IMG/VR virus record: IMGVR_UViG_3300027668_000008
Span: 186,001 to 250,000 of that record
Length of the DNA stretch: 64,000 nt
Strand: one strand, 5' to 3'
Part shown: piece by piece, positions 1 to 64,000 of the stretch
How the letters are laid out: each line of letters starts with the position of its first letter
Numbering within the stretch: the first letter of the stretch is position 1
Program-made: the position numbers and the translations under genes
Notes under the pieces: model-generated
The model's database searches: none
Told to the model about the DNA's origin: nothing
Seen by the model: only the letters and a program-made list of their open reading frames with translations

Positions 1-85
1 TTGCGTTGTCGCCGCCGCGGTTTCCGCCTTGTGAACGGGTATCCTGTGCTTGTAGTTTTGCACGGATTTCTGCTAATGATGCCAT
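1..85 (-). CDS. gp32: Single-stranded DNA-binding protein (T4 gp32-like), 5' end only; runs off the window
   Basis: Manual translation from ATG at 85 gives MASLAEIRAKLQAQDTRSQGGNRGGDNA, an N-terminus typical of T4-like SSBs. It has its own sigma70 promoter. Confidence 0.75.
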   Translation of the reverse strand, partial: MASLAEIRAKLQAQDTRSQGGNRGGDNA

Positions 86-182
86 GTTATGTGCCTCTCT
101 GTTGCCTAGTTAATAGCCTAGTTATGTTGTTTTAATATTGCCTTGATAGCAATGTGTACACCTTCCTGATGTACTGCTAACA

Positions 183-211
183 ATTATACTTATCTTTAAA
201 CCCAAAGTCAA
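183..211 (-). promoter_or_regulatory. Sigma70-type promoter for the SSB gene
   Basis: TTGACT-N17-TATAAT on the minus strand, with an A-rich tract upstream. Confidence 0.85.
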
Positions 212-240
212 CCTTTATTTTCTGAATCTAATATAATTGT

Positions 241-464
241 TACAACTAACTGTTTGGAAGGACTTGCTGTGAACTCACCTCCAACTTTCTAATAGCAGAT
301 CACATCTAATATTGCAAGGTTTCGACGTGAAATTTACTAGAACCACCGCTTCTTAAACCAACCCACTTGGGCGCCTAAAAAGATTAAGTGTGCGTTACCC
401 CTCTGCCGAAGAGTTATTCCGCCACAAACACAAAAGAATTATAAGCCCTTTTGTTTTAGTTGTT
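241..464 (-). ncRNA. Candidate structured non-coding RNA (~225 nt)
   Basis: No ORF. It has its own promoter, complementary ends (ACAACTAA/TTAGTTGT) and several internal stems. Confidence 0.6.
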
Positions 465-470
465 AAGTAT

Positions 471-499
471 AATATACATTAGAATGTATCCGAAGTCAA
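471..499 (-). promoter_or_regulatory. Sigma70-type promoter driving the candidate ncRNA
   Basis: TTGACT-N17-TATATT; the predicted start (~464) coincides with the terminal stem. Confidence 0.75.
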
Positions 500-517
500 C
501 CATTTTTTTAAATTATT

Positions 518-889
518 TTATAAATCGCCGTTTTTTCGCATATTTGCACGGATTTTAGTAGCACTAATGTCGTGTATCTCTTTACCTAAGTCATGTTCTG
601 TAATAGTATATCCTACTCCACGCCCATAACTAATGTCTACAATATTTGGAACATTGATAATATTGTACTCTTTACGATACTCGAATCCTTCGAAACTTAA
701 TCCATTAATGATGTTTTTACGGACTGTATCAATATCAAATGGATTATCGTCTACACCCTGTACATTACGAATCATAATGCAAACTTGCCCGGTTTGTGCT
801 AGTGCTTTTTTAAATAATGCTGTGTGGCCATCATGCCACGGTTGCCAGCGACCCAACATCTGAACTGTTGGCTTCTTACTATCAAACAT
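518..889 (-). CDS. HxGH nucleotidyltransferase (cytidylyltransferase / NMNAT-like)
   Basis: GRWQPWHDGH and C-terminal ISATKIR motifs. Confidence 0.8.
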   Translation of the reverse strand: MFDSKKPTVQMLGRWQPWHDGHTALFKKALAQTGQVCIMIRNVQGVDDNPFDIDTVRKNIINGLSFEGFEYRKEYNIINVPNIVDISYGRGVGYTITEHDLGKEIHDISATKIRANMRKNGDL

Positions 890-1307
890 TGTTTCTGTTC
901 ATATAGTTTAGTATTACTTCAGATAATTGTGCGTGTGTATCGTCAAACCATTCACGTACATGGTAATTAACCTTGTTAGGCATTTGAAACATTCTGTTAG
1001 TATCCTCGTACTTGCCAATTTTAATTGTATCCATCCAAACTGTATAATCAGCATTAAACTCTTTTCTTGCTGTTTCAGTAGGACAAATAAAATCACAAAC
1101 TGCGATTTTATCAGACATAACTACTCCATCTGCTAAATGTTTCATGCGTTGTGCTTGTCTTATTCTTCCCTCAGGACTAAAATCCCAATCGTCATATTTT
1201 TTGCGTACTACATCGGCATTGATGTGTACTGCACCAATTAAGTTAGCAAATGGTTTTGCTAGTGTTGTTTTACCACTTCCAGGTAACCCAAAGATTAAAA
1301 TTTTCAT
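882..1307 (-). CDS. cysC: Adenylylsulfate (APS) kinase-like P-loop kinase
   Basis: GLPGSGKTT Walker A plus NADVVR, DFSPEGR and FICP motifs resembling CysC; shorter than cellular CysC. Confidence 0.65.
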   Translation of the reverse strand: MKILIFGLPGSGKTTLAKPFANLIGAVHINADVVRKKYDDWDFSPEGRIRQAQRMKHLADGVVMSDKIAVCDFICPTETARKEFNADYTVWMDTIKIGKYEDTNRMFQMPNKVNYHVREWFDDTHAQLSEVILNYMNRNNV

Positions 1308-1318
1308 ATTGCACTCCT

Positions 1319-1999
1319 CTAAACCAAACTATCAAGTTTAGGTAAAAAATGTTGTTGTTGCTCTGTGCTTAAATATTCTTTTACAAAGTTTCTAACTAAT
1401 GTTATGTTATCGTGTGTGTATTGTTCTACTACATCTTTAGTTAAGTTATATCTTTTCATTACTTCTTCATCATATTTAAAGAATAAACTTTCATAATCAA
1501 TGATGTATGTTTTGTTTGTTGCAAAACTATTAACTTCGTTAACTCGCTGTTTGTAGTCTGATTCCAATAATTTTAAGTCGTTGTCTTCTAATGCGTTGTT
1601 TACAAACTTATTATATGTATTTGTTGTTCGGTTTTTAAGTAAAGTTAAAAAACTAATGTACCACTGTATTTCGGGCTTTGGCAAAATGTAATGTATCTCA
1701 TTTATATCCAAATATTCTTTTAGATATATTGGCACCCAATGCCACGATAAGTTTTCCTCTTTGCTTTCAACTAACTTGCGTATATTATCTTCGTAAATGT
1801 CTTGTCTTATAGTATGCCCAATTTTTAGATAATGATATGCATGAATTTTGTTAAAGAACATTGGTATCCATTTGACCGGACCTTCGACTTGAAATTCGTT
1901 GTTAGGTTTTTCTGTACCGCTTCCGTAATGGTTAACCATTACAAAATTCCCACTTGCTCCGGGTGGCCATATCCATAGTTCGTTAACTTGTTTTTTCAT
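1319..1999 (-). CDS. Hypothetical protein, possibly sulfotransferase-like fold
   Basis: N-terminal WPPGASGNF loop and late IDYESL motif resemble P-loop sulfotransferases. Confidence 0.4.
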   Translation of the reverse strand: MKKQVNELWIWPPGASGNFVMVNHYGSGTEKPNNEFQVEGPVKWIPMFFNKIHAYHYLKIGHTIRQDIYEDNIRKLVESKEENLSWHWVPIYLKEYLDINEIHYILPKPEIQWYISFLTLLKNRTTNTYNKFVNNALEDNDLKLLESDYKQRVNEVNSFATNKTYIIDYESLFFKYDEEVMKRYNLTKDVVEQYTHDNITLVRNFVKEYLSTEQQQHFLPKLDSLV

Positions 2000-2631
2000 A
2001 TTGCACCTTTGTAACTACTTGCTAATTTTATTGTTTCGTCTAATTCCGATTCTGCTTGTGATACATATTTTTCATTTGCATCTTTGTTTAGTGTCTCTAA
2101 AAGTTTACTATCATCTGTTGTTAAGTCAATTACACCTAATTCTGATTCTAACCAATTTAAATAAGGCATCTTATACAAGTATAGCAATTCTTGACTTGCA
2201 AAAATTGTACGATAGTTAGAAATTATGTTATCTAACTCTTGTATAAACACAGGTGTAGTGTGTTTACCTCTTACTCGTTCTTGTTGCAGTTTTACAATAT
2301 TACTATCTCTGCCAATAATAAGAAACTGCACATTTGCAAATTGTGTAACTTGCTTAATAAATTCATCGTATGCTGGTATTGTTTCTATGCCGTCATCAAA
2401 ATAAGGACAACTAATGCTTGTAATAAAATGCTTACTTTGTGTCCAATCAAACTCATACAATTTTGTGGGATCTTTCCAATACTCTGCAAACGGTTCTAAA
2501 TCATGCCCTTCCCAATACTTTTCCTGTAAACTAGGCCAAACAAATATATCGTTATTGTGTCCTAATGCTTTACTGAATAAATGATTACCACTACCTTGTG
2601 GTCCTGTCATTATTGTTAATACTGGTTTCAA
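1996..2631 (-). CDS. Sulfotransferase-like P-loop protein
   Basis: IMTGPQGSGNHL, IIGRD and SQELL align with the 5'PSB, 3'PB and YE-L motifs of sulfotransferases. Confidence 0.5.
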   Translation of the reverse strand: MKPVLTIMTGPQGSGNHLFSKALGHNNDIFVWPSLQEKYWEGHDLEPFAEYWKDPTKLYEFDWTQSKHFITSISCPYFDDGIETIPAYDEFIKQVTQFANVQFLIIGRDSNIVKLQQERVRGKHTTPVFIQELDNIISNYRTIFASQELLYLYKMPYLNWLESELGVIDLTTDDSKLLETLNKDANEKYVSQAESELDETIKLASSYKGAI

Positions 2632-2632
2632 T

Positions 2633-3373
2633 TTAGTCTAGTGTCCATACTGTATCTCGTGATCCGTTTTCAATTAATTCTCGTGTTTTATCAGATTTTA
2701 ATCCTGTAATTTGAATAACTGATCTCGGATAACTGCTTGTATTAGCCGTTGCGTGTGGTACATTGGGCCAATCAAAAATATGTGCTTCGCCGGCTTTCCA
2801 ACGTTCGTATACACAATTACCATACATATAAAATTGACCAGGCTTCCAATCATCTAGGAAAAATGTAATACGACATACTTGCTCTGGGTCATCTAAACAA
2901 CGATCCCATAACTTATCAATATGCAAGTTAAACATTTGTCCAGTTCGTTGAACGTGTGAACGTGCTTTAAATTCGTCTACTCCACCAATAATGCCAAAGT
3001 GTTCTTTCATTTTGATAAGGGTTGGGTAGTCGTCTAACTCGTCGGTCATGTCAGTTAACATTAAGTTTTTAGGATCACCGCCGCCTTTTGCAATATCATG
3101 TTCTTCTTGTTTTAACATTGGAGATTCTACTTCACTCTCTCCATAAAATTTTCGTGTTTGCCAGTTAATAGACTTATTAGAATTTTCAATTAATCTGTTT
3201 TTATCGTCTGACCAATCACCTTCAAAACGACCTAGAACTTTGAACCATTCGCCTTCCTTATCAATAATATTATCATCAAAGTGATACTCGCTGTGTGCTA
3301 CTGTCCAATCCCAACTACTTTCGTATTTGTCTGCAGGTTGTAAAGTTTTATTCCATTTTGTTTTATTATACAT
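2633..3373 (-). CDS. 2OG-Fe(II) dioxygenase / AspH-like cupin hydroxylase
   Basis: HID...PHATAN...R facial triad and WKAGEAHIFD strand. Confidence 0.7.
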   Translation of the reverse strand: MYNKTKWNKTLQPADKYESSWDWTVAHSEYHFDDNIIDKEGEWFKVLGRFEGDWSDDKNRLIENSNKSINWQTRKFYGESEVESPMLKQEEHDIAKGGGDPKNLMLTDMTDELDDYPTLIKMKEHFGIIGGVDEFKARSHVQRTGQMFNLHIDKLWDRCLDDPEQVCRITFFLDDWKPGQFYMYGNCVYERWKAGEAHIFDWPNVPHATANTSSYPRSVIQITGLKSDKTRELIENGSRDTVWTLD

Positions 3374-4874
3374 AATCTATTCCTTTATCTTTTCTTAATA
3401 CGCTGTTTAAAAATATGCCAACAGCGATTATAATACAAACTAAAAATATAGGGTGATTGTAAATATTAAACAATTCTCCCCATCTAAATCCTTCCATAGA
3501 AGTTAGTCCTGGTTTCCACTGTTTGTATCCGTATAACTGTAGTGTTCCCCAAAAGTATTCATCAATCTTAAATGCTACAACATATGCAACAAGGATTGCT
3601 GGTCTACTAATGTTAAATTTCTTACATACTACACCAATTGCACTTAAAATAGTTAACAAGGCTAAATCTTCCCAACCACCTGTATACTGCATATTTGCGT
3701 AAACAATTACTGCTAAAATAAATGTTGCATAAATCCAAAAAGGAACTTCTAATATTTTAAGAATATACTTGTACAGAAAAATACTTAATAGTGCTACACC
3801 AATTGTTCCAAAGATATAACCAAATGCTAAACTGTTTGTAAATTGTAAATCATCTAGTAAACTTGGTGTACCAATTTCCATACCAAAGTACATACAAATT
3901 GCCATAACCATAGCCGCAAATGGTGCCGCTGGAATTCCAAATAACACTGCTGGTATCATACTAGATACTTTTTGTGCATTGTTGGCTCCTTCACAACCTA
4001 GTAGTCCTACAGGGTTACCTTCTCCAAATGGAACTTCTTGATCTTTACCTTTGTGTGCGGCTTTAGTGGCACCGTATGCTAAAAAGTCTCCTACTGCTCC
4101 GCCTACACCTGGTAATAGTCCAGTAACGAACCCAATTAGTCCTCCACGAACCATGTCTTTCCAATGTCGTCTACAATCGCCGAAGCCTTGCTTTAAACCT
4201 TCAAAATAGTTTCCTTCTATTGGTGGTGCCGCTGATTTTAATCCTCGTCTAAATCCATCTAATAACTCCGGAACTCCGAATAGTCCTGATAATAAAACTA
4301 CCATGCCAATTCCGTTTTGTAGATATTCCCAACCAAATGTTAGTCTAGGATTACTTACAACATCTTCGCCTACCATACCTACTGCTAATCCAAATATGAT
4401 TGCACAGATACTTAAAAATATATTTTTACTTGCCACAAAGCCTACACAGGCTAGGGCCATTGTCATGAATCCCAGAAACTCTGGACGTCCAAATAATACG
4501 ATAATCTTCCCATAATAAGGAAGTAAAAAGAAAGTTAATGCCGCGAATATAACTCCATTAAATGTAGAGTCAGTAATAGCAATTCCCATTGCTCTTGCCG
4601 CCTGGCCTTTCTTTGCCATTGGATAACCATCGATAACACAAGCCGCTGTTGTACTAGCGCCTGGTATACCTGTTAGAATACTTGTATAACTATCTGCACT
4701 GGCACAACTTGCCACGATTGCAGTCAGAAAGACCAACCCCAAATAGGGGTCAGCCATAAAGTACGCTCCCATGCTAAAGACAGTTATCAGGGCGGTAGTT
4801 ACACCTGCAATAGGTATAATACCAACTAGCATTCCATACATGGTGCCAATTAATGCCCAGATAACATAATCCAT
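3366..4874 (-). CDS. tctA: Tripartite tricarboxylate transporter, large membrane subunit
   Basis: 502-aa polytopic protein with GIIPIAG, ILTGIPG...DGYPMAKKG, GLLPGVGG and EGANNA...GIP motifs. Confidence 0.92.
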   Translation of the reverse strand: MDYVIWALIGTMYGMLVGIIPIAGVTTALITVFSMGAYFMADPYLGLVFLTAIVASCASADSYTSILTGIPGASTTAACVIDGYPMAKKGQAARAMGIAITDSTFNGVIFAALTFFLLPYYGKIIVLFGRPEFLGFMTMALACVGFVASKNIFLSICAIIFGLAVGMVGEDVVSNPRLTFGWEYLQNGIGMVVLLSGLFGVPELLDGFRRGLKSAAPPIEGNYFEGLKQGFGDCRRHWKDMVRGGLIGFVTGLLPGVGGAVGDFLAYGATKAAHKGKDQEVPFGEGNPVGLLGCEGANNAQKVSSMIPAVLFGIPAAPFAAMVMAICMYFGMEIGTPSLLDDLQFTNSLAFGYIFGTIGVALLSIFLYKYILKILEVPFWIYATFILAVIVYANMQYTGGWEDLALLTILSAIGVVCKKFNISRPAILVAYVVAFKIDEYFWGTLQLYGYKQWKPGLTSMEGFRWGELFNIYNHPIFLVCIIIAVGIFLNSVLRKDKGIDYV

Positions 4875-4884
4875 ACTATATTCC

Positions 4885-5940
4885 TTACTTTAAAAGTTCT
4901 GGTTTATAGATTGATGGAAAGCCGTATGCTTCTTGATTCCACTTAACCGCATCTTTAAGAGCTTTTTCTGTAATCAAAGATTTCAGTGCCGCTAGTAATG
5001 ATGGACCGTCTTGGATCCAAGGATAAACACCAGTCTTAGCATAAATTTCTGCACTTGCAACTGGATCATTAATCATCTCAGTTACAGCCGCTTTAACTTT
5101 TGCCGCATTAGGGTTACCTTTGTTCATCCAAAGTGATTTTTGAATTGCATCACGCCAATTACGAGTAAGTTTATATGCTTGATATAATTCACCTGCTGGA
5201 CGTTCGCCCCATAAGTTCTCATACACATCTTCGAATTGTGTGTTTGGAAAGTTTGGATCTGCAATTTGTACATTGTTTTCTAAGTCTAGAATACCGTGTG
5301 TGAACCAAAGTTCGTTACCTTCGATACCTGTGTAAAAACGTTTCCATGCCGCCGGACTTTCACGTGCAATATCAAATTCGCCGTTTTTAAATCCAAGACG
5401 CTTTTCTCCGCCTGATACACCGTTAACCCAGATAACACGTTCTCTCCAACAAGCCAAGTATGCTTCGATTGAACCTTCTGGTTGTGGACCACATAGCAAC
5501 ATTGCCGCCGCCGCCGCATCTGGTTCAAAACCTGATCCGCCTGCGATTGTCCAAGTGCCGGATTTTTCATCCTTGCCTGCTTGTTTACCTAAAACGATAT
5601 CATTGTTCATTGAACCAATTAGTTCATAATCAAAGTAATCGTAATCTACTTTATCTAGTAGATATGATACACCGTTACCACCATGTGCTACCATAATCGT
5701 TTTGTCATCAAAACGTAGGTCATTGTGGAATTTGTTAAAGCCAGGAATATCACGTGCCCCTGGAATATGGCGTACCACTACTGGTTCACCGATAAACTTT
5801 TCCAAGTTTTTCGCAATAATCTCGCCCCATACAGAAGTACCTTTACCAGGTGCTTGTGGAACAATTAGTGTATAATCAGCGAATGCTGATGTGGCAATAC
5901 TCATCGAAAGTACTGCTGATATTAGTAGTTTTTTAAACAT
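4885..5940 (-). CDS. tctC: Tripartite tricarboxylate transporter substrate-binding protein (TctC/Bug-like)
   Basis: Signal peptide ending AFA, IVPQAPGKGT and VVVRHIPGA motifs; adjacent to tctA. Confidence 0.8.
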   Translation of the reverse strand: MFKKLLISAVLSMSIATSAFADYTLIVPQAPGKGTSVWGEIIAKNLEKFIGEPVVVRHIPGARDIPGFNKFHNDLRFDDKTIMVAHGGNGVSYLLDKVDYDYFDYELIGSMNNDIVLGKQAGKDEKSGTWTIAGGSGFEPDAAAAAMLLCGPQPEGSIEAYLACWRERVIWVNGVSGGEKRLGFKNGEFDIARESPAAWKRFYTGIEGNELWFTHGILDLENNVQIADPNFPNTQFEDVYENLWGERPAGELYQAYKLTRNWRDAIQKSLWMNKGNPNAAKVKAAVTEMINDPVASAEIYAKTGVYPWIQDGPSLLAALKSLITEKALKDAVKWNQEAYGFPSIYKPELLK

Positions 5941-6200
5941 TTATGTTCTCCTTAATTACTACATTAATAATTAACCGTACACTACTGCAAGGTTAGGTCA
6001 AATTTCCATACAAAAAAGCCAAATGCAAAGCATTCAGTTAAAAGTAATTTAGATCAGTTTTTGGGGATTTTTTTTGTTTAAAAAATCGATCAGAATTGAG
6101 TCTATCATTTTCTTTTCTCTTGTTTATAGGTCTTTTCAAAGATTATAGTAAATATTGCATCTACCATCTTTGGAACAGTAAGGTTTACTGTTAACAATAT
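5941..6200 (-). promoter_or_regulatory. Long structured 5' leader of the tctC operon
   Basis: 260 nt between promoter and ATG, with multiple inverted repeats; one stem closes next to the AAGGAG RBS. Confidence 0.45.
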
Positions 6201-6208
6201 TATTTAGC
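6201..6208 (-). promoter_or_regulatory. T4-like late promoter (GCTAAATA)
   Basis: NNTAAATA motif recurring upstream of late genes throughout the window. Confidence 0.65.
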
Positions 6209-6244
6209 AAGAACGTTACCGCCCTTGCTAAAAATTAATTCTTT

Positions 6245-8686
6245 TTATTTTAAGCCTGCTAGGAATAGTATTTCATCACGTAAGTGTTGATCTTCAGGTG
6301 TTTCGGCAACTACTTCTACTGCTTCTTCAACTTTTTCTTCTTCTACTTCTTCCTTGTCATCTTTTTTGTTGCCTTTTTTAGCGGCTAACATTTTTTCAAA
6401 AGCGGCTTTTTGTGCTGGGCTTTGTGCTTCTTCTAATTCTTTTTCTTCTGCAACTGCATCATAATCAATTACTGCTGTAATGTTGTTGCCACAGCATTCA
6501 CATTCTTCTCCGATTTGTGCCTTAGTATGTTTACCTTCACAATGAGGACATCCTGATTTACATCCACAAGTTGCTTCTGTAATTCCTGAGTTTTTAATAT
6601 GGTCATGCGGTTGCATAGTACCGTCTTCGTTAATGCCTAAATCTTTCATTACTTCTTTAACCATTATACTAATATCACTTGAACCTAGTTCGTCCATTGG
6701 TGCATGGCTTTGAGCAACTTCTTCAATTGCTGATAATAATGTTTGCATATCTACATTTTTAAGAATTTTATCAAACGTTTCTGGGTTTGCAGTAATACGC
6801 CATTGAATAGCATCTGCTATTTCTTCATAACCTTCAGTATCTGCACCGTTTACTGCAACGTTTTCTACTTGTGCAGTTTCGTCTACACCGTTAATAGTGT
6901 CGTAAAATTCTTCGTTATCTGGATGCTTTGCTAAAAATTCTTCTCTAGTCATTTCTTCTGCGTCATCATGCAATGCGTTCTTAACTGCGCCTTCTGTTGT
7001 TTCTTCTTCATTGGTACTAGAGTGTGTCAAATGAGGTTTAACTATTTTTTGGATTCTGTCTTGCATTTCTTGTGGAATATCATATTGGTCTAATGAGTCA
7101 TCTACCCAAGATGCAATAATTGGTCGAGCATCACCTTGTGGGTCTTCATCAGCCGCTTCGCCTAAACTATCAAATAAACTGTCATCACCAATAATATTAT
7201 ACATAACGTTAGTAGCATTTTCGCCTTCTGCACCAAGGGGGAGTACATCAGCCATTGCTGTTTCTAAAGAATCAATTGCTTCAGCAGTATCTGGAATTGC
7301 CCAAGTACCTTCTGATAAATTATTCATTATACTTTCGTATTGATCTTCTTCTGTTTTTGCTTTTAAATCTCTTTTTCCAGGAATGATATTAACATTACCT
7401 TTCATGTATTTAGATGCTAACTGGTAAGCCGCTTGTCTATCTGGTGGAGTATCCATAGATGCTAAATCACTAATCTGTAAAGAAAGTGCATCATCGATGG
7501 TACGTTTAGCCAATGTCATAATAATTTTTCTAACTAAACCGTCTTCTGGATTTTCAGAAGTGTTTTTGTTAATAACATTTTTTTTCAAATGTTGAATATA
7601 ATTTTTAATATCCTCATCTTCTTCTGGATTCATGCGTATGTCTAATTTAGCACTTGGATCTTTTGCTAGATCATGTGCCATTGCGTTTCCACCTTCTTGT
7701 TCTTGTACTTTCATTTTATTAATCCCTCTAGCCAAATTTGGCAGTATTGTATCCACTATGTTATCTTTTTGAATACGAACTAACTTACTTCTGATATCAT
7801 CTAAGTCTGCTTGTTCGATATTATTTTCTGTTGGTCTATATTGTTCTACATATTTCGCATAACCTTTAGCACCACATAAAGTTTTTAAAGTTTCTCTAAT
7901 ACCTTGATATCTTTGACGTGCTTGTTCGATAATATGTTGTGCTTCATCTTGTTCAGCAAAATTATCTGCACGTTTAAAAACTTTAACAAATTTTGCTAAG
8001 TCGAGTGCTTCCTGTGTTATTTCGTGTATATGTTGACCAATTTCGTCTTGGTATGAACCGTTGTGATTCATATGTTGGGCTAATGCTCTGCCAGATAATA
8101 AATTTTTGAAAGGAAGTTTAACTCTTCCTTGTTCTACATTCTCTACATACAAACTATGAATGTTTCTACTACGAGAACCACGAACATCTTCATCAACAGG
8201 AGCACTATGTTTAATTATTAAACGAACATTCTCACCAAAACGTTGGTAAGATGTTTTTAACGTACCTGCTAACTTACTTTCAAATGTTACTTCTGTACTA
8301 TCATAAGCATTATCGTTATTTTTAATATAAGCATAATCAGTTTTATCTAATTGTTGCTTACCGATGTTACGAACATCAAAACTCATTAAATTTCTTTTTG
8401 CAAAAAATCTTAATTCCTTTAAAAAACTGTACCAGTCTTTCTTATCACCATGTCGCATTTCTTCTGTAATATTATTGTTATAATATATTACTAATGCATT
8501 AGGATCTACTACATTTACAGTAACACTACCATGACTTTTGCCACTTGCTCCGTACTCTAGGGTAAAAATTCTACCTTCGTTTGGTTCAACCGTAGTCACT
8601 GCTTGACTATCTGCGATGGTCAATTGAGTGAATTTTTTGGCTAGTACGCCATATAAGTCTTTTGCTACTTTATCATGTATTTGCAT
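6245..8686 (-). CDS. Large hypothetical protein, probably head-associated
   Basis: 813 aa with an acidic C-terminal half and repeated hydrophobic-X-E sites; ends EILFLAGLK like the scaffold; follows the terminase gene. Confidence 0.55.
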   Translation of the reverse strand: MQIHDKVAKDLYGVLAKKFTQLTIADSQAVTTVEPNEGRIFTLEYGASGKSHGSVTVNVVDPNALVIYYNNNITEEMRHGDKKDWYSFLKELRFFAKRNLMSFDVRNIGKQQLDKTDYAYIKNNDNAYDSTEVTFESKLAGTLKTSYQRFGENVRLIIKHSAPVDEDVRGSRSRNIHSLYVENVEQGRVKLPFKNLLSGRALAQHMNHNGSYQDEIGQHIHEITQEALDLAKFVKVFKRADNFAEQDEAQHIIEQARQRYQGIRETLKTLCGAKGYAKYVEQYRPTENNIEQADLDDIRSKLVRIQKDNIVDTILPNLARGINKMKVQEQEGGNAMAHDLAKDPSAKLDIRMNPEEDEDIKNYIQHLKKNVINKNTSENPEDGLVRKIIMTLAKRTIDDALSLQISDLASMDTPPDRQAAYQLASKYMKGNVNIIPGKRDLKAKTEEDQYESIMNNLSEGTWAIPDTAEAIDSLETAMADVLPLGAEGENATNVMYNIIGDDSLFDSLGEAADEDPQGDARPIIASWVDDSLDQYDIPQEMQDRIQKIVKPHLTHSSTNEEETTEGAVKNALHDDAEEMTREEFLAKHPDNEEFYDTINGVDETAQVENVAVNGADTEGYEEIADAIQWRITANPETFDKILKNVDMQTLLSAIEEVAQSHAPMDELGSSDISIMVKEVMKDLGINEDGTMQPHDHIKNSGITEATCGCKSGCPHCEGKHTKAQIGEECECCGNNITAVIDYDAVAEEKELEEAQSPAQKAAFEKMLAAKKGNKKDDKEEVEEEKVEEAVEVVAETPEDQHLRDEILFLAGLK

Positions 8687-8691
8687 ATTAC

Positions 8692-8699
8692 TATTTACC
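8692..8699 (-). promoter_or_regulatory. Late promoter (GGTAAATA), 5 nt before the ATG
   Basis: Motif match and position. Confidence 0.65.
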
Positions 8700-8703
8700 T
8701 TTT

Positions 8704-10275
8704 CTATAACATTAATGTAGGCATAGGTTCTACTACATCGTCAAAATTATCGCTTAAAAGCTCGTCTATTCCAGCATCATACTTCTTTAACACCATACTC
8801 ATACGCACTGCTAACACTAAAGACATGACTAAATCATCTGTTTCGCCAGGTCTTGCTTGGTAACTACTACCAACTGCAACAAACGACTTTAATTCTGATA
8901 TTAAATTTCTACTGTTAATTACTAATCTCTTTGTTTCGATTAAACTTTTTAACTTGGCACAAGCAGATAGTTTAGATTTATGTGTTGTATTAAACCCTCT
9001 ACGAAACTTTTTACTATTACCATGTCCTTTGGGTTCACTAATAAAGAAGCCTGGAATATTCTCTTCACCTATTTCTGCTATTGTAACTAGTGCCGCTTCT
9101 CCTAATGTGTTATTCTCTACACTGTAGTAAACATCATTAGGTTCATCAATACATTGTACCAAATACTCGCCAATAGATTTCATTATTTTAATTTGCTGTG
9201 CTATTGGAGTTTTATTGTGCATAAACTCAGCAACTTGTTCTAACGATGGCATCTCTATAACTTGTATGGCGGCATTATCGCCTCCAGTACCTAAACTAGG
9301 ATCTAAACTTATTAAGTATATACTTCCTTTTTTAGGTTTTTTGAACCATCTAACTTGACCTTGTCTATCAATAGGGTCTTTGCCTTCTAACTCTGCTAAT
9401 CTAATTGGATTAATTAATGTTTCATCAAAGATAATTGGTTCACAATCCATCTCACGTTTAAAACGTTCTTCTCCAATACGCCCTAATTCTTCGTTGGCCC
9501 ACTTCTCATCTCTGTCTGGGTGTTCTCTCCAAAGTGCTTTAAAGCCGTAGAAGCCGTTTATCCCTATACCGCCTTTTAATGGGTGACCGTAATCGTCGAT
9601 AGTTCTGTTTGCTTCTGTCCATAACAACCAAAACTGATCTTCGTCACTGTTAGGTGTACTTGTAATAATTGCTTTACCACCAGTTGCCAACGTTGGAGAT
9701 ATCGAAGTCCAAAACTCTTTAGCAATAGTTGGTCTCACAAACGCAAACTCGTCACAGTATAGTAACGTAATGGACATACCACGTCCTGTGTTTTCTGTTG
9801 TTGCTTGTGCTACAATTCTACTTCCGTTTTCAAATTCAATTGAGCCTTTGTTGTAACTAGTTACACCGGCTCTAATATGATTGGGCATGAGTTCATATGC
9901 ATATCGTATACGTTGCATAATTTCTTGTGCACCTGCATATTTGTGAGCCGCAATTAAGATAGTGCTATCCGGTACAAACATACCGTACCACAACAGGTAA
10001 CCTGCCGCTGTAGTAGTTTTTCCCATTTGTCTACTTAATAAATTAATACTAAATCGATTAGTGTGATAACTGTTAACTAACGTTTCTTGAAACTTATAAG
10101 CGTTGTATAAAATTTTACCAAGAACCGGGTGCTGAATATGAAAATATTTTGATAAGAAATATTCAGGCCCTGTATCAGGATTTGCACATTCCATGAATTC
10201 TTTTAATTCATCTTCTGTCCAACGTTCTGCCTGGTGTGGCTTTTTAATTAAAACACCGTCTAAACTTCTGCTCAT
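8704..10275 (-). CDS. gp17: Terminase large subunit
   Basis: SRQMGKTT Walker A, LYCDEFAF Walker B, ITSTPN, nuclease SLDPSLG and DDLVMS motifs. Confidence 0.97.
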   Translation of the reverse strand: MSRSLDGVLIKKPHQAERWTEDELKEFMECANPDTGPEYFLSKYFHIQHPVLGKILYNAYKFQETLVNSYHTNRFSINLLSRQMGKTTTAAGYLLWYGMFVPDSTILIAAHKYAGAQEIMQRIRYAYELMPNHIRAGVTSYNKGSIEFENGSRIVAQATTENTGRGMSITLLYCDEFAFVRPTIAKEFWTSISPTLATGGKAIITSTPNSDEDQFWLLWTEANRTIDDYGHPLKGGIGINGFYGFKALWREHPDRDEKWANEELGRIGEERFKREMDCEPIIFDETLINPIRLAELEGKDPIDRQGQVRWFKKPKKGSIYLISLDPSLGTGGDNAAIQVIEMPSLEQVAEFMHNKTPIAQQIKIMKSIGEYLVQCIDEPNDVYYSVENNTLGEAALVTIAEIGEENIPGFFISEPKGHGNSKKFRRGFNTTHKSKLSACAKLKSLIETKRLVINSRNLISELKSFVAVGSSYQARPGETDDLVMSLVLAVRMSMVLKKYDAGIDELLSDNFDDVVEPMPTLML

Positions 10276-10284
10276 TTATATGCC

Positions 10285-10521
10285 TTACTTGTTTAAACTT
10301 TTGATATGCTTGTGTAGTTGTGCTACAAGTTTATCTTTTGTTTCTCTTCTATCTAACTCAATTTTATGAGTTCTGCCTAAGTTTTCTAATGCTTTCTTAG
10401 TTAACTTGGCAAGTTCTTTTTTGCTAGGTACTATTGCTGGTTTTTGCTTAACAACCTTTACGGGTTTTAAAGTTTCGACAAGCGGTTTTACTGCAAAGAT
10501 TTTTTCAAACCATTTGAACAT
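10285..10521 (-). CDS. Small basic protein with HeH / Rho-N-like domain
   Basis: LTKKALENLGRTHKIELDRRETKDKLV pattern; good RBS; late promoter at 10564-10571. Confidence 0.55.
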   Translation of the reverse strand: MFKWFEKIFAVKPLVETLKPVKVVKQKPAIVPSKKELAKLTKKALENLGRTHKIELDRRETKDKLVAQLHKHIKSLNK

Positions 10522-10679
10522 ATTAATTCTCCTTTTAATTATAATATATACATATTACTATTATATTTATCGGTAAAATAAACCTGTTGTAAGAAAGTGT
10601 TATAGAATGGGGCAATATACAAGCATACGACCCTCAAATTCGTCGTATAAGCAAGTCTTTGTGTGTTAACTACAACTTA

Positions 10680-10916
10680 TTAGTCGTCGTAGGGTTTTTC
10701 ACCAGTTAACCACGGTTTACTGAACCAAAGTCTAAACCATGCTTGTGTTCCGGGTTGGATTTTCTTTTTCTTTGCTACTTTAGAAAGATCATTAGCAAGA
10801 CTGCCAATGTTTTCACCTACTATAGATGAGTAAGGGGTCAATCCAGAATATGAACCAACCCCTGCTAATTTTTTTAATTCGTCTAACTCTTTATCAAATG
10901 CTTTTTTATCAGCCAT
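10680..10916 (-). CDS. Hypothetical protein
   Basis: ELKKLAGV motif and C-terminal IQPGTQAWFRLWF; co-oriented with neighbours. Confidence 0.6.
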   Translation of the reverse strand: MADKKAFDKELDELKKLAGVGSYSGLTPYSSIVGENIGSLANDLSKVAKKKKIQPGTQAWFRLWFSKPWLTGEKPYDD

Positions 10917-10924
10917 GATTGAAA

Positions 10925-11848
10925 TTACATATCGCTTAACATTTTAGACAGTCTATCTTGTAACTCTACTGCTAAAGGATTGTCGCCTGGATATTCTTTC
11001 TTAGTTTGTTTCTTGGGACCGTTAAGTCCACCTGACATTTTGTTTAGTTGTGTGTCTGCATCGAAGTATTCTTCGTCTGGAGAGTTACTATACTCGTCAA
11101 GTTCAACTTCGCTAGTTGCCTGAGTTGGTGCCTGTTCAGCCTGTTCAGCCTTATGATCATGTCCATCACACTCACATTTATCAATTTCCTTGTCACAAGT
11201 ATCACATAACTCTAAATTATCTTTAGAAAAGTCAAAGTCTTTTTCTTCTGCTTCTGCTTTAACTTCTTGCTTTGCCATACCAGCGAGATCTAAAATTCTT
11301 GCTAAATCCTCTACTGCTACTTCAACTACATCTTTTTTAGCAATTGATGTTCCTTCAATTAAACCTTCATCGGATAATGCATCCTGGATCCATTGATAAG
11401 GATCGCCGTCTCTTGCTTTTTGTGTACCATACGGCATATCGCCAGTTTCACTATAGTACGAAAACAATTCCATGTATAATTCGTCGTCGTCTCCGATATC
11501 AGTCTTGCCGGATTTTAAATCAGCGTATGCTTTAGGATGTTTATTAAGAATACTTTCAGCATCTCTATCATATGCATCTTCTTCAGATACTTCTAAAGGT
11601 GCTTCTTGAATAGTATCTTCATCACTATCAATTGCTTCGACTTTGTACTTCTTTCCGCCAACTGTAAATTCTGCTTTGCCATCTTTTCTGGCTTTTTCAA
11701 GTGCTCCTGAGAATTCGTTGCCTTCGTTAGTATCGTCTGACTCAACTCTTAGTGCATTTTGCACTGCTGGTTTTTTATTTAATTCTTTTGCTATGTCAGT
11801 TGGCTTGTTAGTTTGTACACTTTCTAATGCGTCTAATATATCTCTCAT
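10925..11848 (-). CDS. Acidic hypothetical protein, putative internal head / prohead core protein
   Basis: Acidic, repeated hydrophobic-X-E sites, ILDLAGM motif. Confidence 0.5.
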   Translation of the reverse strand: MRDILDALESVQTNKPTDIAKELNKKPAVQNALRVESDDTNEGNEFSGALEKARKDGKAEFTVGGKKYKVEAIDSDEDTIQEAPLEVSEEDAYDRDAESILNKHPKAYADLKSGKTDIGDDDELYMELFSYYSETGDMPYGTQKARDGDPYQWIQDALSDEGLIEGTSIAKKDVVEVAVEDLARILDLAGMAKQEVKAEAEEKDFDFSKDNLELCDTCDKEIDKCECDGHDHKAEQAEQAPTQATSEVELDEYSNSPDEEYFDADTQLNKMSGGLNGPKKQTKKEYPGDNPLAVELQDRLSKMLSDM

Positions 11849-11860
11849 AATAATGTTATC

Positions 11861-12406
11861 CTATTCCTTATTTTCTTTTGCAATTTCGTCTGCATATGCT
11901 GTTGCCAAAGAAACTGTAGGAGTTTCTTTATTATTTGCTAAATCTTTTAAAAAGTTTGCGTTATATTCGTCACCGAAATGTTCGCTTGCCTTAATCTCTA
12001 CTGCATCTTTTAACTCTGGAGTTCCAAGTGCAGGTACATAATCTTTTCCCATGTCTTCAACGTATTCTTCCCTAGCAACTTCATTAGGATCGTTTGGATT
12101 AGATACCATAACGTGTGATCCAGGAAGTCCTGCATAGTCTACTAATTCCTGTCTTAACATATCAACTGTTGAGGGATATGTTATGGAAATATCCATTATA
12201 GTAACTTCTGAATTTTTCATAGTTTGAAAATCCATAGGGTGTTCTTGTATAGGTGTAACTTTAGGCTTGGTCATATCTTTTAAATTATATTTTCCAAGTG
12301 CTATTTCAATTCTATCCAATTGAGCATCAGTTAAAGTACCTGCGTACTTCACACGAAATTTGTATTCTTTAATGTTTTCCATTAAATATTGCTTAAATGT
12401 TTTCAT
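11861..12406 (-). CDS. Putative internal head protein
   Basis: N-terminus MKTFKQYLME resembles the T4 internal-protein capsid-targeting sequence. Confidence 0.55.
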   Translation of the reverse strand: MKTFKQYLMENIKEYKFRVKYAGTLTDAQLDRIEIALGKYNLKDMTKPKVTPIQEHPMDFQTMKNSEVTIMDISITYPSTVDMLRQELVDYAGLPGSHVMVSNPNDPNEVAREEYVEDMGKDYVPALGTPELKDAVEIKASEHFGDEYNANFLKDLANNKETPTVSLATAYADEIAKENKE

Positions 12407-12433
12407 ACTGCTAATACACCTTCTTTTGTTATA

Positions 12434-12940
12434 TTATTTATCTTTTGAAAGCAGTTTTTCCAACAATGCATTGCGATCCAATACAACTGCTGTGCCTTCT
12501 TCGGCGTTTACGCCATTTTCGCTATCGTGCTTCTGCTGTACTTGATCTAATCTTGCTTTTTGTAACTGTAATTGGATCATTTTTAATTTTCTGTCAACTT
12601 TGGCGCCTTTGGCATTTAAAGCCGTGTCTAATAAACGTGCCGCTGTATTAAATATCTCACCTGCATATCTGGCTTCTACATTCATGCCTAAATCCATTAA
12701 ATCTTTAAATGTATCTCTTGCCGTTAGAGCAAGTTCGTCCATTTCTGTGTCATTTAATGACAAATCTTTGACCATCGGTAATGCTTGGTCAATTTTATCT
12801 GCTTTCGCCAATGCACTTGCTATATCTTCCTGTGTATGAGTAATAGTATGGTCTACTGACTTCTCAGGTTCTGGGATAATATCTTCAGCAAAATCTTCTG
12901 CGGGTGCTAAATCTAGCAATTCTTCTAATTTCTTTGTCAT
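12434..12940 (-). CDS. gp16: Terminase small subunit (gp16-like)
   Basis: 168-aa helical protein with C-terminal VVLDRNALLEKL; located near the large terminase. Confidence 0.6.
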   Translation of the reverse strand: MTKKLEELLDLAPAEDFAEDIIPEPEKSVDHTITHTQEDIASALAKADKIDQALPMVKDLSLNDTEMDELALTARDTFKDLMDLGMNVEARYAGEIFNTAARLLDTALNAKGAKVDRKLKMIQLQLQKARLDQVQQKHDSENGVNAEEGTAVVLDRNALLEKLLSKDK

Positions 12941-12974
12941 AATGTTTCCAATAATTATATGCTATTATAATTAT

Positions 12975-13412
12975 TTATCTTTTCTTAGGACGATGAAAGA
13001 TGTCATCTTCAGTTACTATTCTAAATGTTAGTCCATTTTGTTTACAGTATCTATTAGCGGCTTCCCACTTTGCAGAGTTTAATATAACTTTTGCTTGTGC
13101 GTGTTTGCTTCTACCTGCTTGTTCCATTGTTGTTTCTTTTTTAGGCTTTACTTCAATACATTCAGCACGTTTCTTACCATTCTTGTCTTGATACACGACA
13201 ATAAAGTCCGGAACATAAATTGTATTCTTACCTGTTAATGGATTTTTATAAGGAATTTTAATTGCTTCACTGGCCCATTGTATAACGCCTGGGTGGTTGT
13301 CGCAAAATTGCATGAACGCCCACTCCCAACTGCTTCTATACATTGGTGTTTTATTGCCGGCATATTTTGCAGGATTCTTGACAGTATACTTGCCTGAAGC
13401 GAACTTTGCCAT
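12975..13412 (-). CDS. gp4: Head completion nuclease (T4 gp4-like, TnsA fold)
   Basis: YRSSWE, WASE, YVPDF, IEVKP, KWEAA and FRIVTE motifs. Confidence 0.9.
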   Translation of the reverse strand: MAKFASGKYTVKNPAKYAGNKTPMYRSSWEWAFMQFCDNHPGVIQWASEAIKIPYKNPLTGKNTIYVPDFIVVYQDKNGKKRAECIEVKPKKETTMEQAGRSKHAQAKVILNSAKWEAANRYCKQNGLTFRIVTEDDIFHRPKKR

Positions 13413-13414
13413 GG

Positions 13415-13783
13415 CTAATCCAGTATGTTACGAGCAACAACTTGACTTGGTGCTTTATTTCTATTGAATCCTAATATACTTGTATTAGCTCTAGTTTGAT
13501 TAATTAACGAAACTAGTGCTTGTTGAATTTCTGTAACTGCATAATCATTAAAGTCTTCGATTATGTCCATTGGGGAAACGTTATGTAACATAGCAATTTG
13601 TAAAACTGTGTCTGTTAATCCGTTTGATATTGCTACGTTGTCGTTTGTTTTTCTTTTAAAGAAACCCATAATTGCATCAAACTCATTAGGGTTAACTACT
13701 GTTGAGTTTCTGTCTGTATTATAAACGTCAAAAAACTCTGTAGTTTTATTTCCGTTTGGATTTGCTGGTAAATTAGTTGACAT
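13415..13783 (-). CDS. Hypothetical protein (tail/baseplate cluster)
   Basis: Tightly packed ORF in the late operon. Confidence 0.6.
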   Translation of the reverse strand: MSTNLPANPNGNKTTEFFDVYNTDRNSTVVNPNEFDAIMGFFKRKTNDNVAISNGLTDTVLQIAMLHNVSPMDIIEDFNDYAVTEIQQALVSLINQTRANTSILGFNRNKAPSQVVARNILD

Positions 13784-13784
13784 A

Positions 13785-15161
13785 TTATGTTATTCCGCCT
13801 TGACTTTTGCCTGCATACGAAGAACTATTAGTAATGTTACTAACACTTGTTCTTTGTGGTGCTACTGGATTTTTTGTTTGCTTACTAGCATCTTGATGTT
13901 GTAACTGACTAAAGTCTTGAGAGTTAATATGACTCATTATATTTCCACCTAATCCAGGTCCAAATAAACTTGATATAGCCGCTGGAATCTTTTGGGTCAT
14001 TTGACCTACCATTCCACTTGCTCCACTAACTGCACTTTGTAGATCTCCACCTACACCGCCTGCAAAACCTTTTAATTGATCTAACATTGCATTTGTTTGT
14101 ACTTTAGACCCGTTACTAGAAACTACACCACTACGCATTGGAGCACTTGTAGTAACTCCTGTCATTTTAGGTACTTGTGGTAAAGGATTACCTTGTGCCG
14201 ATTTGGCATTAGGAAAACTAAAATCACCAATTGGATTTTGTCCTCTTAAAGCATCCATTGCCGCACCAGTAAGTTCTGACTTTAACATATGTTTTAAGTT
14301 AGCACCTTTTAAATTACTTGCTCCACGCAAACCTGTAACAACTGCTCCTGCAATGTTGCCACCTGCTAAATCGGCTCCTATACTTCCTACTGCGTCTACT
14401 AAACCGCCTGGGCCTAAAAGACTTGTTGTACCGCCGCCTGCTGGTGTTAGTGGACTAGGTGCTTTGTCATAGTGCAATGTACCGAAACCTTGTGGACTGT
14501 CTCCATCAACAAGTCCCGATTTATATTTCACTGTTTCAAATCTAACTGACATTCTATGTTCTAGTATGCCTGCACTGTCTGAATAATCATGATTGTCGTG
14601 ATCAAAAGTTTCGATAATTGGATTAACTAACCAATACTCTGTATACTTCTTTTGATATAAACTGTAAATTTTTATTCCAGTAAAGAATGGTTTTGTATTT
14701 CTGTCTAAACCCCATTGACGAGCATTGTCCATCATAGGTTTATATGTATCTTTATAACCATATGTTCCACTTGACTCATACTGTGGGTCATTGTTGTAGT
14801 AGGCATAATATGCATACCACAAGTTTCTTATCACGTCACTATTATCATCGTGGAAGGTGATGTTACAAGGACTATAATTAATCTTGTTGTGGTGATAACG
14901 TTTTCTGTTATATTGATTGTGTTCAACAACTTCAAAGTTATACTTAGGTAGATCTACAGACTTAACTAAAAAACTTGCTTCTAAGTTTTCACTTCCACTG
15001 AATGAAAATCCAAGGCCCGGGTTGACCTGGAAGACCACGTGAAAGAGAAACTTATGTTTGGGTGCTAGTCTGTAATTGCCGTCGACGAACGTTCGTGATG
15101 CGTGTTTATAATCACGAACATTATCACCGGTTGCAAGAGCTTTTAAGAAAGAATTAATCAC
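13785..15161 (-). CDS. Tail-tube-fold baseplate protein (gp54/gp48-like tube initiator)
   Basis: VKSVDLPK, YSPCNITFHDD and YWLVNP tube-like motifs; Gly-rich tail; directly after the tube gene. Confidence 0.65.
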   Translation of the reverse strand: MINSFLKALATGDNVRDYKHASRTFVDGNYRLAPKHKFLFHVVFQVNPGLGFSFSGSENLEASFLVKSVDLPKYNFEVVEHNQYNRKRYHHNKINYSPCNITFHDDNSDVIRNLWYAYYAYYNNDPQYESSGTYGYKDTYKPMMDNARQWGLDRNTKPFFTGIKIYSLYQKKYTEYWLVNPIIETFDHDNHDYSDSAGILEHRMSVRFETVKYKSGLVDGDSPQGFGTLHYDKAPSPLTPAGGGTTSLLGPGGLVDAVGSIGADLAGGNIAGAVVTGLRGASNLKGANLKHMLKSELTGAAMDALRGQNPIGDFSFPNAKSAQGNPLPQVPKMTGVTTSAPMRSGVVSSNGSKVQTNAMLDQLKGFAGGVGGDLQSAVSGASGMVGQMTQKIPAAISSLFGPGLGGNIMSHINSQDFSQLQHQDASKQTKNPVAPQRTSVSNITNSSSYAGKSQGGIT

Positions 15162-15184
15162 AGGTTATTCTACTCCTTTATGGA

Positions 15185-15802
15185 TTAGCCTGTTACTACT
15201 TCACCAATAGTTCTAGCCACTGTAGTTCCTACGCCTGTTCCTAATGGAGTTTGAACTGCGTTATCAAAACGAATCGACATTGTAACTGTCGCTGGTTCTG
15301 AAGTTGCGTAATTCAAGTCGTTGTAGTTAACGTTTTGGATCATACAACCGTATAATTCCCACGTCTCTAGTACGTTTGGTGTTGATGCTCCGTTACCACC
15401 GTCTAATATTTCACATCTAGTAATGAATTTGTAATCAATACCCGATGCCGCACTTGATTGTTCCATCATATCAAATTGTTTCTGTACTTGTTCTCCAACA
15501 AGTTTAGATACTTGACCTGATGCATCATCACGCATATTAACTGATACGGCTTCCCAAGTGTGTTTACCTTGGATATAAACTTTACTGTTGTAGATATCAA
15601 TTGGTACTTCTTCAAAATTGACTGAAGGACGTTGAAAATCCATAACTTGTTTTGTTAGTTCACTTCTTGGAGTTGAGATTCCGAAATTTTCGAAACTCAC
15701 ACGGAAGCGATACTTTAATTTTGGCATTAACAGACCTTGGCTTGATGCGGATTGATCCGATGCTAAAGGTACTGTAAATTTGCTTAATGAACTTACTGAC
15801 AT
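15185..15802 (-). CDS. gp19: Tail tube protein
   Basis: KYRFRV, GKHTWE and WELYGC motifs; follows the sheath gene. Confidence 0.9.
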   Translation of the reverse strand: MSVSSLSKFTVPLASDQSASSQGLLMPKLKYRFRVSFENFGISTPRSELTKQVMDFQRPSVNFEEVPIDIYNSKVYIQGKHTWEAVSVNMRDDASGQVSKLVGEQVQKQFDMMEQSSAASGIDYKFITRCEILDGGNGASTPNVLETWELYGCMIQNVNYNDLNYATSEPATVTMSIRFDNAVQTPLGTGVGTTVARTIGEVVTG

Positions 15803-15876
15803 ATTTTTTGCTCCTGCTTCTATGCTTTAATAATATTTAGTCGCTTAATTTACCTTGTTCCTAATAAGGCTCTATA

Positions 15877-18800
15877 TTAAATAGAGCCTGTATTTTGGAT
15901 ACGAACTGGTATGTAGATGTATTCAACCGCTTTAACTGGTTCAATAGCAATGTCTATATACAACTCGTTTCTGTCAATTCTATCATTTGTGTTGTTTGTT
16001 TCGTCACATACAACCAAATAATCATAAAGACCACGTTTCGCAACTAAATCATTCATTAATTGCTCAACAACTTGTTTTACTTCATCACGTGTTAGTTTAT
16101 CGTTAGGTTCAAAAACAAAAGGTTTTGTAATAACTGCTAAACGTTCACGTATATAAGCAGTAAGTCTAGATACATTAATACGATCTAAAGCACTCGCTGT
16201 TGCCGTTTTAGTTTTGTTACCATAGTTTAATACACCGTTGCCTGGTAAGAATGTAATTGGGTTAATACTGTTTTCGTATAAAGTATCTCTTAAAGATTCT
16301 CTAACTCCAACACTAGTAAATTCACCAGTTGCTACATCAATATATCCTAAGCCTGTTGCGTTATCAACTATACCACGTCTTGTGCCTGCCGGAGCAAACC
16401 AAGGATAACTAGCGTCATCTGAACGAATCATTGTTCTTAACATCATATGACTTGAAGGAACTACAATACTATTACCATTTAAATCTGTAGTAATACCACT
16501 TGGGTAAAACACACCTAAGTATGTATCAGCAGTAACCATTCCATCATCGTTATTATCTGTTGCTAGTTTGGCATTAGTTGCCCAGTTTTGAATATCTGTA
16601 CTATTTGCCGCTAATCTCATTGGTGTGTCACCAATTACAAAAGCAGTGTTACGTCTATCATTGTTTAATGATACCATATTAGCAATTAGTTCTGGATATC
16701 CTGGTGCCGCCATTACGTTAAAGTTTCTTTGCTCTTCACGTAATTCTGAACTTGTATCAAGTGCAGATTTCATAGCCGCTACCACAACTTGACGTACTGC
16801 TTGTCTACCCATGAATGGAGAACCATCATTTTGTAAACCTGCTTTACTTACCCATGCATCTTTTTCCGTTGGTAATACTTTACCTGGGAAGTTTGTAGAG
16901 TTAAAGAAATCTTTCTTAAACTCTTTTACATTGTAAGAACTACGTCTCATATTAAACATTAACATACCACGTGGGTAATTAGCCGCTAGTGGTACATCTA
17001 AGTCTGTGTAATCGTTTGTTAGTAAAGATTTAGTAGTTGTAATATCACCACTGACTACGTCTGTAGTTGCGTTACCCATATATCTTGCATCTGCAAATAG
17101 GATACCATCTTCACTAGTTTGATCTGTATTGTCTATTGTTACAAACTTGTCTGTGCCTGAAACTTGTTCCCATCTTTTAATAATTGGGAAGTTTTCTAAG
17201 TCACTTGTATCAACCCAAAGGTCACCGTAAACTAGTGCTGACTTATCTGACTGTTGTGTCGGTTCAGTTGCACTAACTAATGGACCATTTGGACTTGTTG
17301 TTGACAAGTCAAATCCTCTAGCATCTGTAGAAACATTTTGGTAACCTTTCCAAGTTGTACCGTTATGTATCATGATATCCATTTCATCAGTTACATTATG
17401 GAACCATAGTCTACCTGTTGCTGGATTAGTTGAAGGTTCAATTGATCCTGCTGTATAAACTAGTTGTTGGAAGTTACTTGCTACCAAGTTTCCTGCTGTT
17501 GCACCTTCTCTAAGGTATGTATTAGCAGTTGTAAAGCCTGCTGTAGCCAAAGGAGTGTTGTTTGTGTTTGCAAGTATCATAACGCCACCTAATGAGTGTG
17601 TTAATGTAATTGCTCCAGTTGAAGCCAAACTAGCAGTAACATAAGGAATATTAACTGTGTTAATATCATTTACTATATCTGACGCTGTTGTGCCTGTTGC
17701 TGTAACTGTGTAACCTGTAACTGTGTTAACGCCTTTTGCGGATGACGTAATTGTAAACGCATCACCAACAACAAATGTTGGTGCAGTAGCGGTACCAGTA
17801 ACAACTGTTGAACCTTTAACTTTTCTTTCGTATAATTTGTATAGTGTAAATCCACTTGAGTTTGTAAATGCGTGTGCGTAAACTGTACCTACATCTATAT
17901 TCAAACCGCCGCCTACTGAATCTAAACCGTATAATGCGTGTCTATCACCACGATACACATTTACTGCTTTAGCAACAAATTTGGCTAGTGTTGTACTGTA
18001 AGCACTTACATCAAACTTTGCTCCGTTATTTGGAGTTGTAGTTTTAATCCAAACACTACCTGTTGGCGCCGAAGTAGCATCTGCTGTTTTCCATTCTGGA
18101 ATAGATGTATGTGGTTGTTGTAGTACAGAGATAACATAGTATGTTGCCGCTGTTACACCAATGTCTGTTAATAATGTTCCACTAACGTTAGCAATAACAA
18201 TAGCATTGCTTGCCGCTGTAGATTGTCCATAAATTTCAATTTTACTATTTACTAGTGCCGCTGTAACGCCTGTAATAGATGCCGCATTAATGTCAGCAAC
18301 TGTTTGTGCATAAGTTGTACTAGTTGTAGTAACTGTTGTTCCGTTAATAGTAATGCTGTCGCCATTTGAAACAGTGCCGCCTGATGCAGTACCTTGTACA
18401 GTTGGAATTGCAGTATGCCAATTAGTTGTGCCTAATGCTTTCCATCCTGATGCAGTTCTTACACTTACAGTATTATTGTTAGTACTGGCATCAATCGCAT
18501 AATCGCCTGCTTTGCCTATTGAAGCAAGAGGTACATTACTTGAGATTTTAGTACTATCTGTAATTACTGTTGGAACTTTATTAGTAAAAGTTTGTGTTGT
18601 TGCATTCCATTCAAAAATACCAAATTTGGTTTTAGCAGTATCTAACCAATGAGTACCATTAACTGGTTTAGCAGTTGGTCTTCCTGATTGTCCTGTTAGT
18701 TCACCTAAGTCAACATCTGCTCTAACAATGTATGCTCTGTTACTTGCACCTAATAGTGAGTAAGCAGACATAAGGCCATATTCATTTTGTTCATAGCCGT

Positions 18801-19053
18801 GTAGTGCAGTACCTGATGTACTTTTGTAGAATGAAGGTTCACCGAACGTTGTTACAAGTTCTCTTTGTGATCCTATTAAATAAGTTTTTTCTGCATTTAT
18901 TTTTGCAGTTCCACTAGCAACTCCTGTGCTAGTCGGGTCGTTTTTATTCGTTGCTGTTGCAATAACCAACATAGGCACAGTACCTACTGCCGTACTGGCA
19001 TACTGTGATTCGTCGACTATTTTAACTTCAATACCTGGTGATACAAGCGCCAT
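15877..19053 (-). CDS. gp18: Contractile tail sheath protein
   Basis: MALVSPGIEV start, PWFAPAGTRRG, LDRINVSRL, FEPND and PVKAVEYIYI motifs. Confidence 0.97.
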   Translation of the reverse strand: MALVSPGIEVKIVDESQYASTAVGTVPMLVIATATNKNDPTSTGVASGTAKINAEKTYLIGSQRELVTTFGEPSFYKSTSGTALHGYEQNEYGLMSAYSLLGASNRAYIVRADVDLGELTGQSGRPTAKPVNGTHWLDTAKTKFGIFEWNATTQTFTNKVPTVITDSTKISSNVPLASIGKAGDYAIDASTNNNTVSVRTASGWKALGTTNWHTAIPTVQGTASGGTVSNGDSITINGTTVTTTSTTYAQTVADINAASITGVTAALVNSKIEIYGQSTAASNAIVIANVSGTLLTDIGVTAATYYVISVLQQPHTSIPEWKTADATSAPTGSVWIKTTTPNNGAKFDVSAYSTTLAKFVAKAVNVYRGDRHALYGLDSVGGGLNIDVGTVYAHAFTNSSGFTLYKLYERKVKGSTVVTGTATAPTFVVGDAFTITSSAKGVNTVTGYTVTATGTTASDIVNDINTVNIPYVTASLASTGAITLTHSLGGVMILANTNNTPLATAGFTTANTYLREGATAGNLVASNFQQLVYTAGSIEPSTNPATGRLWFHNVTDEMDIMIHNGTTWKGYQNVSTDARGFDLSTTSPNGPLVSATEPTQQSDKSALVYGDLWVDTSDLENFPIIKRWEQVSGTDKFVTIDNTDQTSEDGILFADARYMGNATTDVVSGDITTTKSLLTNDYTDLDVPLAANYPRGMLMFNMRRSSYNVKEFKKDFFNSTNFPGKVLPTEKDAWVSKAGLQNDGSPFMGRQAVRQVVVAAMKSALDTSSELREEQRNFNVMAAPGYPELIANMVSLNNDRRNTAFVIGDTPMRLAANSTDIQNWATNAKLATDNNDDGMVTADTYLGVFYPSGITTDLNGNSIVVPSSHMMLRTMIRSDDASYPWFAPAGTRRGIVDNATGLGYIDVATGEFTSVGVRESLRDTLYENSINPITFLPGNGVLNYGNKTKTATASALDRINVSRLTAYIRERLAVITKPFVFEPNDKLTRDEVKQVVEQLMNDLVAKRGLYDYLVVCDETNNTNDRIDRNELYIDIAIEPVKAVEYIYIPVRIQNTGSI

Positions 19054-19186
19054 ATTTTTTACCTCGCAAAATTATTTTATTTGTAATTCGTTTTAATTCG
19101 TTTACAACTTTGTTATTGTATTTAGTAAAAAACTACAAAAAGGTCTATTTTGTAACCAGGAATAGCGTCACCTTTAAAGAGCGGTA

Positions 19187-19194
19187 TATAAATA
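19187..19194 (+). promoter_or_regulatory. Late promoter TATAAATA, divergent from the sheath promoter (19119-19126)
   Basis: Exact T4 late consensus. Confidence 0.75.
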
Positions 19195-19199
19195 CTTGT

Positions 19200-19547
19200 A
19201 TGAAAACTAGACCCATATGTGTTAAATGCAAGAAGAAGTCTGCCGCCATAAATTATAAAAAGGGCGAAAAGGTGTATTACCGCAGAATGTGTGATACTTG
19301 CAACCGTAACTTTGTAAGAAAACCCAAACTAACAGTCTGGGCTAAAGCAGGTTATAAAAAGAAAAGTAGTTGTGAGAACTGTGGATTTAAAGCAAAGTAC
19401 TATGATCAATTAGAAGTATACTTCATAGATGGTAACTTAATTAATATTAAGCATAGTAATCTTAAATCTGTTTGTTTGAATTGTTTAATTGAATTAGGAC
19501 ACTCAGGGTGGAATTCTAAGAAAGGCGATCTAATACCAGACGTTTAA
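19200..19547 (+). CDS. Zn-finger / degenerate HNH-like protein
   Basis: Four CxxC pairs and IDGN...N...NL..VCLNC; start moved to ATG 19200, just after the promoter. Confidence 0.7.
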   Translation: MKTRPICVKCKKKSAAINYKKGEKVYYRRMCDTCNRNFVRKPKLTVWAKAGYKKKSSCENCGFKAKYYDQLEVYFIDGNLINIKHSNLKSVCLNCLIELGHSGWNSKKGDLIPDV

Positions 19548-20148
19548 GGTCTTCCAACGTTGAATTGTTTTCTATAACAATATCAAAATCTTTATCATCA
19601 CTTACCCAACGCCATTCGCTTTGATGTACTTCAGGGAACACTATATTCATAGAATGAACTTCTTGCAAGTCATCTATATGTTGATTAACACTTATAGCAG
19701 TGGTCCACCATAACGGCTTTTCGCCTCTTCGTACTTGCCAAACTTCGCCTTTTAACTCTTTAATTACGTTAATTTCGTTTGGAAAACGTACATCAGGTAT
19801 TACAAAATTCTGTGTCGGATTGTTTAAAATCTTTTGTTTAACTAAACTTACCCATACACCATCAAAGAAGCCTTCTCTCATACAATCTGTTCCAAACAGT
19901 TGTAATACTAGTCTAGGTGTAATTTCTTTGCCAGTTTCAGATGACCAAAAATCGTCTTGCTTTTCTCTCCAGTCTCTACTATTTTTAGTATCACCTTCAA
20001 GCATTTTACGATCCCAATTGAATATTGTTGCTACCCCGTCTTTAAGTGCATCAGCGAAACTTATTTTTTTAAAGTCGTGCTCTGCTATTAATGTGTCGGC
20101 AACTGTTCCTTTACCAGACCCGATAAGTCCGCATATTCCAATAATCAT
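19516..20148 (-). CDS. gp1: Deoxynucleoside monophosphate kinase
   Basis: GLIGSGKGT, SFADALK, PRLVLQLFGT, DVRFPNE and HQSE motifs. Confidence 0.92.
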   Translation of the reverse strand: MIIGICGLIGSGKGTVADTLIAEHDFKKISFADALKDGVATIFNWDRKMLEGDTKNSRDWREKQDDFWSSETGKEITPRLVLQLFGTDCMREGFFDGVWVSLVKQKILNNPTQNFVIPDVRFPNEINVIKELKGEVWQVRRGEKPLWWTTAISVNQHIDDLQEVHSMNIVFPEVHQSEWRWVSDDKDFDIVIENNSTLEDLKRLVLDRLS

Positions 20149-20170
20149 TGTTTACCTTAGTTGTTAATGT

Positions 20171-20920
20171 TTAGCCAATTACCCAAGTCATTGGCATTTG
20201 TCCGTCTACTAAATTATACAGGTCTTGCTCGAGTTTGTCAAGCTCTGTTATTGCTTCTTGTTTTAAAGAGTCGCCATTTAGTGAGGTTCCACCTTGTGGG
20301 CCGGCAATAGTAGCAAATTTGCTTCTTGCTTCACCTAACATATACTTGCAACGTGCAAGTGTATAATCATAAAGCCACGTTTTACAACGCAAATCTGTTA
20401 ATAATGTTACATCTGGTTTTTCATTATACATCCAAAGAAGTATATTTTCACCAGTAGCACGGATTTTTCTAACGATTGTTAGTTTCTTAGATACAGGCTC
20501 AAATGTAAAGTTAATGTATCCACCGAACATTTTGGCTGTTAATTCTTGGTATTGAGCAAACATATCATAACTAGCAAGTCCACCGACTTTGCCTGCTTGT
20601 AGCATATATGTATTCATATATCCTGCTTCAAATGGTTCAAACATTGTACCAGTTGAGGATCCACCTGTGCTTCTACGAAATACTTCTCTTACTGATTGTA
20701 CTTGGTCAGGTAATATGTACTCTTGTTGTTCTTCTACAAGAGATAAAAATCCATAACTTTCTTCAACTGCATTAGAACTTTTTTGTCTATAAACGTCAAA
20801 TGCTTTGTTTAATGCAATTTGGTAGTGGGCAGGATCAAGTTCAACTTCGACCATGCCTCCGCCTAAACTGGCTTTGCAATATTCGAATACTTTACTTTGT
20901 TCTGTCGCTAAATCTGCCAT
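20171..20920 (-). CDS. gp13: Neck protein (head-tail adaptor)
   Basis: LGGGMVEVEL, WLYDYTLA, SKF...GGTSLNG and terminal WVIG motifs. Confidence 0.9.
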   Translation of the reverse strand: MADLATEQSKVFEYCKASLGGGMVEVELDPAHYQIALNKAFDVYRQKSSNAVEESYGFLSLVEEQQEYILPDQVQSVREVFRRSTGGSSTGTMFEPFEAGYMNTYMLQAGKVGGLASYDMFAQYQELTAKMFGGYINFTFEPVSKKLTIVRKIRATGENILLWMYNEKPDVTLLTDLRCKTWLYDYTLARCKYMLGEARSKFATIAGPQGGTSLNGDSLKQEAITELDKLEQDLYNLVDGQMPMTWVIG

Positions 20921-20941
20921 GAATAATTCCTCTTATATACA

Positions 20942-22231
20942 CTATTTAGCAACTTTCAACAGTATTGTTTGATCATTGATTCTGCCATTTAGTTTAGTAT
21001 CCACTGCCTTTATGTCATCTAAGTACTTCCGTAAAAGGATCTTTCCTGCGTGTTTAAACGCCGACAGTTGCTCTTTAGGCTTTCGTAGAGTCTTTTGTAC
21101 ACTAGCATCACTAAACTGTGTAATAGTTGTACCTTTAATACTTAACCCACTACCATCACGTTGTTGCCCTGTGGGGTCAATATTATTAGCAACATACTTT
21201 CCTATTTTACGAGTTTTAGTATTGTAAATCCACAGTTCACTCATCCCAATTACTTCAATAGGGTTAACACTAACTAGTCCAAGCTCTCCAAATTCCTTTA
21301 GATATTTCATCTTACTAACCAATTTCTCTTTTGCTACTGGCTTCTTTTTACGAGGTTTACGTTCTGCTTTACCATGCTCAATCAACATCGAACAAGCCTT
21401 ATCAATTTCTGCATAAATGTCATGCATTTTTTTACGTTGCTTTTTTGGTATTGGTTCGTATGCTTCTAATAACTGGTCATACCATTCATCATCTGTCTTT
21501 ACAGGACCAATTAGTTCTTGCATTTCTGTTAAGTTAGGAGTATAGTGATCCCTAATAATTTTTGCATGAGCAGGTTTTGCCTGTTGCTTTCGAAGTATGC
21601 TTAATGGATTGAACTGTTTCATATCAAACTTTTCTAAGTCGTCTATTGCAACATCTAGAAATTCTTCTATTTCATCAGTTAAGTTCAATGAAGCAATTCG
21701 TAGCCTGTCTTGTATAGTTAATGCAGGTCCGCCATAAAGTTTTTCTTTTTCTTCAATTTGACCGCCCTTTTTAATTAAAATTTCTTTACCTAACGCAACC
21801 ACATCGTCGATTGACTTACGGACAAATATTGTTGGATCTGATTGTCCTCCGATTACGCCTGGTAACGTTTCTAAGTATGCATCGTATTCATCGTGCCACG
21901 TGGGCATACCTTTAAGTAATGCACAACACTGAGCACACGTTGTAATACTCATTCTCCACGACTCACAAGCACTAACGGCTTGTAGATCATCTTTAGTGTA
22001 TCCATTAGCAGTCATCCATATTTTTACTTTCGGTAGTAAATCCTTGGCTTGATAGTAATGATTATAATAAGCAGTTACCCGAGTGCGTTCTCTGTGGTAT
22101 TGCTCAATAGGCCACGATTGCCAATCGTCCCATATAGGCTCTGGACCTGTGTATTGTTCGTCGGCAGACTTAGGTGTTCTCACCTTTGCTGGCTTTTTAC
22201 GTGGTAATTTCACTGATGTTCCTGTTCCCAA
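20942..22231 (-). CDS. Basic hypothetical protein with a sigma70-like promoter
   Basis: 429-aa ORF; TTGACA-N16-TATATT at about 22272-22299. Confidence 0.7.
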   Translation of the reverse strand: MGTGTSVKLPRKKPAKVRTPKSADEQYTGPEPIWDDWQSWPIEQYHRERTRVTAYYNHYYQAKDLLPKVKIWMTANGYTKDDLQAVSACESWRMSITTCAQCCALLKGMPTWHDEYDAYLETLPGVIGGQSDPTIFVRKSIDDVVALGKEILIKKGGQIEEKEKLYGGPALTIQDRLRIASLNLTDEIEEFLDVAIDDLEKFDMKQFNPLSILRKQQAKPAHAKIIRDHYTPNLTEMQELIGPVKTDDEWYDQLLEAYEPIPKKQRKKMHDIYAEIDKACSMLIEHGKAERKPRKKKPVAKEKLVSKMKYLKEFGELGLVSVNPIEVIGMSELWIYNTKTRKIGKYVANNIDPTGQQRDGSGLSIKGTTITQFSDASVQKTLRKPKEQLSAFKHAGKILLRKYLDDIKAVDTKLNGRINDQTILLKVAK

Positions 22232-22343
22232 AATTTGCTCCTGTATGACTTTATATATACAATTAACTTTAAATATACTATCTTTACGCTATTTGTCAAC
22301 CTTTTTCTTTATCTTTCTGCATTTTAGTTAAGAATAGTTTCTA

Positions 22344-22351
22344 TATAAATA
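22344..22351 (+). promoter_or_regulatory. Late promoter TATAAATA for gp14-gp15
   Basis: Exact consensus followed by a GAGG RBS. Confidence 0.75.
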
Positions 22352-22370
22352 CTACAAAGAGGTTACAAAT

Positions 22371-23567
22371 ATGCCAAAACTATCCATGTGGAAGCCTGAG
22401 AAAGGGCAAGACTACAACTTTTTCGACAACAGGGTTCGTGAGATGTTCACCATCGGTGGTACCGGTGTAAACATTCATAAATTCTTAGGAGCCGATACGG
22501 CTAACAACGACGGGAAAGATTCCACTCAGCCTAGTTATGCTACACAAAGTGAGCAAAATATTCAGGATTTATTATTCCTAGAGAACAGAGATAGAAAATA
22601 TGATACGTCTGTTTATGAGATGCGTGGCATATATAATGTTTCAGATATAGATTTTGACCTTACACAATTTGGATTGTTTTTACAAAACGATACATTGTTT
22701 ATTACAGTTCATATGAATGACATGGTAGAAAGTTTAGGTAGAAAACTTATCAACGGTGACGTTATAGAACTACCTCATATGAGAGATTTTTATCCACTAG
22801 ACTCAGAATTACCAGCGGCATTAAGACGCTATTATGTTGTGCAAGATGGTAACAGAGCCGCAGAAGGATTTAGTCCAACGTGGTATCCGCATTTATGGAG
22901 AGTTAAATGTACTCCACTAGTTGACTCACAAGAGTACAGAAGTATATTTGATCAAACTGCTAAAAAACAAGACGGTTCAGATGTTACTGGTGCCGATAAC
23001 AAGTTAAGAGATTTATTAAGTACATACAAGCAAGAGCTTGAAATTAACACTGCCATTATTACCGAAGCAGAAAAAGAGTTACCTAAGAGCGGTTACGACA
23101 CAAGTTCATTTTTTGTTGTACCTACTAATAATGATGGTACTCCCGCTGATCCAGAAGAAGATAGTGCAGATACAACAACAGTTGGAGCAAGTAGTACACT
23201 TGTTACTGCTGACGAAGTTCCTGTTACACCAAGTCAAGAAGGATATGACAGTCCAGGTGGTATGGCAGGTGACGGTATTGCTCCTAACGGGTACCCTGTT
23301 ACTCCAGCAACTGCTTTCCCAAGTGGTGCAGACATTGGAGATTTTGTACTTAGATTAGATTATAAACCAAATCGTTTGTTTAGATATGATGGCAAACGTT
23401 GGGTCAAAGTTGAAGATGCAGTTCGAACAAGTACAACAGGCGGTGCTGGTTCTACGCAGAAAGATGGCTTTGTTAATAATACAAGCACATACACAGACGA
23501 CGACGGTGATGTTAGAAAGTCTAGACAACGTTTAAGTGATGTTCTAACACCGGAAGAGGACAACTAG
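22371..23567 (+). CDS. gp14: Neck protein gp14-like (head closure)
   Basis: DLLFLENRDRKY, LTQFGL and GDVIELPH motifs; precedes gp15. Confidence 0.8.
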   Translation: MPKLSMWKPEKGQDYNFFDNRVREMFTIGGTGVNIHKFLGADTANNDGKDSTQPSYATQSEQNIQDLLFLENRDRKYDTSVYEMRGIYNVSDIDFDLTQFGLFLQNDTLFITVHMNDMVESLGRKLINGDVIELPHMRDFYPLDSELPAALRRYYVVQDGNRAAEGFSPTWYPHLWRVKCTPLVDSQEYRSIFDQTAKKQDGSDVTGADNKLRDLLSTYKQELEINTAIITEAEKELPKSGYDTSSFFVVPTNNDGTPADPEEDSADTTTVGASSTLVTADEVPVTPSQEGYDSPGGMAGDGIAPNGYPVTPATAFPSGADIGDFVLRLDYKPNRLFRYDGKRWVKVEDAVRTSTTGGAGSTQKDGFVNNTSTYTDDDGDVRKSRQRLSDVLTPEEDN

Positions 23568-23568
23568 A

Positions 23569-24969
23569 ATGGCAAGACAGTTTTTTTATGACAATCAGAT
23601 TAGAAGATTCTTACTACAATTTGTAAGATTGTTTAGTAATTTTCAAGTAGAAGTTGGTGCTAAGAATGCCAGTGGTGACAGAGACTTGCTTACAATTCCA
23701 GTAACATACGGCGACATGAGTCGTAACGTTGCCCAAGTAATGAGAGATGCAAGTGAGAACAAAGTATTAAGTGCTCCTCGAATGACTACGCATATACAAA
23801 GTATGACATATAGTAGAGAACGTGTACAAGAGCCTAACTTTGTAGATAAGTTACACGTTAGACAACGAAAATTTAATGACAGTACAAAGACATACAGTCG
23901 TACTCAAGGTAATGCTGTAACTGTTGAAAGACATATGCCTGTTCCTTATGACCTAAGATTAAACTTAGATATTTGGACTACTAACACTGAAATGAAATTA
24001 CAAGTATTAGAACAAATTTTATGTTTGTTTAATCCGAGTTTAGAAATACAAAGTACAGACAACTACGTCGACTGGACTAGTTTAAGTTTAGTACAATTAG
24101 AAAACGTAAACTTTAGTAGTAGAAGTATTCCTGTTGGAACCGAAGACCAAATAGATATTGCAACATTAGAATTTAGTATGCCTATTTGGTTAAGTATGCC
24201 TGCTAATGTTAAGAAGATGGGTGTTATACACAAAATTATTAATAGTGTCTATGATGGAAGTGGAGACTTAGTAAATTCAGTTAGTGATGACAATTTAGTT
24301 ATGGGAACAAGACGTGCTGTTACACCAGGTAATTATGGTGCTGTACTTTTAAATGGTCAAGCAGAACTTGTTGACACAAACGCAGAAAGTACTCGTGACA
24401 CTTTAGATACTACTGTAATTCTTACTGAAAATTTAACAAAACCAAGTTGGAGAGCAGTCTTAGAACAATACGGGCCTATTAATCCAGGTATAACACAGAT
24501 ACGTTTTATACAAGACAATGACGCTGAGGTTGTAGGAACCATTGCATATCACCCAGCAGACCCTCATATCCTCCTTGTAACGGTAGATAGTGACACGATC
24601 CCGGTTAATACACTAACAGCAATTAATTCAATCATACGCCCATCTAAAGCGACAGCGACAAGTGTAGTTAAAACGACAGGTAATCGTTATTTAATTTTAG
24701 AAGATATTGGAAAAACAACATCACCGGCACAAGTAGACGGTCCAGATTTTTGGAAAAGCAATGCAGGTGTAGACTTTGTTGCTAACACAAATGATATTAT
24801 TAAATGGGACGGGGAGAAATGGGTTATAGATTTTGACGCTAGTGCAACCGAAACATTAAGTTATGTTACTAATGCTACAACTGGTATCCAATACAAATGG
24901 ACTGGTACACAATGGCTTAAAAGTTATGAAGGGGAGTATGCTCCTAAAAACTGGAGAGTTGTTATCTAA
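23569..24969 (+). CDS. gp15: Tail sheath stabiliser / terminator with C-terminal extension
   Basis: FFYDNQIRR, PVPYDL and QVLEQILCLFNP motifs. Confidence 0.88.
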   Translation: MARQFFYDNQIRRFLLQFVRLFSNFQVEVGAKNASGDRDLLTIPVTYGDMSRNVAQVMRDASENKVLSAPRMTTHIQSMTYSRERVQEPNFVDKLHVRQRKFNDSTKTYSRTQGNAVTVERHMPVPYDLRLNLDIWTTNTEMKLQVLEQILCLFNPSLEIQSTDNYVDWTSLSLVQLENVNFSSRSIPVGTEDQIDIATLEFSMPIWLSMPANVKKMGVIHKIINSVYDGSGDLVNSVSDDNLVMGTRRAVTPGNYGAVLLNGQAELVDTNAESTRDTLDTTVILTENLTKPSWRAVLEQYGPINPGITQIRFIQDNDAEVVGTIAYHPADPHILLVTVDSDTIPVNTLTAINSIIRPSKATATSVVKTTGNRYLILEDIGKTTSPAQVDGPDFWKSNAGVDFVANTNDIIKWDGEKWVIDFDASATETLSYVTNATTGIQYKWTGTQWLKSYEGEYAPKNWRVVI

Positions 24970-25736
24970 TCGTTCCACTTGTACTTTAACTGAACGCCTA
25001 TATCCATATCACTAATAAAAGTTCTGTAGTCTAAATACTTTACGTTTTTACACCACTTCCAATCGTCTGGAAATGTGTAAGCAGGATTATCATTTACCCA
25101 GTGAAAATTAACATCTTTGTAAGAATCAAATATAACTTTCATGTGTGCAATCCATTTCGCATCTGATGACGGTTCTGTTGATGATGGATAATTTTCTGTA
25201 TCCGCATATACATTATTTGTTAATTCAGGATCTCTTTGATTATCGAACCCAATCAAATATACTTCCTTATGCTTGTCAAAACAAGCCAAATATGTTGCGA
25301 TTGTTCCCGAGTTATAGTAACTAATATTTTGTGGAATTAAATGAAACTTACCCGGGTATTTTACAACATTCTTAGCAGTTGTATATACAATATTATTTTC
25401 ACCAAAGCCTGAGTTGGCTATTTCTTTTGTCATATTATCTAACATAGTGACAGTGAAATCTGGTTTCATATCTCTATATATAGCATTACACCCGTAAGTT
25501 TGACAACGTTTGTTTGCTAACAAGCCTCCACTATGATTTTCAATATACTCTAAGGAAAATTGTTTTCGTACTCTGCTATTACCGTTACCAATTACAACTG
25601 CATAACCACGATGGTCATCATTCATAATCGTTCTGGGTATCCACTCTCGGTCTTCTGTTCTAACACCGTCGGTTAAACTAACATTGTGTATGACAAATTC
25701 GCCTTCGTAGTCGTCTGAGTAAAATGGAAGTTTCAT
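24966..25736 (-). CDS. Maf/DUF115-like (sialyltransferase-like Rossmann) protein
   Basis: VIGNGNSR, YGCNAIYRD.KPD and VYLIGFD motifs. Confidence 0.55.
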   Translation of the reverse strand: MKLPFYSDDYEGEFVIHNVSLTDGVRTEDREWIPRTIMNDDHRGYAVVIGNGNSRVRKQFSLEYIENHSGGLLANKRCQTYGCNAIYRDMKPDFTVTMLDNMTKEIANSGFGENNIVYTTAKNVVKYPGKFHLIPQNISYYNSGTIATYLACFDKHKEVYLIGFDNQRDPELTNNVYADTENYPSSTEPSSDAKWIAHMKVIFDSYKDVNFHWVNDNPAYTFPDDWKWCKNVKYLDYRTFISDMDIGVQLKYKWND

Positions 25737-25763
25737 ATGTTGTTACCTTTATATTAGTAATAT

Positions 25764-26801
25764 TTATATGAAAAGCATTGCTCCGGCAGTTAGTATAACC
25801 AAACTACCCCAAAGCCCGAGTATGGTAGCATAATAACGCAATTTGGTACCAAAGTAAAGCATTCCTATTGCCACGCACTTGTGCATTGGACTAATCAAAT
25901 ATCCTACAAAGTCTACTGCAAAGAACCACGGCAAATATTCTATACCATATATAGTTGCCATAATAACTGTTAATGCACCAAAACGTGAACTACTTCCTAA
26001 TGCAAATGCACCGGCAAAACTAGCCAAACTTAACATAGTAAACCCCCAAAGAGTGTTAATGTCAAGTCCACTTGTTTCTAAAAATGTTTTAATTTGTTCT
26101 GTATTTTCTCTAGCAATATTTGCCGCAATAATGATAAGTGCGACCCAGCCAATTAGTCTAAAATCAACATAGCCTAATAACTTCTTGATGTTAAAAGTCT
26201 TTGTTACAAGTATGTAATAAGCAGTTAAAGATCCAAATACCCACATAAAGTCTAGTCCGGCAATAATACCGCCCACACCTGCAACGTAGGGAAAAACATA
26301 TCTAGTTATTCTACTAACTTTAATTTCTGTTCCGCAGTCACCAATTTCAATATCACTTTCTTTTACACCCCATACCAAGTATGAAATAATAAAAATAAGA
26401 GATACTGCTAACAAGGGCCACATCATTCCCATAAATTGTCCGTATGAGATACCAAACGCCGCCATTGGTAAAATAACTGTTTTCTCTAACGGTGACCAGA
26501 AATAATAATGGTGTGTACTTACATAATCAATAGGACCAAACTTATCTCTACCACAACACCCTTTGTCGGGTGCCATAGTTTCGAGCATTCCTGCACTCAC
26601 TGTAACCCTTCCTTTAATAGGAAGTATGCCTGTTAATGCACTCACTATTGCTACAACAGATTTTTTACTTTTTAAATTTTGTTCAAAGAAACAAAACAGA
26701 TCCTTAAATAATCCATTTTCTTTTACCATACCTGCAATCATCATTACAAATACGATTAAAAATAAATATATTTGACCCTTTAATATTAAGTCAATAATCA
26801 A
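25764..26801 (-). CDS. Polytopic membrane permease (ion-transporter-superfamily-like)
   Basis: About 9-10 hydrophobic segments with WSPLEK and ISPMHKC motifs. Confidence 0.7.
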   Translation of the reverse strand: MIIDLILKGQIYLFLIVFVMMIAGMVKENGLFKDLFCFFEQNLKSKKSVVAIVSALTGILPIKGRVTVSAGMLETMAPDKGCCGRDKFGPIDYVSTHHYYFWSPLEKTVILPMAAFGISYGQFMGMMWPLLAVSLIFIISYLVWGVKESDIEIGDCGTEIKVSRITRYVFPYVAGVGGIIAGLDFMWVFGSLTAYYILVTKTFNIKKLLGYVDFRLIGWVALIIIAANIARENTEQIKTFLETSGLDINTLWGFTMLSLASFAGAFALGSSSRFGALTVIMATIYGIEYLPWFFAVDFVGYLISPMHKCVAIGMLYFGTKLRYYATILGLWGSLVILTAGAMLFI

Positions 26802-27589
26802 TTATTGTTTCCTTTTTGTATCGAAATCTTTAGTTGTTCCGTAAGTTCTGAAGAGTTACCCAACTGTGCTTGTTGATTACTGTTATGTACTATTTGTGCA
26901 GTCCTACGTTCATTGTGTACAAACACATCACTTGCAAGTTCTATTGCTTTAGTTTGGTCTTCATATGTTAACATTGTTAAACTGTCCATGTTTCCAACAC
27001 CTACTTTCCCGTATGCAATCATATCCATAGCCGATTGTTTACCTAAACGTTTAACCCAATAATCTCGTTCAGCCGCTTCTATTTTCTCTGGGTGATCAAA
27101 AATATCAATTAACTTTGATCCATCTTCCAATATGCCATATTCGCTTTCAGATAATTCCTGTATCAAATTTAAATACATTAAACGTTCTTCTCTATGACCT
27201 CTAAGTAATCTTACAAATCCATCACGTTTTGCTTCTGCATAATTTATTTCAATTTGTGCTCTACGTTTTACAAATTCATCATCAGTTTTTTCAATATCGT
27301 GTTTCCACTCATCGATTGTTAATTCAATTTTTGCAAGTTCGTATTCTTGTGAGGTAATAGAATGTTCTCTACCTTGTATTTCCATAAGGTACTGTTTCAT
27401 TGCACCATACGGAGTAATACCAGCCTGTCCAATAAAATGCCTCATTTTAAATTCTGGCATAACAAAGTTTCTGCTTATACTATATCCTACTATATCTGCT
27501 TGTTCTGTTGTTAACTCATCTATGTCAGATTTTAAGTCTTTACCTGTTACTTGCATAGATGATTTTAAACTATCAAACGTTTTGCCCAT
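26798..27589 (-). CDS. Hypothetical coiled-coil protein
   Basis: Helical 263-aa ORF overlapping the permease start. Confidence 0.6.
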   Translation of the reverse strand: MGKTFDSLKSSMQVTGKDLKSDIDELTTEQADIVGYSISRNFVMPEFKMRHFIGQAGITPYGAMKQYLMEIQGREHSITSQEYELAKIELTIDEWKHDIEKTDDEFVKRRAQIEINYAEAKRDGFVRLLRGHREERLMYLNLIQELSESEYGILEDGSKLIDIFDHPEKIEAAERDYWVKRLGKQSAMDMIAYGKVGVGNMDSLTMLTYEDQTKAIELASDVFVHNERRTAQIVHNSNQQAQLGNSSELTEQLKISIQKGNNN

Positions 27590-27594
27590 ATGTG

Positions 27595-28200
27595 TTATCC
27601 TCCAATATATCTAGGTGTTTGAAACCGTATATTAAATGCAACATTTATTCGTTGCATATTACTTTTATTTGTTTCTGTTTCATGTGGCATCCAAGCGGGC
27701 CACAAAATTAATTGTCCATTTGTAGGAGATATACTATATCTACTAGTAAACGGTGCGTGGGGGTGACAACTTTCTGTTAAGTTCATCGGATTGTGCCAAA
27801 CAATATCACCTGTGTCTTTTCCTTGTAAGTAGTAAACTGCTACATAATGATGAAGTCTGTGATCATGTAAGGCATTTTTACTGTCTGGTTCATTTATATT
27901 TGTCCAGTATCCAATATCTGGTGCACCGTAATTTCTAAGTTTTTCATTATACAATGGGTCGGCTTCTGCATATGTTTCTATTGCACTATTACATAACAAG
28001 CGAAGTTCTTCTACTAACCATTGTATATCTGGATAGTTGAATTCGTGTCTCCAGCAACCTCTGTTACTAAAGTTTAATTGCTTTTCATCTGTTTGTTTTT
28101 TTATGTTTTGTGCATATTCAATCATAGAGTTACGTTGTGATTCTGATCCAACATCATCTTTTACGAAAACATCTGCTTGTAATATTTTAAATTTGTTCAT
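27595..28200 (-). CDS. 2OG-Fe(II) oxygenase (phage type)
   Basis: WTNIN, HDH, VYYL, WPAWMPH and RINVAFN motifs. Confidence 0.85.
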   Translation of the reverse strand: MNKFKILQADVFVKDDVGSESQRNSMIEYAQNIKKQTDEKQLNFSNRGCWRHEFNYPDIQWLVEELRLLCNSAIETYAEADPLYNEKLRNYGAPDIGYWTNINEPDSKNALHDHRLHHYVAVYYLQGKDTGDIVWHNPMNLTESCHPHAPFTSRYSISPTNGQLILWPAWMPHETETNKSNMQRINVAFNIRFQTPRYIGG

Positions 28201-29812
28201 TTCTTTTTACTACCATTACATATAAACCGTTCCACCATTTAGTTTTATCTTCTATATTATTAAGAATTAACTTTTCAAATTCTATTTTATAATTTGTGTT
28301 TAATATTCCTTGTTTACTACCATTAACAACTCCTTGCCAATTAGCATCATCGAATATTAATATGGCTTCATCTGCCCAATACTTACTATAATGTTCAACT
28401 GCTTTTGCCGTTAGTTCTTGGTCATGTGGACCATCATAGAAAAACAAATCGTACCCGTTGTCTTCTAATTTAACATTAAGCATATCGTCGTTATAAACTT
28501 TTAAATTTTTATAACTACTTGTATTGTTGTCAAACTGTTTCTTATTATTAGTTGGTAGTTTAAATTCTCCGCTTTCGGGATTGATATTTTCATTCCAATT
28601 ATCAACACAAGTTACTGGAATATTTGTATCTAAAACACTAATAGCGGTAGAGCCCATAGCACTACCTACTTCTAAATACATTATACTATCTTTTCCCAAT
28701 TGATGCAAGAGTTTTTTTACTCGTTCACTAGTTAATCCTTGTATGTTATTAGTATAGTCGTTGTTTTCATGCGATACTAGTGCTTGTACTAATGTTATTG
28801 CCTTGCTATTATTGACTTTTCCAGACTTACTTTCATAAACTTTATCGCAAAAATTACAATCCCAACAATCAAATTTACAAGTCTTAATTATTTTTCGCCA
28901 AGCATTTATTGGCTTGTCTTTTAAATTAGTATCATCAAGATATTGTTCGAATCCACTAACTAATATTTCCTTCTTGTTATGGTAATTTTCAACTATTTTT
29001 AGAGTTTCATAGAAACGTTTTATATTTTCTCTGCCATGCATTTTAAATACATCAACATACTTTGCTAGTTCTACCCAGTCTTCTCTCCATGGAGGAAAGT
29101 TTGCTTTCTTTAGATCTGAACTAGGGTCAGTAATATCCCATTTGGAACAACTTACTCTGCTGATAGGATCATTAAAATATTGAGGATTATCACCAACTCT
29201 GGTATTATTAAATTGAAAATGTTCTTCCATCATAGCACAACCTCCGGCACAACCTTCATTTGCTAATAAAGAAATTTTCATATCATACTTGTCCGCGGCT
29301 TTTCGTATACGAGCAAGACTATCGTGATCTCGCATTAAATCTCTATGCAAGTTTACATAATGAAATCCGTGTTTACCTAATTCAGCAACATCTTTAGCCG
29401 TTTGTACTTGTCTAAGAATTGTATTTTTTATTAAAAGTTTAGGAAACTTTTTCTGTATTTGTCCAGTTGCTACCCAATGTGTGTGAGGTATAGTTGCACT
29501 ATGTACTCCTGCATTATATAACTGATCGAAGTTATGTATCCACGTATCTAAATTGTCTTGCGAAGGTCTAACTTCAATATTATTAAATGTTGCACTTATA
29601 GGTATGCCTGTTGCTTCTTGTATTTTAAGTGCTACTGATATTAATTCATTTGTGTCAGAAGCAAACACATCACCCATAGCATCTTGCTCAAAAGGAGGCA
29701 TTCTACAAGTAAAGTAAATATCGTAAATCACTTCTCGATGATTAATACAAAAATCTACAAAATGTTGTAACTGGGTATTATTTAACTTTGGGTTAAGCGG
29801 TATACTGAACAT
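28187..29812 (-). CDS. U32-family Fe-S protein fused to a class I SAM methyltransferase
   Basis: N-terminal half: RDLMRD, LANEGCAGGC, VFKMHGRE, CKFDCWDCNFC. C-terminal half: YLEVGSAMGS, CVDNW, FFYDGPH, IFDD. Confidence 0.8.
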   Translation of the reverse strand: MFSIPLNPKLNNTQLQHFVDFCINHREVIYDIYFTCRMPPFEQDAMGDVFASDTNELISVALKIQEATGIPISATFNNIEVRPSQDNLDTWIHNFDQLYNAGVHSATIPHTHWVATGQIQKKFPKLLIKNTILRQVQTAKDVAELGKHGFHYVNLHRDLMRDHDSLARIRKAADKYDMKISLLANEGCAGGCAMMEEHFQFNNTRVGDNPQYFNDPISRVSCSKWDITDPSSDLKKANFPPWREDWVELAKYVDVFKMHGRENIKRFYETLKIVENYHNKKEILVSGFEQYLDDTNLKDKPINAWRKIIKTCKFDCWDCNFCDKVYESKSGKVNNSKAITLVQALVSHENNDYTNNIQGLTSERVKKLLHQLGKDSIMYLEVGSAMGSTAISVLDTNIPVTCVDNWNENINPESGEFKLPTNNKKQFDNNTSSYKNLKVYNDDMLNVKLEDNGYDLFFYDGPHDQELTAKAVEHYSKYWADEAILIFDDANWQGVVNGSKQGILNTNYKIEFEKLILNNIEDKTKWWNGLYVMVVKRNEQI

Positions 29813-29818
29813 TGAGCC

Positions 29819-30544
29819 TTACACATTAAGTTGTGCGGCAGTCGTCGTTCCTGTACTTGTTTGTAATGCTACTGGCATTGTCATTTCGAATCTTTGATGC
29901 ATTAATACAAAACAGGCGCTGATGTCTGCACAATTTTTGATTTCCGTTTCTACGACTTGTTTACTTGCTAGTAAAGTTCTAACTTTTCCATCGTGATTAT
30001 TGATTGCTTGTCCTATTAGCCTTGCCATGTCTGCTTTTTCGATTCCTCTACTTGTTGCTAGTGCGTCAAGTAACGGAACAGTGGCTGAATTATTTTTATT
30101 ATACTTGATATAATCTGATTTTTGCTTATCCCAAGTACTACTTTCTAATACACTAACATTAATATTTAGTGCTTGTAATCTATGGTCATAAATTTCATCT
30201 AATTGTTTACGCATAACTGCTTTCATAAAAGCAGTACAATTTGTAACGTCATCAGTTGTTAATGTATATTTTTCTTTTTCGCCTGTGGGTTCTGAACTTT
30301 CGTGTAACCCCATTTGTTCATCTTCAAGTGTACCCGGTCTAATGCTTACATGACCTTTCCAGCCTTGTGTTAGTAACCATGCTTTTGCAACGGCGTCTGT
30401 CAATATCGTTGGCTCTAAATGTAAATAAGGTATGATGTCTTTGTGTGTATCAGGTATAAATCCTACACAGTAATTTAAATATCTGCCATATATTTTTACA
30501 GGACCTAATTCTTTTTGTGTTTTCATTTTAAATAAAATATACAT
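29819..30544 (-). CDS. Putative tail fibre assembly / chaperone-like protein
   Basis: ESSTWDKQ...PLLDALATSRGI motif of fibre-associated proteins; follows the fibre gene; start set at ATG 30544. Confidence 0.55.
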   Translation of the reverse strand: MYILFKMKTQKELGPVKIYGRYLNYCVGFIPDTHKDIIPYLHLEPTILTDAVAKAWLLTQGWKGHVSIRPGTLEDEQMGLHESSEPTGEKEKYTLTTDDVTNCTAFMKAVMRKQLDEIYDHRLQALNINVSVLESSTWDKQKSDYIKYNKNNSATVPLLDALATSRGIEKADMARLIGQAINNHDGKVRTLLASKQVVETEIKNCADISACFVLMHQRFEMTMPVALQTSTGTTTAAQLNV

Positions 30545-30546
30545 AA

Positions 30547-32415
30547 TTATGCTCTCCAAACACAGTGTCCTGAGCTTCCGCCTGCTACGCCTGTTCTTAC
30601 TGATCCAGAACCTAGTTCAGTTCCTGAGTTAGTTGCATATGTCCACTTCCAACCTCTGTTGTTCTGTGAACCATCATAATTACCCATACTATACTGATGT
30701 GCTTGTCCCATATCTAAATTTTCTTCCCCACAGTTTGTAATTGGTTTAGTAACTGTTGTTGTAACTGTTTCCGATGAGTAACTCCATACTCTTACATTAT
30801 TACCACCATTGTAACTTCCTTCGTTGCCAGCATAACCATAACCTAGTTTGTCTGCCCAACCTTTTTGCTGACTGTTAATACCCGGTTTATTAGTTGGTGT
30901 TGTCATTGTAACTTGTGTGCCTGTTGACCAAACAAATTTTCTACAATCATTTACATCTTGCCAAACATAACCATAATTTTCACCACTGTGACTTGCACAA
31001 CCTGACTGCATAGCATCACCACTTAATGAATCCTGTCCTTGGTCAGAATACATAGTTCCGTTTGCTAAATTCATAACATCTACGTTTGCATTACCACCGC
31101 CTACAATCCAAGCCTTTTCGTGTTCTTTAAATAGTGTAGCACAATCGTTTCTTCCCCATTGCAGATTTGGTCCATTACCGCCAGTGTAGGTTGACATATG
31201 GAAATTTGTTGTTGCCGCACTAGTACCTGGCCAAGTGTCATCTGCACTCCAAAGATACCCATGTGTTAGTGTACATACACCGGAAGTATATGCCGCGGCA
31301 TAGGTCAGTACATCACCATTATTAGTCATAACGTCAGTTGCATGAACCATTGTGTTTACGTTTTTCCACGGACTTGAACTTTGGTAACCGCCCATAACAA
31401 ATCCAGTTGTAATAACTTGTCTTGTTAAGAAAGGTTGTGCTCCGCTACTTCCAGCGGCTTCGACCCAATCACTGCCATCATATAACATTAATTTTTTTGT
31501 ACCACTGTTATAGTAAACTTGTCCTGCCGCTAAATTACTTGACGGATCACTCGACAATGATTTAAAATCAACCGGTCCACCAAATTGCGGTGTTGTATCT
31601 TCAATAATATTAGATATACCTGCTGACTGAATAGAACTAATAGAAGTAAATCCAAAGTTACCACTTCCATCTGTTTTTAAAACCATGTTTGCAGATCCAT
31701 CACTAATACTTAAATCAGTTAATGCAGTTGGTATAGTGGGTTTGTTAGATAAATCATTATAACTAATTGTAACACCAGTTAAATTACTTGTATTTGTTTG
31801 TATTGCGTTACCCATGTATGCATGATTTTCGCATTGGTAATGAAGTACAGGTGGCGTATCATCTGTGATTGTAATTTCTGTATAGGCTCCGGCTTGACCG
31901 GCTGTTCCATTTTGTGTTACGTTTGTTGTATATGCAGAAGTTTTATCTGCTTTTAAGAAAAATCTAATTGCGTGAGTATTATTACTACTATGTGAAGTAT
32001 CAAATCTATATGCTCTTCCAGGAGTAAACACAAAATATGGTGCTTGAATTCCGTCCATAAAGTATCCTTTAGACGATCCTGTACCGTTGTATCTGTGTGT
32101 TGCAGTTTTGTCTAAAGATTGTACTATAATATCAATTCTACTTCCAAAAGGTCTTGCGTGTGATCCTGCGTCAACATATGCTTTAATAGATTGTTGTGTG
32201 GCTAAATGCTCGTCCGAATCAGATGTCATAGCATCTTCGTCTTTAACAGCACTACCTGAAACAGATGTATCTAATTGTGCATTTGTTAAAATTGGGGAAG
32301 AATTTGCTGTATTTAATTGTTGCCATACAGAGTCTGTACTGTTGTAAACAAAACTTACTCCACCTACAACTACTACTGTCCCGTTTGATGGACTTGCTGG
32401 AAATGTTGCCGCCAT
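30547..32415 (-). CDS. Virion fibre/adhesin with cupredoxin-like and beta-propeller-like domains
   Basis: FPASPSNG start, LATQQSIKAYVD and LHYQCENHAYMG motifs, repeated GFVMGG/GYAG blades. Confidence 0.7.
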   Translation of the reverse strand: MAATFPASPSNGTVVVVGGVSFVYNSTDSVWQQLNTANSSPILTNAQLDTSVSGSAVKDEDAMTSDSDEHLATQQSIKAYVDAGSHARPFGSRIDIIVQSLDKTATHRYNGTGSSKGYFMDGIQAPYFVFTPGRAYRFDTSHSSNNTHAIRFFLKADKTSAYTTNVTQNGTAGQAGAYTEITITDDTPPVLHYQCENHAYMGNAIQTNTSNLTGVTISYNDLSNKPTIPTALTDLSISDGSANMVLKTDGSGNFGFTSISSIQSAGISNIIEDTTPQFGGPVDFKSLSSDPSSNLAAGQVYYNSGTKKLMLYDGSDWVEAAGSSGAQPFLTRQVITTGFVMGGYQSSSPWKNVNTMVHATDVMTNNGDVLTYAAAYTSGVCTLTHGYLWSADDTWPGTSAATTNFHMSTYTGGNGPNLQWGRNDCATLFKEHEKAWIVGGGNANVDVMNLANGTMYSDQGQDSLSGDAMQSGCASHSGENYGYVWQDVNDCRKFVWSTGTQVTMTTPTNKPGINSQQKGWADKLGYGYAGNEGSYNGGNNVRVWSYSSETVTTTVTKPITNCGEENLDMGQAHQYSMGNYDGSQNNRGWKWTYATNSGTELGSGSVRTGVAGGSSGHCVWRA

Positions 32416-32418
32416 AAT

Positions 32419-34020
32419 TTAACTCCTCTTTAACAGTACTTCTACTGTATCTTGTTCATCGACTTTGTTATTTAACGCCAAACCGATAATACAGCCTGGT
32501 TGATAATTGCCACTAAATTTTGTTGCATATCCTTTAATTTCGCTAGATGTTAACATATCACCCTTTTCAATGTGTCCAACTACTTTAATTGGAACTCGTC
32601 CTACAAAACCTACACAAACTGGATGTTCTGCATCTATATCTTTATTCATTAAGTAAGCAGGTTTATCAGAAACAACGCCTGCTATTTGTGAACTAGCATA
32701 TTTGCCACACTCTGTAACTTCGTGTGTTCCGCCTACTATAACCACTGTGCCTACTTCATAATCTTTATCACCTGCATACATCTCTGCCAAGTCAGCATAC
32801 TGTGCCGATGATGCTTTACCTGAAAATGCTACTGCGTGAATCTCTTTAAACTGTTTTGCAGAAGAACCTAAATCTCTAGTATTATCTCCATCTGGTAAAA
32901 TAACACCTGTTACCGCAACTGTTCCATCTAACATTGGACCACTTTGTCCAGGTGACCACTCTACCCATTGTTTAGTAGTACCGTCATTAATGTATTTGTA
33001 AAAGTTACCATTATCAGTATCGTACCATTCGTCGCCGTCTGCTGGACTACTTGGTGCTCCAGAACTTGCAACATACGTTGTTGCACTTCCGCCTGTGCCG
33101 TTAACCCATGCACTACCGTTGTATTTTAATACTTGGTCTGTTTGCAGACTTGATATTGTTACATCTGCTAGTGTACCTAAATTTGAACTTGTTAAATCTG
33201 CTAGTGCACCAATACCTGCCGCTGTTGGTGGAGAGTATGTAAACACACCTGTACTATTGTTGTATGCAATAGAACCGTCACCACTTGCACTTCCTTCTGC
33301 ACCGACTGATAAATCTGTTAATGCAATTCCGCCTGCATCTGCGGCATTTACCCAAGCACTACCATTGTATTTTAATACTTGTCCGTTACTTACACTTGAT
33401 ATTGTTACGCCTGTTAGTTCGTTTAATTCGTTTACTTCAGCAGTATTAACCCAAGCACTTCCGTTGTATTTTAAAATTTGTCCTGTACTTGCACCAGATA
33501 GTGTTACGTCTGTTAATTCTCCAATTTCATTTGTTGAAGCAATTAATCCATCGACATAGGCTTTATTTGCCGCATCTGTATTTGCAGTAGGTGTTCCTAA
33601 TTCAGTTAGTTTAATACCATTTAAATCTATTGTTGTGTTACTATCGATTTTAATATTACTATTTGTAAATCTTACATCTTCATTTTTAAATCTTACTTTT
33701 TTATCAAATACGTTATCAAAATCATCATCATCACTATCATAATCAGATATAGAACTTGCAACCATAGTTTTAGTTGCTAGTACAGAAATATTTCTTTCAA
33801 TATCTTCTAATCTTCTTAAGTCTGATTTTGATCCACCAAATACAATATCGTCATCTTGTATATCACCTTCAGCAAAAGATTCAATATCACCATTCTTTTT
33901 ATAACGCCAAAGTTTCGAATCAACTGATGCTCCACTTAATTCTGCTGATTTTAATGAATGTAGATCCTCGAAAGATCTCATCTGTCCATTAATTTTTATT
34001 TTTCTTCCGCCTCTAGCCAT
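32419..34020 (-). CDS. Tail fibre protein with C-terminal autocleaving chaperone-like domain
   Basis: Three (G/D)Q(I/V)LKYNGSAWVN repeats; SAQYADLAEMY...GRVPIKV. Confidence 0.75.
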   Translation of the reverse strand: MARGGRKIKINGQMRSFEDLHSLKSAELSGASVDSKLWRYKKNGDIESFAEGDIQDDDIVFGGSKSDLRRLEDIERNISVLATKTMVASSISDYDSDDDDFDNVFDKKVRFKNEDVRFTNSNIKIDSNTTIDLNGIKLTELGTPTANTDAANKAYVDGLIASTNEIGELTDVTLSGASTGQILKYNGSAWVNTAEVNELNELTGVTISSVSNGQVLKYNGSAWVNAADAGGIALTDLSVGAEGSASGDGSIAYNNSTGVFTYSPPTAAGIGALADLTSSNLGTLADVTISSLQTDQVLKYNGSAWVNGTGGSATTYVASSGAPSSPADGDEWYDTDNGNFYKYINDGTTKQWVEWSPGQSGPMLDGTVAVTGVILPDGDNTRDLGSSAKQFKEIHAVAFSGKASSAQYADLAEMYAGDKDYEVGTVVIVGGTHEVTECGKYASSQIAGVVSDKPAYLMNKDIDAEHPVCVGFVGRVPIKVVGHIEKGDMLTSSEIKGYATKFSGNYQPGCIIGLALNNKVDEQDTVEVLLKRS

Positions 34021-34988
34021 TATACTTTAAATCCTGTAACTTCTAATTGGTCATCTGTATCTATTATACCAATATTTATCGTTAATGTTGATCCCGACAC
34101 ACTGAACTCAGCGGGCCTTAAAAGCATTCTATTCATATAAACATTGAAATGAACCGCTGTATTTAAATCACTAAATGTATATGTAACTTGAGCTGAAACA
34201 TTTGTTGATGCTTCACCTGTTGTTACTGTTTGTACTGCACTATGAAATCTTGTAAAACTGTTTGTAAGAGCAACTGTGCCTGTTGCATCAGGTAATGTAA
34301 TTGTTCTGTCTGCTGTTGGATCTGTTAATGTAACTGTAGTTTCGTGTGCATTACCTGTTGGTCCTTCAAATTTTAAAGTTGCGCCTGCATTAATATATAA
34401 TCCGTTTTCGTTAATTCTTACAATGTTATCTTGTGTACCATTGTTCATTACTGTAAACTCTAAAGTACCATCTTCGCTACCATCAGTAACATCACTTGAT
34501 TTAGCACTAATTTTACCATAGATTACAGTTTGATCTGTAGAGTTTCTTCCTTTAAATTTTAATTGCCCTAAGTAATCTGCATTAAATGGAGAAACACTAT
34601 TTCTATCTAATTCTATAATTGGTCCAGCGTCTGATCCGCTTTCTGTAGAAGTTAAACTTCCGCCATCAGTAATTGCTGTAAACAACCCTGAAGTAATTCC
34701 TGTTAAGTTAGAACCGTCACCATGAAATGCGTTTGCTTGTATATCTGTATAGCCGACAATAGTAACATCACCGTTAGTTGTTCCATCTTCAGCGGTGGTA
34801 ATTGCAACAAATCTATCTGCAGATTCGTCCCACATTAATGCAACATTTGTATCGTCGCCTCGCTCTAATACTATACCTGTATCTTTATTGTTGCTTCCAG
34901 TTTGTCCACTATTAAGCCGTATTAAGGGATCGGTAAGGTTTGTTACATCGAAGTTTACCTGAGCGGCTTTAGGTCTTGTTAATGGCAT
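34020..34988 (-). CDS. Virion structural / fibre protein
   Basis: DPLIRLN, WDESADRF and PTADRTITLPDATGTV motifs. Confidence 0.7.
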   Translation of the reverse strand: MPLTRPKAAQVNFDVTNLTDPLIRLNSGQTGSNNKDTGIVLERGDDTNVALMWDESADRFVAITTAEDGTTNGDVTIVGYTDIQANAFHGDGSNLTGITSGLFTAITDGGSLTSTESGSDAGPIIELDRNSVSPFNADYLGQLKFKGRNSTDQTVIYGKISAKSSDVTDGSEDGTLEFTVMNNGTQDNIVRINENGLYINAGATLKFEGPTGNAHETTVTLTDPTADRTITLPDATGTVALTNSFTRFHSAVQTVTTGEASTNVSAQVTYTFSDLNTAVHFNVYMNRMLLRPAEFSVSGSTLTINIGIIDTDDQLEVTGFKV

Positions 34989-35061
34989 CTATGTCTTCCT
35001 ACTGTCAGTATATGCTATATTCTATAGTATTTATGTCTTAATGGTCCTTGACAATCTAGTC

Positions 35062-35089
35062 AAAAAGAAAGGCCCCGTAGGGCCTTTCT
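35062..35089 (-). terminator. Rho-independent terminator
   Basis: AGAAAGGCCC-TACG-GGGCCTTTCT followed by TTTT. Confidence 0.88.
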
Positions 35090-35118
35090 CCTATATTAGT
35101 ATAAGTCTTTAGTATGGA

Positions 35119-38100
35119 TTACATACGTCCAACAACAACTTCAATTACGCCTTCGCCTTCTGCGTGATTTTCAAGTGCTTTACCAATAACAGTACCCATT
35201 GCAGGATTTTCTTCTGCACGAGCCATTCCGTTACCAGCCGCTACAAGCATATCACCTTTAGCAACTGCACCAGTTACTTTACATGGAACTCTTCCTTGTA
35301 ATGCTACTGCTACGCCGTCTGCGTCACTGTTCATTAAGTAAGCAGGATTTGTTGAAACAACACCAGCAATTTTCTTGTCTGCATCTTGCATACAAGTTGT
35401 TACTTCATGTTCTCCACCAAAACATACTACTGTTCCTGGTTCAATATCTGCATCTGCAGAGTACATCTCTGCCAAGTCAGCGTATTGTGCCGAAGTTGCA
35501 GTTCCACTAAACACACCAGTCGATAATGTAATACCTGAACTGTTGAATGTAGTGTGTGCCGCATTATCAAGTGTAACAACCGCAGTACCTGTACCACTGT
35601 CAGTGACTTCAATCTTACTGTCACCTTCTGAGATACTGTCCTGTGATAAACCAGCAAGTCCGCCGTCAACATAACCTTTAGTAGCCGCATCGCTTGAAGC
35701 AGTCGGTGTTGCTACACTAGTTAGACGTTGTGAGTTTGCATTTAAGATACCACCAAGTGTCAAAGTATATGAACCACTAATTGTCAAGTTTTCAGCAATC
35801 ACATCACCTGTGAATGTTCCACCTGCCAATGGCATTTTAGTAGCAAGACTGCTTGTAACAGTTCCACTAAAGTTTGCATCGTCACCTAAAGCCGCCGCCA
35901 GTTCGTTAAGTGTATCTAACGCACCTGGAGCCGAATCAACAAGAGAATCAATTTTTGCTTGTGCTCTTGCATCTGCTCTAGCATTTGTGAAGTACAAGTT
36001 AGTTGAACCTTCTGTCATTTCATCAGTGTTGTCTTTAGTTGCGATTTGACTCGTAACATAAGCCTTGATTGATTGTTGTGTAGCCAATGCTGTTGCACTG
36101 TCAGAACCCATTGCATCTTCATCTAAGATTGCAGTAATTCTGGCACCACTTGCACCTGCTATACCACTTGAGTTGATTGTGAACATTTCAGTACCAGCCG
36201 CATCAAAACGGATTGTATCATCATCTGTACCTTCTTCAACTTGTATTTGCGTATCACCATCTTGGTCAGCAATGCCAACTATTGTAGATGTTGTAGTTAA
36301 TACACGAGCGTCAATAACATCACCAGTTGCCGGAGCCTCTGTAAATGTTAATGTTGTTCCACTTACTGCGTATGCAGTAGTTGGGATCTGTACAACACCG
36401 TTTAGAGACACGATAGTAGTTGCAGTTGTACCAGTTACACTTAATGTAAATGCTACTGTACTTGCATCACCATTGAAGGCATCTGCCGCGATTGTTGTAA
36501 AGTCAGCGCCTGAGTTCCACTCACCACCAGTGTAAACTTCAAGTGTGCCAGATGTAGAGTTAAATCTATACTGACCAATACTTGGAGATGCTGGACGTTG
36601 AGCAGTTGTACCAACTGGAAGTCTTACAGAGTCTGTAGAGTCTACAACTAGGCTTGAGCCTGCTACTGTAGATGTTCCACCAACACTTAATGTTCCAGCG
36701 TTTGTACTATTACCACTTGCTGTTATTGTTGTAACTGTTGCCGCCGCTGGTGTGTTGCCACCCAATACGCCATCAACTGCACCTGTGTGTGCACCTGCTG
36801 AATCACCAGTTAAATCACCAGTAATATTACCTGCAAAGTTAGTATTTGCTGTAATAACAGTACCTGTAACAGCCGCAGGAGTATTACCACCTACAACGCC
36901 GTCTTGTGTTCCTGTTACATTACCTGCTACATTACCAGTTACGTTACCAGTAATATTACCTGCAAAGTTAGTACTTGCTGTAATTACTGTACCATTAACT
37001 GTTGTACCTGTAATCGCCGCCGCAGTGTTGGCACCAATAATCGCACCGTCAATCGCACCGCCGTTTACGTCAACTGTTGCGAACGTTGAAGTTCCAGTTG
37101 AAGTTACATCACCAGATACTGCGCCTGTGTGAACACCTGCACTGTTACCAGTTAAGTTACCTGCTACATCACCAGTTACGTCACCTGTAATATCACCAAC
37201 AAAATTAGTATTTGCTGTGATTACTGTACCAGTTACCGCGGCAGGAGTATTACCACCTACTACGCCATCAACTGCACCTGTGTGTGCACCTGCACTGTTA
37301 CCAGTTACGTTACCTGTTAAAGCACCTACAAAACTAGTTGCCGATAAAGCACCAGTTCCACTGTTGAACGTTAATGAAGCCGCATCTGACAATTCGCCAT
37401 TTGCACCTGAAAACGTTACTCTAGTGTTTGTAAGATCTGCTACTCTCATACTACCGAAAGCCGCCGCACCTAGATCACCACTGAACACACTTGATGTGTC
37501 AGTTGCATCTGCGATGAATACGAATTCAGTTGCTGATGTATCTAAACCAAAATAGCCTTTTTTCGCAGAGCCATCGTTGTGTAGATATGTAATACCTCTA
37601 TCTAAGTTATCATTACTGTCAGCACCCACTTGGAATACCGGATCAGCAATAGTAACAACTGTTGAATCAACAGTAGTAGTTGTACCTGTAACAGTTAAAC
37701 TACCTTCGATAGTAACTGTTCCGCCTGATCCACCTGGATTAGGGTCAATAGTTAAATTACCTGAAGTAGTTTTGATTGTGTTTGCATCAATATTGATGTT
37801 ACCCATAGTTAAACCATCTGAATTGATAGTTCCTTCTGATGCACCGTCAATGTTAAATGTTATTAAACCATTTGAACCACTATCAGTAACTGTAACATCA
37901 CTGTTTAATTGGTTAATGGCGTTTGCCGCACCTGATAACTGTGAATCAACATAGGCTTTAGTAGCCGCGTGTTGGTTCGCTGTTGGATCAGTTACGTTTG
38001 TTACTTGATTAGAACCAGCATCAATAGTACCGCCTGCTGTAATAGTAGTAAATGTACCAGCCGCCGGTGTATTACCACCAACAACACCATCTTGTGTTCC

Positions 38101-38982
38101 TGTTACATTACCTGTTACATTACCTGCTACGTTACCAGTTACGTTACCAGTAATATTACCTGCAAAGTTAGTACTTGCTGTAATTACAGTACCAGTTACT
38201 GCCGCTGGAGTAGTTCCACCAATAATACCATCAACTGCACCTGTGTGTGCACCTGCTGAATTACCAGTTAAGTTACCTGCTACGTCACCAGTTACATCAC
38301 CTGTAATATCACCTGCAAAATTTGTGTTTGCAGTAATAACAGTACCAGTTACTGCCGCCGGTGTATTACCACCAACAACACCATCTTGTGTTCCTGTTAC
38401 ATTACCAGTTAAGTTACCTGCTACGTTACCAGTTACGTTACCTGTTAGTGCGCCTGCAAAATTTGTGTTTGCAGTAATAACAGTACCAGTTACTGCCGCA
38501 GGAGTATTACCACCTACAACACCATCTTGTGTTCCTGTTACATTACCTACTACGTTACCAGTTACGTTACCTGTTAAGGCACCTGTTGCTGTTCCAAATC
38601 TTATGTCACCATAAGATGCAATAGTTACGTTACCTGCAGTTGTTCCTGCATCTGTTGTAAGCATCATTGCGAATTGGTCTTCGCTTTCGTCCCAAATCAT
38701 TGCCGCATTGTTACCAGCACCGCCTCTGTTAATGATAATACCACCATCAACGTTTCCTGCGCCACCTGATCCCAATAGCATAAATGGATCTGCCACGGTC
38801 GTGTTTGTTGTATCAACAGTAGTGGTTGAACCATTTACTGTTAAATTACCTGTTACAGTCAGATTACTGCCATAGGTTAAGTTTGCTTCCAATTTACCGG
38901 CTGTTACGTTAACGTCTGCAATTTTTGCAGTTGTTACCGCGGAGTCGGTTATCTGATTGGTTTTAATACGAGTTACGGCCAT
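35119..38982 (-). CDS. Long tail fibre protein with G/T/N-rich repeats and C-terminal chaperone-like domain
   Basis: 1287 aa; TGNV repeats, APGALDTLNELAAALGDD and SAQYADLAEMY motifs. Confidence 0.85.
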   Translation of the reverse strand: MAVTRIKTNQITDSAVTTAKIADVNVTAGKLEANLTYGSNLTVTGNLTVNGSTTTVDTTNTTVADPFMLLGSGGAGNVDGGIIINRGGAGNNAAMIWDESEDQFAMMLTTDAGTTAGNVTIASYGDIRFGTATGALTGNVTGNVVGNVTGTQDGVVGGNTPAAVTGTVITANTNFAGALTGNVTGNVAGNLTGNVTGTQDGVVGGNTPAAVTGTVITANTNFAGDITGDVTGDVAGNLTGNSAGAHTGAVDGIIGGTTPAAVTGTVITASTNFAGNITGNVTGNVAGNVTGNVTGTQDGVVGGNTPAAGTFTTITAGGTIDAGSNQVTNVTDPTANQHAATKAYVDSQLSGAANAINQLNSDVTVTDSGSNGLITFNIDGASEGTINSDGLTMGNINIDANTIKTTSGNLTIDPNPGGSGGTVTIEGSLTVTGTTTTVDSTVVTIADPVFQVGADSNDNLDRGITYLHNDGSAKKGYFGLDTSATEFVFIADATDTSSVFSGDLGAAAFGSMRVADLTNTRVTFSGANGELSDAASLTFNSGTGALSATSFVGALTGNVTGNSAGAHTGAVDGVVGGNTPAAVTGTVITANTNFVGDITGDVTGDVAGNLTGNSAGVHTGAVSGDVTSTGTSTFATVDVNGGAIDGAIIGANTAAAITGTTVNGTVITASTNFAGNITGNVTGNVAGNVTGTQDGVVGGNTPAAVTGTVITANTNFAGNITGDLTGDSAGAHTGAVDGVLGGNTPAAATVTTITASGNSTNAGTLSVGGTSTVAGSSLVVDSTDSVRLPVGTTAQRPASPSIGQYRFNSTSGTLEVYTGGEWNSGADFTTIAADAFNGDASTVAFTLSVTGTTATTIVSLNGVVQIPTTAYAVSGTTLTFTEAPATGDVIDARVLTTTSTIVGIADQDGDTQIQVEEGTDDDTIRFDAAGTEMFTINSSGIAGASGARITAILDEDAMGSDSATALATQQSIKAYVTSQIATKDNTDEMTEGSTNLYFTNARADARAQAKIDSLVDSAPGALDTLNELAAALGDDANFSGTVTSSLATKMPLAGGTFTGDVIAENLTISGSYTLTLGGILNANSQRLTSVATPTASSDAATKGYVDGGLAGLSQDSISEGDSKIEVTDSGTGTAVVTLDNAAHTTFNSSGITLSTGVFSGTATSAQYADLAEMYSADADIEPGTVVCFGGEHEVTTCMQDADKKIAGVVSTNPAYLMNSDADGVAVALQGRVPCKVTGAVAKGDMLVAAGNGMARAEENPAMGTVIGKALENHAEGEGVIEVVVGRM
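36720..38590 (-). repeat. Two clusters of imperfect intragenic repeats
   Basis: About 8 copies of DGVVGGNTPAAVTGTVITANTNFAG, separated by 12-nt TGNV/AGNV units. Confidence 0.85.
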
Positions 38983-39119
38983 AAGTGAATCACTCCTCTT
39001 TATTTTATGTCGTTATAAGTCTGGTCGGACCAATAGTATTTATAGGATTCACGTATTTTTTATATGCTTGTATATGGTTTAAAGGTAAATTAAATTAAAT
39101 AATTTAATTAAAGTAGCAC

Positions 39120-40388
39120 TTAATGAAAGTCTACCCAGGCACTATTTGCATAGCCCTGAAACTTATTTGTTGTGGTATTATAGATTACCATACCGTTACT
39201 TGGAGTTAGTGCATTACGTTGTGTTGTTGTCATACTTGCTAACTGTACTGCATTATTAAACGCACTTCTACTTGTTTGTATATTAACAACTTCGGTACCA
39301 CCAGTATCTAATCTGATCGTATCATCGTCTGCGCCTTCTTCGACTTGTATCTTTGTATCACTATCCGAATCAACAACAGATCTAATAGTGGTTACAAGTC
39401 CTAATTTTCTTACTTCAATTCTATCACCAGTTACTGGTGCTTGTGTAAATGTTAACACTGTTCCGCTAACACTATATGCTTGTATTGGTTCTTGTACAAC
39501 ACCGTTTAATGTTACCATTACTGTTGCACTATCGGCTGAACTGTTAAGTGTAAATGCAGTTGTCGAACCGTCTCCAGCAAATGCTTGAGTTGATATTGCT
39601 CCTGCACTACTTCCAACTGCTACCCATTCACTGCCGTCATAAACTTCTATCTTATCACTATCGTCATTAAAACGTATCATGCCTTTAGCAGGAGTTCCGG
39701 GACGTTCTGCATTGGTTCCAACAGGAACAACAAGAGCAGTTGTGCTATCAATTATTACAGTGCCGGTGCCATCAACGTCAATAGTTAAATCGTCGCCTGA
39801 GTTCGATGGAGCAATAACATTGCCCGAGAACCCTAGTGTACCTGTGCCACCACCTGTACCGTAAGTACCTGTGTATCGGGCACCCTCAATATAAACACTA
39901 GCACCACTAAAACTTTTTCCATTAGGATAGTTACTACCAATAAAATTTAATACTCCTGATTCATAATCAAAGAACCATTCGTCATTATTACCACTACCAG
40001 TAACAAAAACTTTATTACCTACAACAGTTGCACCTGCGGCATCACCTGAAGTATGTATGTAAACATTTACAATATATGTACTTCCAAACTGTGGTGGGAT
40101 CCAACCGGTTAATCCAGTTTTCCATGTTCTGTCTGCTGTTGCTGTATTATCTTCTGTACACTCTATAGCACTACTTCCAGTATAAACTGTAACAGGACTT
40201 GAACTACTACCGGGTTTAACTCCTGGTATACTAGCAGAATCTCTCCATACTCTGTCACCTCTAATTAGTAGTGGTGATGGTATTGCTTCGTTAGGAGCAA
40301 GTTTGTTAGCATTGGTGTCTGTTTTAGTTGCACCATAACCTAATTTTTTAAATAGATAATCTAGTTTCTGTGTATCTGAAATTGCCAT
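39120..40388 (-). CDS. Virion structural protein
   Basis: WFFDYESGVLNF, PVGTNAERP, GMIRFN and GDGSTTAFT modules. Confidence 0.7.
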   Translation of the reverse strand: MAISDTQKLDYLFKKLGYGATKTDTNANKLAPNEAIPSPLLIRGDRVWRDSASIPGVKPGSSSSPVTVYTGSSAIECTEDNTATADRTWKTGLTGWIPPQFGSTYIVNVYIHTSGDAAGATVVGNKVFVTGSGNNDEWFFDYESGVLNFIGSNYPNGKSFSGASVYIEGARYTGTYGTGGGTGTLGFSGNVIAPSNSGDDLTIDVDGTGTVIIDSTTALVVPVGTNAERPGTPAKGMIRFNDDSDKIEVYDGSEWVAVGSSAGAISTQAFAGDGSTTAFTLNSSADSATVMVTLNGVVQEPIQAYSVSGTVLTFTQAPVTGDRIEVRKLGLVTTIRSVVDSDSDTKIQVEEGADDDTIRLDTGGTEVVNIQTSRSAFNNAVQLASMTTTQRNALTPSNGMVIYNTTTNKFQGYANSAWVDFH

Positions 40389-43300
40389 TAGCTCGCCACT
40401 CCAATACTTAGACTAGATATACTTTGTCCACTTGTTAATGCAATCCTAACTAAAGAAACATTTCCTGTTGCGTTTGCCATATTTTCTGTTCCAAATGTCA
40501 TTGTATATCCACCACTTAAACTACTGTTTGTTGGAATAACATCTCCTCCAGTAAACGCACAACCGTCACTTCCGTTACCGCCGTTGCCAGTATCAGCGCC
40601 AGGTAAACCTACTCCACTATATTGTGTTGTACAATCTAACCAACCGTTTGCTCCACTTGAACTATCGACACCTGTGCCAGGTAATGCTATCCACACACCT
40701 GCTACACCAGATGAACTTGTAATCTGTACATCGTAGTTTGCAACAATGTTTCTTCTAAATGCAAAAGTAAAATACTGTGTTCCGGTATCACCACTTCTGT
40801 TTGGTCCTGCAGGCAAAAATCCTGTACTATAATCTGATACATTATATTCTAAATCACCCCAACGCACTGTTGCTTCTTTTGTTCCTGCAACTGTTTTGTT
40901 TCCAGTAAATAAATTATTTGTATAAAAGTTTGTTGATCCAGTAAATGACGGTGTATTAGTTGTTGCACTTGCAAAGTCGAATACACGTTTGCCGTTGTCT
41001 GTATGAGCTCCGTCACCTAAACTATTAGATACACTAATATCTTCTTCAACAACTCCTGATGGACTTGCTGTGTGTACTGCAACTAATGGACTCGATACTT
41101 CAACATAACTTCCTGTACCATTCATATTCGACGCTCTTAACTTAATAGTTTCAATCGCCGCTATACTACTCGATGTTAAATTAATTGTTTGTGATCCGAT
41201 AGCATAAGGAGTACCTACTCCAGTATCTGCAATAGGAATACCACTTGCTAACATTGTACTTGCACCATCTATGTTCGCATATGTTTTGTTTTGTGTATAT
41301 ATAACACTGCTAGAAGTTCCTTCTGCATTTGTACCACTAGCAATAGTTAATACCGAACTTGTATCTCTGTATGCTTGTCCTACTAAATTTTCTAATGTTA
41401 CGCCTGTTAATGCCAGCGTAGGGCTTCCTGTATTATAATAAGGAACACCTGAAATATATCTGTAACTTCCTGCTGATGCTTCTGTTAATGCGGAACTACT
41501 AGTATTAACTGTTGGTGTACTAGTCATATCATCATACACAACTGCAACATAATTTGTGTTACCTGTTGCACTATGTTCTAAACGTTGGTCATTAACACCC
41601 ACAGTATAACTCGCTAGAGATTGTGTAATCTTAGCATCAAACGTTTGATAAAATCCCGTAGGATACGTCGACGAACTTATACTATCATTTGCATCAACTT
41701 GGTTACTAACAACTAATGAAGTAAATGTTCCATCTTCATTAAGTGAATTACTAAACGTTTTATTACCTCTATCAACACCGTTTATTTTAGCAGTTAACGT
41801 GCCTGAGAGCCCGTTGTAAGCATTATCTACAACACTAGTGTCAATAGTCCCACTTGTGTAACGTCTTGCAGTAGTTGTGGTTAATACATCTCCTGCACTT
41901 AATGGATTCGAATCACTACTATCTGTAAAGTTTGCCGCTAGTTTAGGACTTGTTCCTACATAACTATCAGCCAGTGTTATACTTTTTGTACTTAAATTTG
42001 CTGGTGCACTAGGTATTGCTCTAACTTCAAACGTTAGTCCTGTGTCTGTATCTGTTTGTGCTGTTATATCCGGTGTTCCGTTTGCAGTAAATGACAAGTT
42101 TTTATTACCTACACTAACACTTGTAAAGTCATGGTCTAAAGTTCCGCCTATTGATCCTGGGCTGGAGCCATCTTCCGATACTACATTGTTTGAACTTCCA
42201 TCATTCCAGTTATAAACATAATCGTCTGCGTTTTGTGAAGTGTTTGTAACTCTCACCAACGCTCTGTTTACACCGTTATAGTCAACACCATCATAAACAT
42301 CATATTGATTGTCGCCACTTCTGTCACTAACTGTGATTGCTGTTCCTGAAAGGTTTGCTCTTACGTCCGGTTCAACGTGGACTGAGAATGTACTACTAAT
42401 AAACGGACTACTTGAATGGTCACTAATAACTCTTAATGTGCCTGTGTAATCTTGTGCTGTGCCATTTGCTTGGTCGCTACTACTTAATGTATATGTGTGA
42501 CTTAATGGAACACCTCTGTCACCTGCAGAACTTGTTCCTGCGTTAACTGTTACATTACTTGTTCCGTCACCAAACTGATATTGATACTGTATTCCGTATG
42601 TTGAATAATTACCAATACCTGCTTCTGAATTATTTGTAAGACTTACAACGTGTCCACTAGTACCTTCTTCATTAATACCAGTTACATCATCTAATGATAC
42701 TGTAGGTGTGTGGTCATCATAAATTTTTATTATAGCACTATCAGGACCAACTGGTATAACAGCCGGATCCGCAGTGCTCATTGTATCTAATGTAAGTTGT
42801 GTTGTAAAACTCTGTTCCGATTCTGTTGCTGTCGGAAATGTGTGCGATAGTCTTGTACCATTACTACCACCTGTTGCAGTGTCACTAGAAATTGTTGCGT
42901 TACTAGATCCATCGCCCCATATAATTGTCCACTGAACAACTGCACCTGAAATATCTGTATTAGTACTATTATTTTGGAAGTATACAGTTGCACCATCGTC
43001 CCATTTAGTAATTGGACTACCTCCGCCAGCGGCGGCATACCATGCAAAGTCTACTGTTGGGTTTGGACTGTAAACAGCAATATAATCTGTTCTTATAAAA
43101 CTTGCACTACTTCCGGTTCCACTTCCACTTGTATTACTTGCTGTAACTGTAATACTGTGTGGGCTACCTGCGTAATTAGTGTATGTGTGACTTGGACTTG
43201 TACTAGAAGTTGTTGTATTACTTGTTCCATCGCCCCAGTCGATTACATAATTATTTGCTGTACCTACTGTTGATATACTTAATATTGTGCTAAATCCTGA

Positions 43301-43810
43301 ACCACCGGATGTTACACTTGCTGTAAATGTTACACTTTTAACAAAAGTGTTATTACGAATATTTTCTGTTACTTCGTTTAAGTCGTCAATTGCGTCAGTA
43401 ACTTTAGTAGCACCTGTCCAACTTAAATACGCACCGTCAGTTGTTAAACTTCCATCAGTTGGTGTTGCTAGTGTTGTTGTCATACCTGTAACACTGCCTG
43501 CTACAGTTGAAACATCTACCCAACTTAATGTACCTGCACCATCTGTAGCAAGAACATAGTTATTTGTTCCTCCAGAGATAGTGATGCCTGATGGTGCTCC
43601 TAAGTCTAAAGGACCACTTACACTTCTAATTTGTGATGCGTTGATTGTTACGTTGTCTACTTGTAGGCTTTGTGTTGGAGAGGCTGTGTTAATACCCACC
43701 CTGTCATTCGTGACATCGATGTATAATAAATCTGTATCTACTGATAAATCCGTGCCTAATCGCTCAAGATTACTCTTAAGCATAGCACCGGAAATTCTTC
43801 CAATTGCCAT
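40388..43810 (-). CDS. Large virion protein with PKD/Ig-like domains
   Basis: Four WGDG/FGDG/WNDG...HT PKD-type motifs; Ser/Thr-rich. Confidence 0.75.
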   Translation of the reverse strand: MAIGRISGAMLKSNLERLGTDLSVDTDLLYIDVTNDRVGINTASPTQSLQVDNVTINASQIRSVSGPLDLGAPSGITISGGTNNYVLATDGAGTLSWVDVSTVAGSVTGMTTTLATPTDGSLTTDGAYLSWTGATKVTDAIDDLNEVTENIRNNTFVKSVTFTASVTSGGSGFSTILSISTVGTANNYVIDWGDGTSNTTTSSTSPSHTYTNYAGSPHSITVTASNTSGSGTGSSASFIRTDYIAVYSPNPTVDFAWYAAAGGGSPITKWDDGATVYFQNNSTNTDISGAVVQWTIIWGDGSSNATISSDTATGGSNGTRLSHTFPTATESEQSFTTQLTLDTMSTADPAVIPVGPDSAIIKIYDDHTPTVSLDDVTGINEEGTSGHVVSLTNNSEAGIGNYSTYGIQYQYQFGDGTSNVTVNAGTSSAGDRGVPLSHTYTLSSSDQANGTAQDYTGTLRVISDHSSSPFISSTFSVHVEPDVRANLSGTAITVSDRSGDNQYDVYDGVDYNGVNRALVRVTNTSQNADDYVYNWNDGSSNNVVSEDGSSPGSIGGTLDHDFTSVSVGNKNLSFTANGTPDITAQTDTDTGLTFEVRAIPSAPANLSTKSITLADSYVGTSPKLAANFTDSSDSNPLSAGDVLTTTTARRYTSGTIDTSVVDNAYNGLSGTLTAKINGVDRGNKTFSNSLNEDGTFTSLVVSNQVDANDSISSSTYPTGFYQTFDAKITQSLASYTVGVNDQRLEHSATGNTNYVAVVYDDMTSTPTVNTSSSALTEASAGSYRYISGVPYYNTGSPTLALTGVTLENLVGQAYRDTSSVLTIASGTNAEGTSSSVIYTQNKTYANIDGASTMLASGIPIADTGVGTPYAIGSQTINLTSSSIAAIETIKLRASNMNGTGSYVEVSSPLVAVHTASPSGVVEEDISVSNSLGDGAHTDNGKRVFDFASATTNTPSFTGSTNFYTNNLFTGNKTVAGTKEATVRWGDLEYNVSDYSTGFLPAGPNRSGDTGTQYFTFAFRRNIVANYDVQITSSSGVAGVWIALPGTGVDSSSGANGWLDCTTQYSGVGLPGADTGNGGNGSDGCAFTGGDVIPTNSSLSGGYTMTFGTENMANATGNVSLVRIALTSGQSISSLSIGVAS

Positions 43811-43888
43811 GTTATTCTCCTACACCACTGTTCAATCCCGGGTGAGCCTGGGTATATAACTATTTATGCTAATGATTAAGAAAGGATA

Positions 43889-44314
43889 TTATGCAATATC
43901 TGTAGCGTCAAAGCCTTCGATTGCATATATTCTATGTGTGTTTGGTGGTGGACTTGTAAACGTAATATCACGCCCACTAACAGTGTATGACGCTGTTGGT
44001 TCTTGTATAACATTGCCCACAACAACCATAACGTTATTTACTGTGCTAGGTGCTGTTGTAAAGAAATTAGTAAATGCAGTTGTTGAACCGTCTCCAGTTA
44101 CAACTGTTGTTTTTGTAACAGTAGCATTACCAGAACGTGATAAGTTTTTCCAAGCCGCACTATCGTAGTATTCTACTTTATTAGTGTCCTCGTTAAAACG
44201 AAATTCACCAGCCGCTGGATTTGTTGGTCTACCTGCTGTAGTTCCTGAAGCAGGTTGTGTAACCTGATTTCCACGTTTAATAAAATTTGTGTTACTTTTT
44301 AAAAAGCCAGCCAT
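43889..44314 (-). CDS. Small virion structural protein
   Basis: GTTAGRP, GEFRFN and GDGSTTAF modules shared with neighbouring fibre proteins. Confidence 0.7.
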   Translation of the reverse strand: MAGFLKSNTNFIKRGNQVTQPASGTTAGRPTNPAAGEFRFNEDTNKVEYYDSAAWKNLSRSGNATVTKTTVVTGDGSTTAFTNFFTTAPSTVNNVMVVVGNVIQEPTASYTVSGRDITFTSPPPNTHRIYAIEGFDATDIA

Positions 44315-44316
44315 TA

Positions 44317-44625
44317 TTAAATACTCACGTAACTAACAGAGGCAGTAATCGCATTACTTGTTCCTGAAATTGCTTGTATAGTATCAGCATTTCCTAATAC
44401 CATTTTTTCAGCATTCATAATGTAAGTGTCGCCGCCTGTAATTGTTAAATCTTTAACTATTTGGTTTGTTGCCGCGGCAGAACCACCACTTTGTACTACG
44501 TTAACAGATAATGTTGCATCAGATCCAGTTGTATTGCAAAAGAATATAACTGTGATTGCAGTGTTATTTGTACTTGTATACAATGTTGTTGATGTAGTGC
44601 CTATTTGTCCTTGTGCTATTGCCAT
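44317..44625 (-). CDS. Small beta-rich virion protein
   Basis: 102-aa ORF in the structural operon. Confidence 0.65.
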   Translation of the reverse strand: MAIAQGQIGTTSTTLYTSTNNTAITVIFFCNTTGSDATLSVNVVQSGGSAAATNQIVKDLTITGGDTYIMNAEKMVLGNADTIQAISGTSNAITASVSYVSI

Positions 44626-44634
44626 CTGTTTACC

Positions 44635-45429
44635 TTAAAATATTAATCCAAAAACTATTGCTTTTGATTTTGTTACTAATTCGTCAGTAGTATTTATGTT
44701 AGATACAAACACCCCAGAACCGCCTGAAGCAGGAGTTTTAGCATACACTTTTGTGAATCCTGCCACACCTGTTGGATCTGAACCTTGTTCTGTTATTTTA
44801 GTAACATCTACTATGTTTATTTCACCAGTACCTGTTGTACTTAAAATTAAATTCTCACCAGTAGCAGTATTACTTACTGTATTACCACTTATCTGTACGT
44901 TGCCATGTGCTAACGCCGATGCAGTTACTTCTAAAACATCAGTGCCATCTAAGTTAACAAAGAACTTACTAGTTCCAACACCGTCGTCGAATACTTCTGC
45001 TTTACTGTCGCCTTCTACAATTTTATCTGCAGATGCGCCTCCTACTTGTGCATCAACATAACTCTTAGTTGTTAAATCGTCACTACCTACCGGTGATGCA
45101 CCTCTTACTTTAGCAAAACTAGAACCTATCTTAAAATCAAATACATCATTTGCTTCATCAAAATGAATTGTAGCATTATCAACTGATCCACGATCAATTT
45201 CTAAACCAGAAGTTCCAGATGTTACACCTGCTCCTGCTTCGCCTTCGTTAAGTACAATAACATTATCTGCTATTGCAGTATTTGTTGATGACACAGTTGT
45301 ACTTGTACCTGTAATTACCAAGTTTCCGTCAACTGTTAAAGTGTGGGTATCAATAGAAACATTACCAGTACTACCGGCATCTGTTGTTATCTTATAATCA
45401 CCTAAAACTCTTTTTTCTGTGTTTGCCAT
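44635..45429 (-). CDS. Virion structural / fibre-like protein
   Basis: DNVIVLNEGE, GLEIDRG and TTKSYVD motifs; late promoter at 45451-45458. Confidence 0.7.
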   Translation of the reverse strand: MANTEKRVLGDYKITTDAGSTGNVSIDTHTLTVDGNLVITGTSTTVSSTNTAIADNVIVLNEGEAGAGVTSGTSGLEIDRGSVDNATIHFDEANDVFDFKIGSSFAKVRGASPVGSDDLTTKSYVDAQVGGASADKIVEGDSKAEVFDDGVGTSKFFVNLDGTDVLEVTASALAHGNVQISGNTVSNTATGENLILSTTGTGEINIVDVTKITEQGSDPTGVAGFTKVYAKTPASGGSGVFVSNINTTDELVTKSKAIVFGLIF

Positions 45430-45472
45430 GCATTTAAACCTTATATAGTGTATTTAGCCTTTATAAACTATT

Positions 45473-45500
45473 AAGAAAAGTTGCCCCGAAGGGCAACTTT
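45473..45500 (-). terminator. Rho-independent terminator
   Basis: AAAGTTGCCC-TTCG-GGGCAACTTT followed by TCTT. Confidence 0.8.
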
Positions 45501-45515
45501 AATATTTGCTTAAGA

Positions 45516-45968
45516 TTAAGCGTCTTCTGTGAAGTCTGTATCGTCAGTACCTGCCGCAGTATCGTCGTCACCTGCTTCTTCAACTTGAACTTTTCCGTCC
45601 GATGCTGAAACAGTAGTATTCCAACCTATAGATGTGCCGTGCAATGCGTTAGATCCAGTAGCACTTGGTTGTGCTAGTGTCATTTTACGTCCTGCAATTT
45701 TAGATACACCATAAGTTTCACCATCATCGCCTTTTACAGAAATAATCATATCTGTTCCAGTTAATGCCGCTGGTAAAATACCAGTTTTTAGTGTACGAAT
45801 GTATGCAGTGCCAGGTGTTCCAGTTGCTTTAACTGAAAACTTTTTACTACCTAGTTGCTTTGCGATATATCCTTCAACAACGGCTGAACCGTCATGAAAG
45901 TTTACTTTAATTTCTTTGCCGCCTGCTGTAGGCACTCCGAAAAATCTTTTGTTAATTGGTCTTCCCAT
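45516..45968 (-). CDS. Hypothetical protein, likely an abundant virion or head decoration protein
   Basis: Monocistronic unit with late promoter (46042-46049), AGGAG RBS and terminator; MGRPINKRFFG start. Confidence 0.6.
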   Translation of the reverse strand: MGRPINKRFFGVPTAGGKEIKVNFHDGSAVVEGYIAKQLGSKKFSVKATGTPGTAYIRTLKTGILPAALTGTDMIISVKGDDGETYGVSKIAGRKMTLAQPSATGSNALHGTSIGWNTTVSASDGKVQVEEAGDDDTAAGTDDTDFTEDA

Positions 45969-46052
45969 TTTATTTCTCCTTGATACGTTTTATGTACTAC
46001 GAGGATGGCTCCCCATAAACTCACATTAGTGTGAGCAATACTATTTATATGT

Positions 46053-46244
46053 TTATTTGTTATGATGTTTAACTGATAAATGCTTGAGTATTTTACCTGC
46101 ATTTTCACCAGACTTAACAGTGTAGCCAGAGGTTCCTCCTGCATTAACATCTACTTCTGATCTGCTTTTTTGAAGTAATTTATCTATGCGGTTTTTCTCT
46201 GCCTGCTTACTATATGCTGTAAGCATATGTGTATGTCGGCCCAT
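46053..46244 (-). CDS. Small basic protein downstream of a glutamine riboswitch
   Basis: AAGGAGGG RBS; ATG at 46244. Confidence 0.7.
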   Translation of the reverse strand: MGRHTHMLTAYSKQAEKNRIDKLLQKSRSEVDVNAGGTSGYTVKSGENAGKILKHLSVKHHNK

Positions 46245-46269
46245 AATCACCCTCCTTATTAAAGTTAGG

Positions 46270-46315
46270 TGCGTTCCTTCGCTATTGCTACTTCCGGCCT
46301 CAAAGGCTGAACGTT
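46270..46315 (-). ncRNA. glnA-type glutamine riboswitch
   Basis: AACGTTCA-GCCT-TTG-AGGC-CGGAAGTA-GCAATAGC-GAAGGAACGCA matches the glnA motif: P1 CGTTC/GAACG with E-loop GGAAGTA...GAAG. Confidence 0.85.
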
Positions 46316-46322
46316 GTAAAAT

Positions 46323-46330
46323 TATTTAGT
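46323..46330 (-). promoter_or_regulatory. Late promoter (ACTAAATA) upstream of the riboswitch
   Basis: Motif match directly after the capsid terminator. Confidence 0.65.
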
Positions 46331-46352
46331 CATAATATCTGAGTTTTTACTC

Positions 46353-46380
46353 AAAAAGAAAGGCCCCGGAGGGCCTTTCT
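46353..46380 (-). terminator. Rho-independent terminator after the major capsid gene
   Basis: AGAAAGGCCC-TCCG-GGGCCTTTCT followed by TTTT. Confidence 0.9.
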
Positions 46381-46431
46381 AATATTGTTTCAGTTAGTTA
46401 ACAATAATATCCAAAAAGGATAATATGTATA

Positions 46432-47679
46432 TTAACTAAATGTTGGGTTAGCAATAGTTACTCTACCAACGTAATCCGCCGCGTTTCCAAGTGAACTTGC
46501 AGTTTGTGAAAGTTCGCTGTAACCGTAACGTGTCATAAAGCCAACTAATGGCTCTAATGTTGCTGGATCAAGTACTACACCTGAACTCATTAGTGGAACG
46601 TAAGGACAATAAAATGCCGCCGCGTCCGCTTCTGATGAACCTTTGTAACCAACTAATACCGCTTCTGAATCAGCCGCATAACTGTCAACATAGATTCTCA
46701 TTGCTGAGTTCAATGTACCAACGAATTTAGTATTTGTTGGTGCTTCAAAAGTACCTTCAGTTGTTCTTGCGAACGCTGAAGTAGATGCACTTTGTAGCAT
46801 AGTTAATGCAGTTGGAGAAACAACAGCCCAGTTACCTGCGCCACGTCTTGTTCTCTGTGCGATTTTGTTAGATACTCTGTTGATCGCCACAGCCAAAGCC
46901 GCGTGTTCGTCACCAACGTAAGTTGCTGTACCACTAACTGCCGCTTGGTCATATGCTTCAGTGTTTGCACCGAAAGCCGTTGAACCAGCCGCCGCTAAAG
47001 TTCTTAAAGAACTTAGAACTTCTTGGTCGATCTCTGCAGTAATCTCTTGGGCTAATGCCGCCATGATTTCTGCTTCTACATCAATACCTTGTTGTGATTG
47101 AGCGTCTTGAGCCGCTTCAAAAGTCCAACGAGCTGATAGTCTTCTAGTACGAGCTTCTACAGTTTGACGTAGAATTTCGATTGAAAGAGTATTACCTGGA
47201 ACACCTTCTAAGTATCCAGCCGCTGTTGTACCAGCCGCTTTTGCACCTGCCGCCGATTCAGTACCTGAATAACCAGCCGCGATGTCTTTTGGCCCTAGAG
47301 CCTCATCGTTAGCGGCTAGGTTAGTACCGTCATTAGTAGTTGCTTGAATTGCCGCACCGTTGGCACTATTAATAGTGTTTGCAGAGTTATATTTAACTCT
47401 TAAAGTGTGGATTTGTGCAATTGGACCAGTCATAGGTTGTACACCAACGATTTCATTTGCAATCACTGTTGGCATTACACGTCTAATTACGGGTAAAATT
47501 ACTTTGTTTAATTGTGCTACACCACCTGCCGCTGTCGCGCCACTAGTTGCCGCCTCTGAAAGGTGGCGTTTAGTATTTTCAAGTATTGTAGACATTGTCT
47601 TGCGACGAGTACCTTGTAAACCATCTAAAAGGGCTTCTTTAGTATTGTCCCAACGACCTTCTGCTAAAATATCAGACAT
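46432..47679 (-). CDS. gp23: Major capsid protein
   Basis: IVGVQPMTGP, RRLSARWTFEAAQD, EIDQE, FYCPYVPL and TRYG motifs. Confidence 0.98.
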   Translation of the reverse strand: MSDILAEGRWDNTKEALLDGLQGTRRKTMSTILENTKRHLSEAATSGATAAGGVAQLNKVILPVIRRVMPTVIANEIVGVQPMTGPIAQIHTLRVKYNSANTINSANGAAIQATTNDGTNLAANDEALGPKDIAAGYSGTESAAGAKAAGTTAAGYLEGVPGNTLSIEILRQTVEARTRRLSARWTFEAAQDAQSQQGIDVEAEIMAALAQEITAEIDQEVLSSLRTLAAAGSTAFGANTEAYDQAAVSGTATYVGDEHAALAVAINRVSNKIAQRTRRGAGNWAVVSPTALTMLQSASTSAFARTTEGTFEAPTNTKFVGTLNSAMRIYVDSYAADSEAVLVGYKGSSEADAAAFYCPYVPLMSSGVVLDPATLEPLVGFMTRYGYSELSQTASSLGNAADYVGRVTIANPTFS

Positions 47680-47701
47680 TTTTATAGTCTCCTAATTGTT
47701 T

Positions 47702-48793
47702 TTAGTTTAGTCCCGCCAGACGCTTAATTTCAATGATATTGCCCTCATCTTCTGCGTTCACGGATTCTTTTTTATTACCAGTTACTTCTTTCGACTCCAT
47801 TATAGCATGAGATTTTGTCTCTGCTTTAACTTCGTTTTTAAGAACTGCTGGCAAGTACTTATTAAATGTACCTGTAAGTTTATCAGTTACGACATTTTCA
47901 AGTAAGTCTTGCATTACCGTTTTCTGATTTTTGCTTAAAGGTGCCATCATTTCGTTTAACTGTTGATCACGGACAATGCGATCATTGATTCTACGAATTT
48001 CTGCTTCTTTGCTTTCAACTAAAGTAGATTTCTCAACTGCAACTTTTTTCGATTCATCAAGTTGTTTAGTTACGTTTGCTACTGCTGTTTGCAAATCTTT
48101 AATCTCTGAATTTTCATTCAAATGTGATGTTGCAAACTCACTAGCAAATGTTTCAAACAATTTGCGTCCGAAGTTATTTTGACGTGCAGTGTCAATATCT
48201 TCTTTTAATTGAGTTAACTCGGTGTTAAGATTCTTAACGACTGAATCCTTCACTAATTTACTTGAACGTTCAATGAAAGTCTCTTTAAGTTTTGAAAGTT
48301 GTTTCTTGCCTTCTGCAACAAGTTTAACTCTAGTTTCTACAACTGCTTCTTTATCCTTATGGAATTCAGCAATCTCTTCTGCTAGTGCTTTTACAACAAA
48401 CTTTTGTAACTTATCAAGAGTTTCTGCTTGAACTTTACGATCGTCGTTTAGTTCGCTTAATTCAGCACCTAGTTTACCAATCATGAATGATTTAACTTTA
48501 TCAGTCTGTTCAGACATTCTAACGTTATATCTTACACGATCTTCTTCTAGTGCTTTGCGTTCTGAAACGATATTCTCAAGTTCCTTAGTTAAGTTTTCAT
48601 TTACCATCTTGTCAAGACTCTCAACCATAGTAGTTTTGTCATGCTCATAACGACGAGAAAATTCTTCTCGTAACTCACCGCGGATCTCTTCCCTAGTTTC
48701 AGTTAACTTGGTTTCCCATGCTTCCTGAATTTCAGTCTTAGTTTCCTCGTTGACTATACCGCTATCAAGCAATGGTTTGAGTGCGTCAAACAT
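47702..48793 (-). CDS. gp22: Prohead core scaffold protein
   Basis: Coiled-coil, GRKLFETF motif; between the protease and capsid genes. Confidence 0.88.
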   Translation of the reverse strand: MFDALKPLLDSGIVNEETKTEIQEAWETKLTETREEIRGELREEFSRRYEHDKTTMVESLDKMVNENLTKELENIVSERKALEEDRVRYNVRMSEQTDKVKSFMIGKLGAELSELNDDRKVQAETLDKLQKFVVKALAEEIAEFHKDKEAVVETRVKLVAEGKKQLSKLKETFIERSSKLVKDSVVKNLNTELTQLKEDIDTARQNNFGRKLFETFASEFATSHLNENSEIKDLQTAVANVTKQLDESKKVAVEKSTLVESKEAEIRRINDRIVRDQQLNEMMAPLSKNQKTVMQDLLENVVTDKLTGTFNKYLPAVLKNEVKAETKSHAIMESKEVTGNKKESVNAEDEGNIIEIKRLAGLN

Positions 48794-48797
48794 TTGG

Positions 48798-49433
48798 TCA
48801 ACTCCTTAATTTAAGTTCATTGATAAGGTTTATAACCTCATCTTTTAAAAATTTTTGCACACGAGTATCTTCTTTAGCCTCTGCCGCTAATCCTAAAATT
48901 TTATGTCCATGTTTCATGTTCATTAAACCTTCGTAAATTGCAGTTGGGTAGGCATTTGGTGCACTCGGTTGTGCAACTACGTCTACTGTGACGATTTCGA
49001 AACCACTAACTTCACCGTTAGCATCATTGACTTCGCCGCTTCCGCGACTTGAAACTCCCAATTTGACACCGCTTTCTAGCATTGTTCGTACTAGTTGACC
49101 CATCGGTGTTGGGAGAATTTTTAGTTTACCATAACCATTTGGACCATCCATCCACATTTCTGTAATCATGTGGCATACTCGATCTAGGTTAATTTTTAAA
49201 TCGTCTGGATGATCTACTTCTCCTAATACAGAGTCGCCTTTTGTAATTTGATCATTTAACGTAGTAACCGCCGAAGTAATTTGGTCCACAGGGTAAAGTC
49301 TTTGGTTGTGATTTTTCACACCACCTTGAATACAAATTCCTTTAAGGTATAAATCCTTGCCGTCATTCGCACTTTCTGTGACCATCTTTGCTTGGTCATA
49401 TGTTAAGTTCTCTTTTAAATACATTGAGCTCAT
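48798..49433 (-). CDS. gp21: Prohead core protease
   Basis: LGEVDHP, LGVSSRGSG and DVVAQPSAPNA motifs. Confidence 0.96.
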   Translation of the reverse strand: MSSMYLKENLTYDQAKMVTESANDGKDLYLKGICIQGGVKNHNQRLYPVDQITSAVTTLNDQITKGDSVLGEVDHPDDLKINLDRVCHMITEMWMDGPNGYGKLKILPTPMGQLVRTMLESGVKLGVSSRGSGEVNDANGEVSGFEIVTVDVVAQPSAPNAYPTAIYEGLMNMKHGHKILGLAAEAKEDTRVQKFLKDEVINLINELKLRS

Positions 49434-49458
49434 CGTATATTTTTTCCTTTAAAAGTTA

Positions 49459-50181
49459 TTATACTTTCTTTAGGTCCGGTTTAGTAGTACCGCCCATGTC
49501 TTGTGCTTTAGGTGCCGGCTTACTTGCGTCGGTTCCTTTTGATACTTTCATACCACCTTTTTGCTGTTTTGCAACAGGTGATGCTTTGTTATCAGCATGG
49601 TCAGCCTTATCGGCATCTGGTGCTTTTTCAAGTTTTGATTCTTCAACTACTTCGTCTTCAGTTGCTTCGTCAATCTCTGTTTCATCAGTTTCTACAACAG
49701 CGTCTTCTTCAGTTGCTACTGCTTCTTCCATTTCTGGTTCTGCAGGTGCTTCCATTTCTTCACCATCGTCTGCTTCTGAATCATCACCATCTTCTTTTGA
49801 TAATAGCTCTTCAAATTCCTTTTGAAGTTCAGCAATGTTGTCTTCTAAATCTACAACACGGTCTTCTAGCTCTTCTTCATCAGATGCTTCCATGTCTGCT
49901 GGTGCCTCAGGCTCCATATCCATTTCTGCTTCTAATTCATCACTAGCACCTTCTAAATCGCCTTCAGGCTCCTCAGAAATACCTTCTTCGTCTGCTTTAA
50001 TGTCTTGCTCAAAGTCTTTCACTTCGTCTTGTGATACTACTTCATCTAAATCATCTTGAGAAATAAGATTTTCATAAATCTCACGTGAATTCTCAATTAC
50101 GATTTCGTGAAACAAATCACTTGCTTTTTGCTCATCTTCGTTGACTATTAAATCAACTAGTTGTTTCCATTTATCGCTCAT
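49459..50181 (-). CDS. Acidic prohead core protein (gp67/gp68-like position)
   Basis: Very D/E-rich; upstream of the protease; RBS spacing favours ATG 50181. Confidence 0.6.
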   Translation of the reverse strand: MSDKWKQLVDLIVNEDEQKASDLFHEIVIENSREIYENLISQDDLDEVVSQDEVKDFEQDIKADEEGISEEPEGDLEGASDELEAEMDMEPEAPADMEASDEEELEDRVVDLEDNIAELQKEFEELLSKEDGDDSEADDGEEMEAPAEPEMEEAVATEEDAVVETDETEIDEATEDEVVEESKLEKAPDADKADHADNKASPVAKQQKGGMKVSKGTDASKPAPKAQDMGGTTKPDLKKV

Positions 50182-50317
50182 ATTCATACTCCTATTAGGA
50201 TAGTTATCGGTAATATTATTTACTATAAAGGTCGGAAAAAGGGGTCTAAAAGGTGAAATATTAGTACTTTTTAGGATTATTTTTTAGATAAGCCAAAATA
50301 CTTTCTCTTTTTAGGAC

Positions 50318-50533
50318 TTATAATCCGCCGTCGTCACTGGATTCAGCACCATACTGGGCTTGTACTTTCTGTAGTTTCTCATACTGTTCAAACTTTTTCG
50401 CTTCTTTAATACGTCGAAGTTTGTTGATTTGCTCTAATGTCAACTTGACTTTTCGAGTGTCACCAATTATTAGTACACTTTTATCGTCCTCTACAGAGTA
50501 GCGGTTTTTTTCAAATAAATCATTCAAGTCCAT
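50318..50533 (-). CDS. Small hypothetical protein in the head cluster
   Basis: TRKVKLTLEQINKLR; late promoter at 50539-50546, 5 nt before the ATG. Confidence 0.65.
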   Translation of the reverse strand: MDLNDLFEKNRYSVEDDKSVLIIGDTRKVKLTLEQINKLRRIKEAKKFEQYEKLQKVQAQYGAESSDDGGL

Positions 50534-50560
50534 AATACTATTTACCTTTATATTATAATG

Positions 50561-51124
50561 TTATTTATTAAAAAATATATTAAATGATAAACTAACCCTT
50601 GTATCATGAGATTCGTTCCGCATTATACCATGTTTTAAGTATCCGGGGAATAAAAGCAGTTTACCTACAACAGGTTTATGTTGCCAAGAACCCGTTGTTA
50701 CACAAGTAGACATAGCCACTTGTACTGTAGGATTCTCGAAAACTATGTTCCCGTCTTTTTGATTTGTTTGAAAATAATATACGCCTGATATGTCTGCGTT
50801 ACCGTGGTCATGAACATGACCATAATCGTTATGTTCAAATAACGATATCCATGATTCCATTCGATAGTCATTGCTATGTGTATAGCCTAACTGCTCTGAA
50901 AACTCATTTAAATTCTCATTTAAAAATAAGTTAAAGTTAGTTAAGTTATAGTTCTTTATTATATCGTCTGAGAGTTTAGATATTTTATGGGTCTTACCCC
51001 AATCTAGATTGTATTCTGTACCAGTGTCTTGTACAACAATACCAATTTCGTGTTGTATGTTTTTTAAATTTTCGTCTTTAGCAAAACTGCACCATAAAGG
51101 TGTAGGGAAGATATTTTCTATCAT
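50561..51124 (-). CDS. 2OG-Fe(II) oxygenase (phage type)
   Basis: IFPTP, HDH, ISGVYY, LFPGYLKH and RVSLSFN motifs. Confidence 0.88.
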   Translation of the reverse strand: MIENIFPTPLWCSFAKDENLKNIQHEIGIVVQDTGTEYNLDWGKTHKISKLSDDIIKNYNLTNFNLFLNENLNEFSEQLGYTHSNDYRMESWISLFEHNDYGHVHDHGNADISGVYYFQTNQKDGNIVFENPTVQVAMSTCVTTGSWQHKPVVGKLLLFPGYLKHGIMRNESHDTRVSLSFNIFFNK

Positions 51125-51135
51125 TCCTGTTCTCC

Positions 51136-52839
51136 TTATAAGTCGATATCTGCGTTAGGGTCTCCGCCTAAGTCATCTGCTACATCAACTTCGTCACCAC
51201 CTACTCCTGCTTCTGCTTCTGCATCAGCGTCTAAGTCTGTGTTTAATCCACCTGGTGTAACTCCGACACTTCGTAAATCTTGTCCAACTGTTTGTTGTGC
51301 TTGTGTTTTTCCGTTTTCCTCTGCCCAAAGTTTATCATTCTCTGCAAGTTCTTCTTCGCTAATACCTAAGAAACGTTTAAGCATGAATCGTTTGCTCAAA
51401 TAAGGTGTTTGTGATAAACTTGTAAACAATGAAGCACGTTGGTTGTCTAATTCTGCTTGTCTGTAAGCCGCAAAGTTTTGAGGTTCATTCAAACGCAAAT
51501 CAAACATACTACTATCAATATTAAAACCTTTCCAGTTTAAAAACATTTTGAACTCATGGTCAAATGATGTTGCCACTGTGTTTTGTAAACGTTTACAATA
51601 TTGATTGAATCTGTATTCTTGGATTAATGCAGTTCCTACTCTACCATCACTTGCAACCGAACTTCCGTCCTCTGCACCTGTTGGCAAATAACTACTTGGA
51701 ATTCTTAATCCTCTAAACAACTTGTTAGTAAAGTATTTCAAGTCATCAATTTCACCTAAGTTTGTACCACCCGGTAATGTTTCAACTTTAGATCCTCTAC
51801 CTTCAGCAGTTTGTGGAAAGAAATAATCTTCGTTAATACTCAATGGATTATATGTTGCATCCATCATACTTCCGCCGCCACCACTTTGTGTTGGAATACG
51901 TCTTTGGTGTATTTCGTTTTTAACTCTGTTAACGTAACCCATTGCCATGTGTGCTGGCATATTACCTACGTCAATATAGAACACACGTCTTTCAGGAGCA
52001 CGTTGCACCCTGTAAATAATAATAGCGTCTTCTAATAATTCTTTTTGTTTGTATACTTTAAATACACTTTCTAAAACACTGAGACCAAAGGGCCAATTAG
52101 GATCTAATCCTTCAGTTAAACTAATATGCACAACATGACTGGCATCAATTGCCATTTCGTTTGTTGAGTTACTAAATCTAGAATTGTTTGTAGCAGAATT
52201 TAAATTATAAATGTTACCCTGGCCTTGATTGGCGGCAACGCCTCCTTGACTTCCCATAGTTCCACCCGACTTCATGTCACCATGTTGAGGTTGTGTTACT
52301 GTTAGGTTTTCAAAATTAGGATTAATATTTTTTAAAACGTACTGCTCAGGTTCTTTACCTTTGCTTTCGTTTACAATAACTTTAACAATGTCTGCATTGT
52401 CTACCCAATGCCATTGAAATGTTTCTGGATCTCTAACAAATATTTGATCACCATACTTTAATGTATTACGAAACATTTTAAATATTCGTTTATCAAAATC
52501 GTTTAAACTTACCCAACTATGTAGTGCTTCTTTAAGTACTTTTACTTCAGAGTCACTTGGTTGTTCTTTAAAGAATATATCGAACGGTGTTTTATTTTCA
52601 ATATTTGTTTGTGTACTGAATTCTGCTAGGATATCTAGTGCCGCATTAATCTCACTGTCGCTATCCATAGTTTCATATTGAGTATATCGTTCAACACGGT
52701 TTGGATGTCCTGTATAAACTTCTGGTAGATGACTTTGATAGTTCTTGAAGCCCACGTCAGCCTGAGAATCTCTTGGCATAGTCGTAGAGCCTGTCATGCT
52801 ATTAGTGTCTACTACTTTAAAATACTTTTTCCAACTCAT
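51136..52839 (-). CDS. gp20: Portal vertex protein
   Basis: EDAIIIYRVQRAPERRVFYIDVG, EDYFFP and VETLPGG motifs. Confidence 0.97.
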   Translation of the reverse strand: MSWKKYFKVVDTNSMTGSTTMPRDSQADVGFKNYQSHLPEVYTGHPNRVERYTQYETMDSDSEINAALDILAEFSTQTNIENKTPFDIFFKEQPSDSEVKVLKEALHSWVSLNDFDKRIFKMFRNTLKYGDQIFVRDPETFQWHWVDNADIVKVIVNESKGKEPEQYVLKNINPNFENLTVTQPQHGDMKSGGTMGSQGGVAANQGQGNIYNLNSATNNSRFSNSTNEMAIDASHVVHISLTEGLDPNWPFGLSVLESVFKVYKQKELLEDAIIIYRVQRAPERRVFYIDVGNMPAHMAMGYVNRVKNEIHQRRIPTQSGGGGSMMDATYNPLSINEDYFFPQTAEGRGSKVETLPGGTNLGEIDDLKYFTNKLFRGLRIPSSYLPTGAEDGSSVASDGRVGTALIQEYRFNQYCKRLQNTVATSFDHEFKMFLNWKGFNIDSSMFDLRLNEPQNFAAYRQAELDNQRASLFTSLSQTPYLSKRFMLKRFLGISEEELAENDKLWAEENGKTQAQQTVGQDLRSVGVTPGGLNTDLDADAEAEAGVGGDEVDVADDLGGDPNADIDL

Positions 52840-52906
52840 TTGTTTTATGTCCTATATTTCGAATTCATTGCTTTATTATAACATATAGTAGTATTTATTG
52901 CAACCG

Positions 52907-55327
52907 TTAAGATTGAAGTTTTACTATGTGTCCAGTTTGCCTGTTCATTTTCTTTAATTCTACAAGTAATTCAGCATTATCTGAACCTGTGCCTTGTATT
53001 TGTATAAGTTTTTCAACACTTTTAGTAAGGTTTACTATAGGTCCCATGTCCATATCCACTGGTATATTTCTGCCATTCGGTAACGGAACAACTGCTTCAT
53101 TAGTAGCACCTTCACCGATCATTGAAAGTGTGGGCTGTTTAATAATGCCTCCATCTTCAAAACCAAACTTATTTGCAAACCAACCGCCTATTTTCTTACC
53201 AGCGGAATCTCCGCCTATACTACCTAAAACACCACCAATAATACCACCAATAGCAGTACCAACAATTGGAACAAATGATCCTATCATGGCACCTGCCGCT
53301 ACACCACCTAAAGTACCAGCAAAGTTACCAGCCGCTGAGCCAACACCTTCCATTGCTTTACCTGTAGTGGTCTCTTGCTCACTAGTTGCCGCTGTAATAC
53401 CACCAGATGCTAACGCACCCAATATTGGTATCTTTTTAAGAATTCCGCTTGCCACTTTAGTAATAATACTTCCACTACCTGCCGCAACTGCTTTAGTACC
53501 CGAACCTGCAAGACTTGCCGTTGTTTTTACTGCTTCTGTTGTTGCTTTAGCACCTGCGCCTACCACAGTAGCAGTTGTTTTCGATGCCGCAACGGCAGTT
53601 TTTGTTGCAGTGTCTATTGCTGTTTTAGTGGCTTTAGTTGTTGCAACAAGTGAATTTGCCACAGTCTTAGATGCAGTTGCAAATTCGTCTGCGTGTTTAA
53701 CTGCCATTTGACCTAAAGTTTTAGATGCATTGTTTGCCGCTTTTGCGAACCCACTTGCCGCACCGCCTGCCAATACAACATTGTCTTTAAAGTCGGTTAA
53801 GGCTTGTTTCTCTTCTGGTTTCATTTCAACACCGTCAACTAAATCTTTTAATTTGCCAACGATTGTTCCCATGCTTCCAATAGCCGCTTCAGCAACTTTG
53901 TTCATTCCAAGTCTTGTTGTTTTACCTAAGTCCTCGACTAACATTTGTGTATCTTTTACAGTTTTAGTTTCTGGTTCAGGTTCAGGTACTAATGACTTAC
54001 TGTAAGCATCCATGTCACCTTTAAATTTTTCACTAATAACTTTGTACTGTTGGTTAACGCCTTGTAGTGCTAGTACACTTTTGTTCATTTGGTCTGCTAT
54101 TGGACTAAATCCTTGTAAGTCACGCATTCCTTTGAACTGGCTATTTTGTGCATCATAAACTGCACCCATTCTCTTAACAACATCCTCTGACTTAATAGTA
54201 CCTTTACGCATTGAAAGACCAAGTTTGTTAAGCTCTTCTCCCATCGGACTTTGTAATAGTAAGTTACCTTCTGCTGTTGCACCTACTGTTAGTCCTTGCA
54301 TACCACGAAGAACAAGATCCATTGCTCCTGGTACATCGCCGAATTTATCTCTTAATAGCTCTAATGAATTTCTAGTATTTGTGTTTCCTGTAACAGACAT
54401 TTCAGATAACATTAATTCAATGTTAGCCTCTTGTTTGTTTCTTGCCATTTTTTCTGCAAGAGCTTTTCTGTCTTGTCCAGTTAGTGTAGCAAGTTTTGTA
54501 ATTTCTTCTGAATAGTTTGCCGCCGCCATTGCTTGTTGTCTAGTAGACATATTTGCAAATGCAGTATTACGTTGTTGCATCGTAATATATTCGCCGAGCA
54601 TTTCAGCACTTTCTTCAGCACTGATACCTAAGTATCTTAATTTGTCACGTGATAGTTCATTCATTGCGACATTAATGTCTACAAATCGTTTAGCACCCAA
54701 TCTAGCAGTACCACCAAAGACAGCCAAACTTGCTGAGTTTTCTCTAACGATTCCTGTAAAAGTTTCTAATCTTAAATAACTTGCCGCCGCGGCTTTCTCA
54801 ATATCAAATAAGTTGCCGGAAAATGCCGCACCACTTCTGGATAGTTGGTCAAATGAATCTGATAAGTTGGCTGTATGAGCAATAACGGCTCCGCCTGCGG
54901 CACCTAATGCGCCTCCGGCATATGGTATTGCACTTGCTAATTTGTCAACGGCAGTACCCATGTCTCTCATGTTTAGTCCAACGCCGGCTGTACTTGCACC
55001 AAATTTAACAACGTCTTCAACTGCTCCCATGACTTTATCAGCCATGCCTCCTAGTTTTGAACCAAAACTACCAGCACTTTTTCCCGCATCGTCTAATTCT
55101 TCTGCTAAATCGTCAGCACTTTTAGTAAGACCTTTAAGCTCTACATTGAGCTTTTTGCTACTTTTCGCTTGTTCGTTGGTATTCTTAAGAGCATCTTTAA
55201 AACTCTTGGCTCCAGTAGAACCAGAAGATGATGCTTCCATTTTATCAACAAGTCTCTTTAATGTTTCTTCAGTAGCAACATTATTAAGTGTGACTGTATT
55301 ATTGTCTATGTCTATTTCAACTGCCAT
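52907..55327 (-). CDS. Tape measure protein (gp29-like)
   Basis: 806-aa Ala/Gly-rich helical protein; C-terminal DGGII...IGEGATNEAVVPL. Confidence 0.75.
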   Translation of the reverse strand: MAVEIDIDNNTVTLNNVATEETLKRLVDKMEASSSGSTGAKSFKDALKNTNEQAKSSKKLNVELKGLTKSADDLAEELDDAGKSAGSFGSKLGGMADKVMGAVEDVVKFGASTAGVGLNMRDMGTAVDKLASAIPYAGGALGAAGGAVIAHTANLSDSFDQLSRSGAAFSGNLFDIEKAAAASYLRLETFTGIVRENSASLAVFGGTARLGAKRFVDINVAMNELSRDKLRYLGISAEESAEMLGEYITMQQRNTAFANMSTRQQAMAAANYSEEITKLATLTGQDRKALAEKMARNKQEANIELMLSEMSVTGNTNTRNSLELLRDKFGDVPGAMDLVLRGMQGLTVGATAEGNLLLQSPMGEELNKLGLSMRKGTIKSEDVVKRMGAVYDAQNSQFKGMRDLQGFSPIADQMNKSVLALQGVNQQYKVISEKFKGDMDAYSKSLVPEPEPETKTVKDTQMLVEDLGKTTRLGMNKVAEAAIGSMGTIVGKLKDLVDGVEMKPEEKQALTDFKDNVVLAGGAASGFAKAANNASKTLGQMAVKHADEFATASKTVANSLVATTKATKTAIDTATKTAVAASKTTATVVGAGAKATTEAVKTTASLAGSGTKAVAAGSGSIITKVASGILKKIPILGALASGGITAATSEQETTTGKAMEGVGSAAGNFAGTLGGVAAGAMIGSFVPIVGTAIGGIIGGVLGSIGGDSAGKKIGGWFANKFGFEDGGIIKQPTLSMIGEGATNEAVVPLPNGRNIPVDMDMGPIVNLTKSVEKLIQIQGTGSDNAELLVELKKMNRQTGHIVKLQS

Positions 55328-55337
55328 TATATACCCA

Positions 55338-55390
55338 GATAAATACTTTATAAGTATTATAGTGATAACACTATTATATGTTTATTTATC
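55338..55390. promoter_or_regulatory. Pair of opposing late promoters
   Basis: GATAAATA on + at 55338-55345 and on - at 55383-55390. Confidence 0.65.
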
Positions 55391-55401
55391 GGAGTCAAAA
55401 C

Positions 55402-56235
55402 ATGGAAAACAATCAAAACCCTTTGGTAGGGTATTTTCGTAAACCAGAAGTTTACTTGTCACTACCTAGTAAGGGAAAGTACTACAAACATGGTGTTTTA
55501 GACTTGCCACCTAACGGCGAACTTGGGATTTTCCCAATGACTGCTAGGGACGAGTTAGTCCTAAAAACACCAGACGCATTACTTAACGGTGCAAGTACCG
55601 TTGAAGTGATACAAAGTTGTGTGCCTGCTATTAACAATGCTTGGGAAATTCCTAGCATTGATATGGACACATTATTAATCGGTGTGCGTATTGCCACTTA
55701 TGGTGAGCAAATGGACATACAAATCGCTTGTAATAAGTGCCAAACACAAAACGAGTTTGGAATCGACTTAACTGCATTAATGGATCAGACTAAGGACTGG
55801 AAGTTCGAAGAAGATTTGGAAATTGGTGATTTAAAACTTACATTTAAACCACTAACTTACCAAGAACTAAATGCTGAAAGTTTGCGTAACTTTGAAGAAT
55901 CAAAGATTATGAAAATCGTTAACAACGACAGTCTAGATGATGAAAAGAAACGTGAAATGTTTCAAGATGCATTCTTAAGACTTACTGCATTAACAGTTGA
56001 CTTAATTGGTAAAACAATATGTAAAGTTGAAAGTCCAAATGGCGTAACTGAAGACAGAGCTCACATTGCTGAGTTTGTACAAAATGTCGACAGAAAAACA
56101 TTTAGTGCAATACAAGATCATCTAGATGGACAAAAAGATAAGAACTCTTTCAAACAGTTTGAAGGCGAATGCACTAATTGTGAAGCACATTTAAGTACTC
56201 CAATTATGTTCGACAATTCCAATTTTTTCGCCTAA
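55402..56235 (+). CDS. gp26: Baseplate hub protein / tail assembly chaperone (gp26-like)
   Basis: LPSKG, MTARDE, IRIATYGE and two CxxC motifs; ends NFFA; GGAG RBS favours ATG 55402. Confidence 0.8.
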   Translation: MENNQNPLVGYFRKPEVYLSLPSKGKYYKHGVLDLPPNGELGIFPMTARDELVLKTPDALLNGASTVEVIQSCVPAINNAWEIPSIDMDTLLIGVRIATYGEQMDIQIACNKCQTQNEFGIDLTALMDQTKDWKFEEDLEIGDLKLTFKPLTYQELNAESLRNFEESKIMKIVNNDSLDDEKKREMFQDAFLRLTALTVDLIGKTICKVESPNGVTEDRAHIAEFVQNVDRKTFSAIQDHLDGQKDKNSFKQFEGECTNCEAHLSTPIMFDNSNFFA

Positions 56236-56459
56236 GGCTTCTGAGTCTCGCTAACGATGAGATCGGACAGTTAGTTAAAGACTATGACAAGGAAGCCCAA
56301 AATCTTAAAAAAGAATTGGTGAGAATAGTATGGTATATGAGAGGTGGAATACACTTGGATCAAGCCTATAACTTGTCACGGAATGATATGAAGGATATAT
56401 CTGGTGTTATCGAAGAGAATATTAAGACAACTCAGAAAACTGGATTACCTTTAATCTAA
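56223..56459 (+). CDS. gp51-like ORF, probably reached by a -1 frameshift from gp26
   Basis: Open -1 frame FFRLRLLSLANDEIGQ...WYMRGG...GLPLI with no 5' start codon; begins at T TTT TTC. Confidence 0.7.
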   Translation, partial: FFRLRLLSLANDEIGQLVKDYDKEAQNLKKELVRIVWYMRGGIHLDQAYNLSRNDMKDISGVIEENIKTTQKTGLPLI

Positions 56460-56665
56460 TATGTTCATGACTATACATTATAATCACTTACATCCATAAA
56501 CATTTTATAAGATTACTAAAAGATATACTTCGTATATCTAATAACTTCACTATCGTTCGTTATTAATTTTCTTTTAGAGTTTTTAGTAGATAATACTATT
56601 AATTGAATAACTGAATATTAAACAATATACTTTTAATACATATTAAGTATAAGAGCGAAGCGATA
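56460..56665. other. AT-rich non-coding tract with hairpins, candidate replication origin
   Basis: No ORF; AGATATAC-TTC-GTATATCT hairpin at 56521-56539; very low GC. Confidence 0.35.
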
Positions 56666-57060
56666 GTCATCATGTAGATTGTTTCAGTCAGACGGAACCA
56701 CTTACGGTTCCGTCAAATGCCTTCATGTGAGTTCGCCACAGCCCGACTATTGGAAGTAAGTATTTTATCGCAACTCTATGGGTTCTAGTCTTTCCCACAC
56801 TTACACTGATCCTACTTTCGTAGTCTATTTCCTCGTTCCGATTGAAATAGTTTTTAAGAGTTATATGCGTTTGTCATACGTTAGCAATCGTACTATACTA
56901 ACCGGTGAGCCCAATTTGTTTGATGGCTTCCACACTCTGGTGTGTTGATCGGTATGTTGCGTGTGTCCCTTTACGGGTACTTTTTCCACAGTGGATAGTT
57001 AAACTGGCCCACTAACCTTATGTGCTAATTGATTTGCCATAATGATTGCTGATTTTGTGC
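56665..57060 (-). ncRNA. Candidate large structured RNA (~400 nt)
   Basis: ORF-free, higher GC than flanks, many stems including CTAC-GAAA-GTAG and a perfect 9-bp hairpin. Confidence 0.55.
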
Positions 57061-57570
57061 CTATGCACACAGAGTCTTAACTCTGTCTGCGTTTCTTTGA
57101 AAGAATTCTTCGAAGCCTGTGATATGCCATGTTTTGTGTTTTGGGGAATTGTATGTGAATTGCCGTGATGTGATGAGTTGATGTGCGCCTGGGGTTGCTA
57201 TAAATTTGCCTTTGTTATTAAACTTCATTATTAAAATATTGAAGTCGCCATCATCTGCCGCGTCCATTAATTGGTCCAGCCAGTCCTCCAGCATACGAAC
57301 CTTGTCGTGTGTGAGCAGTTGATGAAATGGAAAGTCTTTATACGATTTACATTCCGCATTAAATTTTGGAAACGATTGTCCAGGAATAATATCTCCTTTA
57401 AATCCACGTATTTGACCTTCGTGTAATACTTCTTTACGAACAGTATTTTGTCCGCCTACATAAGCGCCTGAGCCCGGAGCTCTAATAAAAGATTCGTTGT
57501 ATAAATCGGATAAGAAACGTGCAACGTCTCTTTCCCAATTACTTCCTTTTGCTTTTTGCTTGTTTGGCAT
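57061..57570 (-). CDS. Holliday junction resolvase-like PD-(D/E)XK nuclease
   Basis: KGSNWER, RAPGSG, GDI and ECK motifs. Confidence 0.75.
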   Translation of the reverse strand: MPNKQKAKGSNWERDVARFLSDLYNESFIRAPGSGAYVGGQNTVRKEVLHEGQIRGFKGDIIPGQSFPKFNAECKSYKDFPFHQLLTHDKVRMLEDWLDQLMDAADDGDFNILIMKFNNKGKFIATPGAHQLITSRQFTYNSPKHKTWHITGFEEFFQRNADRVKTLCA

Positions 57571-57784
57571 TCTTCTTCCTATGTATGTTTAATAGTAACA
57601 CCTTTTGGTGGTACTCGTCAATCTTTTTTTCTGCATAGAAAGGAAATAATGTTGGAACAAAACCGTGTATGATGCTAATGATACCTGTAAGTATCAAATC
57701 CAATCCTGCCACGACGGCAAACTTGGTATGCTCATAATAGGTCTTTCCGGCTTCTTTTAGATGTGCCTTAATTGCCCTTTTCAT
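57539..57784 (-). CDS. Small hydrophobic protein
   Basis: HLKEAGKTYYEH...IIHGFVP.LF pattern (DUF6356-like, from recall). Confidence 0.6.
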   Translation of the reverse strand: MKRAIKAHLKEAGKTYYEHTKFAVVAGLDLILTGIISIIHGFVPTLFPFYAEKKIDEYHQKVLLLNIHRKKNAKQAKSKRK

Positions 57785-59126
57785 AGATTCCCTTTAACTT
57801 ATTGATGTTCGGCTTTCCTAGAACGTTAAGCTCGATGTGTGTAACTAATTTATCCACCGATATACCGTTGTCAGCCAACTTCTGAACTAACTGTTTTACA
57901 TTCACGTCTTTATGTTGCATAACCACTACAACGTGTGTCTGAGATATGCTAAACACACAACAGTATCCTTCTAACCAATTTGGTACAAGTTGTTGTGGAT
58001 TGATTAGTTGGTCGTCAATTCTTATTAAGTCGCTATTGCGTTTTTCAAAATAAAATGTATCTGCGTCAGCACTTACAATATCTTGAGTAACAAATATATC
58101 TATAGATTCATCATTAATGCTTTTGCACATATGACTACTACCTTCGATTGTAAGTATCTCATTTTCGTTAATATCGTAACTGCCTGTGTTGTCGACTATA
58201 CTTCCCATTTCTTTACTATTATACAAGTCTAAGTTGTGCTTGTCAACGACTTTATGTATTAAAGGTGGTAAACATTCAGTAAGTCCATATATTACTGCAA
58301 CTTTTTCTACGCCTTGATTCTTAACCAACCTTCTAATAAACGAATTGTCTATTACACTACCGCCAGTTAAAACCCATTTAACATAATCAAAGTTACGCAA
58401 GTGTATTCCTTGCTTTGCATATGATTGAAAATGCACCGGAAAAATTAACATCATATCCGGTTTGTACTTGTCTAAATCTTCTGCGTTATAAGGATTGTCT
58501 AGTCTAGGTAGTACAATCCGTTTACTTGAAAACAATGCAGGAAAAAAGTAAACACTGCTCACACCTAAGTGAACAATATTATGGAAAAACCAACTTGTGT
58601 TTGCTTCTTTCCAATAAAGTCTTATACTGTCGTCTGTTGCACTCTCTACACTTTTATGAGTGTGTTGTATGCACTTAGGTACTCCAGTACTTCCACTTGT
58701 TAATGCTTCTATTAAAACTTCCGAATGATCGATGATATAAGTTTCAACACCTTCGAACATATCTTCAGTAACACTTATGTCGTCTAAATCTAAGTGAGTA
58801 CAATTATCAGCATGAATAGTACATGGGTGTATACCACGTGTTATCATTGCTTTAATATTTCTACTAGATGTGTATTCATTTGTTATTTCGTGTTCTCCAC
58901 TTATAACAATAATAAGTCCATAATCAATAGCCGCAAAAACACAGGCAAGGTGATGAAAGTCTTCTTGCATTGCAAGTCCAACTCTATCGCCCTTGACTAG
59001 GTTATTGTTCAAGAACAGTTGTTGGTACCCAGAAGCAAATCGAGATAAACTCTCTTTAGTCAACTGGGTACCGTTAATTAGATCAACTATTTCAAAATTA
59101 TTAGATAACTTTGTAATAGATATCAC
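57768..59126 (-). CDS. AMP-binding (ANL family) acyl-CoA-synthetase-like enzyme
   Basis: TSGSTGVPK, LTGG, YGLTE, TQD, R.SDLI and terminal LGKP motifs. Confidence 0.85.
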   Translation of the reverse strand: MISITKLSNNFEIVDLINGTQLTKESLSRFASGYQQLFLNNNLVKGDRVGLAMQEDFHHLACVFAAIDYGLIIVISGEHEITNEYTSSRNIKAMITRGIHPCTIHADNCTHLDLDDISVTEDMFEGVETYIIDHSEVLIEALTSGSTGVPKCIQHTHKSVESATDDSIRLYWKEANTSWFFHNIVHLGVSSVYFFPALFSSKRIVLPRLDNPYNAEDLDKYKPDMMLIFPVHFQSYAKQGIHLRNFDYVKWVLTGGSVIDNSFIRRLVKNQGVEKVAVIYGLTECLPPLIHKVVDKHNLDLYNSKEMGSIVDNTGSYDINENEILTIEGSSHMCKSINDESIDIFVTQDIVSADADTFYFEKRNSDLIRIDDQLINPQQLVPNWLEGYCCVFSISQTHVVVVMQHKDVNVKQLVQKLADNGISVDKLVTHIELNVLGKPNINKLKGIYEKGN

Positions 59127-59129
59127 AAT

Positions 59130-59306
59130 TTACATACCGTTCTTTTTTTCTTGGATCTCGGCACGTCTTGCTTTCGCAAGTTTGCCCATTTCACCTAAAG
59201 ACTTACGAGCTCTTGCCGCCGCGGCTTTTACGCCTTTGGTTTCAAATGCTTCGTTTTCTTTAAGGTACGTTTCGTAGTGTACTACGATGTCATCATGTAT
59301 TGCCAT
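59130..59306 (-). CDS. Histone H1-like (Hc1-type) small basic protein; not in the ORF track
   Basis: 58 aa: MAIHDDIVVHYETYLKENEAFETKGVKAAAARARKSLGEMGKLAKARRAEIQEKKNGM; AGGAG RBS. Confidence 0.75.
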   Translation of the reverse strand: MAIHDDIVVHYETYLKENEAFETKGVKAAAARARKSLGEMGKLAKARRAEIQEKKNGM

Positions 59307-59315
59307 TTTTTTCTC

Positions 59316-61085
59316 CTATACAACGTCAATGTCGTTGTTATAACTTGTAAATCCGTTTTCTTTAATAACGGACAATATATTATTAACACGACCAGCGAGT
59401 TCGTCTCTGTGTGATACTAACCATACAGACTTTTTTCGTTCCCTACTGATTTTTTTAAGAATAGCCAGACTGTTTTCAACACCCGAACTATCCATACCAG
59501 AATCAACTAGTTCATCAATGAACAATAAGTTAATTGGCTGGTATAAGTTTTCCCAAACATCTCTGAACGCCCAACTTAACGAAAGTATAAGTCTGTTACG
59601 TTCACCTCTGCTTAGGTTGTCAAAATCTAAATCTCTACCATGTTCCTCTATTATTACTGTTAAATCGTTTTGGAATACAACACTGTGTGGTAATCCAATA
59701 CGTTCTAAATAATAAGCAAGTCGTTTGTTTAGAAATGCTAGATTCTGATCAATTATACGTTTACGAATAAACGAATCTTTACTAGTTAAAAGTTTCATTA
59801 AAAAGTCTTGATGATCCTTAACCCTAGTTAACTCGTTTACTGTATCGTACTTAACCTCCTCAATGCCATGTTCTTCCATTTCTTGAATTTGTTCTAGATA
59901 TGGATCTTCCTGGACTTTAAGGCTCGTTAATTCGCTTTGTAACTTGTCTAAACTAGACCTGTGGTTGTATGCATCATCTATTTTGTCATAGAATACAGTA
60001 GGTTTTGCACCTAACTCGCCCATACTTGCTAGTTCAGATAGTAGTTCTTTCTCAGTTTTTCCATTAGTTTCTAAGACAGATACTGCTTCAGTTAATAATT
60101 CTTTTTTATCTTTAAGTATGTCTTCATGTGTATTATCGTGTAATTCCTGCCCACAAGCATAACACTTGTGTTCTTCTAAAGACTTTACTTCTTTTTCTAA
60201 TTTTACTTGATTGTTAGCATAACGTGTAGACTCTGTTACAAGTCTATCTAGTTTATCCTGTAAGTCTGTAAACTTTCTTGCTTTTTCTGAATACGTTGTT
60301 ATTAAGTTGTGTGCTTCTATTTCTTTTTCAATATCAACATGACTTAGTGATTCAAATGCAGATTCAATTTGCTCAACGTCCTGCGTCTTCTTGTTAATCC
60401 ACATTGTGCTTCTACGTTTGATAGCATCAATCTGTTCTCTAATCTTGTGGTTTGCATCACCGGTTGCTTTAATTCTGTATTCTTCTTGTGTGATTAAATC
60501 TTTATTAATACGCAACTGTTCTTTTAAGGTGTCAGCCTTATCACTTAATAATGTAATACCTAACAACTGTTCAATAATAACTCGTTGTTCATTGTGCTTT
60601 AAACTTAAGAACGGTTGTGTGTAAGTATTCAGTGCAACAATATGTTTAAACATATCGTGACTCATACCTAACAAACGTTCTACTTCTTTTTGTGTTTCTC
60701 TACTGTCGCCTTGTGCAGTGTCTGATGCTTCTTGTTCAGTACCATCTACATAAAATTTTAATAAGTTAGGCTTCCTGCCACGTTCGATACGATATGATTT
60801 ACCGCCTAATTCGAAGCCAACTGTAACTAGCATACTTTTGCCGTTAGTTTTGTTTACTAAATTATCTTTACGAATGTTAGTAAGTGCATTACCGTATAAT
60901 GCGAAACTTAAAGCATTGATAATAGTAGTCTTACCAGTACCATTTCTGGATCCATGGTCTCCGCCACCTGTGTCCAAGTTCTCACCTAGTACAAGTGTTA
61001 AGTCACTTCTATTAAAGTCAAGTGCTTGAGTACTGTTTCCAACACTCATGAAATTCTTAACAGTTAAGTTGTTTAGTTTAAACAT
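59316..61085 (-). CDS. gp46: Recombination ATPase subunit (Rad50/SbcC-like)
   Basis: NGTGKTT, CYACGQ zinc hook, LSRGE, LFIDE and VSH motifs. Confidence 0.96.
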   Translation of the reverse strand: MFKLNNLTVKNFMSVGNSTQALDFNRSDLTLVLGENLDTGGGDHGSRNGTGKTTIINALSFALYGNALTNIRKDNLVNKTNGKSMLVTVGFELGGKSYRIERGRKPNLLKFYVDGTEQEASDTAQGDSRETQKEVERLLGMSHDMFKHIVALNTYTQPFLSLKHNEQRVIIEQLLGITLLSDKADTLKEQLRINKDLITQEEYRIKATGDANHKIREQIDAIKRRSTMWINKKTQDVEQIESAFESLSHVDIEKEIEAHNLITTYSEKARKFTDLQDKLDRLVTESTRYANNQVKLEKEVKSLEEHKCYACGQELHDNTHEDILKDKKELLTEAVSVLETNGKTEKELLSELASMGELGAKPTVFYDKIDDAYNHRSSLDKLQSELTSLKVQEDPYLEQIQEMEEHGIEEVKYDTVNELTRVKDHQDFLMKLLTSKDSFIRKRIIDQNLAFLNKRLAYYLERIGLPHSVVFQNDLTVIIEEHGRDLDFDNLSRGERNRLILSLSWAFRDVWENLYQPINLLFIDELVDSGMDSSGVENSLAILKKISRERKKSVWLVSHRDELAGRVNNILSVIKENGFTSYNNDIDVV

Positions 61086-61088
61086 TAA

Positions 61089-62102
61089 TTAAAGGTTCCT
61101 GTATATTTCCATTAAAAGATTTGGATCATATAAATCTGATTCAACTGAAGTGAGCTGAGTCATAACAATACTGTCTACACTTTCAAAGTTTATTTCTGCT
61201 TTTTCATCAAATGCTACATCAACTTCTTTTTGTTGTATAAGTGCTATTTCTCTAACATCATATTGTTCGTAAAAAGTTTCTTTAATAAAGTTTGCTTCCT
61301 CGTAACTAATGTTAATATCTAAATTAACTCTTAGATAAGACTTAGGAAGAAGTATTCCTTGTGGGTTATCAAGTAACTGACTTAACTTTAATACTTTATA
61401 CTTGGGTGCATCTTCCCACTTAACATAGTAGTGTGGAACACCCCATTCTAGTATCATTGCTCCACGATCATCATCCCAAGAGTCAGAGTAGTTATGTGGG
61501 AAAGCATTTCCGATGTATGTAATATTACCTACTTCTTGACGCTTGTGGAAGTGACCGGTAAACATTCGTTCAATACCTTGAAAGTCTGAATGTTTAATTT
61601 CTCCATGGTCTGGCATTTGTACCATTGCATTCATATAAAAGTTAGGAAGTTCAAAATGTCCTAACATATACTTTGCATTTAGTTTTTTAAGCGACTTATA
61701 TTCGTCACCTACTAGCCATGGAACTATTGCGACATCACCTTCTGTAGTGATCTCGTCAAAAAGTCGTACATTTGGTATATGTTTTGCCCAAGTGATACTA
61801 TTAAAATCTCGTTTGTCTTTGAAGTACTCGTCGTGGTTACCTGGTATGAAGATTACTTGATCAAATGCTTGACTCAGTAAAGTAATGGCTTCTACACTGT
61901 GATTCAGTGTGGCTACATTAATACTGGCTCGTTGGTGATGCCAATCACCTAAGAACAAACAGGTTTCACAGTTTTTCTCTTTTCCTTGTTCAATTACCCA
62001 CCTCACAAAGTTAACACAATCTTCATTGTGTGTTAGACTGTTGCTTTTGTTTCCGAAGTGAATATCTGTAAAGGCAATGGCTTTCTTAAATAGATTACTC
62101 AT
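61089..62102 (-). CDS. gp47: Recombination nuclease subunit (Mre11/SbcD-like)
   Basis: TDIHFG, LGDW, PGNHD, GHFE and GHFH motifs. Confidence 0.96.
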   Translation of the reverse strand: MSNLFKKAIAFTDIHFGNKSNSLTHNEDCVNFVRWVIEQGKEKNCETCLFLGDWHHQRASINVATLNHSVEAITLLSQAFDQVIFIPGNHDEYFKDKRDFNSITWAKHIPNVRLFDEITTEGDVAIVPWLVGDEYKSLKKLNAKYMLGHFELPNFYMNAMVQMPDHGEIKHSDFQGIERMFTGHFHKRQEVGNITYIGNAFPHNYSDSWDDDRGAMILEWGVPHYYVKWEDAPKYKVLKLSQLLDNPQGILLPKSYLRVNLDINISYEEANFIKETFYEQYDVREIALIQQKEVDVAFDEKAEINFESVDSIVMTQLTSVESDLYDPNLLMEIYRNL

Positions 62103-62134
62103 GCTTTTCCTAGATTTAAGTTACATACATTACT

Positions 62135-62163
62135 ATAATACTGTATTCTGAGAACAATGTCAA
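62135..62163 (-). promoter_or_regulatory. Sigma70-type promoter for the gp47-gp46 operon
   Basis: TTGACA-N17-TATTAT. Confidence 0.8.
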
Positions 62164-63008
62164 CCTTTTTTGGCGGCTTTCACTTTAGTGTTTTCATTAA
62201 ACTTATCAACACGTTTTTGTTCTGCTACTGTGTCATTGGCATTTTGTCTAGTAAAACTAGGTGCTAAGTCATTCATTTCCAATATATCATCTCTAATGTT
62301 TTGGTTACGTTTTTCAATGTTTAGTACTCTTGTAAAACTATTTGTTATTGCCGCAGTATAATATGCAAACGGATTGTCTGATTTACTTTCGTCAAACTGT
62401 AGTCCTATTTGTGCTAACTGTAATAATGCTTGTCCACGCATTTCATCTACATATGTGTAACCACGCCAGTTGTATCTGTGACTGTAACGTTCACATAACA
62501 TCATATACATATGTGCTAACTTGTTTGTTACTTTACCACCTGATAAACTAAAGTTGCCGTTTTCCATTCCGCCTTCCCAATGAGACTTGCCACAAATAAC
62601 TAATTCGCCAGTTGCATTAAATCGCCAATGTTGGAACGGAGGAAAATTACATTTAGTGTGATGATCTGCAACTGTCTTAGGATTCTTTTTACGTTCACTG
62701 TCTGTTGGAACGTGTTCAAAAGTCATAACTCTAAAAATCAGTTCTGTTTTTTCGAATGATTTAGGATCAACATGGAAGTCTGCCATCTTTTTTCCTTTAA
62801 TAGTATTATTCTTATATCCGTTTTTTGCTATCCTATCTGCTCTATTTTGCCGAGCTTGAAGAATTGTTGCTTTTTTAATTTCCTTTTCCGAATGTAAAAT
62901 AATATCGAAAATCTTTGCGTCATCATCTAAGAACGACCCAAAAGTGCTTTTAGATGTATGTATTTCTGCTAATAGGTCTCTATTGTTGAGGTAATTTCGT
63001 ACTGCCAT
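62160..63008 (-). CDS. gp55: Late transcription sigma factor
   Basis: NYLNNRDL, NWRGYTYVDEM and FDESKSDNPFAYYT motifs. Confidence 0.9.
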   Translation of the reverse strand: MAVRNYLNNRDLLAEIHTSKSTFGSFLDDDAKIFDIILHSEKEIKKATILQARQNRADRIAKNGYKNNTIKGKKMADFHVDPKSFEKTELIFRVMTFEHVPTDSERKKNPKTVADHHTKCNFPPFQHWRFNATGELVICGKSHWEGGMENGNFSLSGGKVTNKLAHMYMMLCERYSHRYNWRGYTYVDEMRGQALLQLAQIGLQFDESKSDNPFAYYTAAITNSFTRVLNIEKRNQNIRDDILEMNDLAPSFTRQNANDTVAEQKRVDKFNENTKVKAAKKG

Positions 63009-63037
63009 ATTTTTGACTCCTTAAATTATATACTCAT

Positions 63038-63066
63038 ATTATACACTCGATAAATACTAATATCAA
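63038..63066. promoter_or_regulatory. Sigma70 promoter for gp55 (-) enclosing a late promoter (+)
   Basis: TTGATA-N17-TATAAT on -; GATAAATA on + at 63049-63056. Confidence 0.7.
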
Positions 63067-63085
63067 GAGGAAAGATTAAATAATT

Positions 63086-64000
63086 ATGACAACTTTTAAA
63101 GACGGTATTATTTCGAGGAATGGAGTGAACTTAGGCATTCCAGACCCCACAAACACTGCTTCTGCATCAGGTACTACTCAAACTGCCCAAACCGGCAAGT
63201 TTAGTATTGCGGGTGCAACCAAGGCTTTTTCCGATAACATAGAGCAATTTGGTGCAGACTTTAAGGATATATTAGAAGATCCTAAAGGTGCACTTACAGA
63301 AATGCTTAATGGAGATCCTGTTACTGCTAGGTTAAAAGGTGCTGGTATTGACAAAGGTGCTAATCCTAATGATAAGTTGGCAGAAATTGCGGCTTCAAGT
63401 TCGACAGTTGGCAAGAATAAAGATGATCACAGAGTAAGACTGTCTTTACCACCTGCGGCTAAAATACATTATCAAAAAGCAACAGTTCCTTATTTACTAC
63501 AGCCGCTAGTTAATACTAATGGCGTTATCTTTCCTTATACTCCACAACTTATATTCCAGCATAATGCTGATTATAGTCGTAGCAGTCCTACACATAGTAA
63601 TTATCCTCTTAATTATTACAGTGCAAGTAATGTGAGTGACATCTCCATGTTTGGAGAGTTTGTTAGTGAGAATGGACAAGATGCAAGATATGTACTTGCA
63701 GTTATAACTTTTTTAAGAGCCGTTACTAAAATGTTTAGTAACAGTGACGACCTGGCAGGTAATCCACCACCAATCCTAAGATTAAGTGGACACGGACAAT
63801 ACTTACTACCAAATGTCCCAGTAGTAGTAAACACAGTTTCGATTACTATGCCTAATAATGTTGATTATATTACTATCCCATCAGGTGGATTAAATTCACA
63901 AGGCAGAGCAATGACAACAAGAGTACCTAAAAGTTTAGATATTAACGTTGGCTTAACACCAGTATACAGTAGAGCTCAAATGAGAACATTTGGTGTAGAT
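63086..64000 (+). CDS. Tube-fold baseplate protein (gp48-like), 3' truncated; not in the ORF track
   Basis: Open from ATG 63086 to the window end; GVIFPYTP, THSNY, FLRAVTKMF, GNPPPILRLSGHG and VPVVV motifs. Confidence 0.75.
   Translation, partial: MTTFKDGIISRNGVNLGIPDPTNTASASGTTQTAQTGKFSIAGATKAFSDNIEQFGADFKDILEDPKGALTEMLNGDPVTARLKGAGIDKGANPNDKLAEIAASSSTVGKNKDDHRVRLSLPPAAKIHYQKATVPYLLQPLVNTNGVIFPYTPQLIFQHNADYSRSSPTHSNYPLNYYSASNVSDISMFGEFVSENGQDARYVLAVITFLRAVTKMFSNSDDLAGNPPPILRLSGHGQYLLPNVPVVVNTVSITMPNNVDYITIPSGGLNSQGRAMTTRVPKSLDINVGLTPVYSRAQMRTFGVD

What the first reader, a model, noticed from the sequence alone, without database searches (positions are those of the whole stretch)
46053..46380. 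Glutamine riboswitch-controlled late mini-gene right after the capsid gene
Seen: capsid terminator, then late promoter, a compact glnA-motif aptamer, a strong RBS and a 63-aa basic ORF. Known: glnA riboswitches bind L-glutamine and in cyanobacteria control the glutamine synthetase inactivator gifB. Inference: the phage senses host nitrogen status during nitrogen-costly virion synthesis and tunes a small effector, perhaps one acting on glutamine synthetase or on lysis timing.
Basis: partly seen in the sequence, partly recalled or inferred. Interest (0 to 1): 0.75.

Follow-up and report, generated by a model that had tools for sequence, protein, structure and literature searches.

The report
Glutamine riboswitch gating a phage mini-gene
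A giant marine phage carries, just after its capsid gene, a genuine glutamine-sensing RNA switch in front of a 63-residue protein, and the same small protein is a near-universal, unstudied gene of the ocean's most abundant bacteria (SAR11), so the phage seems to have put a host-type small protein under nitrogen-status control.

Summary
A capsid terminator (46380..46357) is followed by a late-promoter-like box ACTAAATA (46330..46323). Next comes a type-1 glutamine riboswitch aptamer (46315..46268; Rfam RF01739, 52.6 bits against a cut-off of 35, the only copy in the 307-kb genome). An AAGGAGG ribosome site and a 63-aa basic ORF (46244..46053) follow.

The five bases after P1 (CACCU, starting with the 'linchpin' C) pair with the 3' end of the ribosome site. 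This helix covaries across 113 viral aptamers. It matches the translational ON-switch model proposed for cyanobacterial gifB.

The ORF is a real protein family (phrog_32989), and it is not DUF4278/IF17:
- Among the 78 closest viral homologues, 71 have the aptamer directly upstream.
- 100 of 141 SAR11 genomes carry one copy.
- Two of those genomes (an IMCC9063-type genome and one MAG) also place it behind a glutamine riboswitch.
- The other copies inspected have a different leader with no Rfam match: two tandem pseudoknots.

The protein's function is unknown, and a fold test against SAR11 glutamine synthetase gave no answer. Glutamine riboswitches in marine phages are already published. The effector family, its SAR11 origin and the alternative leader appear not to be.

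The parts
46432..47679 (-). Major capsid gene (Gp23 type), context only
   Evidence: PF07068 E 4e-98 and phrog_138. Metatranscriptome contigs cover it at depth 17-30 and end at 46386-46445.
46357..46380 (-). Intrinsic terminator after the capsid gene (10-bp stem, then UUUUU at 46356..46352)
   Evidence: Terminator scan. Conserved in L004, L007, L009, L011, L053, L059 and L122.
46323..46330 (-). Late-promoter-like box ACTAAATA. The predicted transcript start is about A46317, 2 nt before the aptamer model begins.
   Evidence: Sequence. A TATAAATA or CTAAATA box stands at the same distance in 22 aligned cassettes. Perfect TATAAATA is enriched in intergenic DNA: 13 of 22 sites in 4.7% of the genome. 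The transcript start itself is inferred.
46268..46315 (-). Glutamine riboswitch aptamer, type 1 (glnA RNA). P1 is 46313-46309 with 46276-46272. P2 is 46307-46304 with 46300-46297. P3 is 46288-46287 with 46282-46281. The junction motifs CGGAAGUAG and GAAGGAACGC are intact.
   Evidence: RF01739, 52.6 bits, E 1.1e-8. In 101 viral aptamers, P2 positions 2-4 and P3 positions 1-2 are 100% paired and P3 position 3 is 95% paired, each with 2-5 pair types.
46267..46271 (-). Anti-Shine-Dalgarno arm CACCU. C46271 corresponds to the 'linchpin' C that pairs with a junction G when glutamine is bound.
   Evidence: MFE and constrained folds. Covariation with the 3' arm across 113 unique viral aptamers: 73.5% have 5 of 5 pairs, against 29% in a permuted control. 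The role of this C is taken from Ren 2015 as summarised in PMC6212724 and PMC11477058.
46248..46257 (-). Shine-Dalgarno AAGGAGG (46257..46251), overlapping the 3' arm GGGUG (46252..46248) of the sequestering hairpin
   Evidence: Sequence. The isolated hairpin has -8.2 kcal/mol. Mean unpaired probability of the SD is 0.30.
46053..46244 (-). 63-aa basic ORF (stop included), member of phrog_32989. Conserved motif: V..N..GTSGY..K.G.N.GK.L.H
   Evidence: phrog_32989 E 1.5e-10. 39 representative homologues. Alignment A2. 399 viral contigs and 115 genome contigs encode relatives.
46042..46049 (-). Perfect TATAAATA box for the next gene (45516-45968, 150 aa), showing that this gene has its own late promoter
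   Evidence: Motif scan. Metatranscriptome contigs of the downstream gene end at 46020-46087.

Best explanation
The stretch is a self-contained late expression cassette of a roughly 350-kb T4/Rak2-related marine phage. It runs: terminator, late-type promoter box, type-1 glutamine riboswitch, Shine-Dalgarno site, 63-aa gene.

Proposed mechanism. The transcript probably starts 0-3 nt before the aptamer. Without glutamine, the five bases that follow P1 (CACCU) pair with GGGUG at the 3' end of the ribosome site. An inner CUU/AAG pairing occludes the rest of the site, so translation is low. When glutamine binds, a junction G is inserted under P1 and pairs with C46271, the first base of that helix. 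The helix attached to P1 opens and the ribosome site is freed. This is a translational ON switch, so the protein is made only in infected cells whose glutamine pool is high.

The protein. It is a phage copy of a small basic protein family that SAR11 bacteria carry as a single, near-core gene. I think it most likely acts as a nitrogen-status effector. It would be analogous in role, not in sequence, to the glutamine-riboswitch-controlled GS inactivating factors of cyanobacteria.

Shown: the aptamer, the helix and its covariation, the family and its distribution, and the coupling of family and riboswitch. Inferred: the transcript start, the ON direction, glutamine binding itself, and the protein's function.
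For: - Aptamer: RF01739, 52.6 bits (gathering 35), a single copy in the genome.
- Same cassette in near-identical relatives from several marine metagenomes.
- Same cassette at the same post-capsid position in relatives whose capsid is only about 70% identical (L011, L053, L059, L122). P2, P3 and the anti-SD helix differ there but stay paired.
- The anti-SD helix covaries: CACCU/GGGUG, CACUU/AAGUG, CAUCU/AGAUG. It has 5 of 5 pairs in 73.5% of 113 aptamers against 29% in the control.
- The helix begins at the base equivalent to C60/C68 of the published structural and gifB model. That model postulates that glutamine binding melts the RBS-pairing strand. Reporter fusions in that work show ON behaviour (PMC6212724; PMC11477058).
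- A late-type box stands at a fixed distance in all 22 aligned cassettes, and TATAAATA is strongly intergenic in this genome.
- 71 of the 78 closest viral family members have an intact aptamer directly upstream, and at least 3 more have a decayed one.
- 22 of 123 sampled viral glutamine aptamers precede this family.
- The family is present in 100 of 141 Pelagibacteraceae genomes, nearly always as one copy.
- In 2 of those 141 genomes the copy sits behind a glutamine riboswitch. One of the two proteins is identical to WP_013695514.1 of strain IMCC9063.
- SAR11 lacks PII, GlnD and NtrBC (PMC3870248).
Against: - A nearest-neighbour model does not reproduce switching. The hairpin forms whether or not P1-P3 are enforced. 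Blocking C46271 costs only about 3 kcal/mol, so the switch must rest on tertiary effects that I cannot compute.
- No ligand binding or reporter data exist for this RNA.
- The promoter box is imperfect (6 of 8).
- In four marine metatranscriptomes, assembled contigs cover the capsid and the downstream gene. Of the cassette they cover only one low-depth piece (depth 2.1). Contigs show presence, not absence.
- The protein has no similarity to DUF4278, IF7 or IF17.
- Its predicted fold is one helix plus a poorly defined C-terminal half (pLDDT 76, pTM 0.36).
- The host of this phage is unknown. Its two-piece tmRNA is of the alphaproteobacterial type but only weakly like SAR11's.
Confidence: 0.7

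Rival explanations
1. The aptamer is real but works as an OFF switch or as a transcription attenuator: glutamine lowers expression of the ORF.
For: Direction cannot be computed. The secondary-structure model keeps the SD hairpin in both states. Low cassette coverage in metatranscriptomes would fit a mostly-off element.
Against: There is no terminator-like hairpin with a U-run between aptamer and ORF. The only conserved alternative pairing is the anti-SD helix, which starts at the linchpin C, a base the bound state uses. Both tested glutamine riboswitch types are ON switches (PMC6212724).
Confidence: 0.12
2. The small ORF is only a leader or regulatory peptide. The real regulated target is the downstream 150-aa structural-module gene, through read-through or translational coupling.
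For: No terminator was found after the ORF. One metatranscriptome contig (45999-46217) spans the ORF's 3' part and the start of the next intergenic region.
Against: The next gene has its own perfect TATAAATA box 81 nt upstream of its start. The ORF is a conserved protein family found in hundreds of viral contigs with unrelated neighbours, and in SAR11 chromosomes. There are 84 nt between the ORF's stop and the next start.
Confidence: 0.06
3. The protein is not a nitrogen-assimilation effector. It is a ribosome- or RNA-binding factor, made when glutamine signals that amino-acid supply is good.
For: The protein is strongly basic (net +7). In most of the SAR11 genomes examined the gene follows rbfA-rpsO-pnp and has an RNA leader that could be bound by its own product. 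Five of the top 30 fold matches are KOW-domain proteins (uL24, eL14, NusG-like, Spt5, RfaH), all non-significant at E>3.
Against: No Pfam KOW hit in any of 30 members. The fold model is weak. In IMCC9063-type genomes the gene lies elsewhere, next to a dehydrogenase/PNPOx fusion.
Confidence: 0.2
4. The protein tunes lysis timing.
For: Buchholz et al. speculated on a link between glutamine riboswitches and lysis in Melnitz (PMC9004378). In podophages HTVC019P and HTVC134P the homologue lies in the small-ORF region before the large terminase.
Against: The protein is hydrophilic, with no membrane-spanning stretch (sequence). The family is a chromosomal single-copy gene in SAR11. No lysis genes were identified beside it in the window.
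Confidence: 0.04

Closest known systems
Type-1 glutamine riboswitch of Synechocystis gifB (Klahn et al. 2018, PMC6212724; structure by Ren et al. 2015)
   Same: Same aptamer family (RF01739) and same conserved junction nucleotides. The C just 3' of P1 starts a short strand that pairs with the ribosome site. It controls a small basic protein and is a proposed translational ON switch.
   Different: The regulated protein is not DUF4278/IF17. The element is in a phage late module behind a T4-type box, not an NtcA-controlled promoter. P3 is only 2 bp. No experiment exists for this copy.
Glutamine riboswitches of Methylophilales phage Melnitz and Pelagibacter phage Mosig (Buchholz et al. 2022, PMC9004378)
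   Same: Marine T4-like phages of streamlined heterotrophs carrying RF01739 (52.8 and 50 bits). The anti-SD architecture is the same in Melnitz. These genomes also carry two-piece tmRNAs.
   Different: That paper reads the riboswitch as controlling ssrA. I find it followed at 26 nt by an unannotated 32-aa ORF in Melnitz, and by the 51-aa Mosig_00116 in Mosig. Neither is of the window's family. The window phage is a jumbo phage of another lineage, and its cassette follows the capsid gene.
Downstream-peptide / glutamine-II riboswitches with DUF4278 micro-ORFs in marine picocyanobacteria (Weinberg 2010, PMC2864571; Klahn 2018)
   Same: A glutamine-sensing leader in front of very short conserved ORFs. 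In viral contigs I also find type-1 aptamers before YRG-motif, DUF4278-like peptides.
   Different: The aptamer here is type 1, not type 2. The ORF family has no YRG motif and no profile similarity to DUF4278.
Glutamine riboswitches listed among the non-coding RNAs of T4-like cyanophages (PMC9602691, PMC9964418)
   Same: The presence of RF01739 in T4-like marine phages is already reported.
   Different: Those reports only list the element. They describe no regulated gene, platform or host homologue.

Membership tests
Glutamine riboswitch type 1 (glnA RNA, RF01739) | Covariance-model score above the curated gathering score | tested here: met
   52.6 bits against 35; E 1.1e-8 (window) and 1.2e-11 (genome)
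Glutamine riboswitch type 1 (glnA RNA, RF01739) | Three-helix junction P1/P2/P3 supported by compensatory change | tested here: met
   The window copy forms P1 (5 bp), P2 (4 bp) and P3 (2 bp). Across 101 viral aptamers, P2 positions 2-4 and P3 positions 1-2 are 100% paired and P3 position 3 is 95% paired, each with 2-5 pair types. P1 could not covary because it was part of the search pattern.
Glutamine riboswitch type 1 (glnA RNA, RF01739) | Conserved junction strands CGGAAGUAG and GAAGGAACGC, including the linchpin C after P1 | tested here: met
   Both are present without change at 46296..46288 and 46280..46271
Glutamine riboswitch type 1 (glnA RNA, RF01739) | Selective binding of L-glutamine | not testable with these tools
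   Needs in-line probing, ITC or NMR
Glutamine riboswitch type 1 (glnA RNA, RF01739) | Ligand-dependent release of a ribosome-site-pairing strand attached to P1 (ON switch) | tested here: inconclusive
   The strand and its covariation are present. Nearest-neighbour folding does not show switching. Direction is taken from PMC6212724.
Glutamine riboswitch type 2 (Downstream-peptide, RF01704) | Match to the RF01704 model | tested here: not met
   RF01739 was the only family reaching its threshold in the window
DUF4278 / IF17-like GS inactivating factors | Pfam PF14105 match and YRG motifs | tested here: not met
   No Pfam hit at E<=0.1 for the ORF, or at E<=10 for 30 family members. hhalign against DUF4278-like viral peptides gave probability 0.07%. 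The sequence has no YRG.
phrog_32989 (phage protein family of unknown function) | Profile match over the whole length | tested here: met
   E 1.5e-10, residues 3-54 on profile positions 2-54 of 54
T4-type late promoter | TATAAATA box about 6 nt before the transcript start, used with a phage late sigma factor | tested here: inconclusive
   The box here is ACTAAATA (6 of 8) at a conserved distance. Perfect boxes are 59% intergenic in a genome that is 4.7% intergenic. The transcript start and the late sigma genes were not examined.

The most novel reading that the evidence does not exclude
The roughly 64-aa GTSGY-motif family would be the missing glutamine-feedback effector of PII-less SAR11, functionally analogous to the cyanobacterial GS inactivating factors. 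Phages would have captured it together with a glutamine riboswitch. The tandem-pseudoknot leader that replaces the riboswitch in most SAR11 genomes would be a new riboswitch class sensing glutamine or a related nitrogen-status metabolite.
Probability: 0.15. Interest if true: 0.85.

Novelty: new variant of a known kind. Interest (0 to 1): 0.62.

Why it matters
Glutamine riboswitches are known in cyanobacteria and have been listed in some marine phages. What they control outside cyanobacteria is essentially undescribed.

Here the regulated gene is a conserved small protein shared by phages and by SAR11, the most abundant marine heterotrophs. SAR11 lacks the PII/GlnD/NtrBC system, and how it regulates nitrogen assimilation is an open question.

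One gene family sits behind a glutamine riboswitch in phages and in the cultured strain IMCC9063. In the other SAR11 genomes inspected it sits behind an uncharacterised tandem-pseudoknot leader. That gives two directly testable handles: a candidate nitrogen-status effector and a candidate new cis-regulatory RNA.

It also suggests that phages of streamlined bacteria time a late function by the host's glutamine pool. The published reading that the Melnitz riboswitch controls ssrA should be re-examined.

Tried and rejected
- Complex prediction of the IMCC9063-type small protein (residues 1-63) with two copies of the same genome's GlnA: verdict 'no answer', score 0.00, partner pLDDT 44-48. This is not evidence either way.
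- The protein-atlas search: no usable hit.
- Foldseek against AFDB clusters: only unnamed members of the same family were significant. KOW-domain proteins recur among non-significant hits.
- Pfam and NCBIfam: nothing for the ORF.
- PDB profile search: only repeat-protein artefacts ('Cake' designs). Long ankyrin and DUF11 hits in the representative search are likewise compositional.
- The search for related loci with the broad alignment A2 failed for lack of a conserved stretch. It worked with the narrower A5.
- tblastn of a typical family member (P0017) against isolated phage genomes: no match. The window ORF finds only weak hits in Pelagibacter podophages HTVC019P and HTVC134P and one fosmid. 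HTVC019P and HTVC134P have no glutamine aptamer.
- Thermodynamic modelling of the switch: not informative.
- Host assignment through the phage's two-piece tmRNA: it is of the alphaproteobacterial type (107 bits to RF01849). Identity to SAR11 is only 74-89% over 35-76 nt, in 11 of 61 genomes. This is not decisive.
- Search for further copies of the SAR11 leader with covariance model R1, hoping for a regulon: at most one hit per genome. Hits lie next to the family gene wherever that gene was detected.
- Family tree: too few columns to decide direction of transfer. The two riboswitch-linked SAR11 copies fall among viral riboswitch-linked copies with unstarred support.

Full report
WHAT IS THERE. 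The window is bases 186001-250000 of a 306,714-bp viral record, estimated 87% complete and 35.9% G+C. Its capsid is of the T4 Gp23 type. At the DNA level it is closest to the jumbo phages Vibrio phage 2.275.O, Yersinia phage fHe-Yen9-04, PA5oct, GAP32 and RaK2.

All genes around the finding are on the minus strand. Reading that strand, the order is:
- the capsid gene, ending at 46432;
- a 10-bp G+C-rich hairpin with a U-run at 46380..46357;
- the box ACTAAATA at 46330..46323;
- a 48-nt match to the Rfam glutamine riboswitch RF01739 at 46315..46268 (52.6 bits, gathering score 35, E 1.1e-8);
- the tail CACCU;
- an AAGGAGG ribosome site;
- ATG at 46244 and a 63-codon ORF ending at 46053.

It is the only Rfam family at gathering threshold in the window, and the only RF01739 match in the whole genome.

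THE APTAMER IS CONSERVED AND COVARIES. Near-identical phages from several marine metagenomes (Tara, Delaware Bay and others) keep the aptamer at 55-56 bits and differ only in the P2 loop.

In 101 distinct full aptamers from these loci, P2 positions 2-4 and P3 positions 1-2 are paired in 100% of sequences and P3 position 3 in 95%, each with two to five pair types. The window copy has P2 GCCU/AGGC and a 2-bp P3, and it fits.

More distant relatives of the window phage are L011, L053, L059 and L122. Their capsid is about 70% identical and their scaffold protein 40-47%. They carry the cassette at the same place, between the capsid gene and the homologue of the 150-aa downstream gene. Their P2, P3 and platform sequences differ but remain paired.

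EXPRESSION PLATFORM. The minimum-energy fold pairs the five bases after P1 (CACCU, 46271..46267) with GGGUG (46252..46248). An inner CUU/AAG pairing covers part of the ribosome site. The isolated hairpin has -8.2 kcal/mol.

Across 113 distinct viral aptamers, the 5-nt tail finds a perfect 5-bp partner just before the start codon in 73.5%. In a control that pairs each tail with the downstream region of a locus with a different tail, the figure is 29%. The partners change together: CACCU/GGGUG, CACUU/AAGUG or GAGUG, CAUCU/AGAUG, CGCCU/AGGUG.

The first base of this arm is the C immediately 3' of P1. According to the structural work summarised in PMC11477058 and PMC6212724, glutamine binding inserts a junction G under P1. 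That G forms a linchpin Watson-Crick pair with exactly this C, and a short helix attached to P1 melts. Klahn et al. proposed that in gifB this C and its neighbours pair with the ribosome site, and that glutamine frees the site. Their reporter fusions showed ON behaviour for both riboswitch types. The phage element has the same architecture, so a translational ON switch is the best reading.

This last step is inference. A nearest-neighbour model keeps the hairpin in both states and only loses about 3 kcal/mol when the C is made unavailable.

PROMOTER AND TRANSCRIPTS. In the genome, 13 of 22 perfect TATAAATA sites lie in the 4.7% of DNA that is intergenic. Twelve lie within 120 nt upstream of a same-strand gene start. 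This fits T4-type late promoters.

The cassette's own box is imperfect (ACTAAATA). However, a TATAAATA or CTAAATA box occupies the same position, 8-10 nt before the aptamer, in all 22 aligned cassettes from diverse contigs. It is also retained in variants where a 154-aa ORF is inserted upstream. A start about 6 nt downstream would put the 5' end 0-3 nt before the aptamer.

The next gene has its own perfect box at 46049..46042.

Four marine metatranscriptomes hold the region, but only as assembled contigs. Capsid contigs (depth 17-30) stop at 46386-46445, near the capsid stop and just before the terminator. Contigs of the downstream gene (depth 3-10) stop at 46020-46087. The cassette is represented by one low-depth contig (45999-46217, depth 2.1). 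This is compatible with a separately and weakly or conditionally expressed unit. Contigs cannot show absence, and DNA carry-over is not excluded.

THE ORF IS A REAL PROTEIN FAMILY. The ATG start is fixed by relatives in which the upstream GTG is out of frame. The product matches phrog_32989 (E 1.5e-10) and has no Pfam or NCBIfam match.

An exhaustive profile-free search found 39 representative clusters. Nearly all are 60-90 aa and share the motif V..N..GTSGY..K.G.N.GK.L.H.

The AlphaFold model has a confident N-terminal helix (residues 5-27) and a poorly ordered C-terminal half (pLDDT 76, pTM 0.36). Fold search returns only unnamed members of the same family as significant matches.

The family is not DUF4278/IF17. 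There is no Pfam hit in 30 members and no profile-profile similarity to DUF4278-like peptides.

COUPLING OF FAMILY AND RIBOSWITCH.
- Of 123 sampled viral aptamers with enough downstream sequence, 22 are followed at 25-29 nt by a member of this family.
- The others precede other micro-ORFs of 17-81 aa. These include YRG-motif, DUF4278-like peptides and several unnamed classes. Some arrangements are tandem aptamers.
- In the other direction, 399 viral contigs encode a family member. Among the 78 closest with enough upstream sequence, 71 have an intact aptamer directly upstream and at least three more a decayed one.
- One such contig (L062) is a Mosig-like pelagimyophage. L025 shows only short matches, to jumbo-phage and cyanophage genes.

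THE FAMILY IS A SAR11 GENE. A scan of one genome per prokaryotic species found 115 relatives. The best 80 are all Pelagibacterales, many on contigs of 100-430 kb.

In a sample of 141 Pelagibacteraceae genomes, 100 carry the family, nearly always once. In L205 the gene lies after rbfA-rpsO-pnp and before a trypsin-like protease, sodB and fabI.

RF01739 was found in only 2 of the 141 genomes. In both it lies directly upstream of that genome's single family copy. One of these proteins is identical to WP_013695514.1 of the cultured strain IMCC9063.

The other SAR11 copies inspected have a different conserved leader with no Rfam match at E<=1. It consists of two tandem hairpins, each followed by AAAAG and the complement of its own loop. 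On 22 distinct leaders:
- 95.3% of cells are paired;
- 9 of 18 pairs change on both sides;
- 0 of 500 shuffles reach this;
- slid controls give 24-34%.

A covariance model of this leader hits at most once per genome, beside the family gene wherever that gene was detected.

So one gene family sits behind two alternative structured leaders, one of which is a glutamine sensor. A tree of the 64 usable columns separates the main SAR11 clade from the riboswitch-linked copies. It cannot resolve the direction of transfer.

FUNCTION. Nothing here shows what the protein does. My preferred reading is a nitrogen-status effector, possibly acting on glutamine synthetase. It rests on regulatory analogy:
- in cyanobacteria, glutamine riboswitches overwhelmingly control GS inactivating factors;
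- SAR11 lacks the PII/GlnD/NtrBC system.

A rival reading is a ribosome- or RNA-binding role. It is suggested by the protein's charge, by its neighbours in most of the SAR11 genomes examined, and by recurring but non-significant KOW-domain fold hits. A complex prediction with SAR11 GlnA gave no verdict and is not evidence either way.

The host of the window phage is unknown. It encodes a two-piece tmRNA of the alphaproteobacterial type and a SAR11-type small protein. A roughly 350-kb phage in SAR11 cells would be surprising, and the tmRNA resembles SAR11's only weakly.

COMPARISON WITH WHAT IS KNOWN. RF01739 in marine phages is published, for T4-like cyanophages (PMC9602691, PMC9964418) and for Melnitz, Mosig and pelagimyophage MAGs (PMC9004378). 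The riboswitch itself is therefore a new member of a known kind.

In the searchable literature I found no description of the following:
- the regulated protein family;
- its SAR11 origin;
- the fixed late-promoter/aptamer/anti-SD cassette;
- its presence in a jumbo phage's structural module;
- the alternative SAR11 leader.

In Melnitz, the riboswitch annotated as part of ssrA is in fact followed at 26 nt by an unannotated 32-aa ORF with the same anti-SD helix. In Mosig it precedes the 51-aa Mosig_00116.

VERDICT. It is a new variant of a known kind. Interest is moderate to high, mainly because it points to a shared phage/SAR11 small protein under glutamine control and to a candidate new leader RNA.

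Noticed in passing
L205:2925-3000 (and L130-L209 generally): The SAR11 chromosomal homologues of the ORF carry a conserved leader of about 90 nt made of two tandem hairpin-plus-pseudoknot units. It has no Rfam match at E<=1. 95% of cells are paired, 9 of 18 pairs change on both sides, and 0 of 500 shuffles reach this. It occurs at most once per genome, beside the family gene wherever that gene was detected. It is a candidate new cis-regulatory RNA.
   Followed up: partly
L214:799-968 (Melnitz MZ577097.1 46398-46567); L211:1620-1845 (Mosig): The Melnitz glutamine riboswitch, annotated inside ssrA, is followed at 26 nt by an unannotated 32-aa ORF (MTLYQQWCY...) with a CACUU/GAGUG anti-SD helix. 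An opposite-strand CDS is annotated there instead. In Mosig the riboswitch precedes the 51-aa Mosig_00116. The published 'riboswitch controls ssrA' reading looks doubtful.
   Followed up: partly
L010-L129 (viral contigs): Viral glutamine aptamers precede at least six unrelated classes of basic micro-ORFs of 17-81 aa: DUF4278-like YRG peptides, M..WCF/Y.., MTLW..YCR.., ..RPR..KNI.S.DPRLQGI, MTKYQ...DNPFYP and others. Several loci have two aptamers in tandem.
   Followed up: partly
L005, L006, L008: 2446-2910: Some otherwise near-identical phage genomes have an extra 154-aa ORF inserted between the capsid gene and the cassette. It replaces the terminator region but keeps the promoter-like box. 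It has no Pfam match.
   Followed up: partly
G000:C1:150442-150775 (outside the window): The phage encodes a permuted two-piece tmRNA (tag ANNNYQPEMALAA; 112.7 bits to RF04321 and 107 bits to alpha_tmRNA) and 8 tRNAs.
   Followed up: partly
L205:3124-3237 and 5010-5083; L135:3161-3235: Right after the SAR11 small gene lies a stretch with sub-threshold similarity to the 3' part of alpha-tmRNA (37 bits, cut-off 50), with a second fragment about 1.9 kb away. It may be a terminator that resembles tmRNA, or old attachment-site duplicates.
   Followed up: no
P0013 (194 aa, from the representative search): One family member is predicted as a fusion, or a read-through, with an S-adenosylmethionine decarboxylase domain (PF02675).
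   Followed up: no
window 46262-46296 in runs X3 and X5: Metatranscriptome contigs match only the aptamer core. Their flanks belong to another cassette (loose ends read ...AAGGAGGGTG..ATGAC.GAT.A...). Related riboswitch cassettes are therefore present in these RNA libraries.
   Followed up: no
L144:2201-4206 and L216:1033-2944: In the two riboswitch-bearing SAR11 genomes, the cassette lies between a dehydrogenase/pyridoxamine-phosphate-oxidase-like gene and a 63-aa Cys-rich ORF. This is a different locus from the pnp-linked one of L205.
   Followed up: partly

What the first reader, a model, noticed from the sequence alone, without database searches (positions are those of the whole stretch)
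56221..56459. Probable programmed -1 frameshift (T TTT TTC) fusing gp26 to a gp51-like ORF
Seen: gp26 ends AAT TTT TTC GCC TAA. The heptamer T TTT TTC (56223-56229) fits X XXY YYZ. The -1 frame stays open for 78 codons with no start codon near its 5' end, and a possible hairpin begins about 11 nt downstream. The gene is adjacent to the tape measure gene. Known: lambda G/GT-type tail chaperones use -1 frameshifts beside tape measure genes, while T4 26 and 51 are annotated as separate genes. Inference: a G/GT-like recoding event in a T4-like phage, supporting gp26/gp51 as tape measure chaperones.
Basis: partly seen in the sequence, partly recalled or inferred. Interest (0 to 1): 0.72.

Follow-up and report, generated by a model that had tools for sequence, protein, structure and literature searches.

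The report
Tail chaperone gene with programmed frameshift
A marine jumbo T4-like phage very probably makes a short and a long version of its gp26-type tail/baseplate-hub chaperone from one gene by a -1 ribosomal slip at T_TTT_TTC; this is a well-supported new example of a trick already described for tail chaperones.

Summary
The gp26-like gene (55402-56235, Pfam PF12322) ends AAT TTT TTC GCC TAA. The -1 frame then runs 76 more codons to 56459.

- **Conservation.** The heptamer alone is not significant: 22 copies in the window against 28.7 expected. But all 92 related IMG/VR loci (39-100% protein identity) and the isolates Atu_ph07, 121Q and PA5oct keep the in-frame T_TTT_TTC. All have a nearby 0-frame stop and a conserved -1 extension of about 70-75 codons.
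- **No independent start.** No start codon is conserved before Met37 of the extension. PA5oct has none at all.
- **One copy.** The 306-kb genome has one PF12322 gene and one extension.
- **Two-gene relatives.** Other lineages carry a short gene followed by an in-frame long gene with a non-slippery junction, like T4 genes 26 and 51.
- **Downstream helix.** A helix starts 3-6 nt after the heptamer and shows compensatory changes in two sister clades. In the window's own clade it is 7 bp and invariant.
- **RNA.** Metatranscriptome contigs cross the site with T6 intact.

Verdict: a -1 programmed frameshift giving products of 277 and 352 aa, confidence about 0.9. The tape-measure chaperone role is inferred. 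The concept was published by Vladimirov et al. (2022), so this is a new member of a known kind.

The parts
55402..56235 (+). Short form (TAC-N): gp26-like 0-frame ORF of 277 aa, with its stop TAA at 56233-56235
   Evidence: Translation. Pfam PF12322 T4_baseplate, E 2.2e-17, residues 45-277 matching profile positions 20-219 of 219. PHROG 150 'baseplate hub'. It is the only PF12322 gene in the 306.7-kb record.
56223..56229 (+). Slippery heptamer T_TTT_TTC, with P-site UUU and A-site UUC, both read by tRNA-Phe
   Evidence: The in-frame heptamer is invariant in 12/12 and 80/80 related loci and in Atu_ph07, 121Q and PA5oct. In L069 a -1-frame TAG lies immediately 5' of it.
56229..56459 (+). -1 frame extension: 76 codons plus stop TAA at 56457-59. 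The long form (TAC-NC) joins 55402-56229 to 56229-56459 and is predicted to be 352 aa with junction ...NSNFF|RLRLL
   Evidence: The peptide FFR[ILMV]RLL...WYMRGG...KTGLP is conserved in all relatives. Pairwise differences at codon positions 1/2/3 are 250/175/415 in the first 29 codons. A profile search gives 360 hits at E<=1e-3, 19 of them full-length in-frame fusions of 319-351 aa. There is a single copy in the genome.
56236..56242 (+). 5' arm (GGCUUCU) of the candidate stimulatory helix, 6 nt after the heptamer
   Evidence: RNAalifold. It lies at the same position as the covarying 5' arms of the sister clades. In the window's own clade the arm is invariant, so there is no covariation there.
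56291..56297 (+). 3' arm (GGAAGCC) of the candidate helix: 7 bp including one G-U, closing a 48-nt loop that holds inner helices
   Evidence: On the window's sequence alone this is not significant (MFE z = -0.8).
52907..55327 (-). Neighbouring 806-aa tape-measure-like gene, transcribed divergently
   Evidence: PHROG tape-measure and tail-lysin families, E 1e-13 to 5e-9 over residues about 520-720; glycine-zipper hit. The syntenic gene in PA5oct is annotated as a virion structural protein found by MS.

Best explanation
A -1 programmed ribosomal frameshift in the single gp26/gp51-family gene of a marine jumbo T4-like phage.

Proposed mechanism: most ribosomes read AAT TTT TTC GCC TAA and release the 277-aa short form. 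A fraction pause with tRNA-Phe on UUU (P site) and UUC (A site). They are probably held by an mRNA helix beginning about 6 nt downstream. Both tRNAs slip back one base onto UUU UUU, and translation continues with CGC CUA AGG... for 76 more codons. This gives a 352-aa long form with the same N-terminal domain plus a helical C-terminal extension.

Shown here, by comparison only: the site, the frame, the coding status of the extension, the lack of an independent start, and the selected downstream helix in relatives.

Inferred: the two products act together as assembly chaperones for the tail tube/tape-measure and baseplate hub. They would be the one-gene equivalent of T4 gp26 (short) plus gp51 (long), analogous to lambda gpG/gpGT. 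The efficiency of the shift is unknown.
For: - **Heptamer conservation.** T_TTT_TTC is kept, wobble positions included, in 12/12 and 80/80 related loci at 39-100% protein identity, while the neighbouring Phe270 codon toggles between TTC and TTT. It is also kept in the isolates Atu_ph07, 121Q and PA5oct.
- **Position of the 0-frame stop.** The stop lies 10, 19 or 25 nt after the heptamer start, so it moves while the heptamer does not.
- **Narrow shift window.** In many loci the -1 frame opens only 16-19 nt before the 0-frame stop, and in L069 only 10 nt before it, at the heptamer itself.
- **Extension is coding.** It is 69-75 codons beyond the 0-frame stop, almost without indels, with codon-position bias before any start. 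The only conserved ATG is Met37 inside the WYMRGG motif, and PA5oct has no ATG/GTG/TTG in the frame at all.
- **Single copy.** The genome has one PF12322 gene and one extension.
- **Natural fusions.** 19 natural long forms of 319-351 aa carry the extension in frame. In L099 and L100 such a long gene has a non-slippery junction (AGT TTC AGA; CTC TTT CGT) and directly follows a second, short PF12322 gene.
- **Same architecture as T4.** PF12322 ends at the C-terminus of T4 gp26 and of the window protein, but at residue 201 of 249 in gp51. The extension resembles the gp51 tail by hhalign at 77% probability, E 2e-5.
- **Downstream helix.** The mean best helix starting 2-8 nt after the heptamer is 9.7 bp, against 6.2-6.4 bp in positional and synonymous-codon controls. 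Compensatory changes are seen in clade D (100% paired, 3 covarying pairs) and clade B including Atu_ph07 (88% paired, 5 covarying pairs).
- **RNA.** Metatranscriptome contigs cross the site into the extension with T6 and no indel.
Against: - No protein-level or reporter evidence exists, so neither the shift nor its efficiency has been measured.
- In the window's own clade the helix is only 7 bp across a 48-nt loop and invariant. It has no covariation, and the region's folding energy is no better than shuffles.
- The helix statistics are not corrected for phylogeny.
- RNA-library contigs drop rare variants and may include carried-over DNA, so low-level transcriptional slippage is not excluded.
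- Some relatives (Atu_ph07, 121Q, L049, L054 and others) have an ATG overlapping the 0-frame stop (ATGA or TAATG). Reinitiation could add a free C-terminal peptide in those phages.
- For the chaperone function there is no sequence or fold link to lambda-type chaperones, and the gene is divergent from the tape-measure-like gene rather than upstream of it.
Confidence: 0.88

Rival explanations
1. Two separate genes: the downstream ORF is translated on its own, from an internal TTG/GTG/ATG, from a non-canonical start, or by termination-reinitiation after the gp26 stop.
For: Gene callers and GenBank records annotate it this way: 121Q gp595, Atu_ph07 gp687 and XaC1_326. Many hits of 40-100 aa in the profile search are such calls. 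Some relatives have an ATG overlapping the 0-frame stop.
Against: The window has no ATG/GTG/TTG before codon 30, and codon 2 is CTA. Residue 2 after the shift varies among I, L, M and V across relatives, so the Met is not conserved. The only conserved ATG is Met37 inside a motif, and PA5oct has no start codon at all. The 29-36 codons before any start show a coding pattern and conserved peptide. In-frame fusions exist in other lineages. This model would not explain the invariant heptamer or the covarying helix.
Confidence: 0.04
2. Transcriptional slippage: RNA polymerase adds one U in the T6 run, giving a U7 mRNA that encodes the same 352-aa protein.
For: The protein product would be identical (NFFRLR). 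A homopolymer run is present. Contig-level RNA data cannot exclude a minor U7 species.
Against: The run is exactly six T, flanked by a non-T base and by C, in all loci. From my own knowledge, bacterial RNA polymerase slippage usually needs runs of 8-9 or more, and selection for slippage would favour longer runs. The strict reading-frame placement (T_TTT_TTC) and a covarying helix 3-6 nt downstream are features of ribosomal -1 frameshifting. RNA-library contigs show T6 with no indel.
Confidence: 0.05
3. Artefact or decay: the true gene is one long ORF and the break is a homopolymer sequencing error, or the gene is a recently broken pseudogene.
For: Homopolymer runs are error-prone. A few database proteins with an FFR junction in one frame (for example P0148) could be such errors.
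Against: The same T6 run followed by a 0-frame stop is found in 92 contigs from many independent metagenomes, in three finished isolate genomes and in RNA contigs. The 0-frame stop always lies within 25 nt of the heptamer.
Confidence: 0.01

Closest known systems
T4 gp26 and gp51 (baseplate hub assembly chaperones; proposed TAC-N and TAC-NC of T4-like phages, Vladimirov, Gautam and Davidson, Virology 2022)
   Same: The N-terminal domain is the same Pfam family, PF12322. The short form ends where the domain ends, as in gp26. The long form adds a C-terminal tail at the same point as gp51, with weak profile similarity (77% probability). Both lie next to the tape-measure gene region. Structural neighbours in BFVD are gp26/gp51 proteins of many myoviruses.
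   Different: T4 uses two genes: the end of gene 26, GAG TTC TTT GAG TTA CTA TAA, is not slippery. This phage has one gene plus a frameshift. Its extension is 76 aa against 48 aa. Pairwise sequence identity to the T4 proteins is undetectable by BLASTP.
Lambda gpG/gpGT and the conserved -1 frameshift of long-tailed phage tail assembly chaperones (Xu, Hendrix and Duda 2004; from my own knowledge)
   Same: A heptamer of X_XXY_YYZ type lies near the 3' end of a small assembly gene beside the tape-measure gene. It gives a major short product and a minor long product that share an N-terminus.
   Different: No sequence family or fold is shared: the only Pfam hit is PF12322, and there is no PDB match. 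The heptamer is T_TTT_TTC rather than G_GGA_AAG. The gene is divergent from the tape-measure-like gene instead of directly upstream of it. Binding partners are untested.
Two-gene relatives in metagenomes (L099: 294-aa short gene followed by 351-aa long gene; L100: 329 aa followed by 336 aa)
   Same: They have the same N-domain and the same extension (E 2e-20 and 1e-19). The downstream PDDEXK_15 gene is the same as in the window.
   Different: The long form is a plain ORF with a non-slippery junction, and the short form is a separate tandem gene. This is the T4-like solution rather than recoding.
Vandenendeviridae/Andersonviridae tail assembly chaperone locus with a conserved GTTTTT motif (PMC12846349)
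   Same: A poly-T -1 slippery site lies at the end of a TAC-N gene, and the downstream piece is routinely mis-annotated as a hypothetical protein.
   Different: It belongs to a different phage family and a different protein family. That case has the chaperone gene directly upstream of the tape-measure gene.

Membership tests
-1 programmed ribosomal frameshift site | Heptamer X_XXY_YYZ in the 0 frame, allowing both tRNAs to re-pair in the -1 frame | tested here: met
   T_TTT_TTC at 56223-56229, with 0-frame codons AAT TTT TTC. Both codons are read by tRNA-Phe (established knowledge).
-1 programmed ribosomal frameshift site | The heptamer is conserved beyond what the amino acids require, across diverged relatives | tested here: met
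   92/92 IMG/VR loci and 3 isolates keep xxT TTT TTC, while the nearby Phe270 codon varies between TTC and TTT.
-1 programmed ribosomal frameshift site | The -1 frame downstream is coding and lacks its own start | tested here: met
   The extension runs 69-75 codons beyond the 0-frame stop in all relatives. Differences at codon position 3 exceed those at 1, which exceed those at 2, before any start. No start codon is conserved, and PA5oct has none.
-1 programmed ribosomal frameshift site | A stimulatory mRNA structure a few nucleotides downstream | tested here: inconclusive
   Met in the sister clades, with compensatory changes and helix length above controls. In the window's own clade there is only an invariant 7-bp stem at 56236-42/56291-97, with no covariation and an unremarkable folding energy.
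-1 programmed ribosomal frameshift site | The trans-frame protein is observed | not testable with these tools
   This needs MS, a reporter assay or ribosome profiling. RNA contigs show only that the mRNA crosses the site unedited.
T4 gp26/gp51 family (Pfam PF12322 T4_baseplate) | Significant match to the family profile above the curated cut-off | tested here: met
   63.9 bits against a cut-off of 24.5, E 2.2e-17, running to the last profile position at the protein's last residue.
T4 gp26/gp51 family (Pfam PF12322 T4_baseplate) | The long form carries a gp51-type C-terminal tail | tested here: inconclusive
   The position is the same. hhalign of profile A11 against A10 gives 77% probability, E 2e-5, over 35 columns. 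Comparisons with single T4 sequences gave nothing. The newer Pfam family PF28602 found on gp51 homologues is not in the local library.
Tail assembly chaperone, lambda G/GT type | Two products with a common N-terminus made by a -1 frameshift | tested here: met
   Inferred from comparative evidence only.
Tail assembly chaperone, lambda G/GT type | Gene lies between the tail tube gene and the tape-measure gene, directly upstream of the latter | tested here: not met
   The gene is adjacent to the tape-measure-like ORF (52907-55327, minus strand) but transcribed divergently from it. The portal gene lies on the other side of that ORF.
Tail assembly chaperone, lambda G/GT type | Sequence or fold homology to known tail assembly chaperones | tested here: not met
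   No Pfam or PHROG chaperone family is hit. The AF2 model of a natural long form (pLDDT 90.8) has no PDB neighbour: best Foldseek E is 0.1, and VIA-align gives only helical-hairpin matches with Z<=8.2.
Tail assembly chaperone, lambda G/GT type | Binds the tape-measure protein (N part) and the tail tube protein (C part), and is absent from virions | not tested
   No complex prediction was run. T4 gp51 is reported to be required for assembly but absent from the particle (PMC3004832).

The most novel reading that the evidence does not exclude
The one-gene frameshifted arrangement may be the ancestral and dominant state across a very large clade of marine and jumbo T4-related myophages, including Atu_ph07, 121Q-type and PA5oct-type phages, where it is not annotated. 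T4's genes 26 and 51 would then be a derived duplication. In addition, the stimulatory helix keeps a fixed 5' arm next to the slip site while its 3' partner has been replaced at least three times, with loops of 16, about 42 or about 48 nt. That would be a natural series for studying how frameshift stimulators evolve inside coding sequence.
Probability: 0.5. Interest if true: 0.5.

Novelty: new member of a known kind. Interest (0 to 1): 0.4.

Why it matters
- **Annotation.** It corrects the annotation of a widespread gene. In public records of related jumbo phages the extension is either a stray 'hypothetical protein' or missing.
- **Support for the T4 proposal.** It gives independent comparative support for the published proposal that T4 gp26 and gp51 are the short and long forms of one tail assembly chaperone.
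- **Testability.** It makes that long-unclear function testable in culturable relatives (PA5oct, 121Q, Atu_ph07) by silent mutation of a single heptamer.
- **Frameshift signals.** The clade-specific covarying helices are a clean natural data set on -1 frameshift stimulators.

Tried and rejected
- blastn of the locus against 50,697 phage records found no match. Relatives were reachable only at protein level.
- BLASTP of the window protein against T4 gp51 and gp26 gave nothing meaningful.
- hhalign of the extension profile against single T4 sequences gave probability below 1%. Only a profile against a profile gave a modest signal.
- Pfam and PHROG searches on the extension alone found no Pfam family and one borderline PHROG hit ('host nuclease inhibitor', E 0.0098), which I treat as noise.
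It was repeated without them.
- PF28602, seen on gp51 homologues, could not be searched because it is not in the local library.
- Fold searches against the PDB found no relative.
- The second heptamer A_AAT_TTT, overlapping on the 5' side, is present in only 55/80 loci and gives poor re-pairing, so I rejected it as the slip site.
- The paper by Vladimirov et al. 2022 is not held, so its content is known here only through citing papers and my own memory.
- No complex prediction was run (chaperone with tape-measure or tube protein): binding is an inference here, not a claim I could sharpen with one low-sensitivity job.

Full report
**What is there.** The window is part of a 306.7-kb IMG/VR virus record (positions 186001-250000). 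The neighbourhood is a T4-type module:
- major head protein, prohead protease and portal;
- an 806-aa tape-measure-like ORF on the minus strand;
- then, on the plus strand, the gene in question;
- then a PDDEXK endonuclease, gp46/47-like nuclease subunits and a gp55-like late sigma factor.

The gene runs from 55402 to 56235. Its ATG has GGAG 7 nt upstream, and the product is 277 aa. It matches Pfam PF12322 (T4_baseplate, the family of T4 gp26 and gp51) at E 2.2e-17, right up to its last residue. It ends AAT TTT TTC GCC TAA, so T_TTT_TTC lies at 56223-56229 in the X_XXY_YYZ frame. The -1 frame is open from 56184 to 56459. After a slip it would read R L R L L S L A N D E I ... for 76 codons.

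**Is it more than chance?** Not on the heptamer alone. TTTTTTC occurs 22 times in the window against 28.7 expected. The evidence is comparative.

*Conservation of the site.* Twelve loci found with the protein, and eighty more found with an alignment of it, span 39-100% protein identity. All carry the in-frame T_TTT_TTC. The 0-frame stop follows 10, 19 or 25 nt after the heptamer start, so the stop moves while the heptamer does not. The preceding codon changes (AAT, AGT, ACT, CAT) but always ends in T. A Phe codon six codons upstream toggles freely between TTC and TTT.

*Isolated phages.* The same arrangement is present in the jumbo phages Agrobacterium Atu_ph07, Escherichia 121Q and Pseudomonas PA5oct. 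Their GenBank records annotate the downstream part as a separate hypothetical protein, or not at all.

*Where the shift must occur.* In many loci the -1 frame opens only 16-19 nt before the 0-frame stop. In L069 a TAG lies immediately 5' of TTT TTT. The change of frame must therefore happen on the heptamer.

**The extension is coding and has no start of its own.** It runs 69-75 codons beyond the 0-frame stop, almost without indels. The conserved peptide is FFR[ILMV]RLL...WYMRGG...KTGLPFF. In the 29 codons before the window's first TTG, pairwise differences at codon positions 1, 2 and 3 are 250, 175 and 415. The only ATG conserved across relatives is Met37 inside the WYMRGG motif. Several relatives have no start before it, and PA5oct has none in the whole frame. 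The genome holds a single PF12322 gene and a single copy of the extension.

**Natural fusions.** A profile of the extension was searched against 1.84 billion representative proteins. It found 360 hits at E<=1e-3. Most are short mis-called ORFs, but 19 of the best 150 are proteins of 319-351 aa with the extension in frame at their C-terminus. I examined two of these at DNA level.
- Their junctions are not slippery (AGT TTC AGA and CTC TTT CGT).
- Each long gene directly follows a second, short PF12322 gene of 294 or 329 aa.

That is the arrangement of T4, where gene 26 (208 aa, PF12322 to its end) and gene 51 (249 aa, PF12322 to residue 201 plus a 48-aa tail) are separate genes. The end of gene 26 is not slippery.

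A profile of the extension aligns with a profile of gp51-type tails at 77% probability, E 2e-5, over 35 columns. The junction motifs also look alike: FKLLVNPDEI in gp51 against FFRLRLLSLANDEI here. This supports 'gp51-like' but does not prove it.

**Downstream RNA.** In 68 non-redundant loci I measured the longest contiguous helix whose 5' arm starts 2-8 nt after the heptamer. It averages 9.7 bp. The same search averages 6.2 bp at other positions in the same genes and 6.4 bp in synonymous-codon randomisations. These statistics are not corrected for phylogeny.

More telling, the 5' arm sits at the same place in all clades, while the 3' arm differs:

| Clade | Loop | Pairs | Cells paired | Pairs with compensatory change |
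|---|---|---|---|---|
| D | 16 nt | 10 | 100% | 3 |
| B (includes Atu_ph07) | 42-52 nt | 16 | 88% | 5 |
| A (the window's own) | 48 nt | 10 modelled, 7 formed in the window | 90% | 1 (one cell only) |

In both covarying clades, controls with the 3' partner slid by 1-3 columns pair far less.

In the window the stem is GGCUUCU (56236-42) with GGAAGCC (56291-97), 6 nt after the heptamer. Across clade A it is essentially invariant, so it is uninformative there. The folding energy of the window sequence alone is unremarkable.

**Expression.** Four marine metatranscriptome runs hold the locus as contigs. Contigs cover 55367 to about 56375. Two of them (56118-56365 and 56021-56253) cross the heptamer with six T and no indel, and one of these continues 136 nt into the extension. 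This fits one mRNA and no dominant edited form. However, contigs hide rare variants, and DNA carry-over cannot be excluded.

**Function.** An AlphaFold2 model of a natural long form (P0014) is confident: pLDDT 90.8, pTM 0.85. The extension forms four helices. The model has no relative in the PDB. Its neighbours among predicted viral structures are gp26/gp51 'baseplate hub' proteins of many myoviruses. T4 gp26 and gp51 are listed as hub assembly chaperones, and gp51 is absent from the particle (PMC3004832).

Vladimirov, Gautam and Davidson (Virology 2022; not held) identified the tail assembly chaperones of T4-like phages. Citing papers describe their findings as follows:
- a short TAC-N form and a long TAC-NC form;
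- two genes in some phages instead of a frameshift;
- poly-T -1 slippery sites in TAC-N genes of T4-like phages.

The chaperone role here is therefore an inference from family membership and analogy. I found no direct link to lambda gpG, and the gene is divergent from the tape-measure-like gene rather than upstream of it.

**Rivals.**
- *Independent initiation* is very unlikely for this phage: there is no start, the pre-start codons are conserved, and fusions exist elsewhere. In relatives with an ATG overlapping the stop, reinitiation could occur in addition to frameshifting.
- *Transcriptional slippage* would give the same protein. It is disfavoured by the strict six-T run, the frame-specific placement and the covarying helix, but it is not excluded at a low level.
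- *Sequencing error or pseudogene* is excluded by the number of independent sources.

**Verdict.** This is a real and strongly conserved -1 programmed frameshift site, with confidence about 0.9. It produces a 277-aa form and a 352-aa form of a gp26/gp51-family assembly chaperone. It is a new, well-documented member of a published kind. It also shows that the site goes unannotated across a large clade of jumbo phages, and it reveals clade-specific covarying stimulatory helices.

Noticed in passing
window 56660-57099 (+): An intergenic block of about 440 nt, between the extension and the PDDEXK gene, is more conserved at DNA level than the flanking genes in relatives L004, L008 and L010. RNAalifold on 4 sequences gives 111 pairs, 24 of them with compensatory changes, and many conserved G-U pairs on the + strand. 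There is no Rfam 15 match at E<=1. A sigma-70-like promoter lies at 56603-56631 and a terminator-like hairpin at 56963-56980. An RNA-library contig starts at 56670. A 39-nt core pattern occurs in only 6 IMG/VR contigs. This is a candidate new structured phage RNA.
   Followed up: partly
window 46268-46315 (-): Glutamine riboswitch aptamer (Rfam RF01739, 52.6 bits against a gathering score of 35). It lies between the major head protein gene (46432-47679, -) and a 150-aa ORF (45516-45968, -) in a marine jumbo phage.
   Followed up: no
L014 (Atu_ph07), L015 (121Q), L016 (PA5oct), L017 (XaC1): Public records of isolated jumbo phages annotate the -1 extension as a separate small hypothetical protein (121Q gp595, Atu_ph07 gp687, XaC1_326) or leave it unannotated (PA5oct). 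None marks ribosomal slippage.
   Followed up: partly
L099 411-1295 and L100 51-1040: In the two-gene relatives, the separate short gene still ends ...AAT TTT TTC ACT GAT AAC AAA TAA (L099) or AAT TTT TTA CCG... (L100). The heptamer is thus kept in one and lost in the other, possibly a vestige of a frameshifting ancestor.
   Followed up: no
window 57768-59126 (-): A 452-aa AMP-binding (adenylate-forming) enzyme gene (Pfam PF00501, E 2.3e-23) sits between the PDDEXK endonuclease and the gp46-like nuclease genes, which is unusual cargo for this module.
   Followed up: no
proteins P0155-P0246 (T4-type gp51 homologues): Precomputed annotation gives gp51 homologues a second, newer Pfam family, PF28602, besides PF12322. 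It presumably covers the gp51-specific C-terminal tail. It is absent from the local Pfam copy, so it could not be tested against the window's extension.
   Followed up: partly

What the first reader, a model, noticed from the sequence alone, without database searches (positions are those of the whole stretch)
56460..57060. 600-nt non-coding island: large structured RNA running into an AT-rich origin-like tract
Seen: the largest ORF-free gap in the window, between convergent genes. The right ~400 nt has GACGGAACC/GGTTCCGTC (56691-56714), CTAC-GAAA-GTAG (56812-56823, GNRA loop on -), CTATTTC/GAAATAG, CACAC/GTGTG, and longer-range GTAAGT/ACTTAC and AACTCT/AGAGTT pairs. The left ~200 nt is very AT-rich with small hairpins. 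Known: T4 origins use a transcript forming an R-loop in a downstream unwinding element. Inference: an undescribed large ncRNA or ribozyme-like element, possibly a structured replication primer.
Basis: partly seen in the sequence, partly recalled or inferred. Interest (0 to 1): 0.75.

Follow-up and report, generated by a model that had tools for sequence, protein, structure and literature searches.

The report
Large structured phage RNA gene
The 600-base gap holds a real gene for a large, intricately folded non-coding RNA on the minus strand. The RNA is conserved in many uncultured aquatic T4-like phages, apparently related copies sit in some marine bacteria, its function is unknown, and only a fragment of a sister lineage has been catalogued before.

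Summary

The right-hand ~385 nt (56654-57038) is a structured RNA read on the minus strand. It starts at the stop codon of a PD-(D/E)XK nuclease gene. A conserved two-hairpin tail with a U-run lies at 56518-56564.

Compensatory base changes support at least 12 helices. The central domain is 92% paired with 18 of 34 pairs doubly changed. The 3' domain is 93% paired with 15 of 16 doubly changed. No shuffle out of 500 reached either covariation score.

The substitution pattern is not that of a coding region. Marine metatranscriptomes hold contigs over the RNA core only.

Relatives occupy the same syntenic gap in more than 150 IMG/VR contigs. In one sister lineage the 5' third is Rfam RF01718 (Polynucleobacter-1, function unknown). 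The window's own RNA hits no Rfam family.

An apparent co-varying direct repeat is best read as two strands of a quasi-palindromic helix: GAUGA·GAUGA with sheared G·A pairs, CAUG in this phage.

The AT-rich "origin-like" tract is mostly a lineage-private insert with chance-level folding, so the origin/primer reading is not supported. Function remains inferred; a trans-acting folded RNA or RNP scaffold is most likely.

The parts
56654..57038 (-). Core of the structured RNA (about 385 nt). It starts at the conserved GGCAA (57038) and runs to the small hairpin/S segment after R2.
   Evidence: Conserved at 82% in L004-L008, 76% in L010 and 68% in L009. RNAalifold gives 94 pairs, 23 of them with double changes. 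The fold is specific to the minus strand. Metatranscriptome contigs cover 56716-57119.
56931..57027 (-). 5' domain. Hairpins are UAGC/GUUA (57024-57027 / 57013-57016), GUGGG/UCCAC (57008-57012 / 56991-56995), GUACC/GGGAC with a GUAAA loop (56976-56980 / 56965-56969) and CACAC/GUGUG (56940-56944 / 56931-56935). The invariant AAGGUU lies at 57014-57019.
   Evidence: Several pair types occur at 14/28, 30/49, 31/48, 61/76, 63/74, 64/73, 98/109 and 100/107 in 42 sequences. CACAC/GUGUG becomes CACUC/GAGUG in the 99%-identical L002.
56752..56908 (-). Central multi-helix domain. It contains GUACG/CGUAU (56889-56893 / 56876-56880). CUAUUUC/GAAAUAG (56844-56850 / 56825-56831) carries the invariant loop GGAACGAG (56832-56839). 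CUAC-GAAA-GUAG lies at 56812-56823. GUGGG/CCCAU is at 56794-56798 / 56778-56782. GUAAGU/ACUUAC is also in this domain. ACUCU/AGAGU (56857-56861 / 56773-56777) is a possible pseudoknot.
   Evidence: Model R2 was aligned to 38 distinct sequences. 92.2% of cells are paired, 18 of 34 pairs change on both sides, and the score is 0.344 against 0.158 for shuffles (0/500); slid controls give 0.04-0.08. ACUCU/AGAGU shows UA/AU/GC and UA/CG exchanges.
56721..56735 (-). Module R1: CGAACUC + ACAUGAAG.
   Evidence: Invariant in 46 cluster-A sequences. Its heptamer always equals that of R2.
56691..56714 (-). Conserved 9-bp hairpin GACGGAACC-GUAAGU-GGUUCCGUC between R1 and R2.
   Evidence: 10-pair helix, 95.9% paired, with 9 pairs changed on both sides across clusters A and C and the Rhodobacteraceae copies.
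56668..56690 (-). Junction UGACUGAAAC (56681-56690) and module R2, AAUCU + ACAUGAUG (56668-56680).
   Evidence: Invariant block. RNAalifold pairs UCACAUG of R1 with CAUGAUGA of R2. The 3' domain folds with z -3.2.
56565..56653 (-). AT-rich linker. It is a lineage-private insertion and not part of the conserved element.
   Evidence: Absent from L004-L010. Folds no better than shuffles, z +0.32.
56540..56564 (-). Tail hairpin 1: AAUAAC-GA-AC-GAUA-GU-GAA-GUUAUU, that is a stem, a tandem G·A internal loop, 2 bp and a GNRA loop.
   Evidence: Stem covaries (AAUAAC/GUUAUU, AACAAC/GUUGUU, AAGAAC/GUUCUU). The motif is kept in clusters A, B and C. It is single copy in the genome.
56518..56539 (-). Tail hairpin 2, AGAUAUAC-GAA-GUAUAUCU, followed by UUU: a likely intrinsic terminator of the minus-strand transcript.
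   Evidence: Compensatory AUAUAC/GUAUAU to AUGUAC/GUACAU change in L005. MFE of the two hairpins together is -11 kcal/mol. The consensus terminator scan missed it because the stem is AT-rich.
57039..57061 (-). 23-nt insert private to the window lineage, lying between the nuclease stop codon and the RNA start.
   Evidence: Absent in L004-L010, where the RNA starts right at the stop codon.
57061..57570 (-). Upstream gene on the same strand: a PD-(D/E)XK nuclease (putative Holliday-junction resolvase).
   Evidence: Pfam PF24608 at 8.6e-23 and PHROG 244.

Best explanation
The gap contains a gene for a large, highly structured non-coding RNA on the minus strand. The core is about 385 nt (57038 to 56654), or about 520 nt if the transcript runs to the conserved tail at 56518.

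Shown:
- It belongs to a family that fills the same ORF-free gap in many uncultured aquatic T4-like phages. That gap lies downstream of a nuclease gene and convergent with the small-ORF/gp26 baseplate-hub genes.
- It folds into at least a dozen helices kept by compensatory changes.
- It is not coding.
- Contigs of the RNA core occur in marine RNA libraries.

Inferred:
- It is transcribed with, or just after, the nuclease gene and ends at the tail hairpin plus U-run.
- The two 'repeat' modules R1 and R2 are the two strands of a quasi-palindromic helix. In most relatives this is GAUGA·GAUGA with tandem sheared G·A pairs around a U·U; in this phage it is a Watson-Crick CAUG. The helix clamps the conserved hairpin into a compact 3' domain.
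- GNRA loops and invariant unpaired blocks (AAGGUU, GGAACGAG, UGACUGAAACAAUCU) make tertiary contacts or a binding surface.

Most likely mode of action, by inference only: about 0.4 that it acts in trans as a stable folded RNA that scaffolds or sequesters a protein through its G·A-rich platforms. About 0.2 goes to a ribozyme or a self-assembling RNA. The rest goes to the rivals. The confidence given below is for 'functional structured RNA gene on the minus strand', not for the mode of action.
For: Conservation at coding-like levels without an ORF.

RNAalifold gives 94 pairs, 23 with double changes. The fold is strand-specific.

Helices were re-checked on 42 full-length relatives as little as 60% identical. 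Structure-aware counts: the 3' domain is 93.3% paired with 15 of 16 pairs doubly changed, score 0.554 against 0.148 (0/500). The central domain is 92.2% paired with 18 of 34 doubly changed, score 0.344 against 0.158 (0/500). Slid controls give 0.04-0.12.

There is no third-position bias (27/19/27, against 15/8/39 in the nuclease gene). Indels are 1, 2, 5 and 11 nt, and every frame has 5-10 stops.

The syntenic gap measures 385-530 nt in about 60 loci whose nuclease identity falls as low as 56%. 73 IMG/VR contigs carry the cluster-A signature, and more than 108 carry the cluster-C type.

The model of the 3' domain finds cluster C at the syntenic spot on the right strand (E 7e-4 to 0.9).

The R1/R2 heptamers are the same in both modules in about 97% of 143 distinct sequences. 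This includes position 7, which the search pattern did not fix. Nearly every variant is a quasi-palindrome.

Contigs from four marine metatranscriptomes, from four different studies, cover 56716-57119. None covers the AT tract.

The RNA motifs are single copy in the genome.
Against: No direct evidence of function, of a partner or of the transcript ends.

The RNA-library contigs have no strand information. The runs were chosen with this very stretch, so depth against the flanks is biased, and DNA carry-over cannot be excluded.

The alignments used for the pair counts were fitted to the models.

The R1·R2 pairing is invariant within cluster A. In cluster C it rests on non-Watson-Crick pairs that cannot be scored with these tools.

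The model hits to cluster C and to the bacterial copies are individually marginal (E 1e-3 to 1).

No promoter was found.
Confidence: 0.85

Rival explanations
1. Cis-acting 3' UTR element of the nuclease operon. In this reading the structure protects the upstream mRNA from 3' exonucleases or insulates convergent transcription, and it has no function of its own in trans.
For: The RNA starts at the stop codon of the upstream nuclease gene in two lineages whose nucleases differ (PD-(D/E)XK and GIY-YIG-like). It ends in a terminator-like hairpin. No promoter was found.
Against: About 400 nt with a dozen or more covarying helices and long invariant unpaired blocks is far more than mRNA stabilisation needs. 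In several relatives other genes lie between the nuclease gene and the RNA (L017, L038). Apparent relatives of the RNA (3' domain and tail) stand alone in Rhodobacteraceae chromosomes beside unrelated genes.
Confidence: 0.1
2. Replication origin or structured primer RNA. The transcript would form a persistent hybrid in the AT-rich tract and prime DNA synthesis, like T4 ori(uvsY)/ori(34) or ColE1 RNA II.
For: The locus lies next to the baseplate-hub genes, as T4 ori(uvsY) does (from my own knowledge of the T4 map, not tested here). An AT-rich tract (20% GC) follows the RNA. The genome-wide cumulative GC-skew minimum is only 5-6 kb away.
Against: The AT-rich tract is mostly a private insertion of this lineage and is missing from relatives that keep the RNA. 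It has no structure beyond chance and no iterons. The skew minimum coincides with the switch of gene orientation rather than with the element. The conserved 3' end looks like a terminator.
Confidence: 0.05
3. The two co-varying modules R1 and R2 are not paired with each other. Instead they are two equal binding sites for one partner: a dimeric protein, or two copies of a complementary nucleic acid (a guide-like use).
For: The heptamers are identical in both modules across 143 sequences in many variants. This is also what two sites read by one reader would show.
Against: Nearly every variant observed is itself a quasi-palindrome (GAUGA, CAUG, ACGA, UCGG, GAUAA). Two independent sites would not need that, but a helix made of two like strands would. 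No complementary copies were found in the RNA. Eight-mers are too short to find targets in the genome.
Confidence: 0.2
4. A decayed protein gene, or a gene read in another genetic code.
For: It is the largest ORF-free gap, lying between genes.
Against: There are 5-10 stops in every frame, no codon periodicity, and indels of 1, 2, 5 and 11 nt. Variation is concentrated in paired positions with compensation. The flanking genes read normally in table 11.
Confidence: 0.01

Closest known systems
Polynucleobacter-1 RNA motif (Rfam RF01718; Weinberg et al. 2010, PMC2864571)
   Same: It is the 5' 135-141 nt of the RNA that fills the same syntenic gap in a sister lineage (L015: 96.4 bits, starting 6 nt after the nuclease stop; L278: 101.5 bits). 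Those RNAs continue into the same twin-module 3' domain and the same tail as the window RNA. Function is unknown. The paper lists it for Burkholderiales and fresh water/estuary.
   Different: The window RNA does not match the RF01718 model at E<=10. Its 5' domain has other hairpins and shares only a loosely similar start (GGC...) and a small hairpin junction. RF01718 describes a 141-nt motif thought to be possibly cis-regulatory, whereas the unit seen here is 400-520 nt at the 3' end of an operon.
GOLLD and ROOL (large ornate RNAs frequent in phages and prophages; cryo-EM in PMC12286853)
   Same: Size class (several hundred nt), many covarying helices, invariant unpaired blocks, carriage by phages and mobile elements, unknown function. 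A palindromic element could allow self-association.
   Different: No sequence or structure match (Rfam holds both). There are no adjacent tRNA genes. Oligomerisation was not tested.
Tandem sheared G·A motifs (box C/D K-turn core, loop E)
   Same: GAUGA paired antiparallel with GAUGA gives G·A, A·G, U·U, G·A, A·G. Tail hairpin 1 has a UGA/GAA or GA/GAA internal loop. Weak matches to archaeal C/D-box models fall on these segments (E 0.5-9).
   Different: No 3-nt bulge next to a Watson-Crick C-stem could be placed, so this is not a canonical K-turn. The Rfam matches are far below threshold. In the window lineage the motif is replaced by a Watson-Crick CAUG.
T4 ori(uvsY)/ori(34) R-loop origins and ColE1 RNA II
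   Same: An RNA next to an AT-rich stretch, in a T4-like genome near the baseplate-hub genes.
   Different: The AT tract is not conserved, the RNA ends in a terminator-like hairpin, and elaborate covarying structure is not a feature of the T4 origin transcripts (the last point from my own knowledge).

Membership tests
Polynucleobacter-1 RNA (RF01718) | Match to the Rfam covariance model at or above 37 bits | tested here: not met
   No match in window 56200-57300 at E<=10, nor at the gathering threshold in the whole window. The test is met by the syntenic relatives L015 (96.4 bits) and L278 (101.5 bits).
Polynucleobacter-1-containing long RNA (the family proposed here) | Same genomic slot, twin-module 3' domain and two-hairpin tail | tested here: met
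   Synteny. The 3' domain model R1 scores 96.6 bits in the window and hits L032 and L064 (the L015 subgroup) and other cluster-C loci. The tail is seen.
Group I intron | P3-P7 pseudoknot core with a G-binding site, flanking exons, match to Rfam Intron_gpI | tested here: not met
   No Rfam match. A candidate CAGACU/AGUC pair has two hairpins between 'P7' and 'P3'', which is the wrong topology. The element lies between two stop codons of convergent genes, so there is no exon to join.
RNase P RNA | P4 helix from the conserved regions (GGAAAGUCC ... ACAGAA), Rfam match | tested here: not met
   No Rfam match at E<=10 or in eight relatives. GGGAAAGAC sits in a hairpin loop rather than in a long-range P4.
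tmRNA | tRNA-like acceptor/T arm plus a tag reading frame | tested here: not met
   ARAGORN finds none in the window. The genome has its own permuted tmRNA elsewhere.
GOLLD / ROOL / HEARO / OLE / raiA | Match to the respective Rfam model | tested here: not met
T4-type R-loop origin | Promoter followed by a conserved AT-rich unwinding element; origin activity | tested here: inconclusive
   An AT tract is present but is not conserved in relatives. No promoter was recognised, and the skew minimum is 5-6 kb away. Origin activity is not testable here.
Intrinsic terminator (tail hairpin 2) | Stable hairpin followed by a U-run on the transcribed strand | tested here: inconclusive
   An 8-bp AT-rich stem with a GAA loop is followed by UUUU (56518-56539). 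The two hairpins together give -11 kcal/mol, and the stem covaries. The consensus scan, which requires 3 G-C pairs, did not list it.
Kink-turn / box C/D | C-stem, 3-nt bulge, tandem G·A pairs, NC-stem; Rfam C/D models | tested here: not met
   Only sub-threshold hits (sR6 at 19.9 bits against a cutoff of 60, sR32 at 19.9 against 40). No 3-nt bulge could be placed.
Protein-coding gene | Open frame, third-position excess of substitutions, indels in threes | tested here: not met

The most novel reading that the evidence does not exclude
This would be a new class of large ornate RNA shared by lytic T4-like phages and integrated elements of marine Rhodobacteraceae. Its quasi-palindromic G·A (or CAUG) element would mediate self-association into a dimer or higher assembly, as found for ROOL, GOLLD and OLE, or would form the core of an undescribed ribozyme. 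It would act in phage-host conflict or in recombination.
Probability: 0.2. Interest if true: 0.85.

Novelty: new variant of a known kind. Interest (0 to 1): 0.72.

Why it matters
Bacterial and phage RNAs longer than 300 nt with many covarying helices are rare, and those whose function is known are mostly ribozymes or RNP cores.

This family is abundant in uncultured aquatic T4-like phages: more than 150 contigs were found even under capped searches. It keeps a fixed genomic slot and appears to recur in bacterial genomic islands.

So far it has been catalogued only as a 141-nt fragment thought to be possibly cis-regulatory. Recognising the full 400-520-nt unit changes how RF01718 should be read.

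It also gives a defined target for structural work (cryo-EM, probing). Because apparently related copies sit in culturable strains (Nereida ignava CECT 5292, Rhodovulum bhavnagarense DSM 24766), it offers a practical route to genetics.

Tried and rejected
- **Group I intron.** A CAGACU/AGUC resemblance to the R/S elements was examined; the topology is wrong and there are no exons.
- **RNase P and tmRNA.** No matches; the genome has another tmRNA.
- **Hammerhead-like reading** of CUGA...GAAA and of tail hairpin 1. The spacing does not fit the core.
- **Coding or decayed ORF**.
- **Iterons or other origin signs**.
- **R1/R2 as guides to a repeated target.** The 8-mers occur 33 times in the genome, mostly in start-codon contexts, which is uninformative.
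- **Pairing between the segment after R2 and the loop of tail hairpin 1.** It looked complementary in the window, but in most relatives that segment forms its own small hairpin (AAUUGC-UUC-GCAAUU, which covaries). Dropped.
- **Long-range helix GGUUAGUAU/AUACUUACU** from the 8-sequence fold. It has many A·C mismatches in the larger set and is replaced by GUAAGU/ACUUAC plus another closing helix.
- **IS110 bridge-RNA idea** for the Nereida copies. A transposase C-terminus lies about 700 nt upstream in that genome only, not in Roseicyclus, so it is probably incidental.
- **Searches for cultured carriers.** No blastn match in GenBank phages or PLSDB plasmids for RNAs of clusters A, B and C or the Rhodobacteraceae type. 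PA5oct and SCTP-2, the nearest cultured phages by nuclease protein (about 40% identity), lack both the gap and any model hit.
- **The genome contigs pattern scan.** About 110 of 121 matches are what chance predicts for an 18-base pattern (my estimate is about 130). Only 10 of the 11 that passed the extra filters are used.
- **RNA model search of whole Rhodobacteraceae genomes.** It found nothing because of the search filters; a DNA query did.
- **Weak model hit at window 18610-18717.** It lies inside a 1058-aa ORF and is noise.
- **Literature searches.** No description of this RNA beyond RF01718.
Full report
**Setting**

The window is bases 186001-250000 of a 306.7-kb, 35.9% GC virus record. 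Its genes are T4-like but distant:
- a gp26-type baseplate hub gene at 55378-56235 (+)
- a conserved ORF of about 70 aa ending at 56459 (+)
- a PDDEXK_15 nuclease (PHROG label 'RusA-like Holliday junction resolvase') at 57061-57570 (-)
- further right on the minus strand, DUF6356, an AMP-binding enzyme, an Hc1 histone-like protein and a gp46/SbcC-like protein

The nearest cultured phages by nuclease protein are only about 40% identical: Salicola SCTP-2 and Pseudomonas PA5oct.

**Check of the observation**

With ORFs of at least 60 aa, the stretch is the largest ORF-free region of the whole genome. GC is 20% on the left (56460-56650) and 43% on the right.

Predicted folding is better than shuffled sequence only on the minus strand. 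The z-score is -2.59 on the minus strand against -0.83 on the plus strand.

**It is a conserved, structured, non-coding RNA on the minus strand**

Loci fetched through the nuclease and gp26 proteins show how well the right ~400 nt of the gap is kept. It is 82% identical in phages whose flanking proteins are 74-91% identical. It is 76% and 68% identical in two more distant phages.

The alignment alternates invariant blocks with stems that change on both sides:
- CUAUUUC/GAAAUAG becomes CUGUAAC/GUUACAG and CUGUAC/GUACAG
- CUAC-GAAA-GUAG becomes CUGC-GAAA-GCAG
- CACAC/GUGUG becomes CACUC/GAGUG in a 99%-identical relative

RNAalifold on eight sequences gives 94 pairs, 23 of them with double changes. 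The GNRA-type loops (GAAA, GUAA[A], GAUA) read correctly only on the minus strand.

A pattern taken from the invariant 3' blocks then found 73 IMG/VR contigs, 46 of them distinct and as little as 60% identical to the window. On 42 full-length sequences, most helices show two to four different standard pair types per position.

Two domain covariance models were built, and the sequences were re-aligned to them.

| Domain | Sequences | Cells paired | Pairs changed on both sides | Covariation score (observed vs shuffled) | Shuffles reaching observed |
|---|---|---|---|---|---|
| 3' domain | 36 matches (includes a few sub-threshold or antisense hits) | 93.3% | 15 of 16 | 0.554 vs 0.148 | 0 of 500 |
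| Central domain | 38 distinct | 92.2% | 18 of 34 | 0.344 vs 0.158 | 0 of 500 |

Partners slid by 1-3 columns score only 0.04-0.12. These alignments are fitted to the models and therefore lean towards them. The independent MAFFT-based counts agree with them.

A coding origin is excluded:
- Substitutions against L004 fall 27/19/27 over the three phases, against 15/8/39 in the neighbouring nuclease gene.
- Indels are 1, 2, 5 and 11 nt.
- Each frame has 5-10 stops.

**Anatomy in window coordinates (minus strand)**

- **5' end.** The RNA starts at the conserved GGCAA (57038). In close relatives this directly abuts the nuclease stop codon. The window has a private 23-nt insert there.
- **5' domain.** It has four hairpins and the invariant AAGGUU.
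- **Central domain (56752-56908).** It holds GUACG/CGUAU. It also holds CUAUUUC/GAAAUAG with the invariant loop GGAACGAG. The GAAA hairpin is here too, and it is expanded by about 50 nt in most relatives. The remaining helices are GUGGG/CCCAU and GUAAGU/ACUUAC. ACUCU/AGAGU also covaries, but it crosses two other helices of the model, so a pseudoknot is possible.
- **3' domain.** It consists of module R1 (56721-56735), a 9-bp hairpin (56691-56714), the invariant junction UGACUGAAAC and module R2 (56668-56680).
- **Linker (56565-56653).** This AT-rich stretch is absent from close relatives and folds no better than shuffles (z +0.32).
- **Tail.** Hairpin 1 (56540-56564) is a stem, a tandem G·A internal loop, two base pairs and a GAUA loop. 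Hairpin 2 (56521-56539) is followed by a U-run. Both stems covary. The tail is kept even in distant lineages and is single copy in the genome.

**The 'direct repeat' puzzle**

R1 and R2 each carry a heptamer. It is the same in both modules of one phage but differs between phages.

| Heptamer | Where seen |
|---|---|
| ACAUGA(A/U) | this window and its cluster |
| (A/G)GAUGA(A/U/G) | most relatives |
| GACGAA, GUCGGA, AGAUAA, AACGAA | rare lineages |

Among 143 distinct sequences, both modules agree at the variable positions 1 and 7 in about 97%. Position 7 was not fixed by the search pattern.

Base pairing normally gives complementary covariation, not identical covariation. The exception is a helix made of two like strands, which requires a palindrome. 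All the variants are quasi-palindromes:
- GAUGA against GAUGA gives G·A, A·G, U·U, G·A, A·G
- CAUG is a Watson-Crick palindrome
- ACGA has a C-G/G-C core
- UCGG gives U·G, C-G, G-C, G·U

RNAalifold had already paired R1 with R2 in the window's cluster. I therefore read R1·R2 as a helix that closes the 3' domain. This is inference. Two equal sites for one partner, or pairing between molecules, remain possible.

**Family**

The gap between the nuclease gene and the convergent small ORF/gp26 pair is 385-530 nt in about 45 of 69 loci whose nuclease identity falls as low as 56%. Where it is longer, extra genes have been inserted on one side of the RNA or the other.

By blastn the gap sequences form three clusters: A (the window's), B and C. 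Each is structured on its own.
- A and C share the 3' domain (nhmmer; model R1 at E 7e-4 to 0.9, always at the syntenic place and on the right strand).
- B and C appear, by eye, to share a 5' domain.
- All three share the tail.

In most cluster-A contigs the upstream gene is a 140-aa GIY-YIG-like nuclease rather than the PD-(D/E)XK one. The downstream small ORF and gp26 are constant.

An Rfam scan of eight relatives gave one strong hit. The 5' 135 nt of the L015-type RNA is RF01718, Polynucleobacter-1 (96.4 bits). The same holds for L278, where the twin modules follow about 190 nt downstream. Weinberg et al. 2010 list that motif for Burkholderiales and fresh water/estuary, as a probable RNA that is possibly cis-regulatory. 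I found no later work on it.

The window RNA itself matches no Rfam family at E<=10.

**Beyond phages**

A scan of bacterial genomes returned mostly chance matches. Ten hits, however, carry the full 3' domain signature. Four lie on T4-like phage-type contigs in MAGs. Six are in Rhodobacteraceae: Nereida ignava CECT 5292, Rhodovulum bhavnagarense DSM 24766, and Roseicyclus, Rhodobacter and Octadecabacter MAGs.

The Roseicyclus and Nereida copies are about 80% identical over roughly 590 nt. Shorter stretches (170-250 nt) match at 82-86% in three further genera. There are one to three matches per genome.

In Roseicyclus the copy lies on an 817-kb contig beside ParDE and two integrases. One Nereida copy lies about 700 nt from an IS110-type transposase end.

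Homology with the window RNA rests on the 3' domain and the tail only.

**Expression**

Six marine metatranscriptome runs hold 32-49% of the sampled words of the 601-nt stretch. Four runs from four different studies were laid on 4.5 kb. All of them have contigs over 56716-57119, and none has a contig over the AT tract. In two runs nothing else of the 4.5 kb is present.

This fits a stable transcript, with three caveats. The runs were selected with this stretch, contigs have no strand, and DNA carry-over is possible. The contig ends at 56716-56727 coincide with R1. They may simply reflect assembly-graph breaks at a block that related strains share.

**Origin reading**

- The AT tract is not conserved.
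- There are no iterons.
- No promoter was recognised.
- The cumulative GC-skew minimum lies at genome 248-249 kb, 5-6 kb to the right, where gene orientation switches.

Nothing positively supports an origin or a primer RNA. The idea is not formally excluded.

**Verdict**

This is a genuine large structured RNA gene. It is a divergent member of a broad mobile-element RNA family that is mostly uncatalogued, and its function is unknown. Only the 5' piece of one sister lineage is in Rfam.

The most likely mode of action is a trans-acting folded RNA or RNP scaffold. A ribozyme or a self-assembling RNA is the more exciting possibility and remains open.

Noticed in passing
window 46268-46315 (-): Glutamine riboswitch aptamer (RF01739) at 52.6 bits against a gathering score of 35. 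It fits a marine phage and was not examined further.
   Followed up: no
genome G000:C1 150442-150775 and 108544-128617 (outside the window): ARAGORN finds a permuted (two-piece) tmRNA with tag ANNNYQPEMALAA, and eight tRNA genes.
   Followed up: no
window 57539-59306 (-): Between the SbcC/gp46-like gene and the nuclease gene lie an Hc1 histone-H1-like ORF (59130-59306), an AMP-binding enzyme (57768-59126) and a DUF6356 ORF (57539-57784). An Hc1-like ORF also sits in this slot in L095.
   Followed up: no
L095:4672-5094 (-) and most loci L090-L162: In the majority of cluster-A relatives, a 140-aa GIY-YIG-like nuclease replaces the PD-(D/E)XK nuclease directly upstream of the RNA. The family call rests on the motif seen by eye, not on a Pfam run.
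   Followed up: partly
L172:4010-4640 (-); L404, L408, L410; L405-L407, L409: Matches of about 170-590 nt at 80-86% identity, with the twin-module domain and tail, lie in Rhodobacteraceae assemblies. Nereida ignava has three on small contigs, and Roseicyclus has two. Neighbours include ParDE and integrases (L172) and an IS110-type transposase end (L404).
   Followed up: partly
L015:4522-4654; L278:3792-3936: Rfam's Polynucleobacter-1 motif is only the 5' third of a 400-nt RNA of T4-like freshwater phages. Its listing as a possible cis-regulator may need revision.
   Followed up: yes
A2 alignment columns ~270-325 (e.g. L092, L094): In most cluster-A RNAs the CUAC-GAAA-GUAG hairpin is expanded by about 50 nt into a branched insert containing CCGCGAAGCGG.
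   Followed up: no
L017, L038, L022, L031 (gaps of 2.5-3.7 kb): In several relatives extra genes are inserted between the nuclease gene and the RNA, or between the RNA and the small ORF. Their nature (for example homing endonucleases) was not examined.
   Followed up: no
window 56250-56459 (+): The conserved small ORF downstream of gp26 (about 70 aa, WYMRGG motif) has no Pfam or PHROG match. It accompanies gp26 in nearly all related loci checked.
   Followed up: no
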